Origin: Blastocladiella emersonii ATCC 22665 | Lineage: Eukaryota > Fungi > Blastocladiomycota | DNA: 64,000 bases | Reading direction: 5' to 3' | NCBI GenBank assembly: GCA_025594325.1 | Contig: JANHCV010000016.1 | Span: 434,001 to 498,000, forward strand | Shown: positions 1 to 64,000 of the stretch, in pieces | Layout: the number at the start of each line of letters is the position of its first letter | Numbering within the stretch: the stretch's first letter is position 1 | Position numbers and translations under genes: made by a program | The notes under the pieces: generated by a model | Seen by the model: only the letters and a program-made list of their open reading frames with translations | What the model was told of the DNA's origin: nothing | The model's database searches: none

Positions 1-1435
1 TCTCGTAGCGCGCGTGAATGTCGCGGACCAGGCGCGTCTTGGTGATGATCCTACCCGCCGTCCCGCGTCAGTTTCGCCACCCTCACCCTCACCCCTCACC
101 ACAAGCACCGTACTCGATCCGCAGATTCTCGAGCTTCCGCCTCCTCGTCTCGGCGGCGCGTCGGGACCGCGCGCTCTTAGAGCTGCGCCACGCCATGTAG
201 TTGGTCCTGCGGCGGTACTGGAGCAGCTTCTCGGCCATCTCCTTGAGCGTGTTGACCTGGACGGGCCGGCCGACGACCAAACCGTCGGCACCGTTGGTCC
301 CCGCCGCCCCGGCAGCCGCACCCCCGCCCTGCCGCGTCCGGTGGCCGTGGTGCCCGGCGCGGTGCGCATTCGACCCGCGCCCGCCGTGGTGCGGCCCGCC
401 GGGCTGCTTGCTGTGGCTCGTGCGCGAGCTGCCCGTCTGCGAGCCCGCATCGGGCGGGGTCTCGCCGTCGCCGTCGCCATCCTCACTGCCCGGCGCCTCG
501 GGCTGCGCGTCGATAGAGAGGGCAGCCGCCGAGGAGGCGGACTTGGCCGCCGCCCGCTCACGCGGGTGCAGCACGACGCGAAAGTGGCGGCGCGGGCGGT
601 AGATTCGGCGAAGCTCGGCGGCGGGGACGACGGCGACGGGTGATGCCGCATTTGGAGTTGCGGGCGACGTGGTGCCGTGGCCGCGGATGTACACGACGGG
701 TTTGAGCTTAGTCGGGACCGCGGTCGCGCTGGCCGGCCCGTGCGTCGGATGAGCCGCGACGCGCGGCGGCGCGGGCGAGCGGGGTCGTTGCGGGTCGTGT
801 GCGGGCGAGAGCGGGAGTGGTGGAGGCGGCGAGGTCAGAGGTGGTGGAGGCGGCTTCGCGGTCGGCGCGTTGGAGAGCGCCTTGGTGCCCGGTGACGCGT
901 AGCGGGTCGACGGCGCGGCGCGTTCATCCTCGGCCAGCCCGGCAGGCGCGTGCGGGATCAGGCGGCGCATGGACCCGGTGCTCCCGGGCATCGGAGACCG
1001 GATCGCGCGCATGCGGTCGAGCCGCGACATGGGCTTAGTGGGTGCGAGCGAGTTGGAGGAGCCGAGCGGGGAGGCCGGACCCGCGAGCGCGCGCAGCGGG
1101 GGCATCTCGAGTGCGCCGGCGCCGCACGATGCCGAGGGCGATGGCGGGGTTGGCGCGACCGAGGCGAAGGATCCGGCGCGCGAGCCCATGAGGCCGAGTG
1201 ACAGGCGGTCGCCGTCGGCCTCCTGGCTCGCACCAGCGGCGGCGGCGAAGAGCGAGCCGGGCAGCGGGCGCGCGAACCCGGACTTGCGCAGGGCGCGCTT
1301 GACCTTCGGGTGATCATTGGGTTCCCTGGTTGTCGGCAGGCTCACGAGGGTGCCGTGCGAGGTGGCGCGCACGGCGCGGACGTGCAGGGTCGGGACGGCG
1401 TCGCGGTTGGCCGACGCGAGCGAGCGGGCCGACAT
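1..1435 (-). CDS. Hypothetical protein with long low-complexity N-terminus; 3' part runs off the left edge of the window
   Basis: ORF 89-1435. A GT-AG intron at 113..51 (GTACGG donor, ACTGAC branch) extends the frame ...LENLRIE|IITKTRLVRDIHARYE to position 1. No domain recognised. Confidence 0.6.
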
Positions 1436-1513
1436 GGCGGGTTCATTGGCTTCGTTTCATGTGGTTCGCGTGGTTGAGGGAGTGTGAGCACGTCGTCGAC
1501 ACGCTGAGCAAAA

Positions 1514-1525
1514 GTGTCTCGCACC
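1514..1525 (+). promoter_or_regulatory. TGTCTCGCACC intergenic motif (copy in the gene1/SHO1 divergent promoter; five more exact copies listed in findings)
   Basis: Exact 11-mer seen at 1515, 6606, 31306, 42448 (+) and at 52768, 58257 (reverse complement), all non-coding. Confidence 0.55.
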
Positions 1526-2026
1526 GGGGCGCGAGAACGTGTCGCGAAACGGCGTGAGGTCACGCGGGCCGCCGCCGCTCGTTTCTCGCCTCTCGTTTCA
1601 CGGCGCCGCACAAGCGGGCGCCACTTTCCGCGCCGAGCTCGGCCACCGCCACACCTCCTCGACCCTGCTTTCCTACGCTCGAGCGATTATAGACGGCGCA
1701 CTGCCACTTGCAGCATCCTGCTCGGTACGGCCATGGCGATGTGATCCTGCCGTGGGCAATGGCGGTGGAGGGGGGTAGAGGCAGACCAAGTGTGCGGCGT
1801 CGGGCTTGCCTGCACTCGCTTGACCAGCTCGGCTGCCCCCACCCCACGACCTCGCTCCCGCACTCTCATTAATCGACGACCTCGCTGCTGCTGCGCACCG
1901 GCCCAACTACAGTGTAGACGCCCACCACCGCTCATCACTCTCCCCAACTGCGTGCTCGCGCATCGTGTTGCAGCATCGCATCTCGCCCTACACCTAGACG
2001 CACGCACGCACCCTTGCACCACACTC

Positions 2027-2986
2027 ATGGCGTCGTCCATGAAAGCTGCCGGCGGGTTCACGCCCGCGAACCTGTGGGGCTCGCTGTTCCTTCTCGTGAC
2101 GGCGGCGACCGCCTTCATCGGCTGGCTAGTGTCCTTCATCGGGCTCATCATCATCACGACCAAGGTCGACAACGCCAACGGGACCTCGGTCGGGTGGTTC
2201 ACGTCGCTCTTCTCGCTGACGCTGCTGGCCGCGACGTTGGTCCTCGTCATGATGGGCAACTTCAACCCAGGCCCGTACCGGTGGACGCTGGCGCACGCGC
2301 TCGTCTTCGACTCGGTGCTGACTGTCACCTTCATGGAGAAGGTCACGTCCGCCAAGGGGCTCGGCGTCGCCGTCGGCCTGTACCTGTTCGGCACCATCCT
2401 GCTGCTCATCGTGCAGCTGCTGTGGGTCGTGTACCTGACGGCCGAGCAGGACTCGCCCCTGACGCGCGCCCTCGAGCGGTACGACGCGCCCTACGTCGCC
2501 GAGGCCCGCGCCCTCAAGCGCCGCACCATGCTGTCCATGGCCGGCCCGCCGCAGCTGCCGTTCGCCGCCCCCGTCTCGCCCATCACCATCCCTATGCCCA
2601 ACCACGGCAACGGCAACGGCGGCGTCCCGCCCATGCCCAACGGCGGCCTCGGCCAGCCCATGTTCGGCAACCTCGAGGCCAAGCCCTCGCAGACCCACCT
2701 CGCCCCCGCCGTCGAGGCCTCGGGCATCCCTGCCGCGCAGCAGCAGCAGCCCGCGAACGACGCCGGGTCCGAGGTCGGGTCCTCGGTCGAGTCGCTCGTC
2801 TTCGCGTACCGCGCCAAGGCCCTGTTCGCGTACGCGGCCAACCCCGAGGACCCGCAGGAGGTGTCCTTCGACAAGGACGAGATCATGGACATTGCCAACC
2901 CGCACGGCAACCGCTGGTGGCAGGCCCGCCGCGCCAACGGGCAGGTCGGCATCGTGCCCAGCAACTACCTCCAGCTGCTCCAGTAA
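2027..2986 (+). CDS. SHO1: Sho1 high-osmolarity sensor (4 TM helices + C-terminal SH3)
   Basis: Four hydrophobic segments, then SH3 domain YRAKALFAYAANPEDPQEVSFDKDE...RWWQARRANGQVGIVPSNYL. Start taken at ATG 2027. Confidence 0.9.
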   Translation: MASSMKAAGGFTPANLWGSLFLLVTAATAFIGWLVSFIGLIIITTKVDNANGTSVGWFTSLFSLTLLAATLVLVMMGNFNPGPYRWTLAHALVFDSVLTVTFMEKVTSAKGLGVAVGLYLFGTILLLIVQLLWVVYLTAEQDSPLTRALERYDAPYVAEARALKRRTMLSMAGPPQLPFAAPVSPITIPMPNHGNGNGGVPPMPNGGLGQPMFGNLEAKPSQTHLAPAVEASGIPAAQQQQPANDAGSEVGSSVESLVFAYRAKALFAYAANPEDPQEVSFDKDEIMDIANPHGNRWWQARRANGQVGIVPSNYLQLLQ

Positions 2987-3657
2987 CTTTTGTGTGTGTC
3001 CCATGACTGCCTCCCCCCTCCCCTCGTTTTTGTTGTACCTCTACACGGAGCGGTTTTGTTTCCTCGGTTGATTGATAGACGTGTGTGTTCGCGCCCGTTC
3101 AGCTCGACTTGGTCGGTGAGGCGCAACGCGACTTCTCTCCCCCATCGCTCGACGCAACCATGGAATCCTCGCTAAACTCGGTCTTTGACAAAATGTAAGC
3201 CCATGCATTCTTGCCACGACATTCATCAACATCTAACCGCAGAGCTGGCCGAAGCGTCGCCGCGTCGCCGTCGACCGGCCTGCTCCTCCTCGACGATGCC
3301 GCCCTGACCATCAAGGGTACTAACCTCTGTTGCAGTCCTACCGGCACTCCACTGACCACCTCGACGTGCAGCCACGTCGTCTCCATCCGTCCCAACCTCA
3401 GTCCCGTGGCCCTCGTACGCCTCGGCCGACGGCGGCGTCGCGGCAGTCACCGTTGACGGACGGTACGCTCCCTTCGCACTCCCTCCCCCCTCCCGCTCAG
3501 GTCGCTAACACGGCCAGCGTAGGCGATACCTCGTGCACAAGCGCAACGGGTTCACGCTAGTCCAGACGGCCGCCGCGGCGCCCGCTGCGGGCGGTCCGTC
3601 AGGCGCCAAGGCCTCGTAGCCTGCTGCCTGCGCAGAAGTGGTATTATATAAACGTCA

Positions 3658-5537
3658 TCACTCGGACTCGGAGTACATGGCGACCGTTGGGTACACCCTC
3701 CACGGCTCGATCCCTTCAGGCACGGGCTCCTTTCCCGCCTCCTCCTGGGCCTTCTTGACCGCGACGAGCCGCTGCTTCTCCGCCTCTTCCTCGGCCTCGC
3801 TATCCGTATCCCCGGTATGCACACGCGCAGGCTTCGGCGGCCCACCTGCGGCCAAAACGCGAGCGCGCGCGAGCCCCGCGACGAGCCCCTCCTGGATCCC
3901 CGCGTGGTGCGCGCGGACCAGCACCCCGTGCACGGCGTCGGCGTGGACGAGCGTGGCGCCGAGCGCGAGCACCAGCTTCAGCGCGTACGGGAAGTTGGCG
4001 TTGCCCGAGTGCAGCGCCGTCCATAGAAGGTACATGGCGGGGAACAGGAGCGAGGTCGCGAAGAAGACGGCGGCTGCGGGGAAGGCGTAGCGGTAGTCTA
4101 CAGCAGGGTGGGAGGTTAGTGGTGTGTGAAGGAGCGGGAGAGGGAGGGAGGGATGTAACTAACGTACACTTCCACGTGTTGGCGTACAGCGGGAGGAAGG
4201 CGAGCCACAGCGCGTAGTCGCCGCACGTCGGGTACGCGCGCAGCGTCGCCTGGATCCCGAGGTACGTCGTCAGCGCAAAGATCGGGAGCTCGGCGCTAAA
4301 CCGCGCAAGAGTCAGCATTCGGTCCGGCTCAAGTCGTCGACATGGACGTACCCGAAGCGCAGCAGCACAGGGAACAGGTAGACAAAGACGTGGGCTTGGA
4401 ACACGAACACGAAAAACGCGCGGAAGTGGTCAAACACCTCGGTCACAAAGTACCACCACACGCCAATGCTGGGCGACATGTCCGGGACGCGCAGGCTACG
4501 CGCGCAAGAGGGGGATCAGTATGGTCGCCGCACGGGAGTGTGAGTGGTCGTACATGAACCCGGTCGTGGCGCCGAGCACCTCCCACGAGTCGAGGCCGAG
4601 AACGTGCGTGAAGAACATGTGGAAGACGACGTTCCACATCGCGACGGACATGACGACTGCGGGGATCAGAGCCATGGCGCTCTACATTCGGCGCCCGTGT
4701 CAGCCAGCGCAACCTCGCACGCAACCAGGAGAGGAAACGCACCAGCTTCTCCGACCGACGCAGAATTAGGGCAATGATCGGTACGAGGACGATCGGGTAA
4801 AACCCTAGCTGCGCGGCGGCCGCCAGCGCACACGCCGCCCACATGCGGTCGCCCGCGACCGCGCGCTGCGCCGCGAGGACAACGAGGGCGCGCTCGATCC
4901 CGCCCGTCTCCATGCCGAGACACGCTGCGATCGCGAGCGGGTTCGCCCCGTACGCGAGCGCGACGCGCGCGGGCGTCCACTCGACGCCACCGCCGCGCCG
5001 GTCCACGCCGACCTGCGGGCCCACGGGCAGGTGCGCCGCGGGCTCGAGCTCGGGCTGCTTGCGCGCAATGTACGCCAGCATCGCGGCGACGCTCACGTCG
5101 ACGAGGATGCAGACCCACGGGTGCGCGGCGGGCGGGAGCGCGGCGAAGAAGGGGAGGAGCAGCGGCGACTGGTGGAACACGTCGTTGGCGTACAGCGGCA
5201 GGCCGCGCGTGTACAGGTACAGGCCTTCCTGAACTAGATGACTCGCGAGTGCGTTAGGATTACGTCGAGCTCAAGAGTGCGGGACGGCGAACGTACATCG
5301 CTTCCACGACGTGACGGGCGTGCTGACCGCGACAAACTCGCGCAGCGTGGCGAGAGCCGAAGTCGGGAGACCCACGAGCAGCGCCGCACGGAGTGCAAAG
5401 GCCGCAGCGAGAACGGCATAGAGGTGCCATGCCGGATCAGCGGTTGACGCTGCGGGGGCCGCAGGTCCGGAAGGCACCGGCACCGGCGCTGCGGCCTTTG
5501 TGGCCTCAGGTTCGGGATTCGTCTTTGTAGGATTCAT
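3658..5537 (-). CDS. GAB1: GPI transamidase subunit PIG-U/Gab1, multi-exon
   Basis: Exon pieces STPVTSWKR, EGLYLYTRGLPLYANDVFHQSPLLL, SIGVWWYFVTEVFDHFRAFFVFVFQ, AYPTCGD and GNANF match PIG-U motifs. Several short introns are present; not all junctions were resolved. Confidence 0.85.
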
Positions 5538-6846
5538 TGAAGCGTATTGCGGCCAGTGAGGGCACGTTGTTGCATGGGATATGGGTGTGGTGCGTGGTCG
5601 AATAGGGTAAGACGGTCAGCGTGGCGGCAGCAGCGAGCGCCCTCGCGCGGCGCACCTCGTGCGGCACGGGCCCATGAACGACGCGATAGGCGACAACTGG
5701 CCAGCTGGACTTGCCGACGCGCCCGAACACCGTGTGAGGTGCCCACTGCCAGTCCACCATTGTTAGGATCAACAGGTGCAGCCGCTCACGGTGCCCGACG
5801 GTGTGTCGATGTGCGCGGTGCGCCGCCGTGGCGCACACTTGAGCATCACAAGTTCGATCAAGCGGACCAAAGCTTCGTGACTCGCGCCGTCCCATTTACT
5901 CTATGGACGCGTCGATGGCCTCGTCGTGGGGCATGTGGATCTTCACGTGCTGTCCGCGCTCCTCTGACGCATCAAGTCCACCGCCCACGCGAGCCAACTC
6001 ACCCTCTCTGGGCCAAAGCCAGTTGACATGCAATGTACCGCATTTGCTCACGAAACTTCATACAACACGCAGATTTCAACTGATCGCGTCTGTTAACGCT
6101 AAAAGAGCACTTCTTTCTCGCGTCATGGTCCCCGCGCGGCGTGTAGCCCGGCGGGTTGTCCGTTGATCCGCGACCCACAAATTTCGGGCACAATCTCGAC
6201 CGTGTGTCGACGTACTGTATAATCCATCACGGTCGGATCCGCCTCCTTTCAGGCCTTTCGTGTCACGTTGATATTTTCGAGCGCTGGTTCTCGTTGCGGG
6301 TGACGCGCGGCCACGCCGCGGCTGCAACCTCGCGTCCACGGTCCTTGATGCGCCGGGCCAGCAGCCAATCCACCGTCGCCGCTCCAGCATCCACGCGATC
6401 CCTCTTCCTCCCCGCGCGCGCGCTGTGAAAAGGCCGCACCACGCGCACGGGGAGGAAGCCTGGTCGAGTGGGGCGGCGAGGGTCGCCCGCTGGCACGGCT
6501 GCTTTGGGAGACGCGGGCGCGGCTGGTTTGTGTTTGAATATAGTAGATCTGAATTTTTAAGTATCGTCTCTTGAGCTTATTCAAAGCGTTCGCAAAGGGG
6601 AGACATGTCTCGCACCCGTCACGTGTTTGCGTGACGCGTCCATGAGCTCGTCGCCGCCGCGAGCACGATCGCTGCTTCGGCCGGCTCCCCTGCTTCGGCG
6701 AGTCCGCGTCGCGTCCATTGAGGCCCATCGAGAACGTTCTTCAAGTCGTACGAGTGAGCGAGGCGAGAGAGGTAGGTAATCAAGTGTACAATTATCAATC
6801 CTCGCAACAAAGTCTCTCTTTCATCATCAACAAAATCAGTCTACTA

Positions 6847-8862
6847 CTACGCGCTCCAGTGCACCTCGGACGCGCGGGCCGCGCGGTGATGCGCCGCCGC
6901 CCCACGCGCTGTTGGCGGCACGAACGCGTGGCCGAACGGGCGGTCGCGGTCGCGGGGCTCGGCGCTGGCGCGCGCGACGCCGCCCCACCACGCCGTGGAC
7001 GCGAGCGGTGGCGGGTGCGCGTGCCGCGACGCGCCGGGCATCGGGCCCGAGGCCGCAGCGGCGGCGGACGCGCGCCACTGCGACTCCTCGTCGGGCGACG
7101 GGAGCGGGGTGCCGAACCGGGAAGACGGGCCCGAGGCGGGCGGCGGCTGCTGCTGGTCGGCGGCCGAGGTGAAGGGCGCCGGGGCCGAGCCGGGCGACAT
7201 GGGCGACGGCGGCTGGGTGCCGGCGTACGGCCGCGCGGCGGTGTAATAGTCCTCGGGCGCCGCGACCGTGGGCGAGGATGCGCGGAACACGAACCGGTCG
7301 AGCGTGGTGGTCGAGGACGCGTTGGGCGCGGCGCTACCGGCACCACCGCCGCCGGACCCGCTCGTGGCCGACGCGGCGCTGAGGCCGAGACTGCTGGCGC
7401 CGGCGGGGAGCGGGATCACGGAAGACGCGGGCACGGGGCCGGCGGGGGTAGGTCCGCGCGACGGGTGCGCGAGGTGCGAGGTGCGGCGCTTGCGCAGCGG
7501 CGTGTCGACGAGCAGCGACGACGACCAGTTGAGCTGGTCCGACAGGCCGGGCGCGGACCCGTTGGTGCCCGTGGCGGCACCGGCCATGTTCGAGGGCGCC
7601 GGGGTGTCGTCGTAGTTGAGGTACACGGGGAAGAAGGGCGACTGGCCGCGGGCGTTGCCGAACCGGGTGCCGAACGACGACGCGTGGCAGTGATGGTGGT
7701 GGTGCGGCGAGAAGGGTTGCTGCTGCTGGTAGTACGGGTACGCGTAGACCTGCTGCTGCTGCTGCTGGACCTCCGGGACCGGGGCCAGGTTCGGGTAGGC
7801 CGGGTCGTAGTAGTAGTTGCTGCTGAACTGCTGCTGCTGCTGGTACGGGTCGAGGTAGGCCGACGTGTACTGCTGCTGATACTGGTGGTACTGGTACTGG
7901 GGCAGGTCGCCGAGGTGCGAGGCGCCCGAGTCGGCGTCGCTGTGGAACGAGCCCGTCGACGAGTGGGCGTGGGCGGGCACGGGCACGGGCACGGGCACGG
8001 GGCCCGACGCGTTGCCGGCGAGCGTGGCCTCGTCAATGTAAGTGGTGAAGAGCTGGTCGACGTTGGGCTCGGCGGCGGGGAGCTCGGGTGCCGAGAAGGC
8101 CGGGTCGAGGGGCGACGCGGACCGGCCGGCGTCGCCGCCGAACGCGGGCGAGGGCGCCGCGTCGGTCGAGAAGTCGGGCGAGGCGGGCGCATCCCCAAAG
8201 TAGGCGAGGAAGCGGTGGAAGAAGGCCTCGGCGGCGCGGGTGCCGGCCTCGTCGTCGTCGGCGACAGCAGGCGGGGCAGGTGCGCGCGCGGCGGCCTCGT
8301 CGGCCGTCAGCTCGCCCTCCTCGGGCTCGGACTCGGGCTCGCTGAGACCGGCCGAGTCGACGTCGGCGTCATCATCATCGTCTGCATCATCGTCGGGGCA
8401 CGAGTCAGCGTCCGAGTCGGCATCGTCAGCATCAGCGTACACGGCGTCGGGCGCAGCGGCAAAGGCCGAGAGCGGGAGCGAGGCCGTGTCGTCCCAGTCA
8501 TCCTCGTCGCTGTAGTAGCGGACGGGCGTCGCGTCGTAGGAAGCCGAGGCCGAGGCGGACGCCGTAGCCGAGGTGGTAGCGGGCAGGTGGTGGAGCGACT
8601 CGGTCGAGGCGGCCCAGCTCGAGTGGCTCGGGTCCGTGGCGGTCAGCGAGGCCGAGGCCGACGAGGCGCTGGACGCGTCCCAGAACACGGGCAGGTCGAG
8701 CGGGAACACGGCGGCGGCGGCAGCAGCGGCCGCGGCCAGGTCGAGGTCCGAGACGGCGGCGGCCGCGGCCGAGGGCGACGAGGGCGAGTAGGCGAACGAC
8801 GCAGCGCCAGCAGCAGCGGCGGGCTCCGAAGTGGAGCGCGGAGGCGTGGACACGGCCGACAT
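6847..8862 (-). CDS. Low-complexity protein with acidic tract and Q/Y/H-rich segment, function unknown
   Basis: Open frame 6847-9654. The likely start is ATG 8862 (ACCGACATG), downstream of an acceptor-like TTTTGGTTCTTGCAG near 8941. No folded domain recognised. Confidence 0.55.
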   Translation of the reverse strand: MSAVSTPPRSTSEPAAAAGAASFAYSPSSPSAAAAAVSDLDLAAAAAAAAAVFPLDLPVFWDASSASSASASLTATDPSHSSWAASTESLHHLPATTSATASASASASYDATPVRYYSDEDDWDDTASLPLSAFAAAPDAVYADADDADSDADSCPDDDADDDDDADVDSAGLSEPESEPEEGELTADEAAARAPAPPAVADDDEAGTRAAEAFFHRFLAYFGDAPASPDFSTDAAPSPAFGGDAGRSASPLDPAFSAPELPAAEPNVDQLFTTYIDEATLAGNASGPVPVPVPVPAHAHSSTGSFHSDADSGASHLGDLPQYQYHQYQQQYTSAYLDPYQQQQQFSSNYYYDPAYPNLAPVPEVQQQQQQVYAYPYYQQQQPFSPHHHHHCHASSFGTRFGNARGQSPFFPVYLNYDDTPAPSNMAGAATGTNGSAPGLSDQLNWSSSLLVDTPLRKRRTSHLAHPSRGPTPAGPVPASSVIPLPAGASSLGLSAASATSGSGGGGAGSAAPNASSTTTLDRFVFRASSPTVAAPEDYYTAARPYAGTQPPSPMSPGSAPAPFTSAADQQQPPPASGPSSRFGTPLPSPDEESQWRASAAAAASGPMPGASRHAHPPPLASTAWWGGVARASAEPRDRDRPFGHAFVPPTARGAAAHHRAARASEVHWSA

Positions 8863-10264
8863 GTCGGTGGTAATGGCGGCGTGCAGTGGTTCTTGTCGAG
8901 TCACACGAGACTCAAGGTGGGCCAGCGAAGAATCGAGGCCTGCAAGAACCAAAAGTGAGCCATGAGCGTCCGTGGTAGCAGCTGCACGGGCGGGCCGAGC
9001 AGCAGCAGCAGCGGGAGCGCAGTAGTACCTGGTGGAGAAGTGGGCCGTGGCGGCGTCGTTGCGCGGCGGGAAGATGGCGGCGGCAGAGGCGATCGAGGAG
9101 CAGAGGGGGCTGCAGCAGAGGGCGGGGGCAGCAGATGGGTCGACGGCGATGGAGGCAGTCGACGACGGGGCGAAGGGGGAGGTGGTGGCGAGGCAGAGGG
9201 ACGAGTCGGAGCGGAGGCGAGAGTTTTTTTGCGTTGGAGGGTAATAGAGGGAGGCGTTGTCGGGCGAGACAGGCATGGCGGGCGAGGGCGAGGCAACGGA
9301 CGGCGGTCGGCACAGACGGCGACGACGGCGGACGGGAGGGATGGGAGGGGACGACTCGGCAACAACAGCGACGGCGGCGGCGATGAGTGCAGCAGCAGCG
9401 ACGTGGAGAGGATGAGGGGACCGAGGGGGGAGTAGAGCGTGACTTGACTGTGTGCTGGGGGAGAGTGCACGAGCAGACGGCGGACAATGATTGAGTGATA
9501 CAGCGCACAGAGATGGAGGGAGGGCGGGTGGGGAGCGAGGGCGAGCGGGCGGGCGGGCAGCGGGGATGCGCGCGAGACGAGAAAAAAAATGCGTGGAAAA
9601 AAAATCGGGCGGACTCGGCTTGCGCGATCGCGTTGGCGATGGGGAGAGGGACACACACGCGCGAAGAGGGAGATGCGCGGAGGTTGTCGAGCTGCTATGC
9701 GAGGAGGGAGGATGAGGAGAGGAGAGGGGGAGAGAGAGCAGGGTCGCCCTTTATAGCCGGGCCTCGGAGCGCACGCAGCAGGCAGGGTGGGCCGCGCCGC
9801 GACGCGTCGGGCGAGCAAGCTGGAGCCGGCGCCCGCCGTCGCTGCGTGCACCCGCACACGGCTCCCTGCGCTGCGCGGCTCGCCCACCTCGCGCGCTCCT
9901 GCCTCCCAAGCGAGGGCGACTGCAAGTCCCCGGCGCGTGATTCTCACCCGCCGCCGTGCACCCCGCGCCGGCGGGATGGGATGCGCCCCGCGTGTCCCCC
10001 ATGCGCGCTGCGGTGGTGCGGCCCGCATCACCGCTCGCGCTCCATCGACGCCGCGGGGGGCCGGTCGGGTGTGGGCGACGGTCGGCCAGCGCCGGCCCGG
10101 CGACGTGGCGCGTGGCGTTGCGCGGCCCACGTGTTGCGGCGTTTTCTCTGTTCCTCGCTCGGCGATCCTTTCTTCGGTCGCGGCGTCTCCTTCTCCCTTC
10201 GCTTCCCCGCACACGACCGCACACCACGCATCGCCACCACCACATCAAGCAACGCATCACCGCC

Positions 10265-10936
10265 ATGGCACCAGCCCCATCCGCGACCTCGCGCACCGAG
10301 CTGCCCGACTACTACGCGACGCTGCAGGTCGCCCCGTCCGCCGCCTTCAAGGACATTCTCGCCGCGTACCAGCGCGAGGCCCTGCGCCTGCACCCGGACC
10401 TGCACCCCAAGGACGGCGTGACCGACGCCGCCTTTGCGCTCGTCAACGAGGCCTACGTCGTGCTGTCGGACCCGACCCGCCGCAAAAAGTACGACGCGGC
10501 GCGCGGCCGCCTGCTCGCCGTCGCCGGGCCCGACCGCCCCGCGGGCACCACCATCAACGCCACGGTCGCCGCCGAGGTCCAGCGCGCCTTTACGCAGTTC
10601 CTCGGCGTCAACCTGTCGGTGCTCGACGTGTTCGACGAGGTGTTCGAGCCGCTGATCGCCGAGGAGCTCGAGCACGACGAGGACGGCACCGTGCGTGCCA
10701 AGGTCACCCCCGCATCGACGAGCACCGGCTGGTCCTACACGGGCGCCCTGTCGGCCTCGGTCCTCGGGTTCATCATCGGCAACGTTCCCGGCGCCATTGT
10801 CGGCGGCATGGCCGGATACAAGCTCGGTCAGGTCCGCGACAAGTCGGGCAAGGCCGTCATCGAGGTCTGGCGCGACCTTGACTCGCACCACCGCCAGACG
10901 GTCCTCGGCCGCCTCGCCCGCAAGCTCATCTTCTGA
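10265..10936 (+). CDS. J-domain (DnaJ) protein with C-terminal glycine-zipper-like hydrophobic segment (copy 1)
   Basis: DYYATLQV...HPD...FALVNEAYVVLSDPTRRKKYD J-domain, followed by GFIIGNVPGAIVGGMAG. Confidence 0.85.
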   Translation: MAPAPSATSRTELPDYYATLQVAPSAAFKDILAAYQREALRLHPDLHPKDGVTDAAFALVNEAYVVLSDPTRRKKYDAARGRLLAVAGPDRPAGTTINATVAAEVQRAFTQFLGVNLSVLDVFDEVFEPLIAEELEHDEDGTVRAKVTPASTSTGWSYTGALSASVLGFIIGNVPGAIVGGMAGYKLGQVRDKSGKAVIEVWRDLDSHHRQTVLGRLARKLIF

Positions 10937-11217
10937 TGTCGACGACGGCATCGGGCACCCTGTACATTTTTCAACCCGCAAAAGAAACTGCTGTACGCTT
11001 ACCTCGGTGCAGGGGAAGTGGAGGAGGTGATCACGAAGTGGCGCAGCGCGTCGTCCGTTCGCGTGAGGAGCGGTCGTCGACCCAGTGAAGAAAGGTGCAT
11101 TGCGTGCGAAGGTTTCGGATCACATCTCGAGAGAGCATGGGTTAGTCAGGTTGTTAGCGATAATGCTCAGCTATATAGACGGGCCCGCCGGCGAGCCCAC
11201 GGATTGCAAATCATCCG

Positions 11218-11744
11218 ATGAATCACGCGTCGACCCTCAACTCAACCCCTGCTTCGGAGCTCCCCCGTCGCCGCCAGGCGCCACACGTTTTCTCGCGCGG
11301 GATCTACGATCAGGCGAACAGTCACCTGCTCGGCGCTCACCCTGGCGCTCACCCCATCTCGAATGTGCAGGAGATGTTGGCAAGCGCGCCGCGCGGGCTG
11401 GCGCAGCTCCTCACGCCTGGCAACGCCGTGCAGCCGGTCGTGACCGTGCCCACGGACGTGTACAAGCCGTTCCTCGACCAGGCCATCAAGGAACAGGAGC
11501 ACCAGCAGCGTGAGGGCGCGGGCCCGTGGTGGACCGCAGCGGGCGCGACAGCTGCTGCGGGTTTCGGCTTTGTGGCGGCTTTGTGGCAGGTAACGTTCCA
11601 GGCGCGCTTGTGTGCGGGACGTTCGGGGCTGCGGTCGGCTACCTCCACGACCTTTCCAACAAGGCGGCGGTCGAGCTGTGGTCAGATATGCCGCCGGAGG
11701 AACAGCAGAAGGTGCGGCGTAGCGTCGGCTCAATCCGGCTGTAG
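11218..11744 (+). pseudogene. Degenerate paralog of the J-domain/glycine-zipper gene (copy 2)
   Basis: C-terminal homology (GFGFVA/GNVPGALVCGTFGAAVGYLHDLSNKAAVELWSD) is split across two frames by an 11-bp tandem duplication, CGGCTTTGTGG x2 at 11565-11586. No recognisable J-domain or HPD motif. Confidence 0.7.
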
Positions 11745-12240
11745 GAGCGCAGCGTGAGTTGCGCGAGCCTGTTCGGACTGAGTTGCGGTTTTTGTTGTGA
11801 TTTCGAGTGTACGTTGAGGTATATATAAAAGGATTTGATGACGATACCCAAGGATCACACACAGATGCGAGGCGGAGGGCGGCCTGAGGGTCGTCGGCCT
11901 TGCCGCTCTTGAGCAGAACTTGAACGCGATCACGCTGTGGCGCAGCGCGTACTGTCCACTCCTCTGCTTCCAAGTTACGTTCCTGAAAATATCCTCGCAT
12001 CAATGACGCTAGGAACATCGCTTGCAATGTCAATGCACCAGTTCGCGTGATGATATCGCGTACGGGCGGGTCCGTTGGCTGCACCCCCGCCCCCGATCCA
12101 CGTCAGCTTACTGTTGCAACCCGACACGGTCGCTACTGTTCTTATGAGCGACCCTCGCTCGACGCCTATATCATCGAGTACTCGCCCATCACTTGGACGA
12201 GACCAAGCGCTCCCACTCATCATCACCCGAACCATCAGCC

Positions 12241-13242
12241 ATGCGAACCACCAACGTCGACCTGCCCAACTACTTCGAGGTGCTCAACACCTCCTCCAAG
12301 GCCAGCGACAAGGAGGTCCAGGCCGCGTACAAGTGTGCAGTGCTCCCGCATCACCCCGACATGCAGTCGGCGAACGCACGCTACGACAGCGAGGACGACT
12401 TAGACTTCCCCTACATCCCAATCAGCTTCGCCCAAGGCCGCAGCGACGGCGTCAGCAAGGCGTTTGCGCTCATCAACGAGGCGTACCTGGTCCTATCCGA
12501 CCCGAAACTCCGCGCGCAGTACGAGCGTGCGCTGCGGTCCATGGCGAACCTGACCAAGGAGACCAAGGCGGACGCGCTCGCCATGGTCGCCAAGTTCCAG
12601 CGCGTCGTGATGCAGGCGTTCGGGTCGGGCGACCCGGGCAAGTTCACGGCCGTGTTCAACTACGTGTTCGAGCCGCTGCTCGCGCGGGCGATCAAGGAGC
12701 GCGAGGGTATGGAGTCCGAGAAGAAGGAGGGCGAGGCGACCGGCTCGCTGTGGACGGTCGCAGGCGCGTCGTCAGCCGCGGCGTTCGGGTTTGTGGCGGG
12801 TAACGCGGCGGGCGCAATCGTGGGCGGCATGGTCGGCGCAGCCATGGGTTACCTCCGCGACTTGACGGGCAAGGCGGCGCTCGAGCTGTGGTGCGACATG
12901 CTGCCCAACGAGCGGCACGAGGTGCTGCTGCGCGTGTGCGAGATTGTGTCCAAGCAGTACGGCTTGGACGTGGCGAGTCTGACCGGAACGGACAAGCACG
13001 GACAAGCAGAGTGGGGTGTATATAAACGAGAGCGCACAATCACGGGTGTGAGACGAAGGGAAAGTTACTGGAGGGCGGCCTGCAGACCGAAGCCGGGCCC
13101 CGTGGGCTCCTCGAGCAGGGTGGTGGCGCCGCCGTGGGGCTCGCAGCCCTTGCGGCCCGAGACGGGGCCGGGCGGGGGCACCTTGCCGTTGGCGAGCTGG
13201 TCGATGATCTTGATGGTGGCCTCGGGGGTGAGGTCCTCGTAG
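12241..13242 (+). CDS. J-domain/glycine-zipper protein (copy 3) with extended C-terminus
   Basis: NYFEVLN...HHPD...[21 protein letters not shown] and [17 protein letters not shown]. The frame runs on into the antisense strand of the NDUFV2 3' end, so the true 3' end is uncertain. Confidence 0.7.
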
Positions 13243-13892
13243 TAGTCGTCGTTGACGGCGAGGACGGGGGCGTTGACGCAGGCGCCGGCGCACTCGACCT
13301 CGACGAGGGTGAACTTCTTGTCCTTGGTGGTCTCGCCGAGCTTGATGCCGAGGTGGTCCTCGATGGCCTTGACGATCTTGGAGGCGCCGCACAGCTCGCA
13401 CGGGGTGGTGGTGCAGACCTGCAGGAAGTACTTGCCGATGGGCTCGCGGTTGAACATGGTGTAGAAGGTGGCGACCTCGTAGACGCGCATGGGCGGGGTC
13501 TCGAGCAGGCGGGCCACCTCGTTCATGACCGAGATGGAGGTGAAGCCGTGCTGGCGCTGGCCCAGGTCGAGCAGCGGCATGGTGGCGCCCTTCTTGTACT
13601 GGGGCGGGTACTTTGCGACAATCTCCTCGGCAATCTTCAGGTTCTCGGGCGAGAACTTGAAGGGGAGGTCGGGGTTGTTCTCGGGCGTGTCGCGGTGCTA
13701 CGATAGCGTAGGTCCGAGGCGTTACTCACTCGCGGGGGTTCGCAGCGGCCGTAGTGCAGCGTAGTAGCGATGCAATACCACAAACAGCTTGTCCGAGGCG
13801 GCCACGGCGGTCGCGGAGAAGGCGCGGCGGGCGACGGGCGGGCGGGCCACGGCGGCGGCGGCCACGCGCGAGGTCAGGGCGCGAGCAAACAT
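13065..13892 (-). CDS. NDUFV2: NADH:ubiquinone oxidoreductase 24-kDa subunit (complex I, 2Fe-2S)
   Basis: Mitochondrial presequence MFARALTSR..., intron 13698-13778, motifs [16 protein letters not shown] and [11 protein letters not shown]. Confidence 0.95.
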
Positions 13893-14714
13893 GGTTTCGT
13901 AGATGCGTTGCAGTAAGTGGTTCGCGGCGGTCAAGCGATGCGCGAGGAGACGCGATCGCAAGGGCCGCGGCCGGCCGCCGGCAGCCACACACGCACGCGG
14001 TCCGGCAACGCTTCGCGATCCAAAGGCGAGGAGAATCGAGATCGAGCGCAAACCTCGGTCACGCGAGCCGGCGTGATGCGGATCCGCCCGGTTTTGCGGC
14101 TGAAACAAGAAGGACCGGTCGCCTGCGCCACCGCCGCGCCCACGCGTTCGCCGCGCCGCGAAGCGGAAGGGACGCCGCCGCCCTCGACGCCCACTTGTCC
14201 CCCCTCCCTCCTCCTCGCCTGACAACAATAACACAGTGCCCACTGCGGCCAGCTACGCATCAACACCCTCCATTGCATCTCGCGCACTGCACGCGCGCCG
14301 CCGACCGACCGCAGCCCCGGCCACAGACTCGCCCACCGACTTGACGCGCCGTCACGGATTCCTTATCATCACCGCGGCCGCAGCACCATCGATTCGACTC
14401 GGCTCGGCTCAACTACGCCCGACTCGCGACACCCGCGCCGTCTTGCACATTTCCCGCCAAACGCGCTCCCAGAACGCGTCCCCTGCCCGCCGCGCCGCCT
14501 GGTTGGTTCCCCCACGCCCGCCCTATCGCTTGACGGGTCCTGCACGGTGGCTGGTCCTCCTGCTGCACCCCCTCTTGCATATCGCACCGTCGCCCTGCAC
14601 GACCGCGTGGGCCACGTCGGTCCGACAACGCGTGCCGCCCGTTACGGCGACTACAAGTACCGCGCGCTCCCGCGCTCCATCGACCCGAGCGCCACCCACG
14701 CCATCCCATCGACC

Positions 14715-16031
14715 ATGACCTCCTCGTCCAGCACCGCGCCGCCCGCGGCCATCGAGCTGGTGCCGCGCGTCATGAACTACGCGTGGGGCAAGCACGGCAC
14801 CGCGTCGGCCGTGGCGCGCCTGGCCGAGCACCACCTCGACGCGCCCATTGACCAGAAGCTGCCGTACGCCGAGCTGTGGATGGGCACCCACGTCAACGCG
14901 CCCGCCGTGACCCGCGACGCCGACCGCGCCAAGCTCGGCGACCTGATCGCCGCCGACCCAGTCCGGTACCTCGGCCCGCGGCTCGCCGCCCACACGGCCG
15001 ACCTGCCCTTCCTCCTCAAGGTGCTGTCCGTCGGCAAGGCCCTCTCGATCCAGGCCCACCCCGACAAGCGGCTCGCCGAGCGCCTGCACGCTCAGTTCCC
15101 CGACGTGTACCGCGACGCCAACCACAAGCCCGAGATGGCCGTCGCCCTGACCGACTTCGAGGCCCTGTACGGGTTCCGGTCCACGCGCGAGGTCGCCGAC
15201 CACCTCGTCGACTACCCGGAGCTCGCCGCCGTCGCGGGCCGCGAGGTCGCCGACGCCTTCATCGCCATGGCAGCCGCGCCCGTCCTCGAGGACGCGCGTC
15301 CGTACCTGCGTGCGCTGTTCTCGGCCGTCATGACGTGCGATTCTGCGGTCGTCGCCGAGATGCTGGCGACGATGCTGGCGCGGATCCGGAAACCGCCCGG
15401 CGGGCCCGCGGACCCCGTCGGCCGCCTGATCGCGCGCGTCCACGCACAGTTCCCCGGCGACGTCGGCGTCTTCTGCGTGCTACTCATGAACCACGTCACG
15501 CTCGCCCCCGGCGAGGCCCTGTTCCTCGGCGCCAACGAGCTGCACGCGTACCTCGCCGGCGACTGCATCGAGGTCATGGCTACCTCCGACAACGTGGTCC
15601 GCGCCGGGCTCACGCCCAAGTTCAAGGACGTGCAAACGCTCACCGAGATGCTCACCTACACCCAGCTCACGCCCGCTGCGTCCCGCCTCGCCGCGGTCCC
15701 GCACCCGGACCCAACGTTCGCCGCAGCGACGACCGTGTTCGACCCGCCGATCCCCGAGTTTGCCATCCACTGCACGCGCGCCGCCGACTCGGACTCGGAC
15801 GCAGAAGGCGTGCCGCTCCCGCCCGTCGACGGACCCAGCATCCTGATCGTAACGCAGGGCGAGGGCGTGCTCGAGACGCCCGACGCCGCCATCGACCTGG
15901 TCCCCGGCACCGTCGTGTTCGCCGTGCCCAATACCCACGCCGCGGTCCGCGTGCGCCATGGGTTCGGCGCCGACGTCGTCGTGTACCAGGCCTTCTGCGA
16001 CCAGGAGCTCCCGCCACCACGCTCGCCGTGA
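14715..16031 (+). CDS. PMI40: Mannose-6-phosphate isomerase, class I
   Basis: Motifs NYAWGK, PYAELWMGTH, LPFLLKVLSVGKALSIQAHPDK, YRDANHKPEMAVAL and SDNVVRAGLTPK. Confidence 0.95.
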   Translation: MTSSSSTAPPAAIELVPRVMNYAWGKHGTASAVARLAEHHLDAPIDQKLPYAELWMGTHVNAPAVTRDADRAKLGDLIAADPVRYLGPRLAAHTADLPFLLKVLSVGKALSIQAHPDKRLAERLHAQFPDVYRDANHKPEMAVALTDFEALYGFRSTREVADHLVDYPELAAVAGREVADAFIAMAAAPVLEDARPYLRALFSAVMTCDSAVVAEMLATMLARIRKPPGGPADPVGRLIARVHAQFPGDVGVFCVLLMNHVTLAPGEALFLGANELHAYLAGDCIEVMATSDNVVRAGLTPKFKDVQTLTEMLTYTQLTPAASRLAAVPHPDPTFAAATTVFDPPIPEFAIHCTRAADSDSDAEGVPLPPVDGPSILIVTQGEGVLETPDAAIDLVPGTVVFAVPNTHAAVRVRHGFGADVVVYQAFCDQELPPPRSP

Positions 16032-16134
16032 TGATACACGCGACGCCTCTTTTTTGTGAATACTTCTCTCGGATATACAAACTTTTATGATACACGCTAC
16101 GTTGGCAAATGGAATGGCACAGCAAACATCTTGT

Positions 16135-17631
16135 CTAAGACGACGAGCTTGACTCGGGCTCCGCGGCGAGGTACACGGGCAGCCCCATCGTGAGGACGAG
16201 GTACACGATCGCGGGGACACACGTCACGAGCAGGTACCCCGCGCCCTTGCGCGGCGCGAGCCCGTTGAACTCGTTGACGAGCGTCGACACGGTCGACAGA
16301 CACCCGCAGAACCCGAGCTGCACCGCGACCGCGTACCCTGCCGCCTCCTTCCCCCGCTCTCTCGTCCCCAGCGCCACCCCACCGTACACGGCGACCGCCA
16401 GCAGGTTCGCCGCCAGCGTGCCCCACGGTGCACGCACGCCGGCGCCTAGCGCGTACCGCATCAGCGCGCCTGCGGGCGCCAAAGCGAGGGAGAGGAGCAG
16501 TTGCACGTAGCCGTCCGTTGGACCCCACGCGGCGTGCGTCACGATCGCGCCGACGATGGCGAGCGTCCACAAGGCAGCGCCGACGGCGACCGTGAACCCG
16601 TCGCGCGCGGAGAGCGGGCCGCGAAAGCGCGCGGGGAGGTACGTGACGGGGGCCGCGCCGAGGTCTGGGTCCGCGACGGGGAAGCCCGTGCCGCGGATCA
16701 AGGCGCCCAGGTTGGTCCCGACGCGGAACGCGGCGTAGGATGACGAGAGGGCGGTCGTGAGCAGGATCAGCGAAAAGAGAAACTACGCGAAGCGAGGCGT
16801 TAGAGCGGGCCGGCAATGTCGCACGGGCGTGAAGAAGCGTACAGGGTATCCCGACTTCCACCCATCATGGACGACGAGCGGCGCGACCGAGACCGCGGCG
16901 ACCGTCGAGAAACTCGTGATGGCGCCGCACAGCCCCGTCGTGAGCCCGACGTACAGCGGCATGTATATGCGGCTGAGGTACGCCTTGCCCTGCACGACCC
17001 ACCCCATGACGGCGCACCCGACCAGCTGCGGCACGTACAGCGACGCGAGCGCCGCCCACGTCACGGCGTGTGCGCCGAGGTCGCGTGGGTCAGTCGTGGC
17101 GCCGATTGCGTGCGTTCGTGGCGCCAGCACAGCTGACGGACCGCCGCTCACCACGATCCGGATCACGGCGCCCAGGACTGCGAATAAGACGACGCTGCCC
17201 GCGATCGGAACGTGCTTCACGTCTACGGCGACGTGCGCCGGGTCGTCCTCGAACGCGAGCGGGTCCATGGTTGCCGGCGACGGTGACGCGGCAGGGACGG
17301 GCGACGTGGTCCTGCTCGGGCCTCCCGCGGCCGACGCGGGCTTGGTGTCGACCGAGTTCCACGGGCGCAGCGGGAGGACGACGAAGCTCGACGCGGCCGG
17401 GGCGGCGGCGATGATGCCGGCAGCAGAGCTCCCGCTGACGCTGGGCCGGCCCATCAGTCGGCCGGACGCGGAGCCGGACCCGGACCCCGAGCTGGCCGAC
17501 GACGGGGCCAGGGACGCGGCCGAGGCGCCGATGGCCGGGCTCAGCGGCGGCGACGCGAGCGCGACGGCGGCGGGCGCGGTCGGCGGCCTGCTGCTGCCGC
17601 CGCTTCCGCTGCTCATCGCATTGAGTTCCAT
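16135..17631 (-). CDS. FEX1: Fluoride exporter FEX (tandem CrcB/Fluc domains), 2 exons
   Basis: GLTTGLCGAITSFST and GFCGCLSTVSTLVNE are the two Fluc signature copies. An intron near 16782-16843 joins WKSGYP|FLFSLILL. Confidence 0.85.
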
Positions 17632-17845
17632 GATAACGCTGAAGTTGAGTTGATGGTGCGGGGGAGAATAGGCCAAACGCAGCTGCAGGCGGCGCGTCAG
17701 CCTCGCGCCACTCTTGCCCACCACACGTGCGCCCGGAGTAGAAAAAAAAAACTGTCTCCCCAAACGCGACGCGTCGCGCGACGCGTCCTTTGCCTCGCGC
17801 CCCTCCCCGTCCGCGCTCCCCGACCTCACGCGATCATGTAAGAGA

Positions 17846-19898
17846 ATGGACATCAAGGACATCAACGACGAGCTGCGCACCTCGTTCCTGCGCGAGTGCC
17901 GCCGCCTCAACATCCACCCGTCATCCCTGGTCCTCGACCAGCTCGGCGTGCGCGGGGACCCCGGCCGCGCGGCCTCGCCGTCGTCGCCGTCGCGGTCCGC
18001 GTCTCCACGCAAGTCCTCGCTCGCCGACCCGACCGAGCACGCTGATGCGCTGTTCGGTCCCGTCCTGCGCCTCGCGGGGCAGGCCATTGACCGGAAAACG
18101 ATGAAGGCGCTCGCGGCGGTCCTCGAAAAGGACTCGCGGTTCCGCAGCATCGTGCTCGCTGACGCGTTCCTCGGCGACGATGGCACTATTGCCGTGACCA
18201 AGGCCCTGCGCGAGAACCCGTACGTCGCGCGCCTCGACCTCCGCGGGAACAGTATCCAGCTCGAGGGTGGGCTCGCCGTCGCCGCGTTCCTCAAGGCCAC
18301 GCGGTCGCTCGAGGAGCTCGTCCTCGAGTGGAACGCGCTCGGGCTCTGGGACGAGGTCATGGGCGCACTCGGCGACGCGCTCGCTATCAACACGTCGCTC
18401 CGCACCCTCGACCTGCGCAACAACAAGATCGGGCCCGCCGGCACCGAGCTCCTCGCGCAGGGGCTGCGGACGAACCGCACACTGCTCACGCTCGGTATGC
18501 TCCCACTCATCCAACCCTCAAATCGCGCTCTAACGCGCTTCACTAGACATGCGCTGGAACAACTCCGGCTGGCTCGGCGGCACCGCGCTCGCGACACTCT
18601 TCCAGTTCAACTCGACCCTCACCGCGCTCGACGCCGTCGGCAACGACATCCCGGACCCGACGCTGCGCACCATCCACGTCGCCCTCGACCGCAACGCGCG
18701 CGCCACGCGCCAGGCCCGCGACGCCGTCCGCATGCACGACGCGCTGCAGGGCGCCCACGCCGCGCACGCCGAGGCCCTTGCCCGCGTCCAGCACGACCTC
18801 GCCGACCGCGAAAAGGACGTTGCCCGGCTCGCCCGCGCGCTGGCCGCCGCCGAGAACGAGACCGACCAGGCGCGCGACGCCACGCGCGCCGCCGAGGCAA
18901 GGACCGCGACCGTCGCCAAGGAGCGCGATGCACTCGCGAGCACGCTGCGCGAGGCGCAGGACGCCGCCGAAACCACGCGCACCGCGCACCTCGCGTCTGA
19001 ACGCGCCCTGCGCGCGTCGCTCGCCGAAGCGCACCGCCGCACCGCCGAGTCCGAGGCGAAACTCGCCGCCACCGCCGCCGACCGCGACGCCGCCCTCGAG
19101 TCCGTCGCCGCCGCGAACAAGGAGATTGACCGGCGCCGCGACCGCGAGCGGCGGCTCGCTGCGGACCACGCCGAGGCGCTCGAGGCCGAGAGCCGTGCGG
19201 CCGCGGACCGCGTGGCGGCTGTCGAGCGCGCCCGGGATACCGAGCTCGCGCGGGCCGCGGCGGCCGCGCAGCGGCGCATCGACGAGCTCGAGGCCACCGT
19301 CGCGGACCGCGACCGCGAGCTCCGCGAGACTCGCGCGGCCGCCGACGAGCGGCGCAAGGCGCTCGAGGCCCAGCTCGCCGACGCTGCGACGCGGGCGCGC
19401 GCAACCGAATCGGCGCGCGTGCGCGCGCTCGAGGAGGAGGTCGCCCTCGCCACGGCCGCGCGCGACACGGCGACGCGCGAGACGGAGCGTGTCCGCGCGG
19501 CCCTACTCTCGTCAGTCCGCGAGGCCGAGACCGCGGCTGCGCGCGCGGCGCAGGACAAGGCTGCGGCGGCCGAGGGGTTTGGCGTGACGGCGGCGCAACT
19601 CGCGCACGTCCAGGCCGAGACCGCCGAGCTCCGCGCGCGGATCAAGGAGGCGGGCGAGCGCGCGGCCACGGCGGTCGCGGACGCAGAGCAGCTGTTCCGC
19701 GACAAGGAGCGGCTCAAGGGCGACAAGCGCGAGCTCACGCGCGAGGTCGAGCGGCTCCGCGAAGAGGTCAAGCGGTTTGAGGCCGACGAAGAGCGGCGGC
19801 GTCGCGGTGAGCGCGAGCGGCTCAAGCAGCTCGAGTCCGCGTTCGGAAACTATCTCCATGGCGCGCTCGCGCACTCGGACGGGAAGCCCGGCGTGTAA
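17846..19898 (+). CDS. LRRC45: LRRC45-like leucine-rich-repeat + coiled-coil centrosomal protein, 2 exons
   Basis: LRRs LDLRGNSI, LVLEWNALGLWD, LDLRNNKI and LDMRWNN resemble LRRC45. Intron 18495-18546. Long coiled-coil C-terminus. Confidence 0.75.
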
Positions 19899-19929
19899 GA
19901 TTATGAATAAATAAACGTGACTGTATCGC

Positions 19930-22900
19930 TCATGGCGTCGCTCGTGCGGACTCGGCCGCTTCGGTCGCGACCGGTTGTGGTGAAGCAGGTCGACTTGGTG
20001 ACGCTGTCGGTTGAGGCGACACGGGCCGCGTCGACGCGGAACTCGCCCGGCCCTCCTCCTCGGCGGCTGCCGACGACGTCGGCCGTGGCCGCTCATCCTC
20101 GTGGATCGAGGCGAGCGACGTGCGCTGGCTCCGGAGAATGTGGTTCGAGCCCAGCCGCCGGCCCACCGCTTGGACGAGTGACAAGGACTTGTCCGTGGCC
20201 GACGCTTCCGCCGCTGCGCTGGCCCTGCGAGACCGCGGCTCGGGCGTCGTGGCGATCACTGATGCGCTCTGCGGGACCCGGAGCACAGTGTCGCCGTCGC
20301 CGCCGTCCGTCTCCGAGAACCGCGACACCTCGTCCGTGAGCTCGAGGTCGTGCTCGCTGCCGAACCACCGGTACACGGCTGTGAGCCGCTGCACGCGCGC
20401 GTCGTCCCACTGCTCGACCTTGACCATGGACCCGAGCCGCGACAACCGCTTCCGCAAACTACCCTTGGACGACGCCGAGATGGCCTTGCGCCGCAGCACC
20501 AGGACGTGCCACAGGAAGAACCATGGGATCAGGAGCAACGGGATGACCAGGAAGAAGATCAGGATCCCGTAGCGCGCTGTCATCAGGAACTCGGCCGTGC
20601 TGCCCGACACCTTGAGCATCGACGAGGCGCAGAGCACGACTACACGTGAGCGAGCGTTCAGCGTTGGCCACGAGCAGCGAATGGGCACTGCTTACACATG
20701 GACGCGTAGGTTGCGATGCGGAAGTGGTTCTCGAACACCGAGTGTAACGGGCGCGAGTACCAGTGCTCGAGCAAGTACAGCCACAGTATCATGAGCACGA
20801 CCATGAGGTTGAGCAGGTACTGGTCGTTCGAGTCCTTGGGGATCACGACCGACGCCATGACCACAGTCGCGCGCTTGACGAGATCCACGACGCCGTAGTA
20901 CGCGTGGCTCTTCTTGTACGACGCGTAAAACACGCCCAGCCGCTTGAACGCCTCAGGGTCCCCGAGCCGGCCCATGCGCATGAGCCGGCGAATCCGCGCG
21001 AATAGCATGACGGGGATCACGCCGACCCAGATCACCAGCACGATGATCGCGTACAGGAACGCGGGGACGTGGTGGCCCGCAAAACACAGCACGTCGGGCG
21101 ACTCGACCAGGAACCGGCCGCGCGACCCGATCTGCCGGCAGTTGAGCAGCTTGAGCGCGCCCTCGACCACGGGCATAAACGTGAGCGTGAACAGAATAAA
21201 GTACCGCGCGAGGAAGAAGTAGCGGATCGACGTGACGTGGCGCAGCTGCGGCGGGAGGTACGCCTGCACCCGGGACAGCCGCGGGTAGCGGACCTTGAGC
21301 GCCGAGTACGCGAGCGCGATGGCGTGGTAGAAGCCAAGCGCGAGCCAGAAGGCGAACGGCATCACCGCCTTGACGATAATGCGGTCGAGATTCGAGAGCG
21401 GAAGGACGCAAACACCTGAACCGTGGCCGTGGTGAGCGAGATCTCAGGACCGTGGTGAGTGAGCGTACCGGACGGGACCATCCCGTTGAAGATGCTGTCG
21501 ACGTTGAGCGTGGCCAGCTTGAGCACGATGATCTGCGCGAGGTCGTCTTGGTGGAGAACGAATCCTGCGAGCTGAAAGAAGAGAAGCTACACAAGCGCAC
21601 GAGTTCTGGATCAGCCATCGCATCACGGCAGCTAGCGCAAGCACGTACCAGGTCGGACACGAACAGCGACTCACTCGACGACCCGAGGACCATGAACGCC
21701 GCGATCACGACGAGGCAGCTGAACACAGGCACCGAGAGCAGTCCCGCGCCCATGCTCCCGTTCGTCGAGCAGTCAGCGCAGACGCCGTTCCACTGCGAGA
21801 AGTTGGGATCGGCGCACGCGCTGCACATGTTGCCCGTGCGGTCGGCGGGACACACGGCGTTGAGCGCGCACGGTGGCTTCTCGCAGCAGTTGCCGTTGGC
21901 GCATGGGAAGAACAGCGGGCTGGTCGGCGCGCTCGACGAGTCGTACCAGTACCCCTTTTCGACGAGCAGCTCGGACCCGCCCGGACAGATAGCGCCTGCG
22001 GGGCACGCGCGACAGGTTCCGTTCGTGACGAGGTTGAATGTGCCCGTCGTGCACCGCGAGCACACGAAATGTGTTGTGAGGTTCTGCAGCTCGGTGCCCG
22101 GCTGGCACGTCGTCGGCGCGCGGTGCCACTCCGGGATCATGTACTGCCACTTGGCCGTGTTGTTGCGCAGCCACTGGCACGTCGCGTCCTCGACGGTCAG
22201 GTTGAGGTACTGGATCGCGCCGAGGATGTCGTTCATGTCGATCTCGTCGATGCGCAGGCTCGTCAGGAAAGAGTACGCCTGCGGCGCCTTTTTCGTGATG
22301 TTGTCCGAGACGAAGCGCTTCACGAATGTGGTGCCTACACATGGTGTGTGAGATGACGATGGACGGGTGACACGAGAAGCCGTACTATAGCCGCACGCGT
22401 AGCTGTCGGTGACGAGGTCGCTGCTGTTGCAGGTCGAGGTCCACTTGGGCAGCGTCACCTGGACCAGCTTGAAGCCCGAGTACCGCGAGAAGACGGCGTG
22501 CGGCGTGTAGAGGTACTAGAGTAGCGAGGTCACGGCGTTAGCACAACGGGATGAGCAAGGACATCACACGGCGTACCCCGAGCCACGGTCGCCGCTGTGA
22601 ATACGCGTCCTGAAGTCGCGACACGATACCCTCGTCGATGGGCGGGTTGATCTCGTCGACCACGAGCCGCAGCTTGAGTAGCTTGATCAGGATGGCTTCC
22701 ATCGTGCCCCAATATGTGGCATTCGGCGCGTGGATGGTGCCGAAGCCCGTGCTCGACGAATCATCCTCCTCGTACGCGCGCAGGATACAGGCGGTGATGT
22801 TGTACGAGCTCGAGCTGGACATGCACTCGGGCGCGGTCAGGCGCTGCGTGGTCCGTTGCGCCGGCGTCAGGACCGCGGGGATGCGGTCGATGGACGAGAC

Positions 22901-23440
22901 GACGTTGGGATCGAAAAGCGACGCCGTCTGCGCGTACTTGAGCGGGATGTACGACTGGTAGTCCGAGTTGTAGTCGGTGACGTAGCTCGTCGTGTACCAG
23001 CCCGTGTTGCCGACGTAGCCGAGCAGGGCCTCAGTGACGCCGGGTACGCCGATGGTCTGGTCGGCGATCGTCTCATCCCAGTTTTCGAGATCCGCGTCCG
23101 CATAGCCGTCACGCAGGACGTAGCGTGACGTGAGCGGCGAGTAATCGATGCCCGTCTGCTCGAGAATGCGAGCGACGAGGTCGTAGTAAGGCACGGCGGA
23201 CGACGCGACACCGAGCTTCTCGGCGAGGAGAATCTGCGCCATCTCGTTGACCACGAGGTTCGAGTTCCACGTGTACTGAAGCAGGGTCAGGTTATTCTTG
23301 CGGTCGACGAGCTTGTCGGGGATCGCGTCCGCGAAACATTTTTTCGATGGGTTGTAGGCACTGGCCGGTGGAATAGCAAGTAGAGCCAAAACTGCTAGGA
23401 CCGCAACTGCGAGCAGCAGTCGCTGATCGGAATGCATCAT
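19930..23440 (-). CDS. Receptor-like membrane protein: signal peptide, glycine-betaine-type periplasmic-binding domain, Cys-rich repeats, multi-TM (about 7) region; multi-exon
   Basis: N-terminal hydrophobic leader. WNS..VNEM...ILLAEKLG, PWLG|YLYTPH and CQWLRNNTAKW resemble OpuAC-type binding proteins. CxxC repeats lie at 21770-22120, with TM-rich exons at 20500-21740. Confidence 0.7.
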
Positions 23441-23720
23441 GTTGCTTCCATGGACAATCTAATCGGGCGAGGGTAAGGAGGACACATCCGTGCCCATGCA
23501 GATCCACATTTGGGCGGCGGTCGGTGTCTCCCAGCGGTTGTTTGCGCGACGCGACGCGTTTCGATATCACGTGTGGTGATCGGACGCGTTGCGCCACGCT
23601 TGGTTCGCTCCCCGGTTCGTTCAGCGGCACTCGCCGAAAGCCGCCTCTACGCGGTATGAGGTGATTGCGGTGAGCGTTCTTGTTCGACTCAGCCACAGAG
23701 GAAACGGACGCGTCAGCGAA

Positions 23721-24699
23721 GCTACCTCTCGGCCAACGGGTTCGGCATCGCGATCGGCTTCTCGCACGCGGGCATGACGGCCGAGGGCGATGACTCGGTG
23801 CTGATGCAGAAGGTGGCCAAGGAGCTGATTGACGCGGCGGCGCACGGCATCGTCAAGTACGCGGACCCCAAGTGGGCCGGCGACCTGGCCTCGCCCGAGG
23901 GCCTGCTGGCGCTACTGCGCACCTTCGAGCAGGCGCTGCTGCGCGAGCTCGCCACGTCCATGGAGGTGCAGACCAAGAAGCAGGGCAAGCGCGTGTTCGA
24001 CGTGTGGATGGGCACCGAGTCGGACCGCATCCAGGCCCTTGCGCGCGCGTTCGGCGAGCGCATGTCGGCCGACGCGTTTGTCGAGGCGATCGCCGCGGCC
24101 AAGGCCAAGGGCGACGCCGAGGCGGCCGCCACGCTGCGCCAGGTGTTCGACCTGTACCTGCTGCACGTCGTCAACCAGCAGCTCGCGCACTACCTCGTCC
24201 GCGGCATCCTCACGCCCGCGCAGGGCCAGACCATCCAGGCCCGCCTGCACGCGGCCGTCAAGGTCGTGGCCGCGTACGCGCTCCCGCTCGTCAGCTCGCT
24301 CGGCCTCGATGGCGAGATGGTCCGCGCCCCGATCGCCGGCGACTGGCTCAAGTTCAACTCGTTTGACAACCAGGGCGAGACTACCACCCGCCCCCGCATG
24401 TAAGGTCCTCGTTTGTGTCTGAGTTGGCTGTTGTTTGTCATCATTCGTCGCGCGTTGCGACCGACCCTGCTACGGGTCGCTCTTCCTCTCTCTCCCTCCC
24501 TCGTTTGTTTGTTTGCTGCTCTGAATGTGATTCGTTTCGCTTCCTCGACGTGTGAATCTTTGAAGAAGAGTGGCTCGCGTCCTCGGATCCCTTGGTCAAA
24601 CTCGGAGGTTCGGCCCTTGGCTCGCGCGCGAGTCAGCCTCGTGTGTGGCGCAACGCGTCTCTCGCGTCACCCGTGGCATCGCGACGACGTGTCGCGGCC
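23721..24699 (+). repeat. Left arm of a 979-bp inverted duplication; copy of the acyl-CoA oxidase 3' CDS, 3' UTR and flank
   Basis: Reverse complement of 24976-25954; paired coordinates sum to 49675 at every point checked. Overlapping ORF translations are identical. Contains the 5'-truncated ORF 23774-24403. Confidence 0.95.
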
Positions 24700-24975
24700 T
24701 CAGCTCATTGCCTCCGATCCACCGCCATTTGCTTGGTCGCCGCCTTGAAGCACTTTAGGTTTAGCATTGTAGAGCGTACGTAGAGGTACGGGAGGAGCGC
24801 CAACAGGGCTCGCTGCATGAAACTCGTCCGGGCCAACTCTCCCGGGCGAAAGGTTGCGGCGGGCCTTGCCAATTCCAGTTCACGGTACTAAATACTCGCT
24901 TTTCTCCAGCGTTGAAGTGGGCACGACAATCCAGAGGTGGTGGTCGTGGGGCGATTCAAACGCTGTTGCGGAGAT

Positions 24976-25954
24976 GGCCGCGACACGTCGTCGCGATGCC
25001 ACGGGTGACGCGAGAGACGCGTTGCGCCACACACGAGGCTGACTCGCGCGCGAGCCAAGGGCCGAACCTCCGAGTTTGACCAAGGGATCCGAGGACGCGA
25101 GCCACTCTTCTTCAAAGATTCACACGTCGAGGAAGCGAAACGAATCACATTCAGAGCAGCAAACAAACAAACGAGGGAGGGAGAGAGAGGAAGAGCGACC
25201 CGTAGCAGGGTCGGTCGCAACGCGCGACGAATGATGACAAACAACAGCCAACTCAGACACAAACGAGGACCTTACATGCGGGGGCGGGTGGTAGTCTCGC
25301 CCTGGTTGTCAAACGAGTTGAACTTGAGCCAGTCGCCGGCGATCGGGGCGCGGACCATCTCGCCATCGAGGCCGAGCGAGCTGACGAGCGGGAGCGCGTA
25401 CGCGGCCACGACCTTGACGGCCGCGTGCAGGCGGGCCTGGATGGTCTGGCCCTGCGCGGGCGTGAGGATGCCGCGGACGAGGTAGTGCGCGAGCTGCTGG
25501 TTGACGACGTGCAGCAGGTACAGGTCGAACACCTGGCGCAGCGTGGCGGCCGCCTCGGCGTCGCCCTTGGCCTTGGCCGCGGCGATCGCCTCGACAAACG
25601 CGTCGGCCGACATGCGCTCGCCGAACGCGCGCGCAAGGGCCTGGATGCGGTCCGACTCGGTGCCCATCCACACGTCGAACACGCGCTTGCCCTGCTTCTT
25701 GGTCTGCACCTCCATGGACGTGGCGAGCTCGCGCAGCAGCGCCTGCTCGAAGGTGCGCAGTAGCGCCAGCAGGCCCTCGGGCGAGGCCAGGTCGCCGGCC
25801 CACTTGGGGTCCGCGTACTTGACGATGCCGTGCGCCGCCGCGTCAATCAGCTCCTTGGCCACCTTCTGCATCAGCACCGAGTCATCGCCCTCGGCCGTCA
25901 TGCCCGCGTGCGAGAAGCCGATCGCGATGCCGAACCCGTTGGCCGAGAGGTAGC
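24976..25954 (-). repeat. Right arm (native copy) of the 979-bp inverted duplication
   Basis: As for the left arm. A 276-bp unique spacer lies at 24700-24975. Confidence 0.95.
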
Positions 25955-27236
25955 CCTGGCCGCCGCAGCGCTCGCGGCAGGTGGTCGCGCAGTTCTCAAA
26001 GTTCCAGGTCAAAATCGGCTTGATAACGCACGCGTGCAGCACGATGAGGGCGTGCTCCTCGCGCGAGACCTTGGGCTTGAGCGAGGCCTTGGCCCAGATG
26101 TTCTTGGAGTGGTTGAGGCCAAAGTTGAGGCCGATCGTGTAGGCGAGCAGCGGGATGAGCGCGTTCTGCTGGAGCTGGTACGAGAGGATGGGCGTGTCGG
26201 ACTTGCCGGTGGGGCCGACGGTCAAACGCGTCGACGAGTACTTGAGGGCCGAGTACAGGACCGTCTTGGTGCCGCCGAGGCACATGGCGGCGATGCAGAG
26301 GCGGCCGGACAGCAGCTGGTCGGCGACCGTGAGGAAGCGGGCGCGGCGGGCCGTGATGGACGAAACGAGCTTGTTGTTGGCCACGTCCATGTCCGAGTGG
26401 CGGTTGAGCATGTTGGCGGCGGGGATGCGCACGCCCTTGTACCAGATGGAAGCGCTAGCGAGGGGACGCGATAATGGGTCAGTACACGCGATCGACCACG
26501 CACAACTACACGAGGATTCGAAAGAAACGTACTTGCCGACGCCCTGGCAGCCGATCTTGTGGCCCATGTCGTTGACGGTGACACCGGGGTACGTGCGCAG
26601 GTTCTCATCGCGGATGGGCACGGTGAAGACGTGGATGCCCTCGTTCTTGCCGTCGATGATGGTCTGGGCGAAGACGACAGCATTCCGGGCCAGAATCCCG
26701 TCAGTAACCCATGTCTTTCCTGAGCGAGGTGTAGGAGTATCAATGATGAACTCCTTGGTCTTGGGGTCCCAGGTGGCGGTGGTCTCCATCTCGACGGCGT
26801 TGTTGCCGTAGCCGACCTCGGTCAGGTTGAAGCAGCCCGAGGCCTGGAGCGTGTTGGTGGCCTTGACGAGGTAGTCGTGGCGCTCGGTGCCGAGCTTGAG
26901 CACGGTGCCGCCGTAGAGGTTGATCTGGACGGTCAGCTTGGTGGCGACCGAGCCGTCGAGCATGCCGACGACCTCGTGGACGGCGAACACGTTGAGCGGG
27001 TTGGTGTTGAAGTCGTAGATGGAGATGAAGCCGTTCTCGAAGATCTTGCGCAGGCGCTCCTGGGCAATGGCGCGCTCGTACGACATGGACACGTTGTGGT
27101 TGATGTCGAAGAAGGGGTCCTTGAGGAACTGGCGCAGGCGCTCGCGGTTCTCGTGGTTGTCGTGCTCGAGCAGCAGCTGGATCGTCTTGAGCGCCTTGGG
27201 CGACGGCGCCGCGGCGGCGGTGGTGGTGGCCGACAT
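25272..27236 (-). CDS. Peroxisomal acyl-CoA oxidase (acyl-CoA dehydrogenase/oxidase family)
   Basis: Motifs [40 protein letters not shown] and [11 protein letters not shown]. An in-frame 78-bp intron at 26455-26532 restores GVGNASIWY. C-terminal PRM is a PTS1-like tripeptide. Confidence 0.9.
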
Positions 27237-27829
27237 GGTGGTGGTGGTGGTCGGAGCGGTTGCGGTTCTTGGGTTACGGTTGCGGTTCACGCCAGGCAGC
27301 GGTTGCGGTGACGGTTCCGTGTGCTACGTGTTACGCGAGGGCGTCCGAGGAGGGCGCGACCGAGGCTTTGGGGCCGGCTTTTGGGGGGAGCGAGCGAGGG
27401 AGGGAGGGGGCGGGGGGGGGGGGCGGCCAGCGACCGCGATTCGGCCCAGTCGCAGTCGCGTGCGTTTTCACACGTTGGGCCGAGCCTAGAGCGAAAGTGA
27501 TGTCACCCTCAATAGGTCACGCGCCCAAGCACTCAACTGCCAGACGCGTCAAGGGTCACGCGTGCCTCGCACCACGTGCCGGCCGGAAAACCCGAGCCTG
27601 ACATCACGCTGCCGAAAGAGCGCGTTCCGCGTGTGAAATCCTGCCAGCACGTCGTCGACTCGGCCCGGCTCGCTCCGACCGCCGCCACTCGGTCGATCGC
27701 AAGGTGCGCGTTCTCTCTCCCGAGGACCCTCAGGACATCCCTGTACCACCCACCCATGTGCGCGCACTCGGCAACCCATGCAATCAACGCAACATGTAGC
27801 TTACGCAGCCCTCTCGTAGCCAAGAGACC

Positions 27830-28792
27830 ATGTCGGACAACGTTGCCCATGCCGTCGCCGGCGCCGCCGGTGGCATCGTGTCCACGGTCGCCACCTACCC
27901 GCTCATCACCATCAGCAGCCGCCAGGCCGCGGCCAAGAAGGGCGGCGACAAGGCCGACGAGTACAAGTCGTTCCTCGACGGCTGCCGCAAGATCGTCAAG
28001 TCCGAGGGCGTCGCCGGCCTCTACTCGGGCATCAACTCGGCCATCTTCGGCATCGCCGTCACCAACTTTGTCTACTACGGCGCCTACGAGACCACCAAGT
28101 CGGGCTTCCTCAAGACCTCGGGCCGCCGCGTCATGTCGACCATCGAGTCCATGGTCGCCGGCGCCATCGCCGGGTCGGCCACGGTCCTCGTCACCAACCC
28201 CATCTGGGTCGTCAACACCCGCATGACCGTCAAGAAGGACGCCAGCGACGACACGGCCTCCTCGTCGTCGGGCGCCCTCAAGAAGAAGCAGGCCGCCACG
28301 GCCTGGGACACGTTCCTGGCCATCATCCGCGACGAGGGCCCGACCGCCCTGTGGAAGGGACTTCTCCCCGCCCTCATTCTTGTCTCGAACCCGGTCTTGC
28401 AGTTCAGTGTATTCGAGCAGACGCGCGGTCGCCTGGAAAAGTACCGCCGCAACGCGAACGGTGGCAAGCCGGTCGCTCTGTCGTCCTTCGAGATCTTCGT
28501 GCTCGGCGCCATTGCCAAGCTGGCCGCCACGGGCATCACCTACCCGTACGTGCTAATCAAGACGCGCCTGCAGAACTCGCGCACCTCGCAGAGCAAGACC
28601 ATCCTCGACGAGTTCCGCGAGATCCTGCGCACCGAGGGCGTCAAGGGCCTGTACAAGGGTATCGAGACCAAGATCGTGCAGTCCGTGCTCACGGCCTCGC
28701 TCCTCTTCACCGCCAAGGAGGAGCTCTTCAAGGTCGCCATCTTCATCCTCACCCTCATCGGCGCGCGCGAGAAGCGCATCGCCAAGGCCTAA
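27830..28792 (+). CDS. Peroxisomal adenine-nucleotide/cofactor carrier (SLC25A17/PMP47/Ant1 type)
   Basis: Three mitochondrial-carrier repeats: TYPLITISSR, TNPIWVVNTRM and TYPYVLIKTRLQ. Also GLYKGIETKIVQSVLTA and LVSNPVLQF, typical of the peroxisomal subfamily. Confidence 0.85.
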   Translation: MSDNVAHAVAGAAGGIVSTVATYPLITISSRQAAAKKGGDKADEYKSFLDGCRKIVKSEGVAGLYSGINSAIFGIAVTNFVYYGAYETTKSGFLKTSGRRVMSTIESMVAGAIAGSATVLVTNPIWVVNTRMTVKKDASDDTASSSSGALKKKQAATAWDTFLAIIRDEGPTALWKGLLPALILVSNPVLQFSVFEQTRGRLEKYRRNANGGKPVALSSFEIFVLGAIAKLAATGITYPYVLIKTRLQNSRTSQSKTILDEFREILRTEGVKGLYKGIETKIVQSVLTASLLFTAKEELFKVAIFILTLIGAREKRIAKA

Positions 28793-28926
28793 GCGGCCCA
28801 TGTCTCGGACTCGTGTTTGGGTCCTCGTGCTTGTTCATATACTGTTTCTTCTCCGCATCCGTCACTACTTGTTCGTTCTCCTCTGCACATAGTACACGCG
28901 ATCGGCTCGCCCGTGGCGGCCGTCAC

Positions 28927-30024
28927 GGAGCCGCCGCGCTTGGCGTAGCCGCGGGCCATCTCGTCGTACCACGCGGGGATCGAGCCGGGCACGCACATGG
29001 CGCGGATCTTCTCGTACGAGCCCTTGACGAAGATGTGCAGCTTCTTGTCGACGGTCGACTCGACGAGCGAGGCCATGGTCTGCTTGGCGTGGATGAACTC
29101 GTAGCGCTTGACGATGCGCGCGAGCGACTCGCCCGTGGCGGCCGTCACATCGTCGCCCTGCAGGGCGCAGCCCGTGAACTCGAACATGGACACGTCGACC
29201 GGGTTGCCGAGCAGCTGGCGCTCGTGCGCCGTGAGCGAGTGCGCCGTGGCGAGGCCGAGGCGGTCCTGGGCGCCGAGGCGGGCGTAGTCGGACTGGAGCT
29301 CGATCAGCTTGCCCGACGACGCGTCGCCGTCACCGCCGCCGTTCGGCAGCGAGGCCGAGGCGGGGAGGAAGCCCCACATGTCGAGCCCCTCCTTGGTCAG
29401 CGTGCCCGTCTTGTCGAAGCAGAAGAGCTGCGTCTTGCCGGCCATGGTGATGCGCGGCAGGTCAATGCAGTACACCTGGTGCTTGGACACGAGGCGGTCG
29501 GCGGCGACCGACTGGCCGGCGACGAGCACCGCGGGCAGCAGCGGCGAGATGATCTCGGAGATGATGAACAGCGCGTAGAACCACGACGCGATGGTGCCGT
29601 TGCCCATCTCGCACAGGACCATGGAGAAGCACAGCACGCCCCACGTCAGCATCATCACGAGCACGACCTTGAGCTGCTCGTCGAAGACGAAAGTGATGGG
29701 CGTCGGGTGCAGCATCTTCTGGATGAGCTGGCCGCGCGACGTGTTGACGTTGGTCTTGAGGACCAGGCCGTAGGCGCCCTCGTCGGCCTGCAGGATGCCC
29801 GTGCCGGCGAGCAAGATGTGGCGCTTGTGGTGCGTGAAGCTGAGCGTGGACTCGTCGTTGGTCGGGGCGGGGAACTTGCGGATCGGGCGCGACTCGCCCG
29901 TGAGCGAGCTCTCGTCGAGCAGGGCCTGGCCGCGGCACAGCAGCACGTCGACCGACAGGACGCCGGCCGAGACCTGGACCACGTCGCCGGGCGCGAGGGC
30001 GCGGCTGTCGACGACGAAGGGGAA
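28927..30024 (-). pseudogene. Internal fragment of a P5-type ATPase (A-domain to start of N-domain)
   Basis: Motifs DSRALAPGDVV, DESSLTGES, FDKTGTLT and FVKGSYEKI. Begins at a bare CTAACAG acceptor with no evident upstream exon. Homology breaks after YAKRG, so the rest of the P-domain and the C-terminal TM helices are missing. Confidence 0.75.
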
Positions 30025-30085
30025 CTGTTAGTTGGTGAGGTAGAACAACACCGGGGGTATATTGCGCGTCACGCTCTCAAAGCAG

Positions 30086-30976
30086 TCATCGCAGGTATCC
30101 CGAGCCCGCGTTCCGCTTGGCCACGGACTGCCGCTCGGCGAGGCGCAGGTACGCGCACACTACGACCATAACGGCCACGTCGACGCCCGCGGCCACCTCA
30201 ATGTCGTACTCGAGGTCGCCCGAGGTCGGGATAGGCGGAGCCGCCGTGCCGAAAACGGACCCGGCGCTCGCGCGCGTCGGCGACCTTGGCTGAGCCGGTT
30301 CCGGCTCGATGTCGGCCGCGCTGCCGTCGCTGAACGTGGTCGAGACGCGCAGCGACGATGGGACCGGTTTCTCGCCCGTGGGTTGCCTTGGCATCATGAC
30401 GGGCTGCGCAGTGCGTTCCCTCCGCGTGATCTTGGCCACGAGCTCGCCGCCCTTGTCAGGCTCGCCCAGGAACACCCATTTCGTGGGCGCGCGCTCGGCC
30501 GCCTTGACGTGCAGGACCGCACCGCCGGGCATCTCGACCGTGAGCCGGACGAGCGTCCGCGTCACGTCGGTCGCGACGCGCAGGAGCAGCCGGTCCGCGG
30601 CCAGGACCGCGTCGGACCCCGCCCCACTCGCGAGGTACACGTATTCGTCGCGCAGATGGAGCAGCGGGACGTCCGGCGCGCCCCCGCCGCCGCAGTGCGC
30701 GACGAGCGTGCGGCGCGTCGATGACGAGAGGCCGGGAGTCTCGATGAGCGACAAGAACGGGCCGGCGTTCTTCCCGCCGAGGCGGATCGCGGTGAAGGTG
30801 GTCTGGCGCCGTGGCACGCGCAGACGTACAGTGCACGCGAGGCGCGAGTAGTAGCTGGGGTCGCCCGTGATGGCGAGCGGCGCGGCCGGCGGCGACCACC
30901 GCGTCGAGAGCGCGCGGCCCGAGTGGTCGTACTTGGCGGCCTCGTCGGTGCACAGCGTCGATGGCGAGTTTCCCAT
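30086..30976 (-). CDS. Putative tubby-C/LURP-one-related (scramblase-like) protein with possible N-myristoylation site
   Basis: Starts MGNSPS (G2, S6). C-terminal YDIEVAAGVDVAVMVVVCAYL resembles the LOR-family terminal helix. Confidence 0.5.
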   Translation of the reverse strand: MGNSPSTLCTDEAAKYDHSGRALSTRWSPPAAPLAITGDPSYYSRLACTVRLRVPRRQTTFTAIRLGGKNAGPFLSLIETPGLSSSTRRTLVAHCGGGGAPDVPLLHLRDEYVYLASGAGSDAVLAADRLLLRVATDVTRTLVRLTVEMPGGAVLHVKAAERAPTKWVFLGEPDKGGELVAKITRRERTAQPVMMPRQPTGEKPVPSSLRVSTTFSDGSAADIEPEPAQPRSPTRASAGSVFGTAAPPIPTSGDLEYDIEVAAGVDVAVMVVVCAYLRLAERQSVAKRNAGSGYLR

Positions 30977-31382
30977 GATGGTTACGTTGGTTACATGACA
31001 TTGGAGAGCGAGAGCCATCGCGGCGACGGGGACCCGCCTTGGCGGCCATGGTCGCCGCCCGCTCGCTCGCGCGCGCGGAGCGGTTCCGCGACGGCGTTTG
31101 ACACGCTCGGCGTCGATGCCGCCTCAGGACTGCGTCACCGTACTCCCGCGGGCTTCCGTGGCGGCGACGAGGGCGGCGGCGGCGGCGGCGTGCGGTGCGG
31201 CCGTGGCCCGCACGGGTCCACTCGCGCACGCGGAGCACCGGAACAATCCGAACGGAACCCAAAGCCAATGCCCGTTTTGGAAGGGAGCTGGGCGTGAGAC
31301 ACGGATGTCTCGCACCGTGTCCACGCGTCTCTCGCACGCGGTTTTAGTTGTGAGACGTGGCGCGACGCGTTATTATTGCCCG

Positions 31383-32062
31383 TCAAGACCCCGTTCCGAC
31401 CACCAGCGCGCGGTGCTGTGCCTCGACCTCGCGCAGCAGCTTGAGGTTGGTCTGCAGGTCCGTGAGCCGCGGGACGTGTCGTGTGAAGGACACGAGGAAG
31501 AGCGACATGCCGACGGCCAGCAGCCACATGCCTGAGAAGAGCGGGAACGCGCGCACCTCGACGATCAGGCATCCGAGGCTACTCGGTGGAACACGCGTCA
31601 GTTGATGGTCACCAAGGACGGGACACCACCTACAAAATGTACAGCAGCCCGCGCCCACGTGTCGTGTAGAGGAACAAAAGGTACTCGACGGCGTGGTCGA
31701 CCTCCTTGACTGTCCACTCGTTAGCTGCACACCTCACGAGAGATCTCAGGAACGCGTACGCTCGATGATGAGGAACGCGATGCCCAGCACACTTCAAACG
31801 CAACGCGTCAGTCGCCCTTCCCACCAAACCTCGTCGCTCACACGCACCACGCGTAGACGTTGACGAGGGCCACGCTAAAGTAGGCGTCGGACGTGGCCAG
31901 CTTGTACAAGGTGCAGCTGATGAAGACGGCCGTGGTTGCCAGGTTTACCGCGTTGCCAACGAGTGCGCGCCGCGCGCGGTACTCTTCGAGCTGGCCGAGC
32001 GCCTCGTACTGGTCGGCCGTGGATCCGGCGCGTGGCGGCGTGTGCGTTGCATGGGCTGTCAT
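31383..32062 (-). CDS. COPI-associated (Tvp15-like) small Golgi membrane protein, 4 exons
   Basis: Manual splicing gives ...VALVNVYAVLGIAFLIIE-PNEW...FLYTTRGRGLLYIF-LGCL..., resembling the COPI_assoc motif F-Y...GRG..YIF-G. Confidence 0.6.
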
Positions 32063-32122
32063 CGTGAACGGGTACTCACGAGGTTGACTGTGAAGAGCAG
32101 AGTCAGAACACGCGTGTTGTAT

Positions 32123-33185
32123 TCACTGCTTCTTGCGGCCACGGTCCGAGAACGTGTACCCGCCCTGCGCGTACTGCTTGTCGGGGTCAAACACCTCCCA
32201 CCGGCTGGCGGGGAAAATGTGCTTGTTGCGCTCGTACCAGGCGCGCTGGCACACCTTGCCCGGGTGCGACTCGACAATCTCCTGGGTCGCGTCGTTGACG
32301 AGGCGCACGTCGTCGCGGATCGTGAACTCGAAGATGGGGCCCGACTTGCCGCGCACCTTGTTGATGATAAAGTCGTAGAAGGTGAGGTGGTGCGACAGGA
32401 TCAGGTCCTCCTTGACGAAGATGAGGTTGTCGGCGGCGACGCCGCGCAGGTCGGGCCACTGCGAGCGCACCTTCTCGAGGAACGCGTGCACCGTGTCGCC
32501 CTTCTTGACAACGACCTTGTTGCGGTGCCCGTTGCCGTCCCAGTATGAGTACTCGATGGTGATCTCCTCCTGCTTGACCTGCTCCTGCTGCCGCTCCCAC
32601 TCGGCCCGCAGCCGCTCGCGCTCGCGCCGGTCCTCCTCCTCGCGCTGCCGGTCGGGCAGGAACGACGTGTCCACCGTCGGGTCCTTGGTCCGCTTCTTGG
32701 CGATGAGCGGCGGCGCGAGCACCTCGTCATCGTCGAACGAGAGCGCCGCCGTGTTGAGGGTGCGGGATTTACCAGCCGCGCCCTTCTTCTTCTTCTTGGG
32801 TGGCTCGGCGCCGCCGCCGCCCGCCGCGTCGCCGGCCGCAAGGTCGAGCGTCGAGCCCAACATGCCGTCGGCCTTGCGCTTGTGCTCGAGGCGCTCGCGG
32901 ATCGAGCGGTACTCGTCAAGGTGCACCAGGCCGACCGTGTCCATCTTGAGCTGCGACTCGACGTCGGCCGTCGTCGACACGAAGCGGTCGGCGCTCGAGC
33001 GCACTTCATTGTCCTAGGCGCCATGGCTCGACGGGAGCGTCAGGGACGAGGGTCGTTCGGTAGGGAGGGAAGCGAGGGCCTACCTTGGCAATCTGCTCCT
33101 TCTTGCGCGCAAACTCGCTCAGCATCTTCTCGCGCTCCTTTTCGCGGTGCGCGCGGCGGCCCGATTCGGCGGCCGAGTCGGCCAT
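32123..33185 (-). CDS. XAP5: XAP5/FAM50 family nuclear protein, 2 exons
   Basis: Motifs TVGLVHLDEY, KDPTVDTSFLPDRQRE, ITIEYSYWDGNGHR, FVKEDLIL and RAWYERNKHIFPASRWE. Intron 33014-33083. Confidence 0.92.
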
Positions 33186-33441
33186 GGTGTGATACGTTGC
33201 AGCGAGTGGTTCTGTCGGGTCGGCACTTGCTGGCCGTCGTGAGGGGGGAGAGCCGAGTCGGGTGGGCGGTCGCCACCGTGGCAGAGGCGGTGCCGCTCGA
33301 GCACAGGCCGCCACTCATCCTCGCTCCCCCAGCTTTCAGCTTTCACGCACGATGTATCTTGAAGCAGTACAACAGTAGCGCAACCAGCAGCAGACAGACA
33401 GACAGACACACCACCCGCCACCAACCTCCAGCGCCGCCGCC

Positions 33442-35058
33442 ATGCTCGTCGCGCTCATCATCGCGTCGTCGTTCTTCTACGACAGCGTGCGCGACCGCGT
33501 CGTGGGCGGCTTCAACGCCGTGGTCCCGCCGACGGCGCGCCGCAGCCGCGCCAACCGCTATGCGCTGTTCGCCGTGCGCAAGCTGCCCGAGTGGACCGCG
33601 CCCGCCGCGTCGCCGCTCGACGCCCACGACCTGCTCGACGCCGCCGGCAACCCGCTCGCCGCCCCCCAACCTCAGCCCGCCATCACCTTCAACCTCTCGG
33701 TCGCCGAGGGCGCCGTCCGCCAGATCGCCGGCGCCATCAGCCAGACCCTGCTCTCCGTCCAGGCCTCGGCCGCCGTCGCCCACAGTGCGCAGCCGCCGCA
33801 GCCGCAGTTTTCGACTGCGTCCAACCCGAACGCCAACGCGGCCGCCGCCGCCGCCGCGCAGGCCATCGAGGCCCAGGTCGCGCAGATGGCGCAGGTCGGG
33901 TCGGCGCTCGGCCGGCAGGCCGCTGCCCGCCTCGCGCGCGCGCAGGACTCGCTCCCGTTCCCGGCCCCGTCGGTCCGCCGCCGCGTCGTCGCGTGGACCG
34001 TCGACTCGCTCGCCGTCAGCATGCTGGCGTCCGCCTTCAAGGGCTTCGGGATGCGCGGCACCGCCGCCGCCATCCTGTGGCTCGGCCGCGACCTGTGGCT
34101 CAGCCCGCTCGGGCTCTCGTCGCCCGGCCGGTGGATCGCCGGCCAGGTCGCGCTCAGCACGCGCGTCGCGCGCCAGGTGAACGCCGACTTTGCGCCCGTC
34201 CGCGACCCGGGATTGCTGGGCGAGAACCCGTCGCTCACCGCGTTCCTCAACCACCAGCAGGCCGCCGTCGTCGACCACCTCGCCGCGGCCCGCTGGCACG
34301 ACCTGGATACCTACGCGCTCGTCTCGCACAACGCCCTGCGCCTGCTCCTCGGCGCGCTCGGCCCGCTCGCCTCGCTCGTCTGGGCCGGGAGCACCGTCGG
34401 CACCTACCTCACTGCGCCCGCGGGCATGTGGGACGGACGCACCCTGTGGGACCGCTGGGCCCAGATCCAGGTCGTGGACGAGGAGGTGCTCCTCGGGTGG
34501 GCCACCACGGGTATCGTGCTCAACCGCGGCGGTACCGCGGCGCCGACTACCACGGCGGCTGGCGGCGCTGGCGCGGATGGGTCGCGCAGTCTCCCGCAGT
34601 TCATGCCGTCCGGGTACTCGGACTTTGGCCTCCCGCACCACCACCAGTCGCAGTCGCTGCGCCACCTGCACCACGGTGACGAGGACGACGAGGACGCGAC
34701 GTCGCCGATCCCGCCGTCGTTCGAGTCGATCGGCAGCGCCGAGATGTTCGTCCCGCCGTCGCAGTATTTCGGGTCGGGCACCACGCCCGTGCTCGGGACC
34801 GCCGACCTCGACCTCGACGGCGTGTTCGACGGCCACGACGAGTACCCGGACCCCGACGACGCCGACCCGATCTCGCCCCCACCCATGGCGCCCGTCCGCG
34901 ACTCTTTCTTTGGCGGGCACTTTGCTGACCTGCCGTCGCCCACGGGACCTGAGCCGTACTACCCGTTCCCGAGCGATCTCGCCACGTCTGCGGCGGCCGC
35001 CGCGGCCGCAGCGGCGTCGGATGCTGCCGAATACTCTGCCGTGTCCCCGCGCCGTTGA
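33442..35058 (+). CDS. RDD-domain-like membrane protein with acidic low-complexity tail
   Basis: RRRVVAWTVD...GRTLWDRWAQIQVV matches the RDD pattern (RRxxAxxxD ... DxxxxxxVV), with hydrophobic segments between the motifs. Confidence 0.55.
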   Translation: MLVALIIASSFFYDSVRDRVVGGFNAVVPPTARRSRANRYALFAVRKLPEWTAPAASPLDAHDLLDAAGNPLAAPQPQPAITFNLSVAEGAVRQIAGAISQTLLSVQASAAVAHSAQPPQPQFSTASNPNANAAAAAAAQAIEAQVAQMAQVGSALGRQAAARLARAQDSLPFPAPSVRRRVVAWTVDSLAVSMLASAFKGFGMRGTAAAILWLGRDLWLSPLGLSSPGRWIAGQVALSTRVARQVNADFAPVRDPGLLGENPSLTAFLNHQQAAVVDHLAAARWHDLDTYALVSHNALRLLLGALGPLASLVWAGSTVGTYLTAPAGMWDGRTLWDRWAQIQVVDEEVLLGWATTGIVLNRGGTAAPTTTAAGGAGADGSRSLPQFMPSGYSDFGLPHHHQSQSLRHLHHGDEDDEDATSPIPPSFESIGSAEMFVPPSQYFGSGTTPVLGTADLDLDGVFDGHDEYPDPDDADPISPPPMAPVRDSFFGGHFADLPSPTGPEPYYPFPSDLATSAAAAAAAAASDAAEYSAVSPRR

Positions 35059-35149
35059 TCGTTGATTTTTTGTCCATTCCAAGCCTGCTCTATGTATTCA
35101 TTCCTTCACTCACATGTCCATCAAAACTGTTTGCCCACCCTCGCCGGCC

Positions 35150-38100
35150 TCACATCCTGCTCCCGCTCCGCGACAACGTGCGCGCGAGCGTGCTCCGCGC
35201 GAGCGTCACGGGCACCGCCTCGTCGAGCAGGTCGTCGCCGTGCAGCAGCGTCATGGACGTGAACGCCGCGAACGGGTCCTTTTCCGCTTCTTCGCCCGCG
35301 TGCGCCGCCGCCTCGGCCACGACACGCTGGCCCTCGGCCGACGTCGGCTCACGCGGCAACCGCGCCATCCCCGCCGCGCCTGCGGCGCCGCCGCCGCCTG
35401 CGCTCGACGTCGATGTCGCGGGGATCCCGCGCGCCGAGTGCGTCGACGCGCGCGGGGTCGCTGGCGCTGCGCTGATCCGTTTCGGCTCGTCAGCGTCATC
35501 ATCCCCGCCAGGCCACGCGGCTGCCGCTGCGGCCGCGACCGCCGACGCGCGCACACTCGCGACAAGCGCCGCGAGCTTCCCGTTCCCGCCGCGCGCGTCG
35601 CGCGAGGAGCGGGACACGATCCGCGACGTCGTCGAGCTCGCGCGGCGCGACGCGCCCGACGCGCTGCTCCCGCGCGCCGACCCCGCGCCGGTCCGGATCG
35701 CGACGGTTGGCCGCGGAGTCAAAGCGGGGACGGTGATGCGTGGCAGGGCGGCGCCGGTGGTGGCGGTGGACCGGATCGAGGCGGGTTTTGGTGTCGCTGC
35801 AGGGGCGGGGGTGGAAGAGGAGGAGGAGGGGACGGCGGGTGGGGGCGGGAGACCGAGGTCGCGCGGGTCAAACGTCTCCTGGACGAACGCGGACCGGCGC
35901 GAGTCCTCGGACCGGATCTCGCGCGACGTGGCGGCCGAGCGACCGGCACCCGCGTTAACGGATTCCGGAAGGTTGGCGTCGGACATGGTGAGCGCGTCGT
36001 CGGTCCGCGCCAGCGTCGGGGACCCGGGCGTCTCGCCCGCCGCCGCTGCGGCCTCGGACTCGGCCGCGGTCACGGCGTGCGGCGACGCGGCGTTCTCGGC
36101 GTCCATCTCGGACGCGAGCTTGTCGTCGGGAGCGAGCACGTCGAGGACGCCCTGCCACTTGTCGCGGCCGGGGACGAGCGGCGGGGTGAGGTTGCGGAGC
36201 AGCGGCCACGACGTGGACCGGAACCACGCGTGCTCCTTGATCTCCTGGGCGCCGCGGCGCGCGCCGAGCCGCTTCGTCTCGGACTTGTGCAGCAGGCGGC
36301 GGATCAGGGACCGGACCGTGGTCGAGACCGGGTTGGGCGCCACGGGGAACGAGACTTCCTTGCGCAGCACGTTGGCAAACGTCTGGTTGCGGTTCTTGGC
36401 CTTGAACGGCGTGCGCCCGTACAGCAGCTCGTACGTCAGGATCCCGAGGCACCACCAGTCGACGGCGACCGAGTGGCCCTGGCCCTGGATCACCTCGGGC
36501 GCAATGTACTCCTCGGTGCCGACAAACGAGTTGGTGCGGAAGTCGCGCACGTACGCGTCCGTGTCGGGGGCCTCGGTCGGGTCGGCGGCGTGGCCGGGCG
36601 CGAAGAAGGACGAGTGCGGGCGGCGCGGCTCGCCGGCGACCCCGACCATGGCGTTCTTGCTCAGGTCAAAGTCGGTCAGCTTGATGTGCCCGTTGGCGTG
36701 CAGCAGGATGTTCTCGGGCTTGAGGTCGCGGTAGATGAACCCCTGCAGGTGCAGGTACTCGAGCGCCAGCACCACCTCGGCAATGTAGAAGCGCACCTCG
36801 TGCTCGTGCAGGCACCGGCCCGGGCGCGACTGCAGCGCGCGGAAGAACTCGCCGCCCAGGCAGTACTCGAGGCAAAAGTACAGGTTGCGCGGCGTCTGGA
36901 AGCAGTGGTACATGGTGACGAGGAACGGGTGGTTGGACGAGCACTGTTTGGGTTGTCGTGAGTGAACGTCGCAACACGAGGCGAAGAGTAGAGCGGTACC
37001 AGAATCTCGTGCTCGGTGAGGACGCGGTTGACCTTCTTGCGCTTGAGCATCTCGGACTTGGAGAGCACCTTCATGGCGTACAGCTTGTTGGTGCCCTTGC
37101 GGCGCACGAGGTACACCTTGCCGACGTCGCCCTTGCCGAGCAGGCGGATCTTGACAAAGTGCTCGGGCCCAACGACGCTCGGCAGGATGGTGCGCACCGA
37201 CGCCTGCGAGAAGCTGGCGCGCATCTTGAAGAAATACTCGGGCAGCCCGCCGGGCGTCGGCGACGACATGCGCGGGGTCGACGCCGAGATGAAGGGCCGT
37301 GTGCGCGGCAGCGAGTTTTGCCCGGGACCCGGCGACGTGGCGAGCGTCGGCGACGACACGGACCGAACGCCGCCCGTCGGCGTACCCGCCCCGCTCCCCG
37401 GCTGCTGCGGCGATGGGAATCCACCCGCGCTCCCTGCGCGCGCGGGCAGCTGGATGGTCAGGCCGGCGGCCGCGGGCGATCCAGCACGCGGTGACCGCGT
37501 CGGAGACCCGCTCGCGTCGAGGGTGCCGTGCGCGAGCCGTGGCGAGGCCGGTGGGGATGCATTATTGCCGTTGCTGTTGTTACTGGTGCCCCACAGGACG
37601 GCTGACAGCGAGGTGATGAGCGGGTTGCGCGCGAGGTGCGGCGCCTGGACGTGCAGGTCGCCAATGGCCGAGTTGGGCCGCGCCTGCGCGGCTGCGGCAG
37701 CGCCGTTGGTGGCGGGTGCACCCGTGGACCGCGGCGGGGCGCGCAGCATGGCGCTGTCCGAGACGGTGCGGTTGAGTGCGCGCGGCGACGTGGGCGAGGT
37801 GGCGTCGGCCGCGGCGGCGTGCGGTATCCGGTGACCGGTGGCGGCGGCCGCATCGCCGTTGTGTGGTGGCGACGCGCCGTGGCTGCGCGGCAGCGTTGCG
37901 GCGGACGGCAGCCGCGGCGAAACGGGCAGCGGTACAGCACGGTCCTCGTCGCCGGCGGGGGCGTGGTTCGACGACGAGGTGAACTTGTCGCGCAGAAAGT
38001 TGGTGAGCCGCTTGAGCGACTTGGACCGCATCATGGACGACCCGCCTGCCTTGGGCGCATGCGCGGATGACGACGACGATGACGAGGCGGCCGTCGCCTC

Positions 38101-38193
38101 GGAGGACAGCGCGGGCGAGGCTGATCCGCGGCGGGCATCACTCGCGGCGGCGGCGAGGCCAGCGGCGGGCTCGGCGGCGCCCGGAGATGTCAT
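35150..38193 (-). CDS. AGC Ser/Thr kinase, Kin82/Fpk1/Nrc-2 (phototropin-related) subfamily, 2 exons
   Basis: Motifs LLGKGDVGKVYLV, YAMKVLSK, YRDLKPENILL, LTDFDLS, RTNSFVGTEEYIAPE and VDWWCLGIL. Intron 36944-36999. Confidence 0.92.
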
Positions 38194-38750
38194 GGCTGGT
38201 CGTGGTTGGCAGTAGCAGTAGCGGGTCTCAGTGGTGCGTGGTCTCGAGCTGGTGGTGATACATGGGCGGCCGCGGCCTGGTTGACGATGCAGAGAGGAAA
38301 GGAAGGATAGCAGAAGCGCCCGGCGAGGAAGGTTGCGCCTCGGTGGTGCACTATTCGGCGCGCTATCTGCGCCATGCCGCCCATCCGCATGGGGCCACGA
38401 TAAGCCACTGGCGCACGTGCGCTCACCCGACGCTGCCGCCAGCGCTCGTTCGCGCGCCGTCTTCTTCAGCGGTGGCCAAGTCATCCGCGCCGCGCCCTCC
38501 CCTCACGCTCACGCAGGTCGCTGCCCTGCCCCGCTCCACGCACCGACACTCGCCGCACCGCGTGCGCGAGACCCCGCTGCACCCAGTCCCCGCTCGCCCG
38601 GCACCCGCGCGCTGCCCCGCGCCGCCGAACCCGAGTCCTGCCTGCTGGTGTGTGTGTGCCTGTGTTGCACGCTGCTGGAGCGCAGCGTTTCGGGGAAGAT
38701 GGAGAGAGACTGAACATGGCTGCCGTCTAGTCATACCCACCGCCCGCACC

Positions 38751-41700
38751 ATGTCGTACGACGACCCGCTCGCCTCCTTCGGCGGCTTCGGCTCGCCGAC
38801 GCACGGCGGCGGCGCGTTTGGCGCGGGCTCCTCGTCCGAGCAGATCACGCCCGAGCACTGCTGGGCCGTCATCGACTCCTTCTTCGAGGGCAAGGGCCTC
38901 GTGTCGCAGCAGATCGACTCGTACGAGGACTTTGTCAAGAACGAGATCCAGGTCATTGTCGACGAGACCCCGCGCCTCGTGCTGCAGCAGGCGCCCAAGT
39001 ACACGGGCGACGACGCCGCCGGCCGCCTGCGCCACGAGATCTCGTTTGGCCAGGTCTACCTGTCCAAGCCGACCAACGTCGACACCTTCGGCATCCGCCC
39101 GCTCTTCCCACAAGAGGCGCGTGCCCGCAACATGACCTACACGGCCCCGCTGCTCATGGACATCACCAAGCGCACTCTGCGCGAGAACACCGACGCCGTC
39201 GACGGCGACTCGGACGACGTGCGCTGGCGGGCCACCGGCACCGAGACGTGCGAGCGCGTCAACGTCGGCAAGATCCCCGTCATGGTCGGCTCCGAGTTCT
39301 GCAACCTGCACGGCCTCGGCGAGCTCGAGCTCGCCGCCGCCGGCGAGTGCTCCTTCGACAAGGGCGGCTACTTCATCATCAACGGCTCCGAGAAGGTGAT
39401 CATCGCCCAGGAGCGCACCGCCACCAACACCGTCTTCGTCTTCTCCAAGTCGGCGCCCTCGCCCATCCTGTACCAGGCCGAGATCCGCTCGCAGGCCGAG
39501 ACGGGCGCCCGCACCATGTCGTCCTTCATCGTCAAGCTCAACCGCAGCAACGAGATCACCTGCTCGCTACCTTACATTCTCGAGGACATCCCCATTGTCA
39601 TCCTGTTCCGCGCGCTCGGCCTCGCCTCGGACCGCGAGATCCTCGAGCGCATCTGCTACGACTTTGGCGACGACCAGATGATGGAGATGCTCAAGCCGTG
39701 CATCGAGCACGCCGACATCATCCACGACCGCGAGGTCGCCCTCGACTACATTGGCCGCCGCGGCCGCAACACCAACCTGCCGCGCGACCAGCGCATCCGG
39801 TACGCGCACGACCTGCTCGAGCGCGAGCTGCTGCCGCACATTGGCACCACGCCCGGCGGCGAGACCCGCAAGGCCTTCTTCATCGGCTACATGGTCCACC
39901 GCATGCTGCTCGCCGCGCTCGGCCGCCGCCCCGTCGACGACCGCGACCACTTCGGGAAGAAGCGACTCGACCTCGCGGGCCCGCTCCTCGCCTCGCTGTT
40001 CAAGACCTTCTTCCAGAAGTTCGTCAAGGACATCAACCGCAACTTCCACCAGGCCGTCGAGAAGTCGGCCGAGGAGTCCTTCACCATCACCCAGTGCGTC
40101 AACCCCAATACCATCACCAACGGGCTCCGGTACGCGCTCGCCACGGGCAACTGGGGCGACCAGAAAAAGTTCATGGAGACGCGCGCCGGCGTGTCGCAGG
40201 TCCTCAACCGCTACACGTTCGCGTCCACGCTGTCGCACCTGCGCCGCCTCAACACGCCCATTGGCCGCGAGGGCAAGCTCGCCAAGCCGCGCCAGCTGCA
40301 CAACACGCACTGGGGCATGGTGTGCCCCGCCGAGACGCCCGAGGGCCAGGCGTGTGGGCTCGTCAAGAACCTCGCGCTCATGGCGTACGTGTCGGTCGGG
40401 TCCCCCTCGGGCCCCGTGCGCCAGGTGCTCGAGGAGTGGGCCGTCGAGAACCTCGAGGAGATCTCGTCGTCGTCGCTCATCCACCACACCAAGGTGTTTG
40501 TCAACGGCGCGTGGATCGGGATCCACCGCGAGCCCAACTCGCTGATCGAGACGCTGCGCGGGATGCGGCGCGAGAACACGGGCCTGCACCCGGAAATCTC
40601 CATCGTCCGCGACATCCGCGACAACGAGATCCGCATCTACACAGACACGGGCCGGATCATGCGGCCGCTGTTCGTGGTGCACGAGGACCAGCACCTGCTG
40701 CTGCGCAACGAGCACGTGGTGCGGCTCATGGACGAGATGGACGAGTACGGGTGGGAGGACCTGCTGCACGAGGGCATCGTCGAGTACATGGACACGGAGG
40801 AGGAGGAGATGGCCATGATCTGCATGACGCCCGAGGACCTGGCCGAGTCGCGCGGCGACCCCGTCGTCGACAAGTCCAAGACCGACAAGACGGCGCGGCT
40901 CAAGTCGCGCAAGCCCGGCGAGTACTGCAAGAAGTGGTCGCACTGCGAGATCCACCCGTCCATGATCCTCGGCATCTGCGCATCCATCGTCCCCTTCCCC
41001 GACCACAACCAGTCGCCGCGTAACACGTACCAGTCGGCCATGGGCAAGCAGGCCATGGGCGTGTACCTGACCAACTTTCAGCACCGCATGGACACGCTGG
41101 CCAACCTGCTGTACTACCCGCAGCGGCCGCTGGTCGCGACGCGCGCCATGAAGTACCTGCGGTTCCGCGAGCTCCCCGCGGGGCAGAACGCGATCGTGGC
41201 GATCGCGTGCTACTCGGGGTACAACCAGGAGGACTCGATCATCATGAACCAGTCGTCCATCGACCGCGGGCTGTTCCGGTCCATCTACTACCGGTCGTAT
41301 TTCGACGCGGAGAAGGCGGTCGGGGCCAAGGAGCACGAGACGTTCGAGAAGCCGACACGCGAGTCGACGCTCAAGCTGCGGCGCGGCGACTACTCGCTGC
41401 TCGACGAGGACGGCGTGATCGCGCCCGGCACGCTGGTCAAGGGCGAGGACATCATCATCGGCAAGACGGCGCCCCTCCCGCTGGACAGCAACGAGATGGG
41501 CACGCGCACGACGCAGACCAAGCGCGACGTGTCGACGGCGCTCAAGTCGACGGAGCGCGGGTACGTCGACCACGTGCTCGTGACGACCAACCAGGAGGGG
41601 TTCAAGTCGGTCAAGGTCCGCGTGCGGTCGACGCGCGTGCCGCAGATGGGCGACAAGTTTGCGTCGCGGCACGGGCAGAAGGGCACGGTGGGCATGACGT

Positions 41701-42380
41701 ACCGGCAGGAGGACATGCCGTTCACGGCGGACGGGATCACGCCCGACCTGATCGTCAACCCGCACGCGATCCCGTCGCGCATGACGATCGGGCATCTCGT
41801 CGAGTGCATCCTGTCCAAGGTCGGGTCGCTGGTCGGGACCGAGGGCGACGCGACGCCGTTCACGGACCTGACGCTGCAGGAGATCTCGGACCGGCTGCGG
41901 CAGTGCGGGTACCAGCAGCGCGGGTTCGAGATCATGTACAACGGGCACACGGGCAAGAAGCTGCAGGCGCAGGTCTTCTTCGGGCCGACCTACTACCAGC
42001 GGCTGAAGCACATGGTCGACGACAAGATCCACAGCCGCGCGCGCGGGCCGCAGCAGATCCTGACGCGGCAGCCGGTCGAGGGCCGGTCGCGCGACGGCGG
42101 GCTGCGGTTCGGCGAGATGGAGCGCGACTGCTTCATCGCGCACGGCGCGGCGCAGTTCCTGCGCGACCGGCTGTTTATCAACTCGGACGCGTTCCGCGTG
42201 CACGTGTGCGACCTGTGCGGCCTGTTCGCGATCGCGGCGCCCAACAAGTACGAGTGCAAGTCGTGCTCCAACTCGGCCAAGATCTCGCAGGTGTTCATGC
42301 CGTACGCCGCCAAGCTGCTGTTCCAGGAGCTCATGGCCATGAACATTGCGCCCCGGCTCGTGCTCATGGAGCGGACGTGA
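38751..42380 (+). CDS. RPB2: RNA polymerase II second-largest subunit, apparently intronless
   Basis: Motifs [63 protein letters not shown] and [11 protein letters not shown]. Confidence 0.99.
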
Positions 42381-42778
42381 GGCGTGTGTCTATGTGTGTG
42401 TGCGAATGGAATGGTTGATTATTGCTACTTTGGTCGTCATGGAATCGTGTCTCGCACCGCGCGCGCAAAGTGTCTCGCGGCGGCGACGGGGTCAGGCGAG
42501 TCAACGTGAGCCGGCGCGGGGCGCTGCAGCCAGAGCGCGCGAAGTGGAGCGAACCGAGGGGGGCCGGGGACCGGTATATAACCCAGCAGGGCCCCCCGAG
42601 GCCGTCTACGCTCCCGCACGCACGCATCGACACGCACTACCACGAAGCATCCGCCGCGCGGCCCGCTCGACGACGCGACCGATCGCGCGCGCTAACCGTT
42701 GCGCGACCGACCCGGCGCACCCTTCCCACGACTTGACTATATCTACACGACACCGTGCAACCCGTCGTCGTCGCCGCC

Positions 42779-44424
42779 ATGGATGTACGTCGCCATCGCT
42801 AGAGTGCGGAACCCGCGCGATCCGTGACTCACCCTTTCGTGGGCCTCTCCAGTTTGACGAGCTCATGCGGCTGGCCGAGCAGCAGTCGCGCGCGAGCGAC
42901 AGCGCGGCCGAGCAGCTCAAGGCCCGCAAGGAGGCCGACGAGGCGCGCCGCCGCCGCGAGGAGCGCGAGCGCCGCGACGAGCAGGACCGCATCCAGCGCA
43001 TGAAGGAGGCGGCCGAGCGCGCCCGCCAGCAGGCCGCCCGCGCCGACAAGGAGGTCGCGCTCGTTCGCCGTAACCTCGCGCCGTCGCCTGCACCCGCCGT
43101 GGCGGCTGCCGCGGCACCGGCTAGGGCGAAGCGGCGCGCCGAAGATGGTGACGGCGATCGGAGGCCGGCCAAACGGCCCGCGTCGTCCGCGTCGTCGCGG
43201 CCCACCAACGGCCGGTCCTCGGCTCCGCTCGGATCCCCGCCCGCGCGCCCGCTCTCGTTCGACGAGCTCATGAACGCCGCCGGCAAGGTCCGCCCCGACG
43301 ACCTGCGCGCCGTCACGGTGAAATCGGCGCGCACGCGGTCGCCGTCCCCACCACCACCTCGACCACGGCACCGCGACGATGCTACGCGGCGTGACCCTCC
43401 CCGCTCGCGGGCCGACGACCGTGACCGTGACCGTGACCGTGACCGTGACCGAGATCGCGCAAGGCCGCCACCATCTCGATCTGCTGCTGCTGGTTCATCC
43501 TCCTCGAGCGACCGCCCGCCCGTGCGACGATCGGCGGGCGACCTGCCTGCCCTTCCTTCCTCTGCCGCTTCGTCGTCGCGCCCACGCCCGCCAGTATCGC
43601 AGTCCGCCTCGGGCGTCGGCCGGCTCCCGCCACCACCACGGCCACGAAACCGTTCCCCTCCCCCAGTCCGGCGCCGGTCTCGATCCCGCTCGCCCGTGTC
43701 CCGCTCGTCGCGCGACCCGCCACCAAGGCGACCGCCAACAGACACCCGCCGCCCATCTGCCTCGTCTGCCGCACCCGCTCGCCGCCGCATGCGCTCCGTC
43801 TCGCCCCCGCCACCACCACGGCCGCGCGACCCGGCGTCGCGCCCGCCCGTGCAGCGGACTGGGTCCGGCTCGTCGTCGGCATCCGCGAGCCGACCGCCCG
43901 TGCAGCGCAGTACCAGCACGGTCCCCGGTGCACCACGACCGCCCGTCTCGCGGTCCGGTGCGTCGTCCGCGGGCGCTGTGGGCGGGGCTCGTCGACCACC
44001 CGTCTCCGCCGGTGCGTCGCGCCCACCCGTCTCGGCTCGCGCAGGCTCCGGTGCCGCGCCGCGCCGCCCGCTCCCGCCCGGCAGCCGCCGCCCCGACTCG
44101 CGCAGCACGGCGCGGCGCGGGCGCGACGCGTACGACGACGAGGACGACGACATGGACAGTTTCATCGAGGATGACGAGGACGACGACGGGTACGGGTACG
44201 GCCACGACGAGGACACGAACGTGTCGTCGGTGATCGCTGGCCTGTTCGGCCGCCGCCACCTCCGCCCCATCCTGTACTCGGACGACGAGGACATGGAGGC
44301 GTCGTACGGCGATGCCTTCAACGAGGAGAGGCGGTCTGAACTCCTCGCGCGGAAGGAGGACGAGCGCGCGGAGGCCGAGGAGCGCGAGCGCCGCAGAAAG
44401 CGCAAGGAGTTGGCGAGGAGGTGA
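42779..44424 (+). CDS. SPT2: Spt2 chromatin protein
   Basis: A 6-nt first exon and intron 42785-42852 give MDFDELM. The C-terminal DSFIEDD...DMEASY...EERRSELLARKED is the SPT2 signature. Confidence 0.8.
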
Positions 44425-44716
44425 GATGAAAATATACTTTGATGGCGTGTCAATCTTTCTCGTTTGTGGTGCTCAGTGTTGAGCGTGCCGTGGTCGATGC
44501 GTGTGAGGGCTAAGTTCAGTGGAAGATGGTTCTGAAGTAGCGAGCGAGTCGAGACGGCAGAGGGGAGGTCGGAGCGTCGCGTACGCGACGGTCATCGACG
44601 CGTGACCGCGTTCCCGATGCACGCTCTCTCGCTCGCGTTGTGCAGCCAGCGTCATTGAATGCCGAATGATGGTGTATTATGTACAGGGGGCACAATGGGA
44701 GAATGATACAAGCGCC

Positions 44717-46900
44717 TTACTCCTCGGCGTACGACGGGTCGACGAGCGACGGGACCGGCAGCCCCGCGCGGTGCTGGAGAATCTTCTTCTGGATGTGGGG
44801 CCAGAAGTGCTTGACGCCGTACGCCTCGACGAGCTCGGGCCGCGTCCAGTCGTTGCCGTGGACGTGGCCGCGGCACGTCGCGGCGCCGCAGTTGCACTTG
44901 AACAGCGGGCGAGGCTCAGCGTCGGCCGTCGCATAGTCGAACGTCAGCTCGTCGCCCTTCTTGATGTCGCGGCGCGCGACCATCGTGTCGTAGCCCGTGT
45001 AGACCAGGTTCGGGTCGCAGTTGTGGTTGGTGAAGTAGCTCGGGTCCTCGTCGTACAGCGGCGGCGCGATCCACACGTCGTCCTCGGCCTGCTCGCCCAT
45101 GTGGTTGATGAAGGCCACGCGCCACGGCGCCATGGCCGCAATGTCGACTTCGTGCCGCAGGTACGTCTCGATCGGCCCGCGGAATAGCACCTCGCCCGCC
45201 GCAATGTCGGCCCCGGCAAACTGCCCGCGGCCCGCCGTCGGCGACGAACGCACCTCGACCTTGGGGCTCATGTAGTAGTCGTTGCCGTGGTACCACAGGT
45301 CGACGAGTGGCGCGCCCGCGGCACCCGCAGTCTCGTAGCTCGGACGCCCGCGCGGCACCGTAGTCCCGACCGTCCGCTTCGCCGTCAGCTCCTCGGCCAG
45401 GAACCCGAGCACCTCCTCGGGCGATGTCTCCTTGGCCGCGTACGACGAGTACTCGGCCGCCGCGTATCCGAGCTTCGGGTACGCGCGCAGCGTGAAGTGG
45501 CCGTCGCGCAGCGTCGCCGAGACCATGACGGCAGCCGCCGCCGGGTCGTCCTTGAACGCCGCCAGGTTCTCGTCCTCCTCGTCCTCGTCGTCGTACACGT
45601 CGAGCGCGACCACGGTCGCGTGCGAGAACTCGAGTCCACGGCGCACCGCAGCCACCAGGTCCGACGTGTCGTCGAGCAGCTCCTTGTCGCAGTCGAAGTA
45701 CTCGCGCAGCAGCGTCGCCCCGGGCACGGAGTCCGCGCGCATGCTGCCGGCGTGCTCGGACGGCGCGTACGACTTCTTGGCATCCGCATCAGCGGGCCGG
45801 TGCGCGTCGAGGACCGCGCGCACGCGCTTGCGCAGGGCGAGCGGGAGGTGGAACATGCCGAGGTGCGACTCGCCGTCGTAGTGGTCGAGGTCCTCGGACC
45901 CGTCGAACACGCGGCGCCGGATGTTGGCGTCGACGAGCGCCGGGCTCATGGCCGTCGGCGCGAGGTGCAGGTCCGACTGCGTCGCGTAGTAGAACTGGAA
46001 TGTCGAACCGACGCTCTCGACGCGCTGCGCGGCAACGTGAACGTGCGGGAACTGGCGCGCAAGGGCAGGGAGGAGGCCGAGACTCGTCGTGTCGCGCTCC
46101 GCGGCCGCGACCACGCCGCCGGGCGCCAGGAGCACGTCCGCGACGTGCGACAGGTGCGCGGCCGACGCCGCGACGTGGTCGACGAGCACCACGTCGTACT
46201 TGGCGTGCTGGCCCGACGACGCCCGCGACAGGAACGACTCGACGGTGACGTGCTTGACGCGGGCTTTGCGCAGAATGTCCGACACGTCGTCGTACTTGAA
46301 CTCGGCCGTCGTGTTGGCCGCAACCTCGATGTCGTAGTACGACTCGACGCGCGCCGTGTCACGAGCGGCGGCGCCCGACGCCGTCTCTTGGTCGAGGCCG
46401 GACACCCACACGATGTCGGTTAGCGTGAAGTGGCGAAGCGCCTCGGCGACCACCGACGCGCCGAGCGGGCCGAGGATGAGCACCTTGCGGGGCGTCGGGT
46501 CTAAGGCGCGCACCGTGTCAGTTCATGGAGGGCTTGCCGCTGCAGAGCCAAGTAACGTACGCCAGAGAAGCGCTGCATGCGTGAGCGACTCGGACCACAC
46601 GCGCTCGTCCGCGGGGCACAGCTGCGGCACGCCGCCGAGGACGAGGCAGTCGGCCGTCCGCGTCGGAGTGCGCGAGGCCGCCGCGGGTGCGGGCGCCGGA
46701 CTCGGGGCCAGGAACGACGCGGGCTGGATGGACTGCGGCGTGCCGTCGAGGTTGACGGTGATGGAGATGTAGCCGAGGCTCGCAAGCGTGGCGACCGACG
46801 CCAGGACCGCTAGGGCGGCAGTACCCGTCCACGACGACGCCGATGGCGCGACCTTGGAAGTCGAAGGCCGTGACGACGCGGCGCGAGACGTGGTTGACAT
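44717..46900 (-). CDS. Fusion A (707 aa): N-terminal TM anchor, degenerate spermidine-synthase-like domain, degenerate prokaryotic-type AdoMetDC domain, SET + post-SET methyltransferase
   Basis: Intron 46501-46560 gives ESLTHAALLW-HPTPRKVLILG. AdoMetDC-like segment EYFDCDKELLDD...LRDGHFTLRAYPKLGYAA...PRG. SET motifs GRGQFA, FTNHNCDPN, ELTFDY and CNCGAATCRG. Confidence 0.85.
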
Positions 46901-47334
46901 GATGTTGAGGGACTGCGCCAGCGCAGCGAAACAAGTTCCGAGTATTCTTGTGAGGGGAGCGGGGGCAGGCGCGGGGCACAGCCCGCTTTTGACGCTCGCC
47001 GAACGGCGCGGTCAAGCGAGTCATGATGCTGAACTGCGCCACGCGAAACCATGGCTAAGCCACCACCAGAGCCACCACGCGCCGCGAGCGTGATGAGCCG
47101 CGACAGGCCATCGCGCGACACGAGCGGGAGGCCGGGCGCACGGTCGAAGCACGCGCGCGGCCCTCTCACGAGTGGGCGTGCTGCCCGCGGCCGCCGCCTC
47201 GCTCTGCACGAGCGACCCGTACGACTCTGTGCCCTCGAGGACTCTGCGCCCGCCCGCCTGCTGCTCTTCGCGTGCTACCACCGACGCCGTCCCCAGCCAG
47301 CGCGACGGCGACCACTCGCACCACCGCCATCATC

Positions 47335-49417
47335 ATGTCCGCCGGCCCGCCCACCAACCTCGACACCGCACCGGCGGTGCCTGCGCCGCCCGACTCGGCC
47401 CAGGTCCCCGTCGACGACATGCACCGGCTTCCCGCTGCGGACTTTGGCCTATACGACTTCGCCGGCCACGACTCGGTCATCTTCCAGAACACGGGCCTGT
47501 TCGACGTCCAGCTCGCCTCGCTCGTCCGCCCCCTCGAGGACACCACGTACCTGCACCTACTGGAGCGCATGTTCGAGCCCAACGCAGGCTACTCGCACGA
47601 GACGGACGAGCGCGTCGCGACGCCCGAGGCGCTGCTCGCGCGCGCCTCCGAGTCGTTCGATCTCGCCGCAGACGAGCAGCGCCGCGCGCGTCCTGGCTAC
47701 CTGTCGCGCCTCACCTCGTTCGCCCTGCTCGCGTGCAAGAAGCGAGTCTACGACGCAGCCCGCCCGCTGTGGCTCTCGGTCATGGGCCCCGAGGCCCCTC
47801 TCTGTACGCTCGCTCGTCCTTGCCGCCGCGCCGTGGCGCACCGCCCCCGTCACCTCCGCGGCCAGCACGCTGACCCGTCCCCGCACGTGCCCAAACAATC
47901 ATGTAGTCGCCAGCAAGGACTCGCGCCCTGTGCCGATCCAGAACGGCGCTCCTGTCGCCGCCGCCGCCGCCGCCACCGCGGCCGAGGCGCGGACCGAGGC
48001 CGTGTGGACCTTCAGCAACACGCACATGCACGCCTGCTTCGCGGCCACGAACGCGCAGCTCGACCGCATCATCGCCACCCTCCCGCCCGTCACCGACTTG
48101 CGCGCCACGGTCACGCTCGCCACCCGCGCCCCGCCCGGCCCTACTGCGCGGTACGCGTACTTCAGCCCGCGCCAGCCGCACCACACGTCGATGGCGCGGG
48201 CCATGCCCGGCGCAGCCACCGGCAACGTCACCATGCCCGTCGTCGTGGGCGACGTCGTCCCCGTCAACGGCGTGTACTACTGGTCGTACCTCGTCGTGCC
48301 CCATGGCGTGGTCCCTGGCCAGCACCTCGCCGACGTTCTCGCCAGCACTGGCGTCGCCGCCGCCGCCCGCGTCGACATCCACAACACCGGTATCCCCGCG
48401 CAGGCCCGCCTCGTCCTACTCGAGGATCGCCCCGACCTCAACCTAGCCTCGTGGACGCCGCCCAACTTGGCGGCCCCGGTGACCGTCGTCGCCGAATCCG
48501 AGCGGTCGTACGTGGGCTACGGGCTCGACGCCGAGATCGAGGGCCTGCGTCGGTGCGTGTCGTCGTCTTGAGTAACCGCGTCTGCCGCCCACTGACCTTT
48601 CCGCTCCCGCACCACCTCCAGGCTCGCGTGGCCCGTGGCCGTCCTGCTCAAGTACAACCCGATCGCCGAGAACACGGACGTGACCATCGAGCCCCGCGAC
48701 AAGCTCGCCGCCGCCGCAGGAGATGAGGAGGAGGAGCAGAAGACTGGGACCGCGGGCGGCGACAAAATGGATGTCGACCCGACCGCGCCGCGGCAGCGCA
48801 CCAGCATCGAAAAGGAGACCGGCGCGGCCGAGATCGACGCCAAGGACGCGGCGTACCTTCTTCGGCTCGGCACCCGCACCGCGGCGGACTACCTCGTCTC
48901 GTCGCGGCGCGGCAAGGCCAAGGCCAAGGACCGCGGCACCAGTTCGTCGGCACCGTCGTCGACGGCGGCCTCGGGCCGCGCACCACCCGCCGCATCGGCG
49001 TCCAACCCGCAAGCACGCGCCGCCGCCGGTCGTAACCCGAGCGGCAAGCGGGACCAGTTCTACAAGCGCCGGCAAGCGCTCGTCAAGGAGTCCGTGACGT
49101 GCGCCGAGGAGATCGCCAAGGGCAACCGCCCCCGCACCACGCCGCGCATCGAGAACCACCTGCTGCTCAACGAGATGCGCGACAATGGCGACCCGTCCTA
49201 CGCGCTCGTGTACAAGTCCAACAACAAGTACTACCTGTACGCCGCGCCCGGGCGCCCGCGTGGGGCCATGGACCAGTGGGTCCGCAAGACGGTGCGCACG
49301 CAGACCGCGTACGAGCTCGAGCTCAAGCACAACAACTTTCCGACCTTCGAGGTGCTGACCAAGGCGCTCAAGGGCGCGCCGTTCCTCGACATGGAGCTCA
49401 TCTTCGGCCTGTGCTGA
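47335..49417 (+). CDS. Hypothetical 636-aa protein, 3 exons, with C-terminal MADS-box-like segment
   Basis: Introns 47804-47906 and 48553-48621 join three ORF pieces in frame (1911 nt). NPSGKRDQFYKRRQALVK and YALVYKSNNKYYLYA resemble the MADS helix and beta-hairpin. Confidence 0.6.
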
Positions 49418-50562
49418 GCAAAGTTCAGGGAGTTGCCTCTCTTGTGAGGGCGGACGGACGGACGGAATGACGGCGCGCCGCTAGGGCTAGAGCGCGGCCG
49501 CTGAGCATGACGGGCTTGAGGGAGCCGGAAGATGCGTGGAGGGAAACGATTTCTGGCGGAATAATACAACCGTAGCCAGCTTATCTCGGCGCTGGGCGGC
49601 AGAGTAACGACGAAGTTTGGGTTAGAGGTGAGCACAACGACTTAAGGCGAGACGTGTCACGAACATGGCCATCAGAGCCGCGATCAGCGACTCACACTTT
49701 CAGGGCTTGGGACTCCGGAGCAACTCAACCGCACGCACTCGAACAAGCGGGAGAAACTCGATGCACAAAAGCTCACCTCTGGCTGTAAACCCGCTCCAGT
49801 GCAACGGCTACGACCGCGCCGTCAACGGCCATGGCCGCGGAACCACAGTTCGCATGCTAGCGCGAGTGAAGATGCTTCCATCGCGACTAGTCAGGCCTTC
49901 TCCGCGAGCTAGTGCGCGTTTTCCCCTGCCGTTTGACAAGCACCAAGCAGTCCTGGTCAGTGGCAGGGACATGAAAACGCGCACCAGACCACCGGCAGGG
50001 ACACGAACGCTTCGGCCGAATGCACCGCGTGCAATCGAGATCGACGCCCCTTTTCGCAAGGTCTCTAATTGGCGATCGCTGCGGTTCGGCGCACCAGGTC
50101 TGGTGTTCAGAGCTCGAGCGGATGTAACGTTTCAGCCGGGTCGACGCGTGTGGACCCGTGGCGCATCGCGAACCTGGTACAGGCTTTGGTTGCGGCGCAG
50201 CGTTGCAGTCCACAGCCGCGCCGCGTTTAGCCGGGTGGCGTGACGTGGACGTACGAGCCTCGTCGACGCACCCGTGCCTACCGTACCTCGGGGAGCACAC
50301 GCGAGGGTAACTGATCTCCCCGAGCAGTGTCCATGCTGATCCACCCGGTGGACAGTGTTGAGCGCTCGGCATGATTCGTCTGAGCAAGTGCTGAGTCCTG
50401 GCCGTGCGACAATAGCAGGACGCGACGCGTTTCAAGGCGGATGGGGTGGGTGTGGCTGCTGCTGCGCCACCAAGCATTGCAGCCGCAGCCTCCCATGAGC
50501 CATGAGCCACACCATCGGCGCTTCCCTCGTGAGGTTTTCCCGGCGTGGGTGACGCAGGAAAA

Positions 50563-50572
50563 GTATATAACC
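50563..50572 (+). promoter_or_regulatory. TATA-like box upstream of fusion B
   Basis: AGTATATAAC about 120 bp before ATG 50690, in otherwise GC-rich DNA. A similar GTATATAACC lies about 200 bp upstream of SPT2. Confidence 0.45.
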
Positions 50573-50689
50573 ACGTCGCGCCCGCCACTAATCCAATCTA
50601 CTCATCAAACCTTCCATTGCTGGCTGGCCCAGCTCTTCTCTCCTCCCCCACACCCGCTCCGCCCATCTACTCCCACAGCCATCTCGACG

Positions 50690-52399
50690 ATGGCCAACAT
50701 CGTGACTCTCGACAAACTGCTCAAGTCGCCGCCCGCGTCGGCGCCGGCACCGTCACCAGCGCCGCGCATGGAGCGCCGAAAGTCGGTGGTCTCGTCAACG
50801 TCAGTCGTGAGCTACTGGGGCGAGCAGCGCACCATCCTGATGCTGTGCGGGCTCCTGCTGTGCTCGGTGCTCGTCAACGTCTTCTTCTCGTCGACCATCC
50901 AGCCCGCCACCTTCGCGCTCAACAACGCCTGGAGCAAGCGCCCGAACCTCGTGTGCGACATGGACGCTATCAGCAAGTCGCACCTGCCGACGGGCAAGCA
51001 GTACGTTTCTCTCGCAGGAAGTGATGGCCGCAATGATCATGGACTCACCTCGCGCACTCGCACGTCTCACAGCCACATGGTCGACCTGTACGGCGTGCCC
51101 GTCGAGAACGTGCGGTTCCTCGAGGAGTCCAAGATGCTGACCGAGGTGGCGTCGTACATTGCCAAGGCCGGGCTCACGCTGCTCGACTACTCGGCCTACC
51201 ACTTCGACTGCGGAGGCATCACGGCCGTGTTCCTGCTGTCCGAGTCGCACGTGTCGTTCCACTCGTGGCCCGAGCATGGGTTCGTCGCCCTCGACGTTTA
51301 CACGTGCGGCAAGGGCCGCCCCGAGCACATTGTCGACAAGTTCAAGGCGCTGCTGCAGCCGGCGGCCGTCCGCCACACGTTCCTCGAGCGCGGCGCCGAC
51401 CGCCACCTCGCCATGACCACTAACTCGGGCAACTTTGGCGGCATCGCCGCGAACGAGACCGAGTCGGCGGCGCCCATCGTGCGCCCGGTTGTCGCGTCCC
51501 CGCCGGCCAGCGCCGCCGAGGCCGCTCCCGTTCCCAGCAAGGCCGACGAGGTGGTGCAGCTCGCTCCCGGCCGCGTGTTCCCCGACGTGGCGCCGGTGGC
51601 GGCGACCGAGATCATGACCAAGAAGCTGATGGGCCCGTCGGCGCCCATGGACCTGTGCGTCAACGGCGACGGGCCCGAGGACGACTGCCTCCTGCTGCGC
51701 AACGCGGTGGTGCACGCGGACGTGCAGACGCCGTACCAGCGCATCGAGATTGTCGATACGCAGACGCTGGGCCGGTGCATGCTGCTGGACCGCGTGGTGC
51801 AGTTCTGCGAGGAGGACAACCACATCTACACGTCGCAGATCACGGACCGCGCCATGGCGACGCTCCCCGCGGACGACGGCCGCAAGCTCAACGTGACGAT
51901 CATCGGCGGCGGCGACGGGTGGGTGGCGTCGTACCTGCTGGACGCGTACGCGGACCGCATTGAGTCGATCCGGATCGTCGACATTGACGAGCAGGTGGCC
52001 AAGCTGACGCGCACCTTCTTCGACCCCGAGGGCGCAGCGTGGTCGTTCACGGACCCGCGCGTGCACTGGACATTCGTCGACGCCAACGTGTGGCTGGCCG
52101 ACCTGCCCGCGGGCGTCGCGCCCGGGTCCATGGACCTCGTCATCATCGACTGCACCGACCACACGGCCGAAGCCTCGAAGGTCCTGTACACGCGCGACTT
52201 TTACGCGAACGTGCGGCGGCTGATGCGCGCCGGCGCGGCGCTCACGCAGCAGGTCAACACGGTCGACCCCGACTACGCGCCCTTCTTCGACACGGTGCGC
52301 GCGCAGTGGGCCGACGCCGGGCTCAACGGGCTCTCCGAGTGGACCGCGTACATGCAGTCGTTCTCGGGCATGTCGCTCTTCTGGCTGGCGCACGCGTAA
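50690..52399 (+). CDS. Fusion B (545 aa): N-terminal TM anchor, prokaryotic class 1B S-adenosylmethionine decarboxylase, aminopropyltransferase (spermidine synthase family)
   Basis: Intron 51001-51072 gives GKHHMVDLYG. AdoMetDC motifs LLSESHVSFHSWPEHGFVALDVYTCG. Aminopropyltransferase motifs TPYQRIEI, MLLD, IIGGGDG, VDID and DLVIIDCTD. TM segment ILMLCGLLLCSVLVNVFF. Confidence 0.92.
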   Translation: MANIVTLDKLLKSPPASAPAPSPAPRMERRKSVVSSTSVVSYWGEQRTILMLCGLLLCSVLVNVFFSSTIQPATFALNNAWSKRPNLVCDMDAISKSHLPTGKQYVSLAGSDGRNDHGLTSRTRTSHSHMVDLYGVPVENVRFLEESKMLTEVASYIAKAGLTLLDYSAYHFDCGGITAVFLLSESHVSFHSWPEHGFVALDVYTCGKGRPEHIVDKFKALLQPAAVRHTFLERGADRHLAMTTNSGNFGGIAANETESAAPIVRPVVASPPASAAEAAPVPSKADEVVQLAPGRVFPDVAPVAATEIMTKKLMGPSAPMDLCVNGDGPEDDCLLLRNAVVHADVQTPYQRIEIVDTQTLGRCMLLDRVVQFCEEDNHIYTSQITDRAMATLPADDGRKLNVTIIGGGDGWVASYLLDAYADRIESIRIVDIDEQVAKLTRTFFDPEGAAWSFTDPRVHWTFVDANVWLADLPAGVAPGSMDLVIIDCTDHTAEASKVLYTRDFYANVRRLMRAGAALTQQVNTVDPDYAPFFDTVRAQWADAGLNGLSEWTAYMQSFSGMSLFWLAHA

Positions 52400-52917
52400 G
52401 GGCTCCTGCCGCGATACCGACCGACGAGCTTCGCTGGCCGAGGCTGGTCCGCCCTGTAGATAGTCACACCATCTCAATATGATCATAGCGTTATCACATA
52501 GCTTGTTGCATGAAGTCTGTCCTCAGTCCCTGCCGACTTCCTCCATGGCTGCGAGGCAGGCTGCGAGAGCTGATACGACGCGATTCTCGATGACGCCACA
52601 CGCGGCGCCTCGGGCGCGACCCGAGCGGACGGATCTCCAGCACCAGGGGCCTCCGTCGCGAGCGACGCCGCGGATCGCGTCGGCGTGCAGCGGGTCGCGC
52701 GTTCGCGAGAGTCGCGGCGGTGAGTCGGGCCGGAGCGCGCGCGGCGTGATGGTGGCGGAGCAGGCCGGGTGCGAGACACTCGGCTGCCGGTCGGTCGGTG
52801 ATGGCCGCCGATTGGGCCGGGCACGAAGGCGAGGGGAGGGACGCCCGCCCGCGGAGCCGTCAACAAGTCCCTTCTCCCTCAGCAACAGCTCATACAACCG
52901 CCACTTCCACGTATCTC

Positions 52918-54474
52918 ATGATGATGTTGCGCACTGCACTCGCTGCCCGCGCGGGCCACCACGCCGCGCGGCGGTCCGTGATCCGCGGATTCGCGGCCTC
53001 GGCCACTCGCGCCGATGCTGCGACGAAGGACGCTGCTGCTCCGGCCGCCGAGTCCGCCGCCGAGACCAAGAACCCGTACAAGCTCGGCAAGCCGTTTGCG
53101 GCAGCGCTCGAGGCCGACACGGCGGGCGTGCCCGTCAAGGAGGGCCTGCCGACAGCCAACGGCAACGGCAACGGCAACGGCGCGCGCCGGTACTCTGTGC
53201 TGCCGCACCGGACCAACCTCACGTCGCGGCTGTGGCTCGACCGCTTCGACCGCAACAACAGCGAGTACAAGCGCCTGATCGAGGACCGCATCGCCGCGGC
53301 CGAGGGCGGGCACGGCGCCGCCATCAACCCGCTCGCCGTCGACCCCGCCACCCTCGCCAAGCCGCGCAAGCTCGTCCTCAAGACCATGAAGGACTCGTAC
53401 GTCGAGGAGCTGCTCCCCTTCCAGACCAACCCGCACGTCCGCGAGGAGTACGTCAGCTTCTACGGCGGCATCCGCATCGCCAAGCTGCTCGAGGACCTCG
53501 ACGCCATGTCCGGCAGCATCTCGTACACGCACTGCGACGACAACACCCCCGAGACCCCGCCCCTAACCATCGTCACCGCCTCCATCGACCGCATCGACCT
53601 GCTCAAGCGGCCCTCGCTCAACCAGGACATCAAGGTCGCCGGCTTCGTCTCGTTTGTCGGCCACTCGTCCATGGAGATCACCATCAACGTGGAATCCGTC
53701 GACTCCAAGGGCAACCTCGAGGACCCGATCCTGCGCGCCAAGTTCACCATGGTCGCCCGCGACCCCATCACCAACAAGGCCGTCCAGGTCAACCCGCTCG
53801 TCCTGCAGAACGACGCCGAGCGCCGCCTCTTCGCCATGGGCGCCGAGCTCAAGGCGCGCAAGAAGCTCGCCGCCGCGCAGTCGCTCAGCAAGCTGCCGCC
53901 CACCTCGGACGAGCGCCTGCTCATCCACGAGCTGTGGCTGCAGTCCAAAAAGTACGGCGAGCACAAGCTGCCGCCCGGCTTCACCTGGATGTCCGACACC
54001 AAGTGCCAGTCGGTCCACATCACCCAGCCGCAGGACCGCAACATCCACAACTTCATTTTCGGCGGCCACCTTCTGCGCCAGGCCTTCGAGATGGCCTACA
54101 CGACCGCCTCGCTCTTCTGCCGCGGCCACCCGATCTTCCTCGCCATGGACGACATCTGGTTCCGCAAGCCCGTGCCCATCGGCTCGATCCTCCACTTCAA
54201 CTCGCACATTGTCTACTCGCGCGCCCCCGCCGGCGGCAGCTTCCAGGTCATGGTCACGGCCGACGTCGTCGACCACGCCACGGGCGCCCGCGACACTACC
54301 AACGTGTTCCACTTCACCTTTGGTCTCGACGAGTCCACCACCAAGTCGCCGCTGCCCCAGGTCCTCCCGCGCACCTACGAGGACTCGATGAACTACCTCG
54401 ACGGCAAGCGCCGCCTCGAGACCGGCCTCGAGATGGCCAAGGAGAACAAGTCGTCGCTCCTCTCACTGTGGTGA
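52918..54474 (+). CDS. Mitochondrial acyl-CoA thioesterase (ACOT9-like, double hotdog fold)
   Basis: Arg-rich presequence. Motifs GGIRIAKLLEDLD, IVTASIDRI, FVGHSSMEI, PQDRNIHNFIFGGHLLRQAFE and FRKPVPIGSIL. Confidence 0.88.
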   Translation: MMMLRTALAARAGHHAARRSVIRGFAASATRADAATKDAAAPAAESAAETKNPYKLGKPFAAALEADTAGVPVKEGLPTANGNGNGNGARRYSVLPHRTNLTSRLWLDRFDRNNSEYKRLIEDRIAAAEGGHGAAINPLAVDPATLAKPRKLVLKTMKDSYVEELLPFQTNPHVREEYVSFYGGIRIAKLLEDLDAMSGSISYTHCDDNTPETPPLTIVTASIDRIDLLKRPSLNQDIKVAGFVSFVGHSSMEITINVESVDSKGNLEDPILRAKFTMVARDPITNKAVQVNPLVLQNDAERRLFAMGAELKARKKLAAAQSLSKLPPTSDERLLIHELWLQSKKYGEHKLPPGFTWMSDTKCQSVHITQPQDRNIHNFIFGGHLLRQAFEMAYTTASLFCRGHPIFLAMDDIWFRKPVPIGSILHFNSHIVYSRAPAGGSFQVMVTADVVDHATGARDTTNVFHFTFGLDESTTKSPLPQVLPRTYEDSMNYLDGKRRLETGLEMAKENKSSLLSLW

Positions 54475-54577
54475 GCTCTGCTGGTGACGTCCGTCGACTC
54501 GGGAATTTATATCATTCATTAGCTTGGGAATCATCGAATAGTACACGCCATCAGCTAACAGTCAAGTCACACCTACT

Positions 54578-57500
54578 TCAGAACTGGTACCACTTTTTCT
54601 TCTCCTCCCGCTCGCGGATCGCCTTGGCCGTGGCCGCAAACGAGCTCGCGCCTTCGTTCAGCTGCGAAAACTTTTCCTCGAGCTGCTCGAGCTTCTCGCC
54701 GCGCTTGCGCAGCGCGTCCATGGCCTCGTTGACCGCGTGCCCCGCGCCCAACGCCGCCGCGTTCACGTTGCCGAACGCTTCGTCAAGCTGCCGGTCCACG
54801 TCGGGGCTCGCGGGCGACGCCTCGGGCGACGCGGCGCCGCTGCCGAAGCCGGGGAGGTACGACATGAGGCTGCCGAGCATCGACGTCGCGGGCGGCGCGG
54901 GACGCGGCGGGAGCGGGACCAGCGTTGGCCGGCGGTCCACGCCAGCTGGCGTCGCTGCGCCGGCTGCCAACTCGCCGCCGCCGAGATCAAACGACAGCGC
55001 CGGGTGCACGGCCCACGCGGTATCGCGGCGGCACGCCACGACGTGCATGCGGTTCTCGCCCTCGACGTGAACGAGGTGCGCGTCACCCGTGATGGCAAGC
55101 CGGTCCGGGTCGGGCGCGCCGCCGCCGCGCACCCCGTGCGACATGTCGGTCACCAGCTCGAGGTACGGGTACGTCAGCATCACGACCGCCGTGTCGGTGA
55201 CGACCATGAGCACCGGCAGGGGCTCCTCGGTGTCGCCGCCGCCCTTGGCCGCCCGCGCGGTCCGCGTCCGGTTCGGCCCGGGCGACGTCGCGTGGTCGCT
55301 GTGGTTGAGCAGCTGCGTCGTCACAATGTGCCCGTGCCGCTCCAGCGTCGGCTTCCACGAGTGCAGCTTGGCGAAGTCGTCGAGGTCCAGTACCCGGATC
55401 GAGTCGCGCGTCACGATCGCGACCGTTGGGTCCAGCGGGATCGGCGAGCCCGGGTCGGAAATGGGCCCCGTCCCGTTGGACCCGCTGAGCGGGATGCGGC
55501 CCATTGGCGGCGGGTGCTTGCCCTCGTCGTCGTCGTCGGCCTTGACCGAGGGCGACGAGACGTTGAGCCGGCGCGGGAGCGTCATGACCTGCTCCTCGGC
55601 CGCAACCGCGTCAGGGACGCACAGCACCTCGAGCACGGGCACGTCGCCCTTGTCGAGGAGGCACGTGCGCAGCGAGACCGTCTCGTCCTCGAGCTCGTAC
55701 ACGAAGACGTGGCCCGAGCACCCGACGAACAGCAGCAGCGTGCCGTCGAGACCGCGGTGCCACCGGAGCGCCGTGACCGCGAACCCGCCCCCGCCGCCGC
55801 CCCCGCCGTCCGTGTCGACGACCGTCGTGTGCGAGCGGTACCGCGACAGAAGCTTGCCGCCGGCGCGCTTGGCCGCCTCGGCCGCGAGGTCGGCCGCAAT
55901 CTCCTCGCACGCCGGCGCGAGGTCGATGCGCGTCACGTAGCTCTCGGTGCGCAGGTCGAACACGTCCACAGCGCCCGACGTCGACGCGATGGCGAGGGTC
56001 GCGTCGTACAGCGCGCCGCGCGCTGCCCGCGTCGGGCGCGGCGGCAGCATGATCTTGAACGGCAGGAACACGCGCTCCTCGAACGCGCGGAACTGGACCA
56101 TGGACAGCGCGAGCGGGATCCACGTCGGCCCGTCGGGAGTGGCCGAGGTCGGCGACGCCGTGGTGCTGGTATCACCGCCTGCACCGCTGCCGTCCTCGGA
56201 CTTACCCGTGGGCGACCGCGCGGGACTCGCGGGCGCCGAGTTGAAGAGCGACCCGCGGCGGTGGTCGGGCTTGGAGTCAAGCAGCGACCCGTCGGGCCCG
56301 AGGTCGTCAAGACTGCGCATGCGCACGCGGCGCTCGCGGCCGTCCTCGAAGGTGCCCGCGAGCATCGACTTGCGGCACAGCATCTCGACGACGAGCCCGT
56401 TGGCGCACCCGAGCACCATGCGCTGCTGCGCCCAGTCGACCTGCACCCACGCGAGCGACAGACCCGGGTGCCACTCGGCGAGCGCGGTCGGGTCGTCGAT
56501 GATCGAGGCCGGGAGGTGGTCGATGATGATGGATTTGATGAGCTCGAATGGGACAAACAATCCGGGGAGCACCGTCGGCGGCGAGCTCGTCAGGTCGAGG
56601 ACGTGCACGCCCGAATCGGTCAGCAGCGTCAGCAGCGCGTGCTCGGGCAGCCGCACGTCGGGCCCCGTCGGCGGGTCGACCGACCCGCTCGTCCGCGACC
56701 AGTCGAGCGGGAGCCCGCTGATGAGCCGTGAGCACTGCCGCTGCAGACCCATGATTTCGTTCATGGCGGGCGGCGCGACGCGGCTCTGCGCGAGCGAGTG
56801 CACGCGGCCCATGCTCGCGAGCGTCAGCGGCAGCGGAAGCCCGTACTGCCGCAGCTGCGGCGGCGACTGCGACACGTCGTACGCCATGCACACGCCGCGG
56901 TCCGAGATGGCGAGCACCGCGCGCGGGTTGAGCGGCTGCCACGGCGACGCCGAGAAGAGGAGAAAGTCGGATACGAGGCCGAACACGGGGCTGTGCCGGA
57001 TGACGTGCACGGCGGGTTTCGTGGTGACGGGCTTGGACCGCGGGAACTCGAGCCGCGTCAGCGCGTGGTCCGAGAGCCCGCCGCCGACGTACAGCGTCGC
57101 GCGCTCGACCTTGGCGGGCGGAGACTGCCCCGCCGGCGCGGGTGAAGCACGGGTCTCGAGCGCCCAAATGAGCTTGAACACGGGGCACGGCGAGTCGTTC
57201 GGGTCGGGATCGTCGACTGCGGCCACAGGGAACACGGCGCCGGCCGTGCCCGATGCGCTCGTCACGGACCACACGGCGACCCACCCGTTGTCGAACCCGA
57301 CGACGATTTGCCCGCCGTCCGGGTGCCAGCACCCGGTCGTGGCGTGCGTCGGGGACGTGAAGCTCGGCGTGAGCGTGGGCCAGTGAACGGGCGTCGGCCG
57401 CGCGACGGCCTTGCGCGCGACGAGGTCCCACACGACCACGCTGCCGTCGTAGTACACGATGAGGAGCTCGTTGGTCTGGAACGGGTGGACCTGAAGGGCG

Positions 57501-58190
57501 ACGACGGGGACCATGGGCAGCGCGGCCTGGCTCGAGATCAGGTACGTCGACATCCAGCGCTTGTCTATGGAGAAGACGGCGACGCGGCCGTTCTTGCACC
57601 CGAGGTACAGCCACGGCGAGCCAGGCGCCGCCTCCATGGTGAACACCTGGCCCTCGACCACGCGCGCGTGGTACACGCACTCGCCGACGGTCAGGTCGAA
57701 GATACAGAGTCGGTTGAGCGAGTCGACGACGGCGAGTTGCGCGGTGCCCGTCTGCAGCACCAGCAGCTTGGGCTCAGCGACCAGGCCCTCCATGGAGCTC
57801 TTCAGGATGCCCTTGGACGGAAGCGGCGCCGCGAGCGTCGCGGATGGCGCAGGGCGGGCATTGGTGGGTGTTGCGTCCGGGTGTGGTAGCGGGAGCGCGA
57901 GCTCGAGGCTGTCCTTGCCGAGGACGTTGATGATGCCTGCGCGGGTGCCGATGGCGAGGATGCCCAGCGCCGGATCGCACGCGGTGCACGTCAGCTCGCC
58001 CGAGAACCCGGACGTGGAGAGCTAGACGCGATCGCGGTCAGAATCGAGCCACGGCCACGATCAGAAGGGCCCGTACTTGTGTCACGGAGTAGGACGGGTG
58101 TGTCGAGAAGAACTCGGCCTGCTCCTCCTCCTCGTCGACGCGGTAGACCGAGTTGCTGATGACCTTGGTCAGTTTGCGGATGCCTTTCAT
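54578..58190 (-). CDS. Lgl/tomosyn/Sro7-family WD40 protein with C-terminal R-SNARE motif, 2 exons
   Basis: Intron 58022-58076 gives SGFSGELTCTACDPALGILAIGT. WD-like repeats follow. C-terminal DALRKRGEKLEQLEEKFSQL...F is an R-SNARE. Confidence 0.85.
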
Positions 58191-58529
58191 GATGTCGCTA
58201 TCGTTGATTTCATTTATGAGGGTGCTGCTGGAGTGCAGGGGGGTGGGATGAAGTGAGGTGCGAGACACGCGCGCGGCGCCACACCGAAAAAACCGGGTAC
58301 CCGTGGCAACGCGTCACGTTGGTCGAGAATGCACTTTGCGACGCTCGCCCTGCGACCGCCCGCTGCTCCCCTGGCCGCTGCCGGCCGCGGTCGCCGCAGT
58401 CGCGGGGAGTATAAAGACAAGGTCGGCACCCGCATCCCCCTCGTTTCGGCCTTCATAACGTCTCACAAATGTTATTCGCACAGACAATTAGGTCGCAGCA
58501 ACTCTTGTAGCTGCGGGCTCCAGACACTG

Positions 58530-59556
58530 ATGCACGAACGTAACTTGGTTCAAAACGCTTGCGTGAGTCTTTCGCTTCCGTGGCTCCGTGAGTACCTAAA
58601 CACAAGGACAATGCGCTTGTAACCCTACGTTGCTGCTTTATGACCCGGTCCCGCGACTTGATCCCTCGCGCCCGCCTTCACTCACCGTGGTTCCGTCTCC
58701 TCCGCCGTCCTCTCCGCCTGCAGCATTCGCCAGACAAGCGACAGTGAAACTATTTCTCGTAAGACGCCCTTACGCTCCGCACATTCTTCGACTCTACCCT
58801 TAGCCGTGCCTTCTGATTGCCGATCAGGAGCTCCACCAGCGACTTGGTGACCTGGTGGCCGAGATTTGTGTGCGGACCTGCATTCCGCATCCTCTGCTTT
58901 CGTACTCAACCTTGCTCGAGCTCATTGAACAGGTCAGCCAAATATTTGTTGTCAGCACGCTGGCTGCCTACTTGATTATTCGACTTGCCTCGCGGGTCAT
59001 GGACGCAGGCAAACGTGGGTCCAGCGTCGACGGGAACTTGCTCGATCCGACCGCCATCGAAGCGTTGTTTGGCGCGCTTCACTACTTCATGATGCTGTTC
59101 CCAAGCGAAAGGCTCTCCGACAATTTTGACATGTTACGCAGTTGGCTTCGCTCCCGGTTCACAGCAGACGTGATCGAGGCCTTGGATTCCGCACCCCCGA
59201 GGGCCCTGTTGCTGCACTGCCGCTTGCTCAAGTGCTTTGCTTGCTACAGCTTGGACCTAAACCTAAAGCCGTCCTCCCTGCAGCCTACTCGAGCACTGCG
59301 GCACTTTCCGTCCTCTTTGAAGTCTAGGGCAGGGAGCCCACTTTGCTCGCCGTCGGCGTTACTCGGTCCGCCTCGAAGTCATGGACGCGTCGCGCCATCC
59401 TTAGCGGCGAGTCTGAGCGGGCGTGCATGCTGCTCCGCGTCTTTCCGCCGTCGGACGCGTTCAAGTGGAGTCTTGCGAAGATGGTCGCTGCCAAGGGGCT
59501 CCATGAGGCCGAGGCGCAAGTGCTTGACGTTTTCGGCATTCAGATTGAATAAATAG
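58530..59556 (+). CDS. Possible spliced hypothetical gene in an AT-richer island
   Basis: ORFs 58855-59556 and 59343-59552, TATAAA near 58411, and plausible GT-AG pairs upstream. Codon usage differs from flanking genes. No homology recognised. Confidence 0.3.
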
Positions 59557-59807
59557 TTCTGTGCTTCTTGCCTATTCGCGCGACGAGGCGACATGTCTCG
59601 CGTGGCGAGACGTGTTGCGCCACAGCGTGATATCCAAATACACATGTTGAGCCATTCCTCCTTCTTTCCCACTTTCACCGCCTTGCCCTTCACTTCTCTC
59701 GAGTCGACGTGTGCTAGCAATGAAGAGAGAGAATTTGCATAAATAAACGGAGACTCGACTCGAGCGGCTCCCACCTCGCGTCGCTCGTCCACACACAGCT
59801 CGCACTC

Positions 59808-61915
59808 CTACTCGCCGCGCGCGCCACGGCGACGCCGTTTCCGTGGTGGCGCGTCGTCCTCGTCCTCGCCCTCATCGTCTTGCTCGAACGACTCGGTCCG
59901 CCGCCGCCGTGCGCTCGGCAAGACGGGCATCCCCGCCGCGGCGGCCGCATCCAGGACGTCCATCTCGAGGTCGGCGTGCAGGCCGGCGAGCTCGTCGTCC
60001 TCGAGCGCGCCAGCGTAGTGGTCCTCGTGACCGTGTACGTCGTCGTCGTCCTCGTCGCTGCTGCTCCGGTTGGCGCCGTCCTCGTCGACCAGGGGCTGCG
60101 GCTGCGGCGGGCGTGGGACGCGAGGTGGTGGTGCCTCGCCGAGATCGAGCTCCGCATCCTCGTCATCCTCGTCGCTGTCGAGATCCGACTCGCCAATGGT
60201 CGCCGTGGTCGGCAGCGGGGCAGCGGCGGTCGCCGTGCCGTTGGCCGTGTCCTCGTCCTCCTCGTCGTCGCTCTGGCTCCCGCCCTCGTCGTCGGACCAG
60301 TTGGTGGCGACGACGACGCCGCCCTCGTAGACGTGCACGTTGTCGCGGAAGGGTTGTGGCGGCGCGGAGGCGGCGAGCTCGGCGAAGCGCGGGTGGTCGA
60401 GCTGCCAGCCGGCGCGGCGGCACAGGTCGGCGACGATGGTGTCGGCGTCGCCGAGCAGGTGTACGTCAAAGTGCTTGTCGAGGTGCGGCAGGAGCTCGCG
60501 GTTGATGATGATCTGCGGGACCGACTCGGGCACGGCGCGCAGGATGTTGGAGACGGGGGCGACCTTGAGGCTGCTGCCGATGGCGATGAGGAGGTCCGTG
60601 TTGATGGCGTCGCCCTCGATGGCGCGGTGGAACGAGTCGGGCAGCTGCTCGCCAAAGAAGACGATGTCGGGCTTGATGACGGGCAGCGGCGAGTCGGGTG
60701 GGCACACGGGGCATTTTGGGACCGTCTACGCGCACGAGGAGGTGGGTGAGCGGGCGAAGAAATCGTACGGGAAGTGAGGAAAAAGTACCTTGGCAAAGAT
60801 TTCCTCCTCGATGGCGTTGCCGGGGACCTGGTAGCCGCAGGTGACGCAGCGGGCGGTGCGGAAGGAGCCGTGGCACTGGATCATGCGGGTGACGCCGGCG
60901 AGCTCCTCGATGTTGTCAATGTTCTGGGTGTAGTTGCGGAGCAGCTTGCCCTTTTGTTCGAGCAGCGAGACGAACATGTGCGAGGGCGACGGCTTGAAGT
61001 TGGACGGGTAGATTTCCTGTTTGGGAGCGGGACGCGTGTGAGCAGGCGGTTCTCAAGCAGGAGCAGGAGCCGAACGAGACGTACGTTGGCGAAAGCGTAA
61101 AAGGTCTCGGGGCGGTTGCGAAAGTACTCGAGGTCGAACATATCGGTCGGGTCCTTGAGGTCATACTGGGTGAGGCGCGAGTAGATGCCGTTCTTTGAGC
61201 GAAAGTCGGGGATGCCACACGACACGCTGATCTGCCCAGATAGAAGCGAATGGGAGCGGTTGGGGAGGTGAGCGAGGATGCGCGAAGCGGCGGGGGTGCG
61301 AGCGCGGGAGGAGGGCGTACCCCGGCGCCCGAGACGACCATGATGCGCTTGGCCTTCTTGAGCAGCTCGACGACGTGGTCGACAGTCTGCACGTCCTGGC
61401 GGCGGGCGCGGACGCGGGCGTAGCGCATGACGCCAATGTGGACGCAGGCGTAGAGCTCGGGGAGCTGCTTGCGCTGGAAGATGTCGGTGGAGATGTTGTC
61501 CCACTCTTGCGGCGTCTAGAGGGTGCGGGTGCGTGAGCACAGCGAGGCCACGACCGCCCGAATGGCGGGACGAGCGTACAAACTGGTCCTTGAAGATGGT
61601 GATGAGGCGCAGCAGCGGGTAGCGGCGGGCAAAGACGTAGTGCGAGGTGAACTCGGCCACGTCCATGAGCTTGGCGTCGCGGCGCACGCGCTCGGCCTCG
61701 GCGGGGTCGACGGGCGCGACGAGGTCGCTCGTGTCGGGCGCGGGCTCGTCGTCGTCCTCGACGTCGTCGTGGTCGGCGGGGTCGGCGTCATGGTCGGTGC
61801 CCGAGTTGAGGCTGTGCTCGGGGTCGGCCGAGCCGTCGCGCTGCGGCGACACGGAGTGGGCCGAGTCGGCGGGTGGCGGCTTCGCGGCGGCGGGCGAGGG
61901 CGGATTCGATGACAT
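59808..61915 (-). CDS. SIR2: Class I sirtuin (Sir2/Hst1/SIRT1-like NAD-dependent deacetylase), multi-exon
   Basis: Motifs VVSGAG|ISVSCGIPDFRS, YTQNID, QCHGSF, CxxC...CxxC, KPDIVFFGE and IGSSLKVAPV, plus an acidic C-tail. Confidence 0.92.
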
Positions 61916-62372
61916 GGCGGCGGGCGGGTGGAGCACAGCGTCGGGCGAGCTCGTTGCGCCAAGTGAAAGCTTCGTGGTGCACTAGGGCGATGCGTAATGT
62001 GAACGGATGGGGCGGCGAGAACGGCTTGGCCGCTGTGGCGGCGGCAGGGGCTGCACGCGTGGAACTCAGCGTCACCTGATCGCGCGTGCGCCTCCCACCT
62101 TGAAAAAATAAGAAAGAGGAAATTCGCCGAGCGCAGCTTACCACAGGCCGGTCTCGCCCCGCCGGCCGTCCGTCGCGCCCGGGTTCGACTCTCCCCGCTC
62201 GCACATTGCATATCGTGCTCTGCGACTTGCCCCCGACTCCCGGCACTCGAGTGCACCTGCTGCGCCACCATCTCTGTCCGACCGCACCGACTCCTCCGCC
62301 AGCTCCACAAAGCACATCCCCTCGCACTCCATTGCATCCACCCCGAATCCGTCGCACCATCTGCCCGGCATC

Positions 62373-64000
62373 ATGGAGGATCCGCTCCAGTTCATTCTCG
62401 CCGAGGCCACGCTCGAGGGCGAGCGCGGTACGCCTCCTTGTCCCCCCGCTGATCGACGGTCAGAGACTGACGCGGTCGCGCCCGCATGCATACACCGAAC
62501 TTGTAGGCGCGTCGCTGCCGCGGCTCTGGCACTTCATCGCGTGCTACCACGAGCACGTCCAGGTCCACCCGTCCGCGACCCTGCAGCTGCCCGAGCCGCT
62601 CGCCGACGATGCCGCCGACCCCACCGCCGCCGAGACCCCGGACGCGGCCGTGCCCGTGACCATGGCCGGCGACCAGCTGCTCGACGCGCCCTACCTCGAA
62701 TTCATCTGGCGCCTGCTGGTCGAGGACATGCCGCAGTACCTGTGCCGCGTCCACCTCGAGGAGCAGCGCGTCAAGGCCAAGGCCACGGGCGCCGCCTCCA
62801 AGCGCCGCCGCCTCGCCGCCGGCCTGCCCGGCGCCGCCAACGGCGACGGCACCGAGGTCAAGATCGTGTGCATCGCCACCCCGATCGACCAGGCCGAGCT
62901 CGCCGCCAAGTCGCCGCTCGAGCTCTACGCCAAGTACGGCGACGACCTGCGCTTCGTCGTGCCCGCCGCTGAGCGCCGTACCGAGCTGCTCAAGAAGGTC
63001 AACTGCGTACGTTGCCGTTGTTCGCTGCTCTGATCTCTCCCACACCGCGCTGACTTTGGCGATCACCACCCCCATCACAGGACATGTCCGAGCAGCTCTA
63101 CCTCGTCTTCAAGGAGGTGCTCCGCTGGCGCGCCGTCGGCATCACCCAGGCCGACATCTCCAAGGCCCTAACCCAGGACCCGCGCTCCACCTTCCACTTC
63201 ATCAAGACCCTCGCCGCCCGCAACCTCGTCGTCAAGTTCCCCGTCGTCAGCCGCGGCTCCTACACCCACCTCACCCTCGCCACCCAGTTTGCCCACCGCA
63301 ACGCCTCGTACCTCGCCACCGCCAAGGCCGTCGCCGGCGCCACCGCCGCTGCTGCCATGGGCGGCGATACCCCCGTCGAGGCGCCCGCGCGCGGGCCCGT
63401 TCACGGCCGCCGCCGCCGCTCGGACGAGGACGAGAGCGAGGAGGACGAGGACGACGACGAGATGGACCTGGATCAGGGCACCTCGGCCCCGCACTCGCGC
63501 TCCAGCACCCACGACGGCGACGAGGACGACATTGACGCCGAGGAGACCGAGGAGGTCCGCGCCGCCCTGCTCGGCGCCGGCACCGGCTCCGACATGCCCA
63601 TGTCCGACGCGTCGGCCGCGACCACCACCACCACGACCACGGCCAGCGGCGCGACCACCATCGTCCGCCCCGCGGTCCTCTTCTTCGACGGCAACAGCTC
63701 CGCCAACTCGGTCCTGCCCTTCACGTCGCAGGTACTCGCCGACTCGGCCGGCTACCGCTTCACGTCCCCGGCGAGCGGCCCGTCACAGTCGGCGCTCCGC
63801 AACGACTGGGGCGACAAGCCCGGCGTGTTCGCGAGTCTGGTGCGCCAGAAGCTGTCGGAGCTGCTCCTCGCCGCGCCCGACCACACGGTCCCGTCCGAGG
63901 AGCTGATCGTCGGTCTCGGCCTCGACCCGCAAAAGTACCCGCGCCAGCGCAAGTGGTTCAACCGCACCATCGCGTCCATGGTCGCCACGGGTCACGTCGA
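62373..64000 (+). CDS. TFIIIC largest (B-block-binding) subunit, Tfc3/Sfc3/GTF3C1-like; runs off the right edge
   Basis: N-terminal ILAEATLEGE. Winged-helix segment RWRAVGITQADISKALTQDPRSTFHFIKTLAARNLVVKFPV. Short introns near 62428-62506 and 63008-63080. Confidence 0.75.

What the first reader, a model, noticed from the sequence alone, without database searches (positions are those of the whole stretch)
44717..52399. Candidate two-gene, membrane-anchored system for synthesising and N-methylating unusual polyamines
Seen: two genes whose starts lie 3.8 kb apart, divergently oriented with one gene between them, use the same rare parts. Each has a single N-terminal TM anchor, a prokaryotic-type (class 1B) AdoMetDC fold and a spermidine-synthase fold, in reciprocal order. 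B is TM-AdoMetDC-APT; A is TM-APT-AdoMetDC-SET. Established: ordinary fungal polyamine synthesis uses separate soluble cytosolic enzymes and the larger eukaryotic class 1A AdoMetDC. AdoMetDC-aminopropyltransferase fusions, some with SET domains and secretion signals, have been described in diatoms and proposed to make N-methylated long-chain polyamines. Inference: this locus encodes a secretory-pathway module in a fungus-like organism. B would make dcSAM and add aminopropyl units, and A would N-methylate the product or a polyaminated acceptor (lipid, wall polymer or protein). I do not know of such a system described in fungi.
Basis: partly seen in the sequence, partly recalled or inferred. Interest (0 to 1): 0.92.

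Follow-up and report, generated by a model that had tools for sequence, protein, structure and literature searches.

The report
Paired membrane-anchored polyamine-modifying genes in water moulds
Blastocladiella emersonii and at least seven other zoosporic fungi keep two neighbouring genes together: an apparently active enzyme that should make and attach aminopropyl (polyamine) units, and a partner with dead copies of the same two domains plus a live methyltransferase, resembling the machinery proposed to build long-chain polyamines in diatoms.

Summary
The window is Blastocladiella emersonii ATCC 22665.

[quoted passage not shown] Every catalytic residue I checked is intact.
- **Gene A** (44717-46900 -, one 60-nt intron, 707 aa) is an anchor, an APT fold, an AdoMetDC fold and a SET/post-SET domain. 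Its APT and AdoMetDC domains lack the catalytic residues in every family member examined. The SET motifs are intact.
- **New here:** A and B sit head-to-head in eight genomes of Blastocladiomycota and Chytridiomycota, with unrelated flanks. Only B. emersonii has a gene between them.
- **Location:** charge distribution, clade-specific cysteine pairs and a conserved N-x-T sequon suggest luminal catalytic domains.
- **Origin:** A's SET domain is not closely related to the SET of a diatom-type fusion, so the resemblance looks convergent.

Best reading: a two-subunit secretory-pathway machine. B makes dcSAM and aminopropylates an amine acceptor. A docks or holds the product and N-methylates it. Product, acceptor, topology and physical interaction are all inferred; no RNA data were available.

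I found no description of this in fungi in the searchable literature. Earlier scan notes on this same stretch agree; none is on other DNA.

The parts
44717..46900 (-). Gene A (707 aa, = P0036, mis-named 'putative protein serine/threonine kinase'). Exon 2 is 44717-46500, the intron is 46501-46560, and exon 1 is 46561-46900.
   Evidence: The ORFs and a GTACGT...TTAG intron join in frame. The deposited protein has the same length and 100% identity over exon 2, and the annotated gene has the same span.
46760..46822 (-). A: N-terminal hydrophobic anchor (aa 27-47).
   Evidence: Kyte-Doolittle hydropathy is 1.8-1.9. AlphaFold models a helix at 24-41. The N-terminal flank carries more positive charge than the C-terminal flank in most orthologues.
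45851..46651 (-). A: degenerate aminopropyltransferase fold (aa about 84-330, spanning the intron). GGGDG is replaced by GPLGAS (46454-46471). A conserved Cys85/Cys95 pair lies at 46616-46648.
   Evidence: Foldseek matches SpeE/TSPS. Bacterial fusions hit this region at E about 1e-26. The B-type APT HMM hits the A family at 1e-25 to 1e-6. The motif table shows the losses.
45341..45733 (-). A: degenerate class-1b AdoMetDC fold (aa about 370-500). The Glu-Ser-His processing site is replaced by Asp-Gly-His (45497-45505).
   Evidence: Pfam PF02675 at 2.4e-8. The pyruvoyl Ser, the processing His and the Cys are absent in the A-family members that could be aligned.
44861..45268 (-). A: SET and post-SET domain (aa about 525-660). 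NHNC is at 45017-45028, FDY at 44933-44941 and CNCGAATC at 44873-44896. A conserved C-terminal extension runs to 44720.
   Evidence: Pfam SET at 1.8e-10. These are invariant columns in 11 family members. The nearest solved structures are KMT2/MLL SET domains at 8e-17; BurB is also hit.
47335..49417 (+). Intervening gene (annotated 636 aa, spliced, no Pfam family). It is absent from between A and B in the other seven genomes.
   Evidence: Annotated span. GC3 of about 0.9 in the coding frames. No Pfam hit. No tblastn match in the other loci.
50690..52399 (+). Gene B (545 aa, = P0001, H9P43_010027, 'hypothetical protein'). Exon 1 is 50690-51000, the in-frame intron is 51001-51072, and exon 2 is 51073-52399.
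   Evidence: GTACGT...CACAG intron. The deposited 545-aa protein has the KHHMV junction.
50831..50887 (+). B: N-terminal hydrophobic anchor (aa 48-66). It follows a 47-aa basic N-terminal tail.
   Evidence: Hydropathy of 2.47. AlphaFold models a helix at 40-81.
50981..51397 (+). B: class-1b AdoMetDC domain (aa 98-212, spanning the intron). The Glu161-Ser162-His163 self-processing site is at 51242-51250 and Cys182 at 51305-51307.
   Evidence: Pfam at 1e-22. PDB matches 2iii and 1tlu. All seven catalytic columns are conserved. pLDDT is above 90.
51647..52396 (+). B: aminopropyltransferase domain (aa 296-545). GGGDG is at 51905-51919 and DCTD at 52148-52159. Clade-specific Cys pairs are C299/C309 and C339/C349.
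   Evidence: Pfam PF17284 and PF01564. The best PDB match is Pyrobaculum SpeE 7xif at 1e-22. Motif table. Cys pairs are present in 18/18 eukaryotic members and absent from bacterial fusions.

Best explanation
A and B encode the two subunits of a membrane-anchored module that builds and N-methylates aminopropyl (polyamine-type) chains inside the secretory pathway.

Both proteins are inserted by an N-terminal signal anchor, with the short basic N-terminus in the cytosol and the catalytic domains in the lumen (inferred).

B is the synthetic subunit:
- Its class-1b AdoMetDC domain self-cleaves at Glu161-Ser162 to form the pyruvoyl cofactor and decarboxylates SAM.
- Its APT domain transfers the aminopropyl group to an amine acceptor.
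- The residues for both steps are shown to be present. The activity and the acceptor are inferred.
- The altered substrate-side motifs and the closest solved relatives point to something longer than putrescine. YT.. replaces YHE, and DCTDH replaces DSSDP. The closest solved relatives are thermophile triamine/agmatine APTs and thermospermine synthase.

A cannot do either reaction, because its pyruvoyl Ser, processing His, Cys, GGGDG Asp and Tyr are all lost. It keeps both folds and one amine-binding Asp (D216). Its dead domains most likely dock onto B's homologous domains, or hold the growing chain, in the manner of a prozyme. This presents the terminal amine to A's intact SET/post-SET domain, which methylates it.

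The design matches the diatom AdoMetDC-APT(-SET) fusions proposed to make N-methylated long-chain polyamines. Here it is split into two polypeptides held together by a shared divergent promoter.
For: - **Identity and domains:**
- **Catalytic residues:** B, the reference bacterial fusions and the diatom-type fusion P0025 keep the AdoMetDC Glu-Ser-His site, processing His, Asp and Cys (P0025 differs only at E171), and the APT Tyr, GGGDG (Asp or Glu at its fourth position) and acidic residues. Every A-family member lacks them (alignments).
- **SET domain:** NHxC, ELTxDY and the post-SET cysteines are invariant in A. The domain is KMT2-like.
- **Directly adjacent, head-to-head:**
  - Catenaria, gap 1725 bp
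  - B. britannica, 448 bp
  - Sorochytrium, 549 bp
  - Spizellomyces punctatus
  - Fimicolochytrium
  - Lobulomyces
  - Cladochytrium
- **Wider linkage:** the two genes are on the same contig in Spizellomyces 'palustris'. Flanking genes differ between species, so only the pair is conserved.
- **Secretory or luminal placement:**
  - the positive-inside pattern;
  - two Cys pairs conserved 18/18 in eukaryotic B but absent in bacterial fusions;
  - a homologous pair conserved 15/15 in A;
  - a conserved N-x-T/S sequon in 12 chytrid A proteins.
- **Diatom precedent:** PMC3820600 and PMC6356823, citing Michael 2011. By protein-language-model features, A's nearest cluster is the Bacillariophyta Spermine_synth+AdoMet_dc+SET family, score 0.94.
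- **SET enzymes on small molecules:** BurB, PMC12542666.
Against: - There is no expression, localisation, interaction or product data. No RNA run was listed, and the runs found were DNA.
- Topology rests on sequence rules only. A luminal enzyme needs SAM import, and I have no evidence of a transporter.
- No long-chain or methylated polyamines are known to me from these fungi, which do not make silica.
- The A-B interaction is inferred from homologous folds and linkage alone.
- A's SET is closest to protein-lysine methyltransferases, so its substrate may be a protein.
- Unlinked A-like paralogues exist in Spizellomycetales, some without SET. The scaffold can therefore work without a SET domain or without adjacency.
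Confidence: 0.5

Rival explanations
1. B alone is a membrane-tethered synthase of an ordinary polyamine (spermidine, spermine or thermospermine, as UniRef's automatic name for the Catenaria orthologue suggests). A is a functionally separate SET protein-lysine methyltransferase that merely shares a promoter region.
For: B has all it needs for de novo aminopropylation. Bacterial AdoMetDC-APT fusions make spermidine or spermine (PMC12803844). A's SET is KMT2-like.
Against: A carries degenerate copies of exactly B's two domains. The pair is kept head-to-head in eight genomes of two phyla while everything around it changes. B's substrate-side motifs and extra Cys pairs set its clade apart from canonical synthases. 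An unverified scan note reports a canonical AdoMetDC elsewhere in this genome.
Confidence: 0.15
2. The same two-subunit machine, but facing the cytosol. The N-terminal helix tethers both proteins to an organelle or plasma membrane, where cytosolic SAM is available. The products are handed to a transporter, vesicle or membrane lipid.
For: SAM is cytosolic. In B. emersonii B itself, the charge difference across the anchor is 0 vs 0 within 15 residues. No signal-peptide or topology predictor was available.
Against: Most orthologues have a more basic N-flank, and several A members have classical short signal-peptide-like N-termini. Clade-specific conserved Cys pairs and a conserved sequon fit an oxidising, glycosylating compartment.
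Confidence: 0.2
3. A is mainly a regulatory pseudoenzyme (prozyme-like activator or inhibitor of B). Its SET domain methylates a protein lysine on B, on A, or on a secretory cargo protein, rather than polyamine nitrogens.
For: Dead paralogues that activate the live enzyme are established for trypanosomatid AdoMetDC (my own knowledge). The SET motifs are those of lysine methyltransferases. A-like paralogues without SET exist.
Against: The terminal aminopropyl amine is chemically lysine-like, and diatom long-chain polyamines are N-methylated. The strict retention of SET in all linked A copies argues that methylation is integral to the pair. Nothing here distinguishes protein from polyamine substrates.
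Confidence: 0.15

Closest known systems
Diatom AdoMetDC-aminopropyltransferase(-SET) fusion proteins proposed to synthesise and N-methylate long-chain polyamines (Michael 2011, FEBS Lett 585:2627; cited in PMC3820600, PMC6356823, PMC12803844)
   Same: A bacterial-type class-1b AdoMetDC is joined to an APT. It is associated with a eukaryotic SET methyltransferase domain and has an N-terminal hydrophobic targeting segment. A diatom-type example, P0025, has the order TM-AdoMetDC-APT-SET. By protein-language-model features, A's nearest cluster is the Bacillariophyta family.
   Different: - The functions are split over two genes.
- The SET sits on a partner whose APT and AdoMetDC domains are dead and in reversed order.
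- The APT tree puts the diatom-type protein with the bacterial sequences, not with B or A.
- A's SET is barely similar to the P0025 SET (E 0.007 over 20 aa), so the fusions arose independently.
- The host organisms are non-silicifying fungi.
Bacterial AdoMetDC-APT fusion proteins (functional spermidine/spermine synthases; PMC12803844; Green et al. 2011, not held)
   Same: Same domain order as B. All catalytic residues are shared. They are significant homologues of both B and A's APT region.
   Different: The bacterial proteins have no membrane anchor, no long disordered linker, no clade-specific Cys pairs and no SET partner. They keep the C-terminal YYDG..H..MF segment, which B has lost and A retains.
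Animal spermine synthase (N-terminal dead class-1b AdoMetDC-like domain plus APT; PMC12803844)
   Same: It is a precedent for a horizontally acquired AdoMetDC-APT fusion in an opisthokont. The AdoMetDC domain lost catalysis but is kept for dimerisation.
   Different: In the fungal pair the intact and the dead versions coexist as separate, linked genes. Human SpmSyn was not among B's PDB sequence matches.
Trypanosomatid AdoMetDC prozyme (dead paralogue that heterodimerises with and activates the enzyme; my own knowledge)
   Same: A catalytically dead paralogue of a polyamine enzyme is retained under selection next to the live one.
   Different: That system uses class-1a AdoMetDC, is cytosolic, and has no APT or SET domain. 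Heterodimerisation of A with B is untested.

Membership tests
Class-1b (SpeH-type) pyruvoyl AdoMetDC, PF02675 | HMM or fold match | tested here: met
   B scores 81 bits and A 34.7 bits, both above the 25-bit cutoff. B matches PDB 2iii, 1tlu and 1vr7.
Class-1b (SpeH-type) pyruvoyl AdoMetDC, PF02675 | Glu-Ser self-processing site, processing His and catalytic Cys | tested here: met
   This row is for B. E161, S162, H167 and C182 are present, as in all reference fusions.
Class-1b (SpeH-type) pyruvoyl AdoMetDC, PF02675 | The same catalytic residues in gene A | tested here: not met
   A has D-G-H in place of E-S-H, Arg in place of the processing His and Tyr in place of the Cys. All aligned A-family members lack the Ser. 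A's domain is therefore a pseudoenzyme with the fold only.
Polyamine aminopropyltransferase (PABS, PF01564) | Fold with N-terminal beta-hairpin domain | tested here: met
   B matches PF17284 and PF01564. A's model matches SpeE/TSPS with Foldseek probability 1.0 over about 270 aligned columns.
Polyamine aminopropyltransferase (PABS, PF01564) | dcSAM loop GGG(D/E)G, the Tyr, and the acidic residues of the VDID, DA and DxxD motifs | tested here: met
   This row is for B; all are present. The residues after the Tyr (YT.., canonical YHE) and the gate loop (DCTDHT, canonical DSSDP) differ from the canonical forms.
Polyamine aminopropyltransferase (PABS, PF01564) | The same motifs in gene A | tested here: not met
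   GPLGAS replaces GGGDG, with a two-residue deletion. Tyr is replaced by Trp, His or Leu, and the second Asp of DxxD is lost. Only D216 is nearly invariant.
SET-domain N-methyltransferase (PF00856) with post-SET | GxG, NHxC, ELxxDY tyrosine and the post-SET CxCxxxxC zinc cluster | tested here: met
   These are invariant in 11 A-family members. Pfam gives 1.8e-10. KMT2A SET matches at 8e-17. Activity was not tested.
Diatom long-chain-polyamine fusion family (Michael 2011) | AdoMetDC, APT and SET in one polypeptide, orthologous to the diatom genes | tested here: not met
   The functions are split over two genes. In the APT tree, B and A each form their own clade apart from diatom-type P0025. 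The SET domains are only marginally similar.
Diatom long-chain-polyamine fusion family (Michael 2011) | Secretory-pathway targeting | tested here: inconclusive
   Single N-terminal hydrophobic segments, the positive-inside trend, conserved Cys pairs and a sequon support it. No dedicated predictor or experiment was available.
Diatom long-chain-polyamine fusion family (Michael 2011) | The organism makes N-methylated long-chain polyamines | not testable with these tools
   This needs LC-MS. No paper in the held library links chytrids or Blastocladiella with long-chain polyamines.
Prozyme-type pseudoenzyme partner | A catalytically dead paralogue that heteromerises with the live enzyme | tested here: inconclusive
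   Dead domains are shown and linkage is shown. Heteromerisation is not testable here, because only single-chain prediction is offered.

The most novel reading that the evidence does not exclude
Zoosporic fungi (Chytridiomycota and Blastocladiomycota) possess an ancient pathway, evolved convergently with that of diatoms. It builds N-methylated oligo- or long-chain polyamines, or polyamine-modified lysines on secreted proteins, inside the secretory pathway. The machine is a heteromer of a live AdoMetDC-APT enzyme and a pseudoenzyme-scaffolded SET methyltransferase. The products would be a so far unknown component of the zoospore, cyst or cell-wall surface.
Probability: 0.3. Interest if true: 0.85.

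Novelty: new variant of a known kind. Interest (0 to 1): 0.7.

Why it matters
Long-chain and N-methylated polyamines are known mainly from silica-forming organisms, and even in diatoms their biosynthetic enzymes are still uncharacterised (PMC12803844 lists them as an open problem). A much simpler two-gene version offers a tractable route to the enzymology. It occurs in culturable fungi, including Spizellomyces, which as far as I know can be transformed. The questions it opens include which acceptor is used, how chain length is set, and whether a SET domain can methylate polyamine nitrogens.

It would also add three things:
- a new class of extracytoplasmic polyamine chemistry in fungi;
- a clear case of pseudoenzyme domains retained as a scaffold;
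- one of the more deeply conserved divergent gene pairs in early-diverging fungi.

It also corrects current annotations of these proteins, which include 'protein serine/threonine kinase', 'spermidine synthase' and 'thermospermine synthase'.

Tried and rejected
- **RNA evidence for introns and co-expression.** No RNA run was listed. The four runs that hold the locus are DNA from one sample; a contig crosses A's splice acceptor unspliced. I did not use the second read-laying run.
- **Primary papers.** Michael 2011 and Green et al. 2011 are not held. What they say about fungi could not be checked. The diatom precedent rests on citing reviews.
- **Origin of A.** The APT tree separates the A, B and bacterial groups but does not resolve their order. 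A is not nested in B, and it keeps a C-terminal APT segment that B lacks. I therefore rejected 'A is a simple duplicate of B'.
- **Second Cladochytrium B paralogue (L006).** It has a SET-domain neighbour, but that gene is KMT5-like and unrelated to A. It is not counted as a pair.
- **Metagenomic B relatives (P0015, P0018, P0021 group).**
  - Cluster look-ups gave no taxon.
  - The two contigs read showed no A-like gene: L004 over about 10 kb upstream, L012 over about 10 kb downstream.
  - In L012 the gene lies 633 bp from the contig end, so its upstream neighbour is unseen.
- **Intervening gene as a MADS-box protein.** There is no SRF-TF or other significant Pfam hit.
- **Gaertneriomyces A-like paralogue.** It is not next to a B gene.
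- **Animal spermine synthase as nearest relative of B.** It is not among the PDB sequence hits.

Full report
**What is there**

The window is GC-rich (65-72% around the locus). It comes from Blastocladiella emersonii ATCC 22665: gene B's product is the deposited protein H9P43_010027 (P0001), and gene A's is P0036.

Gene A lies at 44717-46900 on the minus strand. Its two ORFs are joined by a 60-nt GTACGT...TTAG intron (46501-46560), giving 707 aa, the length of P0036.

Gene B lies at 50690-52399 on the plus strand. It contains an in-frame 72-nt GTACGT...CACAG intron (51001-51072). Removing it gives 545 aa and the junction ...GKHHMVDLYG, as in P0001.

The two start codons are 3790 bp apart and the genes diverge. 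Between them lies one spliced, annotated 636-aa gene (47335-49417 +). It has strong GC3 periodicity but no Pfam family.

**Domains**

B has three parts:
- a very hydrophobic segment at residues 48-66, after a basic 47-residue tail;
- a class-1b AdoMetDC domain (PF02675, E 1e-22);
- after a roughly 50-residue disordered linker, an aminopropyltransferase (APT) domain (PF17284 and PF01564).

B's closest solved structures are Pyrobaculum SpeE, plant spermidine synthases, thermospermine synthase, Thermus triamine/agmatine APT and bacterial AdoMetDC.

A has a hydrophobic segment at 27-47, an AdoMetDC match above Pfam's threshold (34.7 bits) and a SET domain. Pfam does not see its N-terminal APT domain in this species, but three results show it is real:
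- Bacterial AdoMetDC-APT fusions hit residues 63-325 of the A-family profile at E about 1e-26.
- Chytrid orthologues score on PF01564 directly.
- The AlphaFold model (pLDDT 74, pTM 0.71) matches SpeE and thermospermine synthase structures over about 270 columns with Foldseek probability 1.0.

**Live and dead domains**

I aligned both families to HMMs built from the B clade and read off the catalytic columns.

B, its fungal and metagenomic relatives, a diatom-type fusion and bacterial fusions keep almost all of these:
- for AdoMetDC: the Glu-Ser-His processing site (Ser162 becomes the pyruvoyl group), the processing His167, Glu171, Asp178 and Cys182;
- for APT: Tyr356, GGG(D/E)G, and the acidic residues of VDID, DA and DxxD.

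The exceptions are P0025 at Glu171 and Thr465, and occasional conservative substitutions in the bacterial fusions. None affects the pyruvoyl Ser, the processing His or the Cys.

Every A-family member lacks the pyruvoyl serine; in B. emersonii the site reads D-G-H. Cys182 is never retained, and His167 survives only in some Spizellomycetales paralogues that still lack the Ser. The dcSAM loop is shortened and degenerate (GPLGAS here), and the Tyr and the second Asp of DxxD are gone. One Asp (D216) is nearly invariant. A's two polyamine-enzyme domains are therefore ancient pseudoenzymes.

In contrast, A's SET domain keeps GxG, NHNC, ELTFDY and the post-SET CNCGxxxC cluster invariantly in 11 members. 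It is most like KMT2/MLL SET domains (8e-17). BurB, the small-molecule methyltransferase, is also matched (PMC12542666).

B's APT differs from canonical enzymes on the acceptor side. It has YT.. instead of YHE, GGGDGW, and DCTDHT instead of DSSDP. It has also lost the C-terminal YYDG..H..MF segment, which A retains.

**Conserved linkage**

This is the main new result. The A orthologue and the B orthologue are immediate head-to-head neighbours in:
- Catenaria anguillulae, gap 1725 bp;
- Blastocladiella britannica, 448 bp;
- Sorochytrium milnesiophthora, 549 bp;
- the chytrids Spizellomyces punctatus, Fimicolochytrium jonesii, Lobulomyces angularis and Cladochytrium replicatum.

In Spizellomyces 'palustris' both genes are on one contig. 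The genes flanking the pair differ in every species.

B. emersonii is the only one with an inserted gene. That gene has no counterpart in the other loci.

Full-length A-like proteins found by a profile search of 1.8 billion representatives number about twenty clusters. All the named ones are zoosporic fungi. Spizellomycetales also have unlinked A-like paralogues, some without SET.

**Where the domains sit**

No topology predictor was available, so this part is inference:
- In most orthologues the N-terminal flank of the hydrophobic segment is more basic than the C-terminal flank. Several A proteins begin like classical signal peptides.
- The eukaryotic B clade has two cysteine pairs, each ten residues apart (C299/C309 and C339/C349). 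They are conserved in 18 of 18 sequences and absent from bacterial fusions.
- A has a pair (C85/C95, 15 of 15) at the homologous hairpin.
- Twelve chytrid A proteins share an N-x-T/S sequon in an otherwise variable loop.

Together these favour luminal or extracytoplasmic catalytic domains. The unsolved problem is the supply of SAM to that compartment.

**Relation to the diatom system**

Reviews citing Michael (2011) describe diatom fusions of bacterial-type AdoMetDC and APT, sometimes with a histone-methyltransferase domain. They are proposed to make and N-methylate long-chain polyamines. The Michael lab's 2025 paper still lists them as uncharacterised. It does not mention such fusions in chytrids or blastoclads.

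A diatom-type protein from the databases (P0025) has the order TM-AdoMetDC-APT-SET. By protein-language-model features, A's nearest cluster is the Bacillariophyta Spermine_synth+AdoMet_dc+SET family.

However, in an APT tree the B clade (100/100) and the A clade (99/94) are each separate from the bacterial and diatom-type sequences. A's SET is only marginally similar to that of P0025. The fungal pair is therefore a convergent, split version of the design, not a member of the diatom family. The tree does not resolve where A came from.

**Mechanism proposed**

B self-processes, decarboxylates SAM and transfers aminopropyl groups to an acceptor that is probably longer than putrescine. The residues are shown; the activity is inferred.

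A is anchored in the same membrane and expressed from the same intergenic region. It uses its dead APT and AdoMetDC folds to dock on B or to hold the chain, and methylates terminal amines with its SET domain. All of this is inferred. I put this at about 0.5.

The rivals are:
- an ordinary polyamine synthase with an unrelated neighbour (0.15);
- the same machine facing the cytosol (0.2);
- A as a regulator whose SET acts on protein lysines (0.15).

**Limits**

No RNA data could be obtained. The two key primary papers are not held. Searches of the held literature found nothing on this system in fungi, but that library is incomplete.

Earlier scan notes on this same stretch say the same things about A's pseudo-domains, B's altered motif and B's intron. 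I checked those here. They are re-readings of this DNA, not independent finds on other DNA.

**Verdict**

The system is a new variant of a known kind, and its interest is about 0.7.

Noticed in passing
window 47335-49417 (+): The gene between A and B (annotated 636 aa, spliced, GC3 about 0.9) has no Pfam family. It has no counterpart between or near the A-B pairs of the other seven genomes, so it looks like a lineage-specific insertion into an ancestral bidirectional promoter. The MADS-box idea from another scan note gets no support from Pfam at E up to 0.1.
   Followed up: partly
L003:15230-16043 (Sorochytrium milnesiophthora): An ornithine decarboxylase antizyme gene (PF02100) lies about 3 kb downstream of the A orthologue. 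This is a second polyamine-related gene near the pair in this species only.
   Followed up: no
window 49500-50000: The spacer upstream of B is less GC-rich (0.59, against 0.65-0.72 around it), as another scan note said.
   Followed up: no
window 49544-49890, run X4: A short contig of run X4 is flanked on both sides by loxP-like letters (ATAACTTCGTATAGCATACATTATACGAAGTTAT halves). This is most likely a Cre-lox mate-pair library linker, not biology.
   Followed up: no
protein atlas clusters: Clusters of AdoMetDC-APT fusion proteins are recorded mainly from giant viruses (Nucleocytoviricota) and from tailed phages (Uroviricota), besides bacteria and diatoms.
   Followed up: no
P0064, P0067, P0069-P0077, P0065: A's SET domain is strongly similar (E 1e-40 to 1e-63) to a family of unnamed proteins with two tandem SET domains. 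It is also similar to a Mesostigma viride protein with five SET domains. Their function and most of their taxa are unknown.
   Followed up: partly
L006:6127-6651 (Cladochytrium replicatum): The second, unpaired B paralogue also has a SET-domain gene head-to-head with it. That gene is KMT5/Set9-like and unrelated to A, so the adjacency is probably coincidence.
   Followed up: yes
P0036, P0039, P0212, P0002: Public names for these proteins are misleading. A is called 'putative protein serine/threonine kinase' in two species and 'spermidine synthase' in Spizellomyces. B is called 'thermospermine synthase' in UniRef for Catenaria.
   Followed up: yes

Follow-up and report, generated by a model that had tools for sequence, protein, structure and literature searches.

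A putative membrane-anchored SET methyltransferase of Blastocladiella emersonii with two apparently inactivated polyamine-synthesis domains, encoded in a conserved divergent gene pair

Why would a protein that ends in a SET methyltransferase domain with intact motifs carry two additional enzyme folds, both of which appear to have lost the residues that catalysis requires? This question is raised by a gene, denoted here fusion A, in the 64,000-nucleotide stretch of the genome of the fungus Blastocladiella emersonii ATCC 22665 that was analysed in this work (hereinafter, the window; positions 434,001 to 498,000 of contig JANHCV010000016.1, GenBank assembly GCA_025594325.1). Fusion A is a minus-strand gene of two exons with the ATG at 46900 (Table 1); the spliced product of 707 aa is a 100% match to the annotated protein of this strain, P0001, and comprises, from the N-terminus to the C-terminus, a signal-anchor, an aminopropyltransferase fold, a class-1b AdoMetDC fold and a SET domain of the bacterial type.

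The intron of fusion A must be spliced because it contains an in-frame TGA; a search for transcript reads retrieved only DNA contigs of the source sample. It falls, in phase 1, within the His codon of the motif LLxHPxPR, a position that is common to Catenaria, Sorochytrium and Paraphysoderma, and in the orthologue from B. britannica, the reading frame is interrupted at the same residue. An earlier note on this DNA had described the frame and the intron as clean, with no sign of decay, and this description holds, given the conserved intron position and the presence of orthologues in two fungal phyla. A decaying pseudogene can be rejected on these grounds as well as on account of the intact frame, the identity of the product with the annotated protein, and dN values that are far below saturation.

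Table 1. Features of fusion A and its divergent partner, fusion B (positions in the window)
Feature	Position	Strand	Description
Exon 1, fusion A	46561..46900	-	Start codon, predicted cytosolic N-tail, signal-anchor, linker, start of the aminopropyltransferase-like domain; product is P0001
Hydrophobic signal-anchor, fusion A	46757..46831	-	Residues 24-48; modelled helix 22-41
Hairpin with flanking Cys pair C85...C95, fusion A	46588..46648	-	Precedes DE motif; fusion B has the same pair
Intron, fusion A	46501..46560	-	60 nt, GT-AG (GTACGT...TTAG), phase 1, in-frame TGA inside
Exon 2, fusion A	44717..46500	-	Coding to 44720; stop codon at 44719-44717
Aminopropyltransferase-fold pseudo-enzyme domain, fusion A	45806..46648	-	Residues 85-345, interrupted by the intron; profile, Foldseek and atlas matches (residues 79-347)
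GPLGA, fusion A	46457..46471	-	Replaces the dcSAM-binding GGGDG loop
DHVA, fusion A	46169..46180	-	Replaces DxxD; first Asp kept (invariant D221), second lost
Class-1b AdoMetDC-fold pseudo-enzyme domain, fusion A	45347..45727	-	Residues 372-498; Pfam, profile, model
RDGH, fusion A	45497..45508	-	At the ESH self-cleavage position; pyruvoyl-precursor Ser is Gly
SSYA, fusion A	45437..45448	-	At the FTCG position; active-site Cys is Tyr
SET domain, post-SET zinc cysteines and C-terminal helical tail, fusion A	44756..45307	-	Residues 512-695; Pfam, invariant motifs, TM 0.75
NHNCDPN, fusion A	45008..45028	-	SET motif
ELTFDY, fusion A	44933..44950	-	SET motif
CNCGAATC, fusion A	44873..44896	-	Intact motif of the SET domain
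Fusion B, divergent partner gene	50690..52399	+	Signal-anchor, intact AdoMetDC (LSESH..HSWPE..YTCG), aminopropyltransferase (GGGDGW, DCTDHT)

Two polyamine-synthesis folds and their disrupted active sites

The identity of the two N-terminal folds is readily recognized despite the disrupted motifs. A profile built from five fusion A orthologues matched Thermus SpeE (1uir/3anx) over chain residues 44-285 with an E-value of about 1e-21 and thermospermine synthase (6bq2) with an E-value of 4e-20, and the predicted structure of the aminopropyltransferase part matched TSPS/SpeE in Foldseek (E 8e-13; TM by target 0.58-0.69), such that both the PABS sequence profile and the Rossmann-type fold are present. 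The Pfam model PF01564 is matched by the orthologues P0005, P0006, P0009 and P0044, although not by the B. emersonii protein itself. A Pfam search of fusion A gave no match to PF17284, the N-terminal oligomerisation domain of aminopropyltransferases, which is matched by fusion B; the alignment of fusion A to Thermus SpeE begins at residue 44, and the model contains short, low-confidence strands at 47-58. For the AdoMetDC part, the Pfam AdoMet_dc model (PF02675) is matched almost from end to end, from position 3 to the last of its 107 positions (34.7 bits, cut-off 25; E 2.4e-8), the orthologue profile retrieves Thermotoga maritima AdoMetDC (1tlu/1tmi) with an E-value of 1.6e-6, and the predicted structure (pLDDT 88) superimposes on 1tmi with TM 0.76/0.88 and an rmsd of 2.3 A. 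The top structural match is the T. maritima dimer 1tlu, and the next-best match after the bacterial enzymes is the N-domain of human spermine synthase (3c6k). Thus, this region has the profile of class 1b AdoMetDC and the alpha-beta half-sandwich fold; a class-1b domain is one half of a two-sheet sandwich and is normally paired with a second copy.

The active sites of both folds are disrupted. The Asp of the GGGDG loop binds the aminopropyl amine of dcSAM; in the five blastoclad species, the equivalent loop is GPLGA, GPLGP, GALGG or GSLNA, and the Asp is missing also in most of the chytrid relatives, with GDGG kept in P0006. Of the catalytic DxxD motif, all five blastoclads have kept the first Asp and lost the second. 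The ribose-binding acidic position at the end of strand 2 is occupied by Ser, Val or Gln in the blastoclads. In T. maritima AdoMetDC, His68 is reportedly the processing histidine and Cys83 the catalytic cysteine, a finding attributed to Toms et al. (2004). All five blastoclad orthologues have (D/E/K)GH in place of ESH, with the cleavage Ser63 replaced by Gly (Gly447 in B. emersonii), and in the same five proteins, His68 is replaced by an invariant Arg (Arg452) and Cys83 by Tyr or Phe. Equivalent changes of the AdoMetDC active site are present in 13 chytrid relatives, in which the position of the cleavage Ser is occupied by Gly or another non-hydroxyl residue. Comparison of the sequences hence supports the absence of the defining catalytic residues from both N-terminal folds in five blastoclads and in essentially all chytrid relatives. 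The earlier note had read the same replacements from the B. emersonii DNA alone, namely DGH for ESH (at 45497-45508, where the alignment also places RDGH), SSYA for FTCG, GPLGA for GGGDG and DHVA for DSxD. All of these are upheld by the alignments of the five blastoclad proteins, and the two fold assignments, which it had made contingent on profile searches, are substantiated by the E-values given above for T. maritima AdoMetDC and Thermus SpeE.

Could activity persist nevertheless, either through residues that have migrated within the active sites or in the form of an allosteric sensor that binds SAM, dcSAM or polyamine and gates the SET domain? We consider this very improbable. The first Asp of DxxD and an acidic residue aligned with Glu11 of T. 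maritima (REY/RDY) are indeed retained, a Gly-Ser pair lies one position past the former cleavage site in some of the chytrid relatives, and the acidic residue that binds ribose persists in some, as does a GDGG loop in P0006. However, the only Ser, Thr or Cys near the site in B. emersonii is T450 (GHFTL), which follows the Gly at a distance of three residues, and in the wider family, this position is not kept as a hydroxyl or thiol residue (Val in P0006, Ala in P0010, Cys in P0014, Gly in P0044); the downstream Ser of some chytrids is not conserved in the family as a whole; and in the blastoclads, the glycine loop harbors a Leu (GPLGA) and the ribose-binding acid is lost.

The SET domain, selection and the membrane anchor

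The third domain presents a different picture. The Pfam SET model (PF00856) is matched by fusion A with an E-value of 1.8e-10, the motifs AGRGQFA, NHNCDPN and ELTFDY, with the catalytic Tyr, are invariant among the blastoclads, and the zinc cysteines of the post-SET CxCxxxxC together with the Cys of NHxC (C608, C649, C651 and C656) are invariant even when bacterial relatives are included. With all its motifs intact, the domain is predicted to transfer methyl groups. Its relatives include small, stand-alone bacterial SET proteins (170-195 aa; MAGs of Actinomycetota, Paceibacterota and Omnitrophota) that are 33-41% identical to fusion A in the MAFFT alignment and up to 44% identical in phmmer; the aligned region runs from the SET core through the post-SET cysteines to the tail GxDW...PELQERY...F.P.I. 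The earlier note had called attention both to the integrity of the SET motifs (GRG, NHxCxPN, ELTFDY and post-SET CxCxxxxC) and to the resemblance of the tail to small bacterial SET proteins, and both points proved correct. Bacterial proteins of this kind (about 170-220 aa) share the core, CxCxxxxC and C-terminal tail with fusion A (TM 0.75) but, unlike it, have neither an N-terminal extension nor a membrane anchor; we know of no polyamine-enzyme neighbour of such proteins.

The SET domain is the most conserved part of fusion A, with a mean column identity of 78% compared to 53-55% for the dead domains. Across the blastoclads, the latter retain 37-59% identity and include blocks that are invariant in all five species (RRxxDGxEDLDHYDGxxH, GHxTxR and AKRxxGxxxRG). 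The NG86 dN/dS values for B. emersonii versus Catenaria are 0.47 for the aminopropyltransferase part, 0.27 for the AdoMetDC part and 0.13 for the SET domain, and are upper bounds only because dS is saturated or undefined (0.8-1.5); dN itself is well below saturation. Judging from these comparisons, the dead domains are kept under purifying selection. The earlier note had proposed an estimate of dN/dS for the dead domains and had counted their absence from orthologues against its reading; the ratios, being upper bounds, say little by themselves, and the domains were found in five blastoclads and in chytrid relatives.

The N-terminal signal-anchor of fusion A has Arg and Lys residues on its N-side only, and therefore, by the positive-inside rule, a type II topology is predicted, which would place most of the protein on the luminal or exoplasmic side. 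Fusion B likewise possesses a signal-anchor at its N-terminus, has positive charges on the N-terminal side of it and shares the predicted topology. Moreover, a pair of cysteines flanking a hairpin is common to fusions A and B and absent from the sampled bacterial aminopropyltransferases, which fits a shared oxidising compartment.

A divergent partner gene conserved in two fungal phyla

Fusion B contains a single in-frame intron of about 72 nt, near 51000-51072, and all the catalytic motifs as well as the anchor are retained in its orthologues. We found that fusions A and B are paired head-to-head in 9 of the 10 loci examined in Blastocladiomycota and Chytridiomycota, with different flanking genes; in B. 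emersonii, one extra gene, encoding a protein of 636 aa, sits between them. A gene combining AdoMet_dc and Spermine_synth is the head-to-head neighbour of the fusion A orthologue in the blastoclads Catenaria, Paraphysoderma, Sorochytrium and B. britannica and also in Fimicolochytrium, Cladochytrium, Spizellomyces punctatus and Lobulomyces. In Paraphysoderma and Cladochytrium, the apparent loss of the AdoMetDC domain from fusion B is an artefact of truncated annotation, the missing exons being present upstream. An A-like paralogue in Gaertneriomyces (P0010) does not adjoin fusion B, and there is no A-like gene within 10 kb of a metagenomic B-like locus (L011). The conserved head-to-head arrangement in zoosporic fungi is the new observation of this work. 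It is a strong argument for functional coupling, in the absence of which the retention of this pair alone across two phyla, between flanks that differ, would be hard to explain. Gene adjacency as such reflects co-inheritance or co-regulation and is not proof of a shared pathway; nevertheless, fusions A and B probably act together.

The similarity between the two proteins is remote. Direct comparison gave hhalign E-values of 2e-5 for the aminopropyltransferase domains and 5e-4, over 33 columns, for the AdoMetDC domains, with a BLASTP E-value of 0.02, so that an origin of A by recent duplication or rearrangement of B can be rejected; moreover, the aminopropyltransferase part of A is much nearer to Thermus SpeE/ACL5. 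In a tree of aminopropyltransferase domains from the A family, the B family, metagenomic B-like proteins and bacterial proteins, A and B each form a monophyletic group (SH-aLRT 99 and 100); with only one type of outgroup, the branching is uninformative as to whether they are sisters.

These relationships bear on the prozyme-like reading of the earlier note, in which the dead domains of A pair with the active domains of B. Spelled out, fusion A would be an activator that forms heteromers with B and switches on or tunes B, the SET domain being a passenger. The parallel with the trypanosomatid AdoMetDC prozyme (5tvm; PMC5201418), a dead AdoMetDC fold that is kept by selection beside an active AdoMetDC, is real in that A, to judge by its residues, is a catalytically dead copy coexisting with a predicted active enzyme of the same fold. 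The prozyme, however, is a stand-alone, class-2 paralogue of its partner, whereas the domain in A is of class 1b, is only a remote relative of that in B and forms part of a membrane protein with three domains. The proposal draws on the divergent A-B pair conserved in 9 genomes, the half-sandwich architecture of class-1b AdoMetDC together with the T. maritima dimer 1tlu as the top match for A, the identical predicted anchor topology of the two proteins, the clustering of invariant residues (GHxTxR, AE) at the dead active site, and precedents such as the degraded SpeD fused to an active SpeD in Victivallis (PMC10407285) and the prozyme itself (PMC5201418). That the reciprocal domain order of A and B would favour their pairing, as also suggested in the earlier note, is pure conjecture. 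Against activation speak the aminopropyltransferase part of A, of which Thermus SpeE/ACL5 (E 1e-21) is a much nearer relative than the corresponding part of B (E 2e-5), the lack of a Pfam match to PF17284 in A, and the fact that B contains every catalytic residue and that bacterial fusions of the B type are active alone (PMC12803844). Besides, the SET domain is unlikely to be a passenger since no other part of A is as strongly conserved. On balance, we regard this role as unlikely.

Possible functions of the pair

Bacterial fusions of AdoMetDC and aminopropyltransferase are said to have been described by Green et al. in 2011. Fusion B belongs to this type, which includes functional SpmSyn fusions (PMC12803844), and A resembles them in combining the two polyamine folds in one polypeptide. 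The bacterial fusions and B have AdoMetDC first and both domains active (in B, by sequence), whereas in A, the aminopropyltransferase fold comes first, the sites appear to be dead and a SET domain follows. Retention of an inactivated AdoMetDC fold in a structural capacity is not unprecedented: human spermine synthase depends for its dimerisation on the N-domain, an AdoMetDC fold that is catalytically dead (PMC12803844). The likeness to A lies in the dead fold being kept beside an aminopropyltransferase fold in the human and animal enzyme (3c6k); the difference is that spermine synthase has a working aminopropyltransferase on the C-terminal side of the dead domain, whereas A has the two folds in the opposite order, with an aminopropyltransferase that is apparently dead as well, and its predicted enzymatic part is the SET domain.

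The closest analogues in domain composition come from diatoms, in which, according to the passages that describe them, the proposed role of AdoMetDC-aminopropyltransferase fusions, sometimes with a histone-type N-methyltransferase, is the synthesis and N-methylation of long-chain polyamines (Michael 2011, FEBS Lett 585:2627, in PMC3820600, PMC6356823, PMC12803844). On that description, the diatom chains contain the same three domain types, with AdoMetDC and aminopropyltransferase of the bacterial type, a SET domain and predicted secretory targeting, and fusion A, as far as its sequence indicates, likewise joins the three types in a polypeptide routed to the secretory pathway. Again compared by description, the fungi differ in that both synthesis domains of A are devoid of catalytic residues and the active AdoMetDC-aminopropyltransferase is the product of a separate, divergent gene; the fungal hosts, furthermore, are non-silicifying and zoosporic. 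The nearest ESM-Atlas cluster to fusion A (score 0.94) is a diatom family that carries Spermine_synth and AdoMet_dc, with SET in 30% of its members, and diatom SET/PABS proteins in AFDB show a colinear match over the aminopropyltransferase and AdoMetDC parts of A; both of these are leads only. A word-index search with an alignment of 18 sequences retrieved only two known members and no diatom sequence. In the literature searched, we found no report that joins SET, aminopropyltransferase and polyamine, none on Blastocladiella AdoMetDC, and none of N-methylated or long-chain polyamines in these fungi.

The explanation that we favour as a whole, with a probability of roughly 55%, is that fusion A is a membrane-anchored, probably lumen-facing SET methyltransferase, the first two-thirds of which would be a fossil polyamine-synthesis module that has lost catalysis and is kept for structural purposes, and that A belongs to an ancient unit of two genes together with B, which is transcribed divergently from a shared upstream region. 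Under this scheme, fusion B would make decarboxylated SAM and aminopropylate an amine acceptor in a secretory compartment, and the SET domain of A would then N-methylate either what B has made or a lysine on the target that B modifies. Conceivably, the dead AdoMetDC half-sandwich of A provides for oligomerisation, either A-A or A-B, whereas the amine substrate may be bound in the dead pocket of the aminopropyltransferase fold. The luminal topology, the methyl acceptor, any contact between A and B, and ligand binding by the dead domains are what we infer from the evidence above.

Alternatively, the SET domain could work independently of B, with the dead domains serving as a homo-oligomerisation scaffold or stalk and with methylation directed at lysines in secretory or wall proteins that have nothing to do with the product of B. 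This reading attributes the adjacency of A and B to a shared promoter or to historical accident. In human SpmSyn (PMC12803844), whose structure 3c6k is among the matches of A, the dead AdoMetDC-like domain serves in dimerisation only, the SET domain of A is a member of a wide family of small stand-alone SET proteins with no link to polyamines, and the Gaertneriomyces paralogue sits away from B. Yet this scenario seems doubtful given that the A-B pair alone has been retained over two phyla while all flanking genes are different, that blocks inside the dead pockets of A are invariant, and that the same three domain types are, by the available description, fused in one diatom chain.

A bolder version of the favoured two-gene unit, which we put forward only tentatively, holds that A and B are an ancient, split form of the diatom-type polyamine 'machine' that, in zoosporic fungi, would assemble via the AdoMetDC half-sandwiches and make N-methylated, possibly long-chain, polyamines or aminopropyl- and methyl-modified lysines on secreted or wall proteins. 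Should this be true, a chemistry so far tied only to biosilica-forming algae would extend to zoosporic fungi.

In either form, the A-B pair would offer a convenient natural setting in which to study the re-use of dead enzyme folds, and Spizellomyces punctatus, in which the pair is present, is genetically tractable. If the proposed scheme is correct, fusion A would be a clear case of two consecutive domains turned into pseudo-enzymes while the third is active and the active counterparts are encoded next door, and the search for new compounds derived from polyamines, or for new modifications of proteins, in chytrids and blastoclads would have a concrete starting point. On the same premise, making and N-methylating polyamines in the secretory pathway would be not a speciality of diatoms but an old eukaryotic capability that is also found at the base of fungi.

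Gene structure and domain folds of fusion A

The gene for fusion A lies in GC-rich, eukaryotic DNA, and its 707-aa spliced product is identical in sequence to the annotated B. emersonii protein P0001. The intron must be spliced out because it contains an in-frame TGA, and the gene model is supported by an intron at the same position in relatives: the phase-1 intron, within the His codon at the LLxH-PxPR junction, is shared by the Catenaria, Sorochytrium and Paraphysoderma orthologues, and the B. britannica orthologue has a frame break at the matching residue. The database name of P0001, 'putative serine/threonine kinase', is clearly wrong; NCBI lists both P0001 and the Sorochytrium orthologue P0004 as 'putative protein serine/threonine kinase', a mis-annotation given that the kinase domain is absent. 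Downstream of A lie two ordinary housekeeping genes, those for RPB2 (the second-largest RNA polymerase II subunit) and the chromatin protein SPT2.

Features of fusions A and B and their surroundings (window nucleotides unless stated)
Feature	Position	Strand	Basis or remark
A exon 1	340 nt from ATG at 46900	minus	spliced reading frame
A intron	46560-46501	minus	60 nt, GT-AG, with in-frame TGA
A exon 2	46500 to stop 44719-44717	minus	spliced reading frame
A hydrophobic anchor	residues 24-48		nearby positive charges N-side only
A aminopropyltransferase fold	residues 85-345		profile and structure matches
A class-1b AdoMetDC fold	residues 372-498		Pfam PF02675, profile and structure matches
A SET, post-SET cysteines, helical tail	residues 512-695		Pfam E 1.8e-10
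GPLGA for GGGDG	46471-46457	minus	alignment, aminopropyltransferase part
DHVA for DxxD, first Asp alone retained	46180-46169	minus	alignment, aminopropyltransferase part
RDGH for Glu-Ser-His self-cleavage site (Asp-Gly-His)	45508-45497	minus	alignment to T. maritima AdoMetDC
SSYA for FTCG, catalytic Cys to Tyr	45448-45437	minus	alignment to T. maritima AdoMetDC
Cys...Cys hairpin	46588-46648 (A); about 51770-51805 (B)		10 residues apart in B. emersonii
636-aa gene between A and B	47335-49417 (locus L008, 7484-9566)	plus	annotated, no Pfam match
B	50690-52399	plus	annotated product P0170
B intron	near 51000-51072	plus	~72 nt, in frame, sole intron
RPB2	38262-42380	plus	
SPT2	42346-44424	plus	

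Since the positive charges near the anchor are confined to its N-terminal side, A is predicted to be a type II protein, the remainder of which would be luminal or exoplasmic. The two folds named in the earlier note were recovered in profile searches. A profile of five orthologues matched Thermus SpeE (1uir/3anx; E about 1e-21, chain residues 44-285), thermospermine synthase 6bq2 (E 4e-20) and T. maritima AdoMetDC (E 1.6e-6), and Pfam PF02675 scored over its cut-off (E 2.4e-8). The AlphaFold model (pLDDT 77, pTM 0.75) matched thermospermine synthase and SpeE structures with TM scores of 0.58-0.69 by target, and a model of the AdoMetDC domain only (pLDDT 88) superimposed on 1tmi with an rmsd of 2.3 A (TM 0.76/0.88). 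Human spermine synthase, through its N-terminal domain, was the next kind of match. The SET domain matched small bacterial SET proteins (TM 0.75).

The SET domain as the only plausible catalytic centre

The earlier note held that A combines two apparently dead enzyme domains with an intact SET domain, and this observation proved correct in every checkable detail, alignments confirming all four motif replacements. In addition, the position of the processing histidine, His68 in T. maritima, is an invariant arginine, and the catalytic cysteine of FTCG is replaced. The self-cleavage serine is glycine in 5/5 blastoclad orthologues, with equivalent losses in the chytrid relatives, and the acidic ribose-binding residue of the aminopropyltransferase part is gone in the blastoclad proteins. 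The SET motifs AGRGQFA, NHNCDPN, ELTFDY and CNCGAATC are invariant, and SET is the only plausible catalytic centre of this membrane-anchored protein. A full-length family member from a Logan assembly, P0006, retains a GDGG-type loop (AGTGDGG) but has a dead AdoMetDC site. In the domain tree it branches off first within the A clade, and the glycine loop may thus have been lost stepwise.

Orthologues occur in B. britannica, Catenaria, Sorochytrium and Paraphysoderma (42-58% identity) and, among the chytrids, in the orders Spizellomycetales, Cladochytriales and Lobulomycetales. Mean column identity among the blastoclads is 55% in the aminopropyltransferase-like part, 53% in the AdoMetDC-like part and 78% in SET. 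Between B. emersonii and Catenaria, NG86 dN is 0.46, 0.34 and 0.18, respectively, with dS of about 1-1.4; because dS is saturated, the dN/dS values, at most 0.47, 0.27 and 0.13, are upper bounds. The dead domains change at two to three times the rate of SET, but far from neutrally. They contain invariant blocks, some around the dead AdoMetDC site.

Gene pairing of fusions A and B

The A orthologue is directly head-to-head with an AdoMet_dc+Spermine_synth gene in Catenaria (L001), Paraphysoderma (L002), Sorochytrium (L003), B. britannica (L004), Fimicolochytrium (L006), Cladochytrium (L007), Spizellomyces punctatus (L009) and Lobulomyces (L010), with gaps of ~0.45-1.7 kb and different flanking genes in each genome. 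In B. emersonii the pair is retained with a 636-aa gene inserted; this intervening gene is peculiar to B. emersonii, A and B adjoining directly in the eight other genomes. That the divergent pair is the sole conserved micro-synteny across two fungal phyla is strong evidence, from gene order, for functional or regulatory coupling of A and B.

Partners seemingly devoid of AdoMetDC (Paraphysoderma, 332 aa; Cladochytrium, 319 aa) were rejected as annotation truncations, tblastn locating AdoMetDC exons just upstream (L002 8162-8616; L007 8762-9106). The Lobulomyces gene model that joins the A-like gene (Spermine_synth and SET) to an adaptin/HEAT protein (L010 1-6650, 1766 aa) is probably a mis-fusion. 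Gaertneriomyces has one A-like paralogue elsewhere in the genome, away from B. In Sorochytrium, the A orthologue has a gene for ornithine decarboxylase antizyme 3 kb away (L003 15230-16043), an ATP-grasp (Dala_Dala_lig_C) gene adjoins the B. britannica B orthologue (L004 6257-7873), and the Mesostigma SET protein P0016 also contains a Dala_Dala_lig_C domain; each of these could be coincidence.

A and B have in common a pair of cysteines flanking the hairpin ahead of the DE/ED motif, which might form a disulfide staple. All family members seen have this pair, as do metagenomic B-like GGGDGW proteins, and bacterial aminopropyltransferases lack it, a distribution that would fit work of both proteins in an oxidising compartment. 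In the chytrid A proteins, an insert in the AdoMetDC-like domain has one column with a shared N-x-T sequon (A-family alignment A7, columns about 56-60). The blastoclad members lack this sequon, which would fit a luminal, glycosylated protein. Metagenomic eukaryote-like AdoMetDC-aminopropyltransferase proteins (P0184, P0186-P0191) with the unusual GGGDGW loop and Cys pair of B form one clade with the fungal B proteins; at L011, the only such locus checked, no A-like neighbour was found.

Possible roles of the dead domains

Besides its N-terminal anchor, fusion B has both enzyme domains intact, the AdoMetDC (LSESH..HSWPE..YTCG) and the aminopropyltransferase (GGGDGW, DCTDHT). The sheets of class-1b AdoMetDC pair obligately, and this, together with the gene linkage and the conserved residues at the dead site of A, would suit the earlier proposal that the dead domains of A pair with the active domains of B in the manner of a prozyme. 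As a specific mechanism, however, this seems unlikely: the domains of A are only remote relatives of those of B, the aminopropyltransferase oligomerisation domain of B gives no match in A, the best-conserved part of A is SET, and B is catalytically complete, bacterial fusions of its type being active alone (PMC12803844). For a dead class-1b AdoMetDC fold, plain dimerisation is better documented as a role, human spermine synthase being the example (PMC12803844).

Both the domain combination of A and the re-use of dead AdoMetDC folds are known elsewhere. In the ESM-Atlas, the cluster closest to A is a diatom family (Spermine_synth, AdoMet_dc, and SET in 30% of members), and AFDB matches include diatom SET/PABS proteins colinear over the first two domains of A; we regard both as leads. 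Literature searches found no paper on this fungal family or on the A-B gene pair.

The genomic partner of A is an AdoMetDC-aminopropyltransferase with intact motifs and the same anchor. We propose that B would produce decarboxylated SAM and aminopropylate an amine. The AdoMetDC half-sandwich of A would serve as an oligomerisation module and its aminopropyltransferase-like pocket may hold the amine, while its SET domain would N-methylate the product of B or lysines on the same target.

Follow-up and report, generated by a model that had tools for sequence, protein, structure and literature searches.

In Blastocladiella emersonii ATCC 22665, gene H9P43_010027 encodes a 545-amino-acid (aa) product that begins with a basic tail and one transmembrane (TM) helix and continues with an intact class 1b AdoMetDC, which a disordered linker joins to a divergent aminopropyltransferase (APT). 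This order raises the questions of what a polyamine-type fusion enzyme would do at a membrane of a zoosporic fungus, on which side of that membrane it would act, and from where the gene came. We analyzed the gene within a 64,000-nucleotide stretch of the genome (here called the window, to which all coordinates refer), where it occupies positions 50690 to 52399 of the plus strand as two exons. A preliminary description of this DNA had proposed the gene, its intron, and its domain layout; the deposited protein (P0001), Pfam matches, and orthologues bear out all three, and sequence comparison has confirmed that the gene is real and conserved in relatives.

Gene structure and translation start

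The elements that define the transcript and its start are as follows.

50564 to 50570, plus strand: TATA-like box TATATAA, about 120 nt 5' of the start codon; a putative element, read from the sequence
50690 to 51000, plus strand: exon 1, which encodes a basic Pro/Ser/Ala-rich tail, the TM helix, and a stem with the conserved Cys89; the N terminus of deposited P0001
51001 to 51072, plus strand: spliceosomal intron of 72 nt (GTACGT...CAG), in frame and without a stop codon
51073 to 52399, plus strand: exon 2, including the stop codon, which encodes the AdoMetDC, linker, and APT

The deposited protein lacks exactly the 24 codons of the intron, and the junction after splicing (...HLPTGKHHMVDLYG) is the same as in the orthologues of Catenaria and B. 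britannica; the support for splicing and for the 5' exon of H9P43_010027 consists of comparison with orthologues. The start codon at 50690 is separated from the TATA-like box by a stretch free of ATG and has A at -3 and G at +4.

We give very little credence to the possibility that the TM-coding exon 1 lies outside the functional mRNA and that translation from Met91 or Met106 yields the real product, a soluble, cytosolic AdoMetDC-APT. In-frame Met codons do occur downstream of the helix, and several relatives in the databases (P0004, P0011, and P0012) are N-terminally truncated gene models. However, the tail, TM helix, and stem are conserved as protein in Catenaria and B. britannica, with the stem (NAWSKRP.L.CDMDAIS..HLPTGKHH) almost identical in Catenaria, and chytrids have an equivalent hydrophobic segment. 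A soluble product is also opposed by the position of ATG 50690 as the first ATG past the TATA-like box, in good context, and by the same kind of anchor on the partner protein described below.

Catalytic domains and membrane anchor

The protein-coding region can be divided into the following parts.

50831 to 50893, plus strand: single TM helix or signal anchor, aa 48 to 68, placed by hydropathy, the AlphaFold2 (AF2) model, and relatives
51077 to 51394, plus strand: class 1b AdoMetDC domain (Pfam PF02675, TIGR03330, and alignments to PDB 2iii and 1tlu)
51431 to 51646, plus strand: Ala/Pro/Ser low-complexity linker, with pLDDT below 50 over aa 237 to 290 and poor conservation, its length and sequence differing among the members of alignment A1
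51656 to 51688, plus strand: first conserved Cys pair, CVNGDx5DC (C299 and C309)
51719 to 52396, plus strand: APT, with an N-terminal beta-hairpin domain and a Rossmann domain (PF17284, PF01564, 7xif, and Foldseek); its motifs are the GRC/QFC cysteines (C339 and C349), DNHIYTSQ (51815 to 51838), GGGDGW (51905 to 51922), VDID, and DCTDH

All of the motifs that had been located earlier were found in place: SESH at 51239 to 51250, YTCG at 51299 to 51310, GGGDG at 51905 to 51919, DID at 51980 to 51988, DCTD at 52148 to 52159, and DNHIYTSQ as listed.

The decarboxylase domain matches Pfam AdoMet_dc (PF02675) with an E value of 9e-23 and 81.1 bits (cut-off, 25) and the NCBIfam model of Bacillus-type class 1b AdoMetDC (TIGR03330) with 82.4 bits (cut-off, 75.65), and its AF2 pLDDT is high across residues 100 to 223. 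The predicted processing site is the E/S bond in SESH, accompanied by His+5 in FHSWPE and the Cys in YTCG. Within LLSESHVSFHSWPEHGFVALDVYTCG, Ser162, His167, and Cys182 have the class 1b self-cleavage and catalytic spacing, which we take to be that of Thermotoga maritima Ser63/His68/Cys83, with a Glu-Ser cleavage site, a His 5 residues after the Ser, and a Cys 20 residues after it. E161, S162, H163, H167, and C182 are invariant in alignment A2. Thus, as judged by profile scores and conserved residues, this domain is a member of the class 1b pyruvoyl family, and the intact class 1B enzyme of the preliminary description retains every catalytic residue.

The APT is covered by Pfam Spermine_synt_N (PF17284; E value of 5e-6, 26.7 bits, gathering cut-off of 22.1) and Spermine_synth (PF01564; E value of 1e-15, 57.8 bits, gathering cut-off of 22.9), and Foldseek matched it to spermidine synthase (SpdSyn) structures with a TM by target of about 0.72 to 0.75. 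The acidic residues for dcAdoMet binding and catalysis (D385, D407, D409, D463, and D466) are invariant across the family, in agreement with the earlier recognition of an APT with GGGDG, DID, and DCTD. The canonical D-E-x-x-Y-H-E acceptor segment, by contrast, is absent and reads DNHIYTS. This alteration had been noticed in the single sequence, and we found that it is a family-wide feature rather than a one-off: N353, Y356, and W387 are invariant and T357 is nearly so in the family alignment, and the clade is marked by the signatures DN..YT, GGGDGW, and DCTDH together with four invariant Cys. The protein also misses the spermidine synthase equivalog cut-offs of PRK00811 (123.6 versus 260 bits) and TIGR00417 (90.4 versus 249.55 bits). 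An amine acceptor other than putrescine is plausible for a site with these sequence changes.

Two specific assignments were tried and rejected by comparison with published motifs, which are hhhhGGGEGA for thermospermine synthase (TspmSyn) and hhhhGGGD(G/C)G with a Glu in motif 3 for spermine synthase (SpmSyn) (PMC11107197). The Catenaria orthologue is labeled thermospermine synthase in UniRef, but the motif here, IIGGGDGW, does not fit that enzyme; with the family profile, Medicago TspmSyn (6bq2) does not outscore the SpdSyns. A bacterial or animal spermine synthase does not fit a protein with Trp at position +2, Asp in motif 3 (VDID), and an intact AdoMetDC.

A broader alternative is that the fusion is an ordinary small-polyamine synthase, making spermidine, thermospermine, spermine, or norspermidine, that is tethered to a membrane, faces either the cytosol or the lumen, and has a SET-domain neighbor to which it is unrelated. 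We regard this as rather unlikely. It would account for the retention of every dcAdoMet and catalytic Asp residue, for the UniRef label of the Catenaria protein, and for a motif 3 Asp like that of TspmSyn (PMC11107197), and bacterial and Pelagibacter fusions with the same domain order make spermidine and spermine or thermospermine (PMC12803844, PMC11107197). However, GGGDGW matches neither the GGGD(G/C)G of SpmSyn nor the GGGEGA of TspmSyn (PMC11107197), the score of 123.6 bits lies far under the equivalog cut-off of 260, and an ordinary synthase leaves unexplained why the anchor or signal peptide is conserved, why the Cys are invariant, and why a head-to-head SET partner recurs in all four other zoosporic species checked, which represent two phyla.

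The predicted anchor includes a strongly hydrophobic 19-mer (aa 48 to 66; Kyte-Doolittle value of 2.47), coincides with a helix at aa 41 to 69 in the AF2 model, and has a net charge of +4 on its N-terminal side (+5 with the amino terminus). Among near-full-length relatives from several phyla, 19 of 20 have an N-terminal hydrophobic segment with a positive N-terminal side, and some (P0014 and P0020 to P0022) have a short, signal-peptide-like N terminus, which would translocate the catalytic part. The charge difference over at most 15 residues on either side of the B. emersonii helix is nil, which counts against a firm topology call. Four cysteines (C299, C339, C349, and C464) are invariant in the family and C309 is present in at least 90% of sequences; C339 and C349, the two that fall within the PDB alignments, are absent from canonical APTs as judged by eye. 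The proposal in the preliminary description that the catalytic domains face the lumen or exterior thus gains comparative support from the N-terminal segment kept across phyla, the signal-peptide-like relatives, and the four invariant Cys. From the positive-inside rule and the comparison with relatives, we conclude that a single helix probably anchors the fusion, with the catalytic domains facing the secretory lumen.

Family history and the SET-domain partner

The fusion family is present in Blastocladiomycota, Chytridiomycota, and environmental eukaryotes, with a degenerate copy in the rust Cronartium. Its tree mirrors the fungal phylogeny, with SH-aLRT values of 98 for Blastocladiomycota, 90 for Chytridiomycota, and 94 for a clade of the rust and environmental sequences, and therefore any transfer would be older than these phyla. 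On contigs L003 and L004 of the environmental clade (P0015, P0017 to P0022, and P0055 to P0066), ORF calls are few and without family matches, a pattern typical of intron-rich eukaryotes. Among the outgroups, the closest to the fungal clade are fusions encoded on contigs of giant-virus-like or protist type.

When two family patterns were scanned against 185,579 prokaryotic species genomes, the matches were all stand-alone AdoMetDC genes, at 27 to 39% identity, with no fused or GGGDGW-type relative among them, although distant fusions could escape two patterns. A word search with the AdoMetDC region gave only eight close fungal orthologues and is uninformative on origin. This two-pattern scan led us to reject a direct bacterial origin, and we consider it quite improbable that a bacterial speH-speE fusion was transferred recently or directly and gained a eukaryotic leader later. 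Such a transfer would fit the prokaryotic class 1b type of the AdoMetDC and its top stand-alone matches, which are bacterial or Aquifex/Thermotoga enzymes, but the scan result, the match of the tree to fungal phylogeny at the SH-aLRT values above, and the nearest outgroups all argue against it. An old horizontal acquisition from a prokaryote had been suggested for this gene; its age is supported by the occurrence in Chytridiomycota, Blastocladiomycota, and a rust and by a tree that follows the fungi, while a prokaryotic donor gains no support from the scan or from the eukaryotic or giant-virus-like outgroups.

A second gene in the window bears on function.

44717 to 46900, minus strand: partner gene (fusion A), with a TM segment, a methyltransferase-fold region, an AdoMet_dc-like domain, and a SET domain

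In Spizellomyces, Catenaria, Fimicolochytrium, and Cladochytrium (loci L001, L002, L011, and L012), the fusion gene and a gene for a SET-domain TM protein are adjacent and head-to-head; in B. emersonii, another gene, at about 47051 to 49417, intervenes between the two. The B. emersonii partner has Pfam matches to AdoMet_dc (2.4e-8) and SET (1.8e-10), and its TM segment is encoded by exon 1. By eye, its AdoMet_dc-like domain is without the ES serine and without the YTCG cysteine. The Spizellomyces partner combines a TM segment, a degenerate Spermine_synth domain (Pfam match), and a SET domain, so that degenerate APT or AdoMetDC domains are seen in both partners examined. A profile comparison of the N-terminal domain of the B. 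emersonii partner for likeness to APTs was not significant (probability of 3.7%).

Proposed lumenal pathway and comparison with known systems

To the reading that we prefer we give about an even chance: the fusion would be a self-sufficient module for aminopropylation in the lumen, acting with the SET methyltransferase partner as a fungal counterpart of the diatom long-chain-polyamine (LCPA) fusions. The fusion would be a type II (N-in) single-pass protein whose catalytic part lies in the secretory lumen or extracellularly. When the chain cuts itself between Glu161 and Ser162, the small beta chain would keep the TM anchor, and the alpha chain would carry the remaining decarboxylase and the APT. 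The fused decarboxylase would make dcAdoMet in situ from imported SAM, because the secretory compartment has no other known source of dcAdoMet; no SAM transporter is known to us from the secretory pathway of fungi. With its remodeled acceptor pocket (DN..YT, GGGDGW, and DCTDH), the APT may add aminopropyl units other than to, or beyond, putrescine, candidate acceptors being a polyamine chain under elongation or the lysine side chains of proteins in the secretory pathway. The divergently transcribed partner, a TM-anchored SET methyltransferase with dead APT and AdoMetDC domains, may then N-methylate the product or pass it on, and through this cooperation the pair would be the fungal counterpart of the diatom AdoMetDC-APT and SET fusions proposed for long-chain polyamines. 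More tentatively, and at clearly less than an even chance, we propose that Blastocladiomycota and Chytridiomycota use this two-gene module in the secretory pathway, either to make oligo- or long-chain polyamines that carry N-methyl groups or to modify lysines of secreted proteins with polyamines, by machinery of the same design as that for diatom silaffins and LCPAs. The literature searched contained no report of long-chain or N-methylated polyamines in zoosporic fungi.

Diatom-type secretory polyamine machinery is so far undescribed in fungi. If the proposal is true, fungal polyamine chemistry is not confined to cytosolic putrescine, spermidine, and spermine, and early-diverging fungi have a secretory aminopropylation and methylation so far discussed only for silica-forming algae. 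The fungal wall, cyst coat, or secretome would contain a polycationic component that has gone unrecognized, and a route of SAM import into the fungal secretory lumen would be implied, making SAM entry the transport question. The genes would represent an old fungal pair that has mostly been lost and that has giant-virus-like sequences among its closest relatives, and the diatom LCPA enzymes, which are biochemically uncharacterized, would gain a simpler two-gene model. Spizellomyces punctatus is transformable and is a possible host for that model. If only a standard polyamine is made, the protein would be an unusual membrane-tethered paralogue of modest importance.

Among enzymes of known structure, the best PDB sequence match of the APT domain in a single-sequence search is Pyrobaculum calidifontis SpeE (PDB 7XIF; 28% identity, E value of 1e-22), although Plasmodium SpdSyn chains outscore it with the family profile. 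P. calidifontis SpeE is substrate flexible and takes several amine acceptors (PMC11107197). Unlike the fungal fusion, it is a stand-alone soluble enzyme with canonical DEQYYHE and GGGEG.

Human SMS (PDB 3C6K) is, to our knowledge, the only solved structure with an AdoMetDC-like N-terminal domain followed by an APT, and it was the top Foldseek match over both domains (461 aligned columns), a rank that it owes to this two-domain layout. A kinship with animal spermine synthase was rejected: 3c6k is absent at E values of 1e-3 or less in the single-sequence search and reaches 37.9 bits with the family profile, compared to 67 to 113 for the SpdSyns, so there is no specific kinship. Human SMS has a dead AdoMetDC domain and is soluble and cytosolic, whereas the fungal domain is intact and anchored. 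Animal spermine synthase is derived from a bacterial-type fusion (PMC12803844).

Bacterial fusions share with the fungal protein their domain order and a self-sufficient SAM-to-aminopropyl module, which in bacteria has an active AdoMetDC and APT. Green et al. reportedly described bacterial AdoMetDC-APT fusion proteins in 2011. Fusions of Pelagibacter, delta-proteobacteria, and Krumholzibacteria have been tested (PMC11107197, PMC12803844). In contrast to the fungal family, the bacterial-type fusion P0023 lacks a hydrophobic segment at its N terminus, and its site is the canonical DEFFYHE/GGGDGG. In the tree, bacterial fusions and the fungal clade occupy opposite sides, and no prokaryote in the two-pattern scan carries the family signatures.

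Diatom AdoMetDC-APT fusions, some joined to a histone N-methyltransferase domain, have been proposed to synthesize LCPAs and to N-methylate them (Michael 2011, as cited in PMC3820600 and PMC6356823). One diatom protein, P0077 of Seminavis, has a signal-peptide-like N terminus with SET and APT-like domains; its SET domain comes first, whereas the order in the fungal partner is TM-APT-AdoMetDC-SET. Two diatom-like sequences in the tree, P0025 and P0026, branch outside the fungal clade, as do the dinoflagellate fusions. The fungal system also differs in its host, a zoosporic fungus without known silica or LCPA, in an anchor predicted to be uncleaved where the diatom signal peptide is cleaved, and in the family's own signatures (DN..YT, GGGDGW, DCTDH, and four Cys). 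As the diatom LCPA "machine" is described in papers citing Michael (2011), the two systems have in common a class 1b AdoMetDC upstream of an APT in one chain, an N terminus that would target the secretory pathway, and a second protein that joins APT- or AdoMetDC-type domains to a SET N-methyltransferase domain. Thus, by this comparison of domains, the B. emersonii gene and its partner together have the architecture described for the diatom-type machine.

Gene model and catalytic domains

The open reading frame at 50690-52399 (+), in a window of about 68% G+C, encodes a fusion of AdoMet decarboxylase (AdoMetDC) and aminopropyltransferase (APT), and its best database match is the 'hypothetical protein H9P43_010027' of B. 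emersonii ATCC 22665 (P0001, 545 aa). We found that the frame runs uninterrupted from 50690 to a stop codon at 52397-52399, and that the deposited protein lacks 24 codons corresponding exactly to the intron in the following list.

50564-50570 (+): TATATAA, upstream of the predicted fusion start codon
51001-51072 (+): intron of 72 nt, GTACGT...CAG, in frame and without a stop codon

The intron is supported by comparison, since the spliced junction (...HLPTGKHHMVDLYG) is identical in the Catenaria and B. britannica orthologues. The preliminary description had likewise noted a spliceosomal intron in this gene. The ATG at 50690 has A at -3 and G at +4, and there are no ATGs between TATATAA and this position. 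The product of the downstream gene (52921-54471, +) contains a thioesterase domain of the hotdog type (4HBT; E value of 4e-6 in Pfam), and this gene has no evident link to the polyamine genes.

In Pfam searches, the AdoMet_dc, Spermine_synt_N, and Spermine_synth domains of the fusion each exceeded the gathering score. The protein also passed the NCBIfam equivalog model for Bacillus-type AdoMetDC (82.4 bits versus a cutoff of 75.65) and fell far short of the spermidine synthase equivalogs. All of the motifs named in the preliminary description were found in their places. When the decarboxylase is aligned with its Thermotoga and Aquifex counterparts, it can be seen to retain the Glu-Ser cleavage site, the His that follows by five residues, and the Cys of YTCG, whose roles we take to be those established for class 1b AdoMetDC. 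The APT retains Gln347, Tyr356, the Asp of GGGDG, VDID, and both Asp residues of DCTD, all of which are invariant across the family of AdoMetDC-APT proteins marked by the signatures DN..YT, GGGDGW, and DCTDH. An AlphaFold2 model built with the family alignment (mean pLDDT of 76) has a helix at residues 41 to 69, a disordered linker at 237 to 290, and confident folds for AdoMetDC (100 to 223) and APT (296 to 545).

Membrane anchor and acceptor site

The most hydrophobic 19-residue window of the fusion protein (residues 48 to 66) has a Kyte-Doolittle value of 2.47, compared to 1.23 for the runner-up, and the 47-residue tail ahead of this helix has a net charge of +4. A comparable hydrophobic segment precedes the AdoMetDC domain in 19 of 20 near-full-length relatives, with a net positive N-terminal side in every case; the sole exception, from Lobulomyces (P0011), resembles a truncated gene model. 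In some relatives (P0014 and P0020 to P0022), the segment is at the extreme N terminus and resembles a cleavable signal peptide, which would put all downstream parts in the lumen. All family members share C299, C339, C349, and C464, C309 is present in at least 90% of sequences, and C89 in the stem is common; by eye, the aligned canonical APTs lack C339 and C349. This comparative evidence (the conserved anchor, the signal-peptide-like relatives, and the family cysteines) favors a predicted type II membrane protein with its catalytic side out, as proposed in the preliminary description. In B. emersonii, the 15 residues to either side of the helix show no charge bias.

The altered amine-binding motif that had been noticed in this protein is a family-wide feature: members read D-N-x-x-Y-T where canonical enzymes read D-E-x-x-Y-H-E (DEQYYHE in Pyrobaculum), with N353 and Y356 invariant and T357 nearly so. 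An invariant Trp directly follows GGGDG, and most members have DCTDH as their DxxD box. Li et al. (2024, PMC11107197) give GGGD(G/C)G as the motif of spermine synthases and GGGEGA as that of thermospermine synthases (TspmSyn); the family GGGDGW matches neither, and the fusion resembles TspmSyn in having Asp at motif 3. By these rules, the name "thermospermine synthase" that UniRef gives the Catenaria protein is unsupported. In a single-sequence PDB search, the best sequence match was the substrate-flexible Pyrobaculum SpeE. It is reasonable to infer that the acceptor of the fusion APT may have changed.

Relatives and origin

An exhaustive profile search recovered 243 proteins (E value of ≤1e-30). 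The family proper comprises about a dozen cluster representatives among them, and beyond these the matches grade into a wide range of other AdoMetDC-APT fusions. Named members were found in Blastocladiomycota (B. emersonii, B. britannica, Catenaria, Sorochytrium, and Paraphysoderma) and Chytridiomycota (two Spizellomyces, Fimicolochytrium, Cladochytrium, Lobulomyces, and one Lobulomycetales MAG). An additional named member, P0085 of the rust Cronartium quercuum (L013 8001-9654), is TM anchored and has degenerate catalytic motifs (no Glu-Ser, GGADGW, and IIDSLAY); it is possibly what is left of the system in Dikarya, as a pseudoenzyme. IQ-TREE SH-aLRT values were 98 for Blastocladiomycota, 90 for Chytridiomycota, 94 for Cronartium plus an environmental clade, and 93 for all three together, the pattern expected if the gene had descended vertically in Fungi with later losses.

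The environmental clade (P0015, P0017 to P0022, and P0055 to P0066; contigs L003 and L004) is sizeable and sister to the rust sequence, with intact catalytic motifs, signal-peptide-like N termini, and a CxxxC box that is followed by an N-A-S sequon. ORF calls on L003 and L004 are sparse, and the contigs of this clade are probably from intron-rich eukaryotes.

The next branches outside the family are one GC-rich pair and one AT-rich group. Two members of the latter, the nearest AT-rich outgroup, sit on contigs that look like those of giant viruses.

L014 8001-9044: fusion on a contig of 721 kb that also carries capsid-domain and ankyrin genes
L015 5989-8079: fusion P0178 (696 aa) on a contig with ankyrin, Ras, and GT4 glycosyltransferase genes

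P0178 is extended by a C-terminal FAD amine-oxidase domain, placing polyamine synthesis and oxidation in a single chain. Dinoflagellate multidomain fusions and diatom-like TM fusions fall elsewhere in the tree than the fungal family. The dinoflagellate proteins (P0116, P0151, P0158, and P0173, from Biecheleria, Symbiodinium, Yihiella, and a further transcriptome; 870 to 980 aa) contain AdoMetDC-APT units and form a separate, well-supported clade.

A scan with two family patterns of one genome per species across 185,579 prokaryotic species found no fused relative and only stand-alone AdoMetDC genes (27 to 39% identity). Of the old horizontal acquisition suggested in the preliminary description, the prokaryotic type of the enzyme class and the age of the acquisition stand, but a prokaryotic donor was not demonstrated. 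Human spermine synthase is the top Foldseek match only because it is the sole solved two-domain protein; kinship with it was rejected, as the family profile scores it at 37.9 bits versus 67 to 113 bits for spermidine synthases.

SET partner and proposed pathway

A second gene in the window encodes a SET-domain fusion.

44717-46900 (-): partner gene; exon 1 encodes a hydrophobic segment

Its main ORF matches the Pfam models AdoMet_dc (2.4e-8) and SET (1.8e-10); on visual inspection, neither the cleavage Ser nor the YTCG Cys is present in the AdoMet_dc-like part, and the SET domain looks intact. Spizellomyces punctatus, Catenaria anguillulae, Fimicolochytrium jonesii, and Cladochytrium replicatum each have an orthologous SET gene on the opposite strand as the immediate upstream neighbor of the AdoMetDC-APT gene. 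The B. emersonii pair is now split by another gene (about 47051-49417), and no SET gene was called near the Cronartium copy (L013). Because this head-to-head linkage is kept across two phyla, it argues for a shared function. The Spizellomyces partner (L001 6996-9053, -) has an N-terminal TM segment, a Spermine_synth domain in which GGGDG has decayed to GNEEG, and a SET domain. Its dead APT retains, as GRC...SC.DDE, the pair of cysteines that the active fusion invariantly carries in GRC...QFCE.DN. The sequences hint that the partner may have arisen from a duplicate of the APT lineage of the active fusion.

In the mechanism we propose, a signal-anchored protein would place AdoMetDC and APT in the secretory lumen, where self-cleavage between Glu161 and Ser162 would divide it into an anchored beta chain and an alpha chain that carries the APT. 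Imported SAM would then yield dcAdoMet locally, which would explain the fusion of the two activities; the remodeled APT would attach aminopropyl units to a nonputrescine acceptor, and the SET partner would methylate the product or hand it on. We hold this scheme as a whole with middling confidence; its main rival, which we consider less likely, is a conventional synthase of small polyamines that simply happens to be tethered.

Passages in PMC3820600, PMC6356823, and PMC12803844 credit Michael (2011) with describing diatom proteins that fuse AdoMetDC and APT of bacterial derivation, some joined to a histone N-methyltransferase domain, and with proposing that they make and N-methylate long-chain polyamines (LCPAs). 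No connection of such fusions or of LCPAs with chytrids or Blastocladiella is made in the 2025 survey of spermine and thermospermine synthases in eukaryotes (PMC12803844) or in the literature searched. A protein of the diatom Seminavis (P0077) combines a signal-peptide-like N terminus with SET and APT-like domains. The abstract of the 2011 diatom work is also said to mention versions with a dead AdoMetDC and a dead APT. As described in the citing papers, the diatom LCPA fusions have the same design as the fungal AdoMetDC-APT/SET pair.
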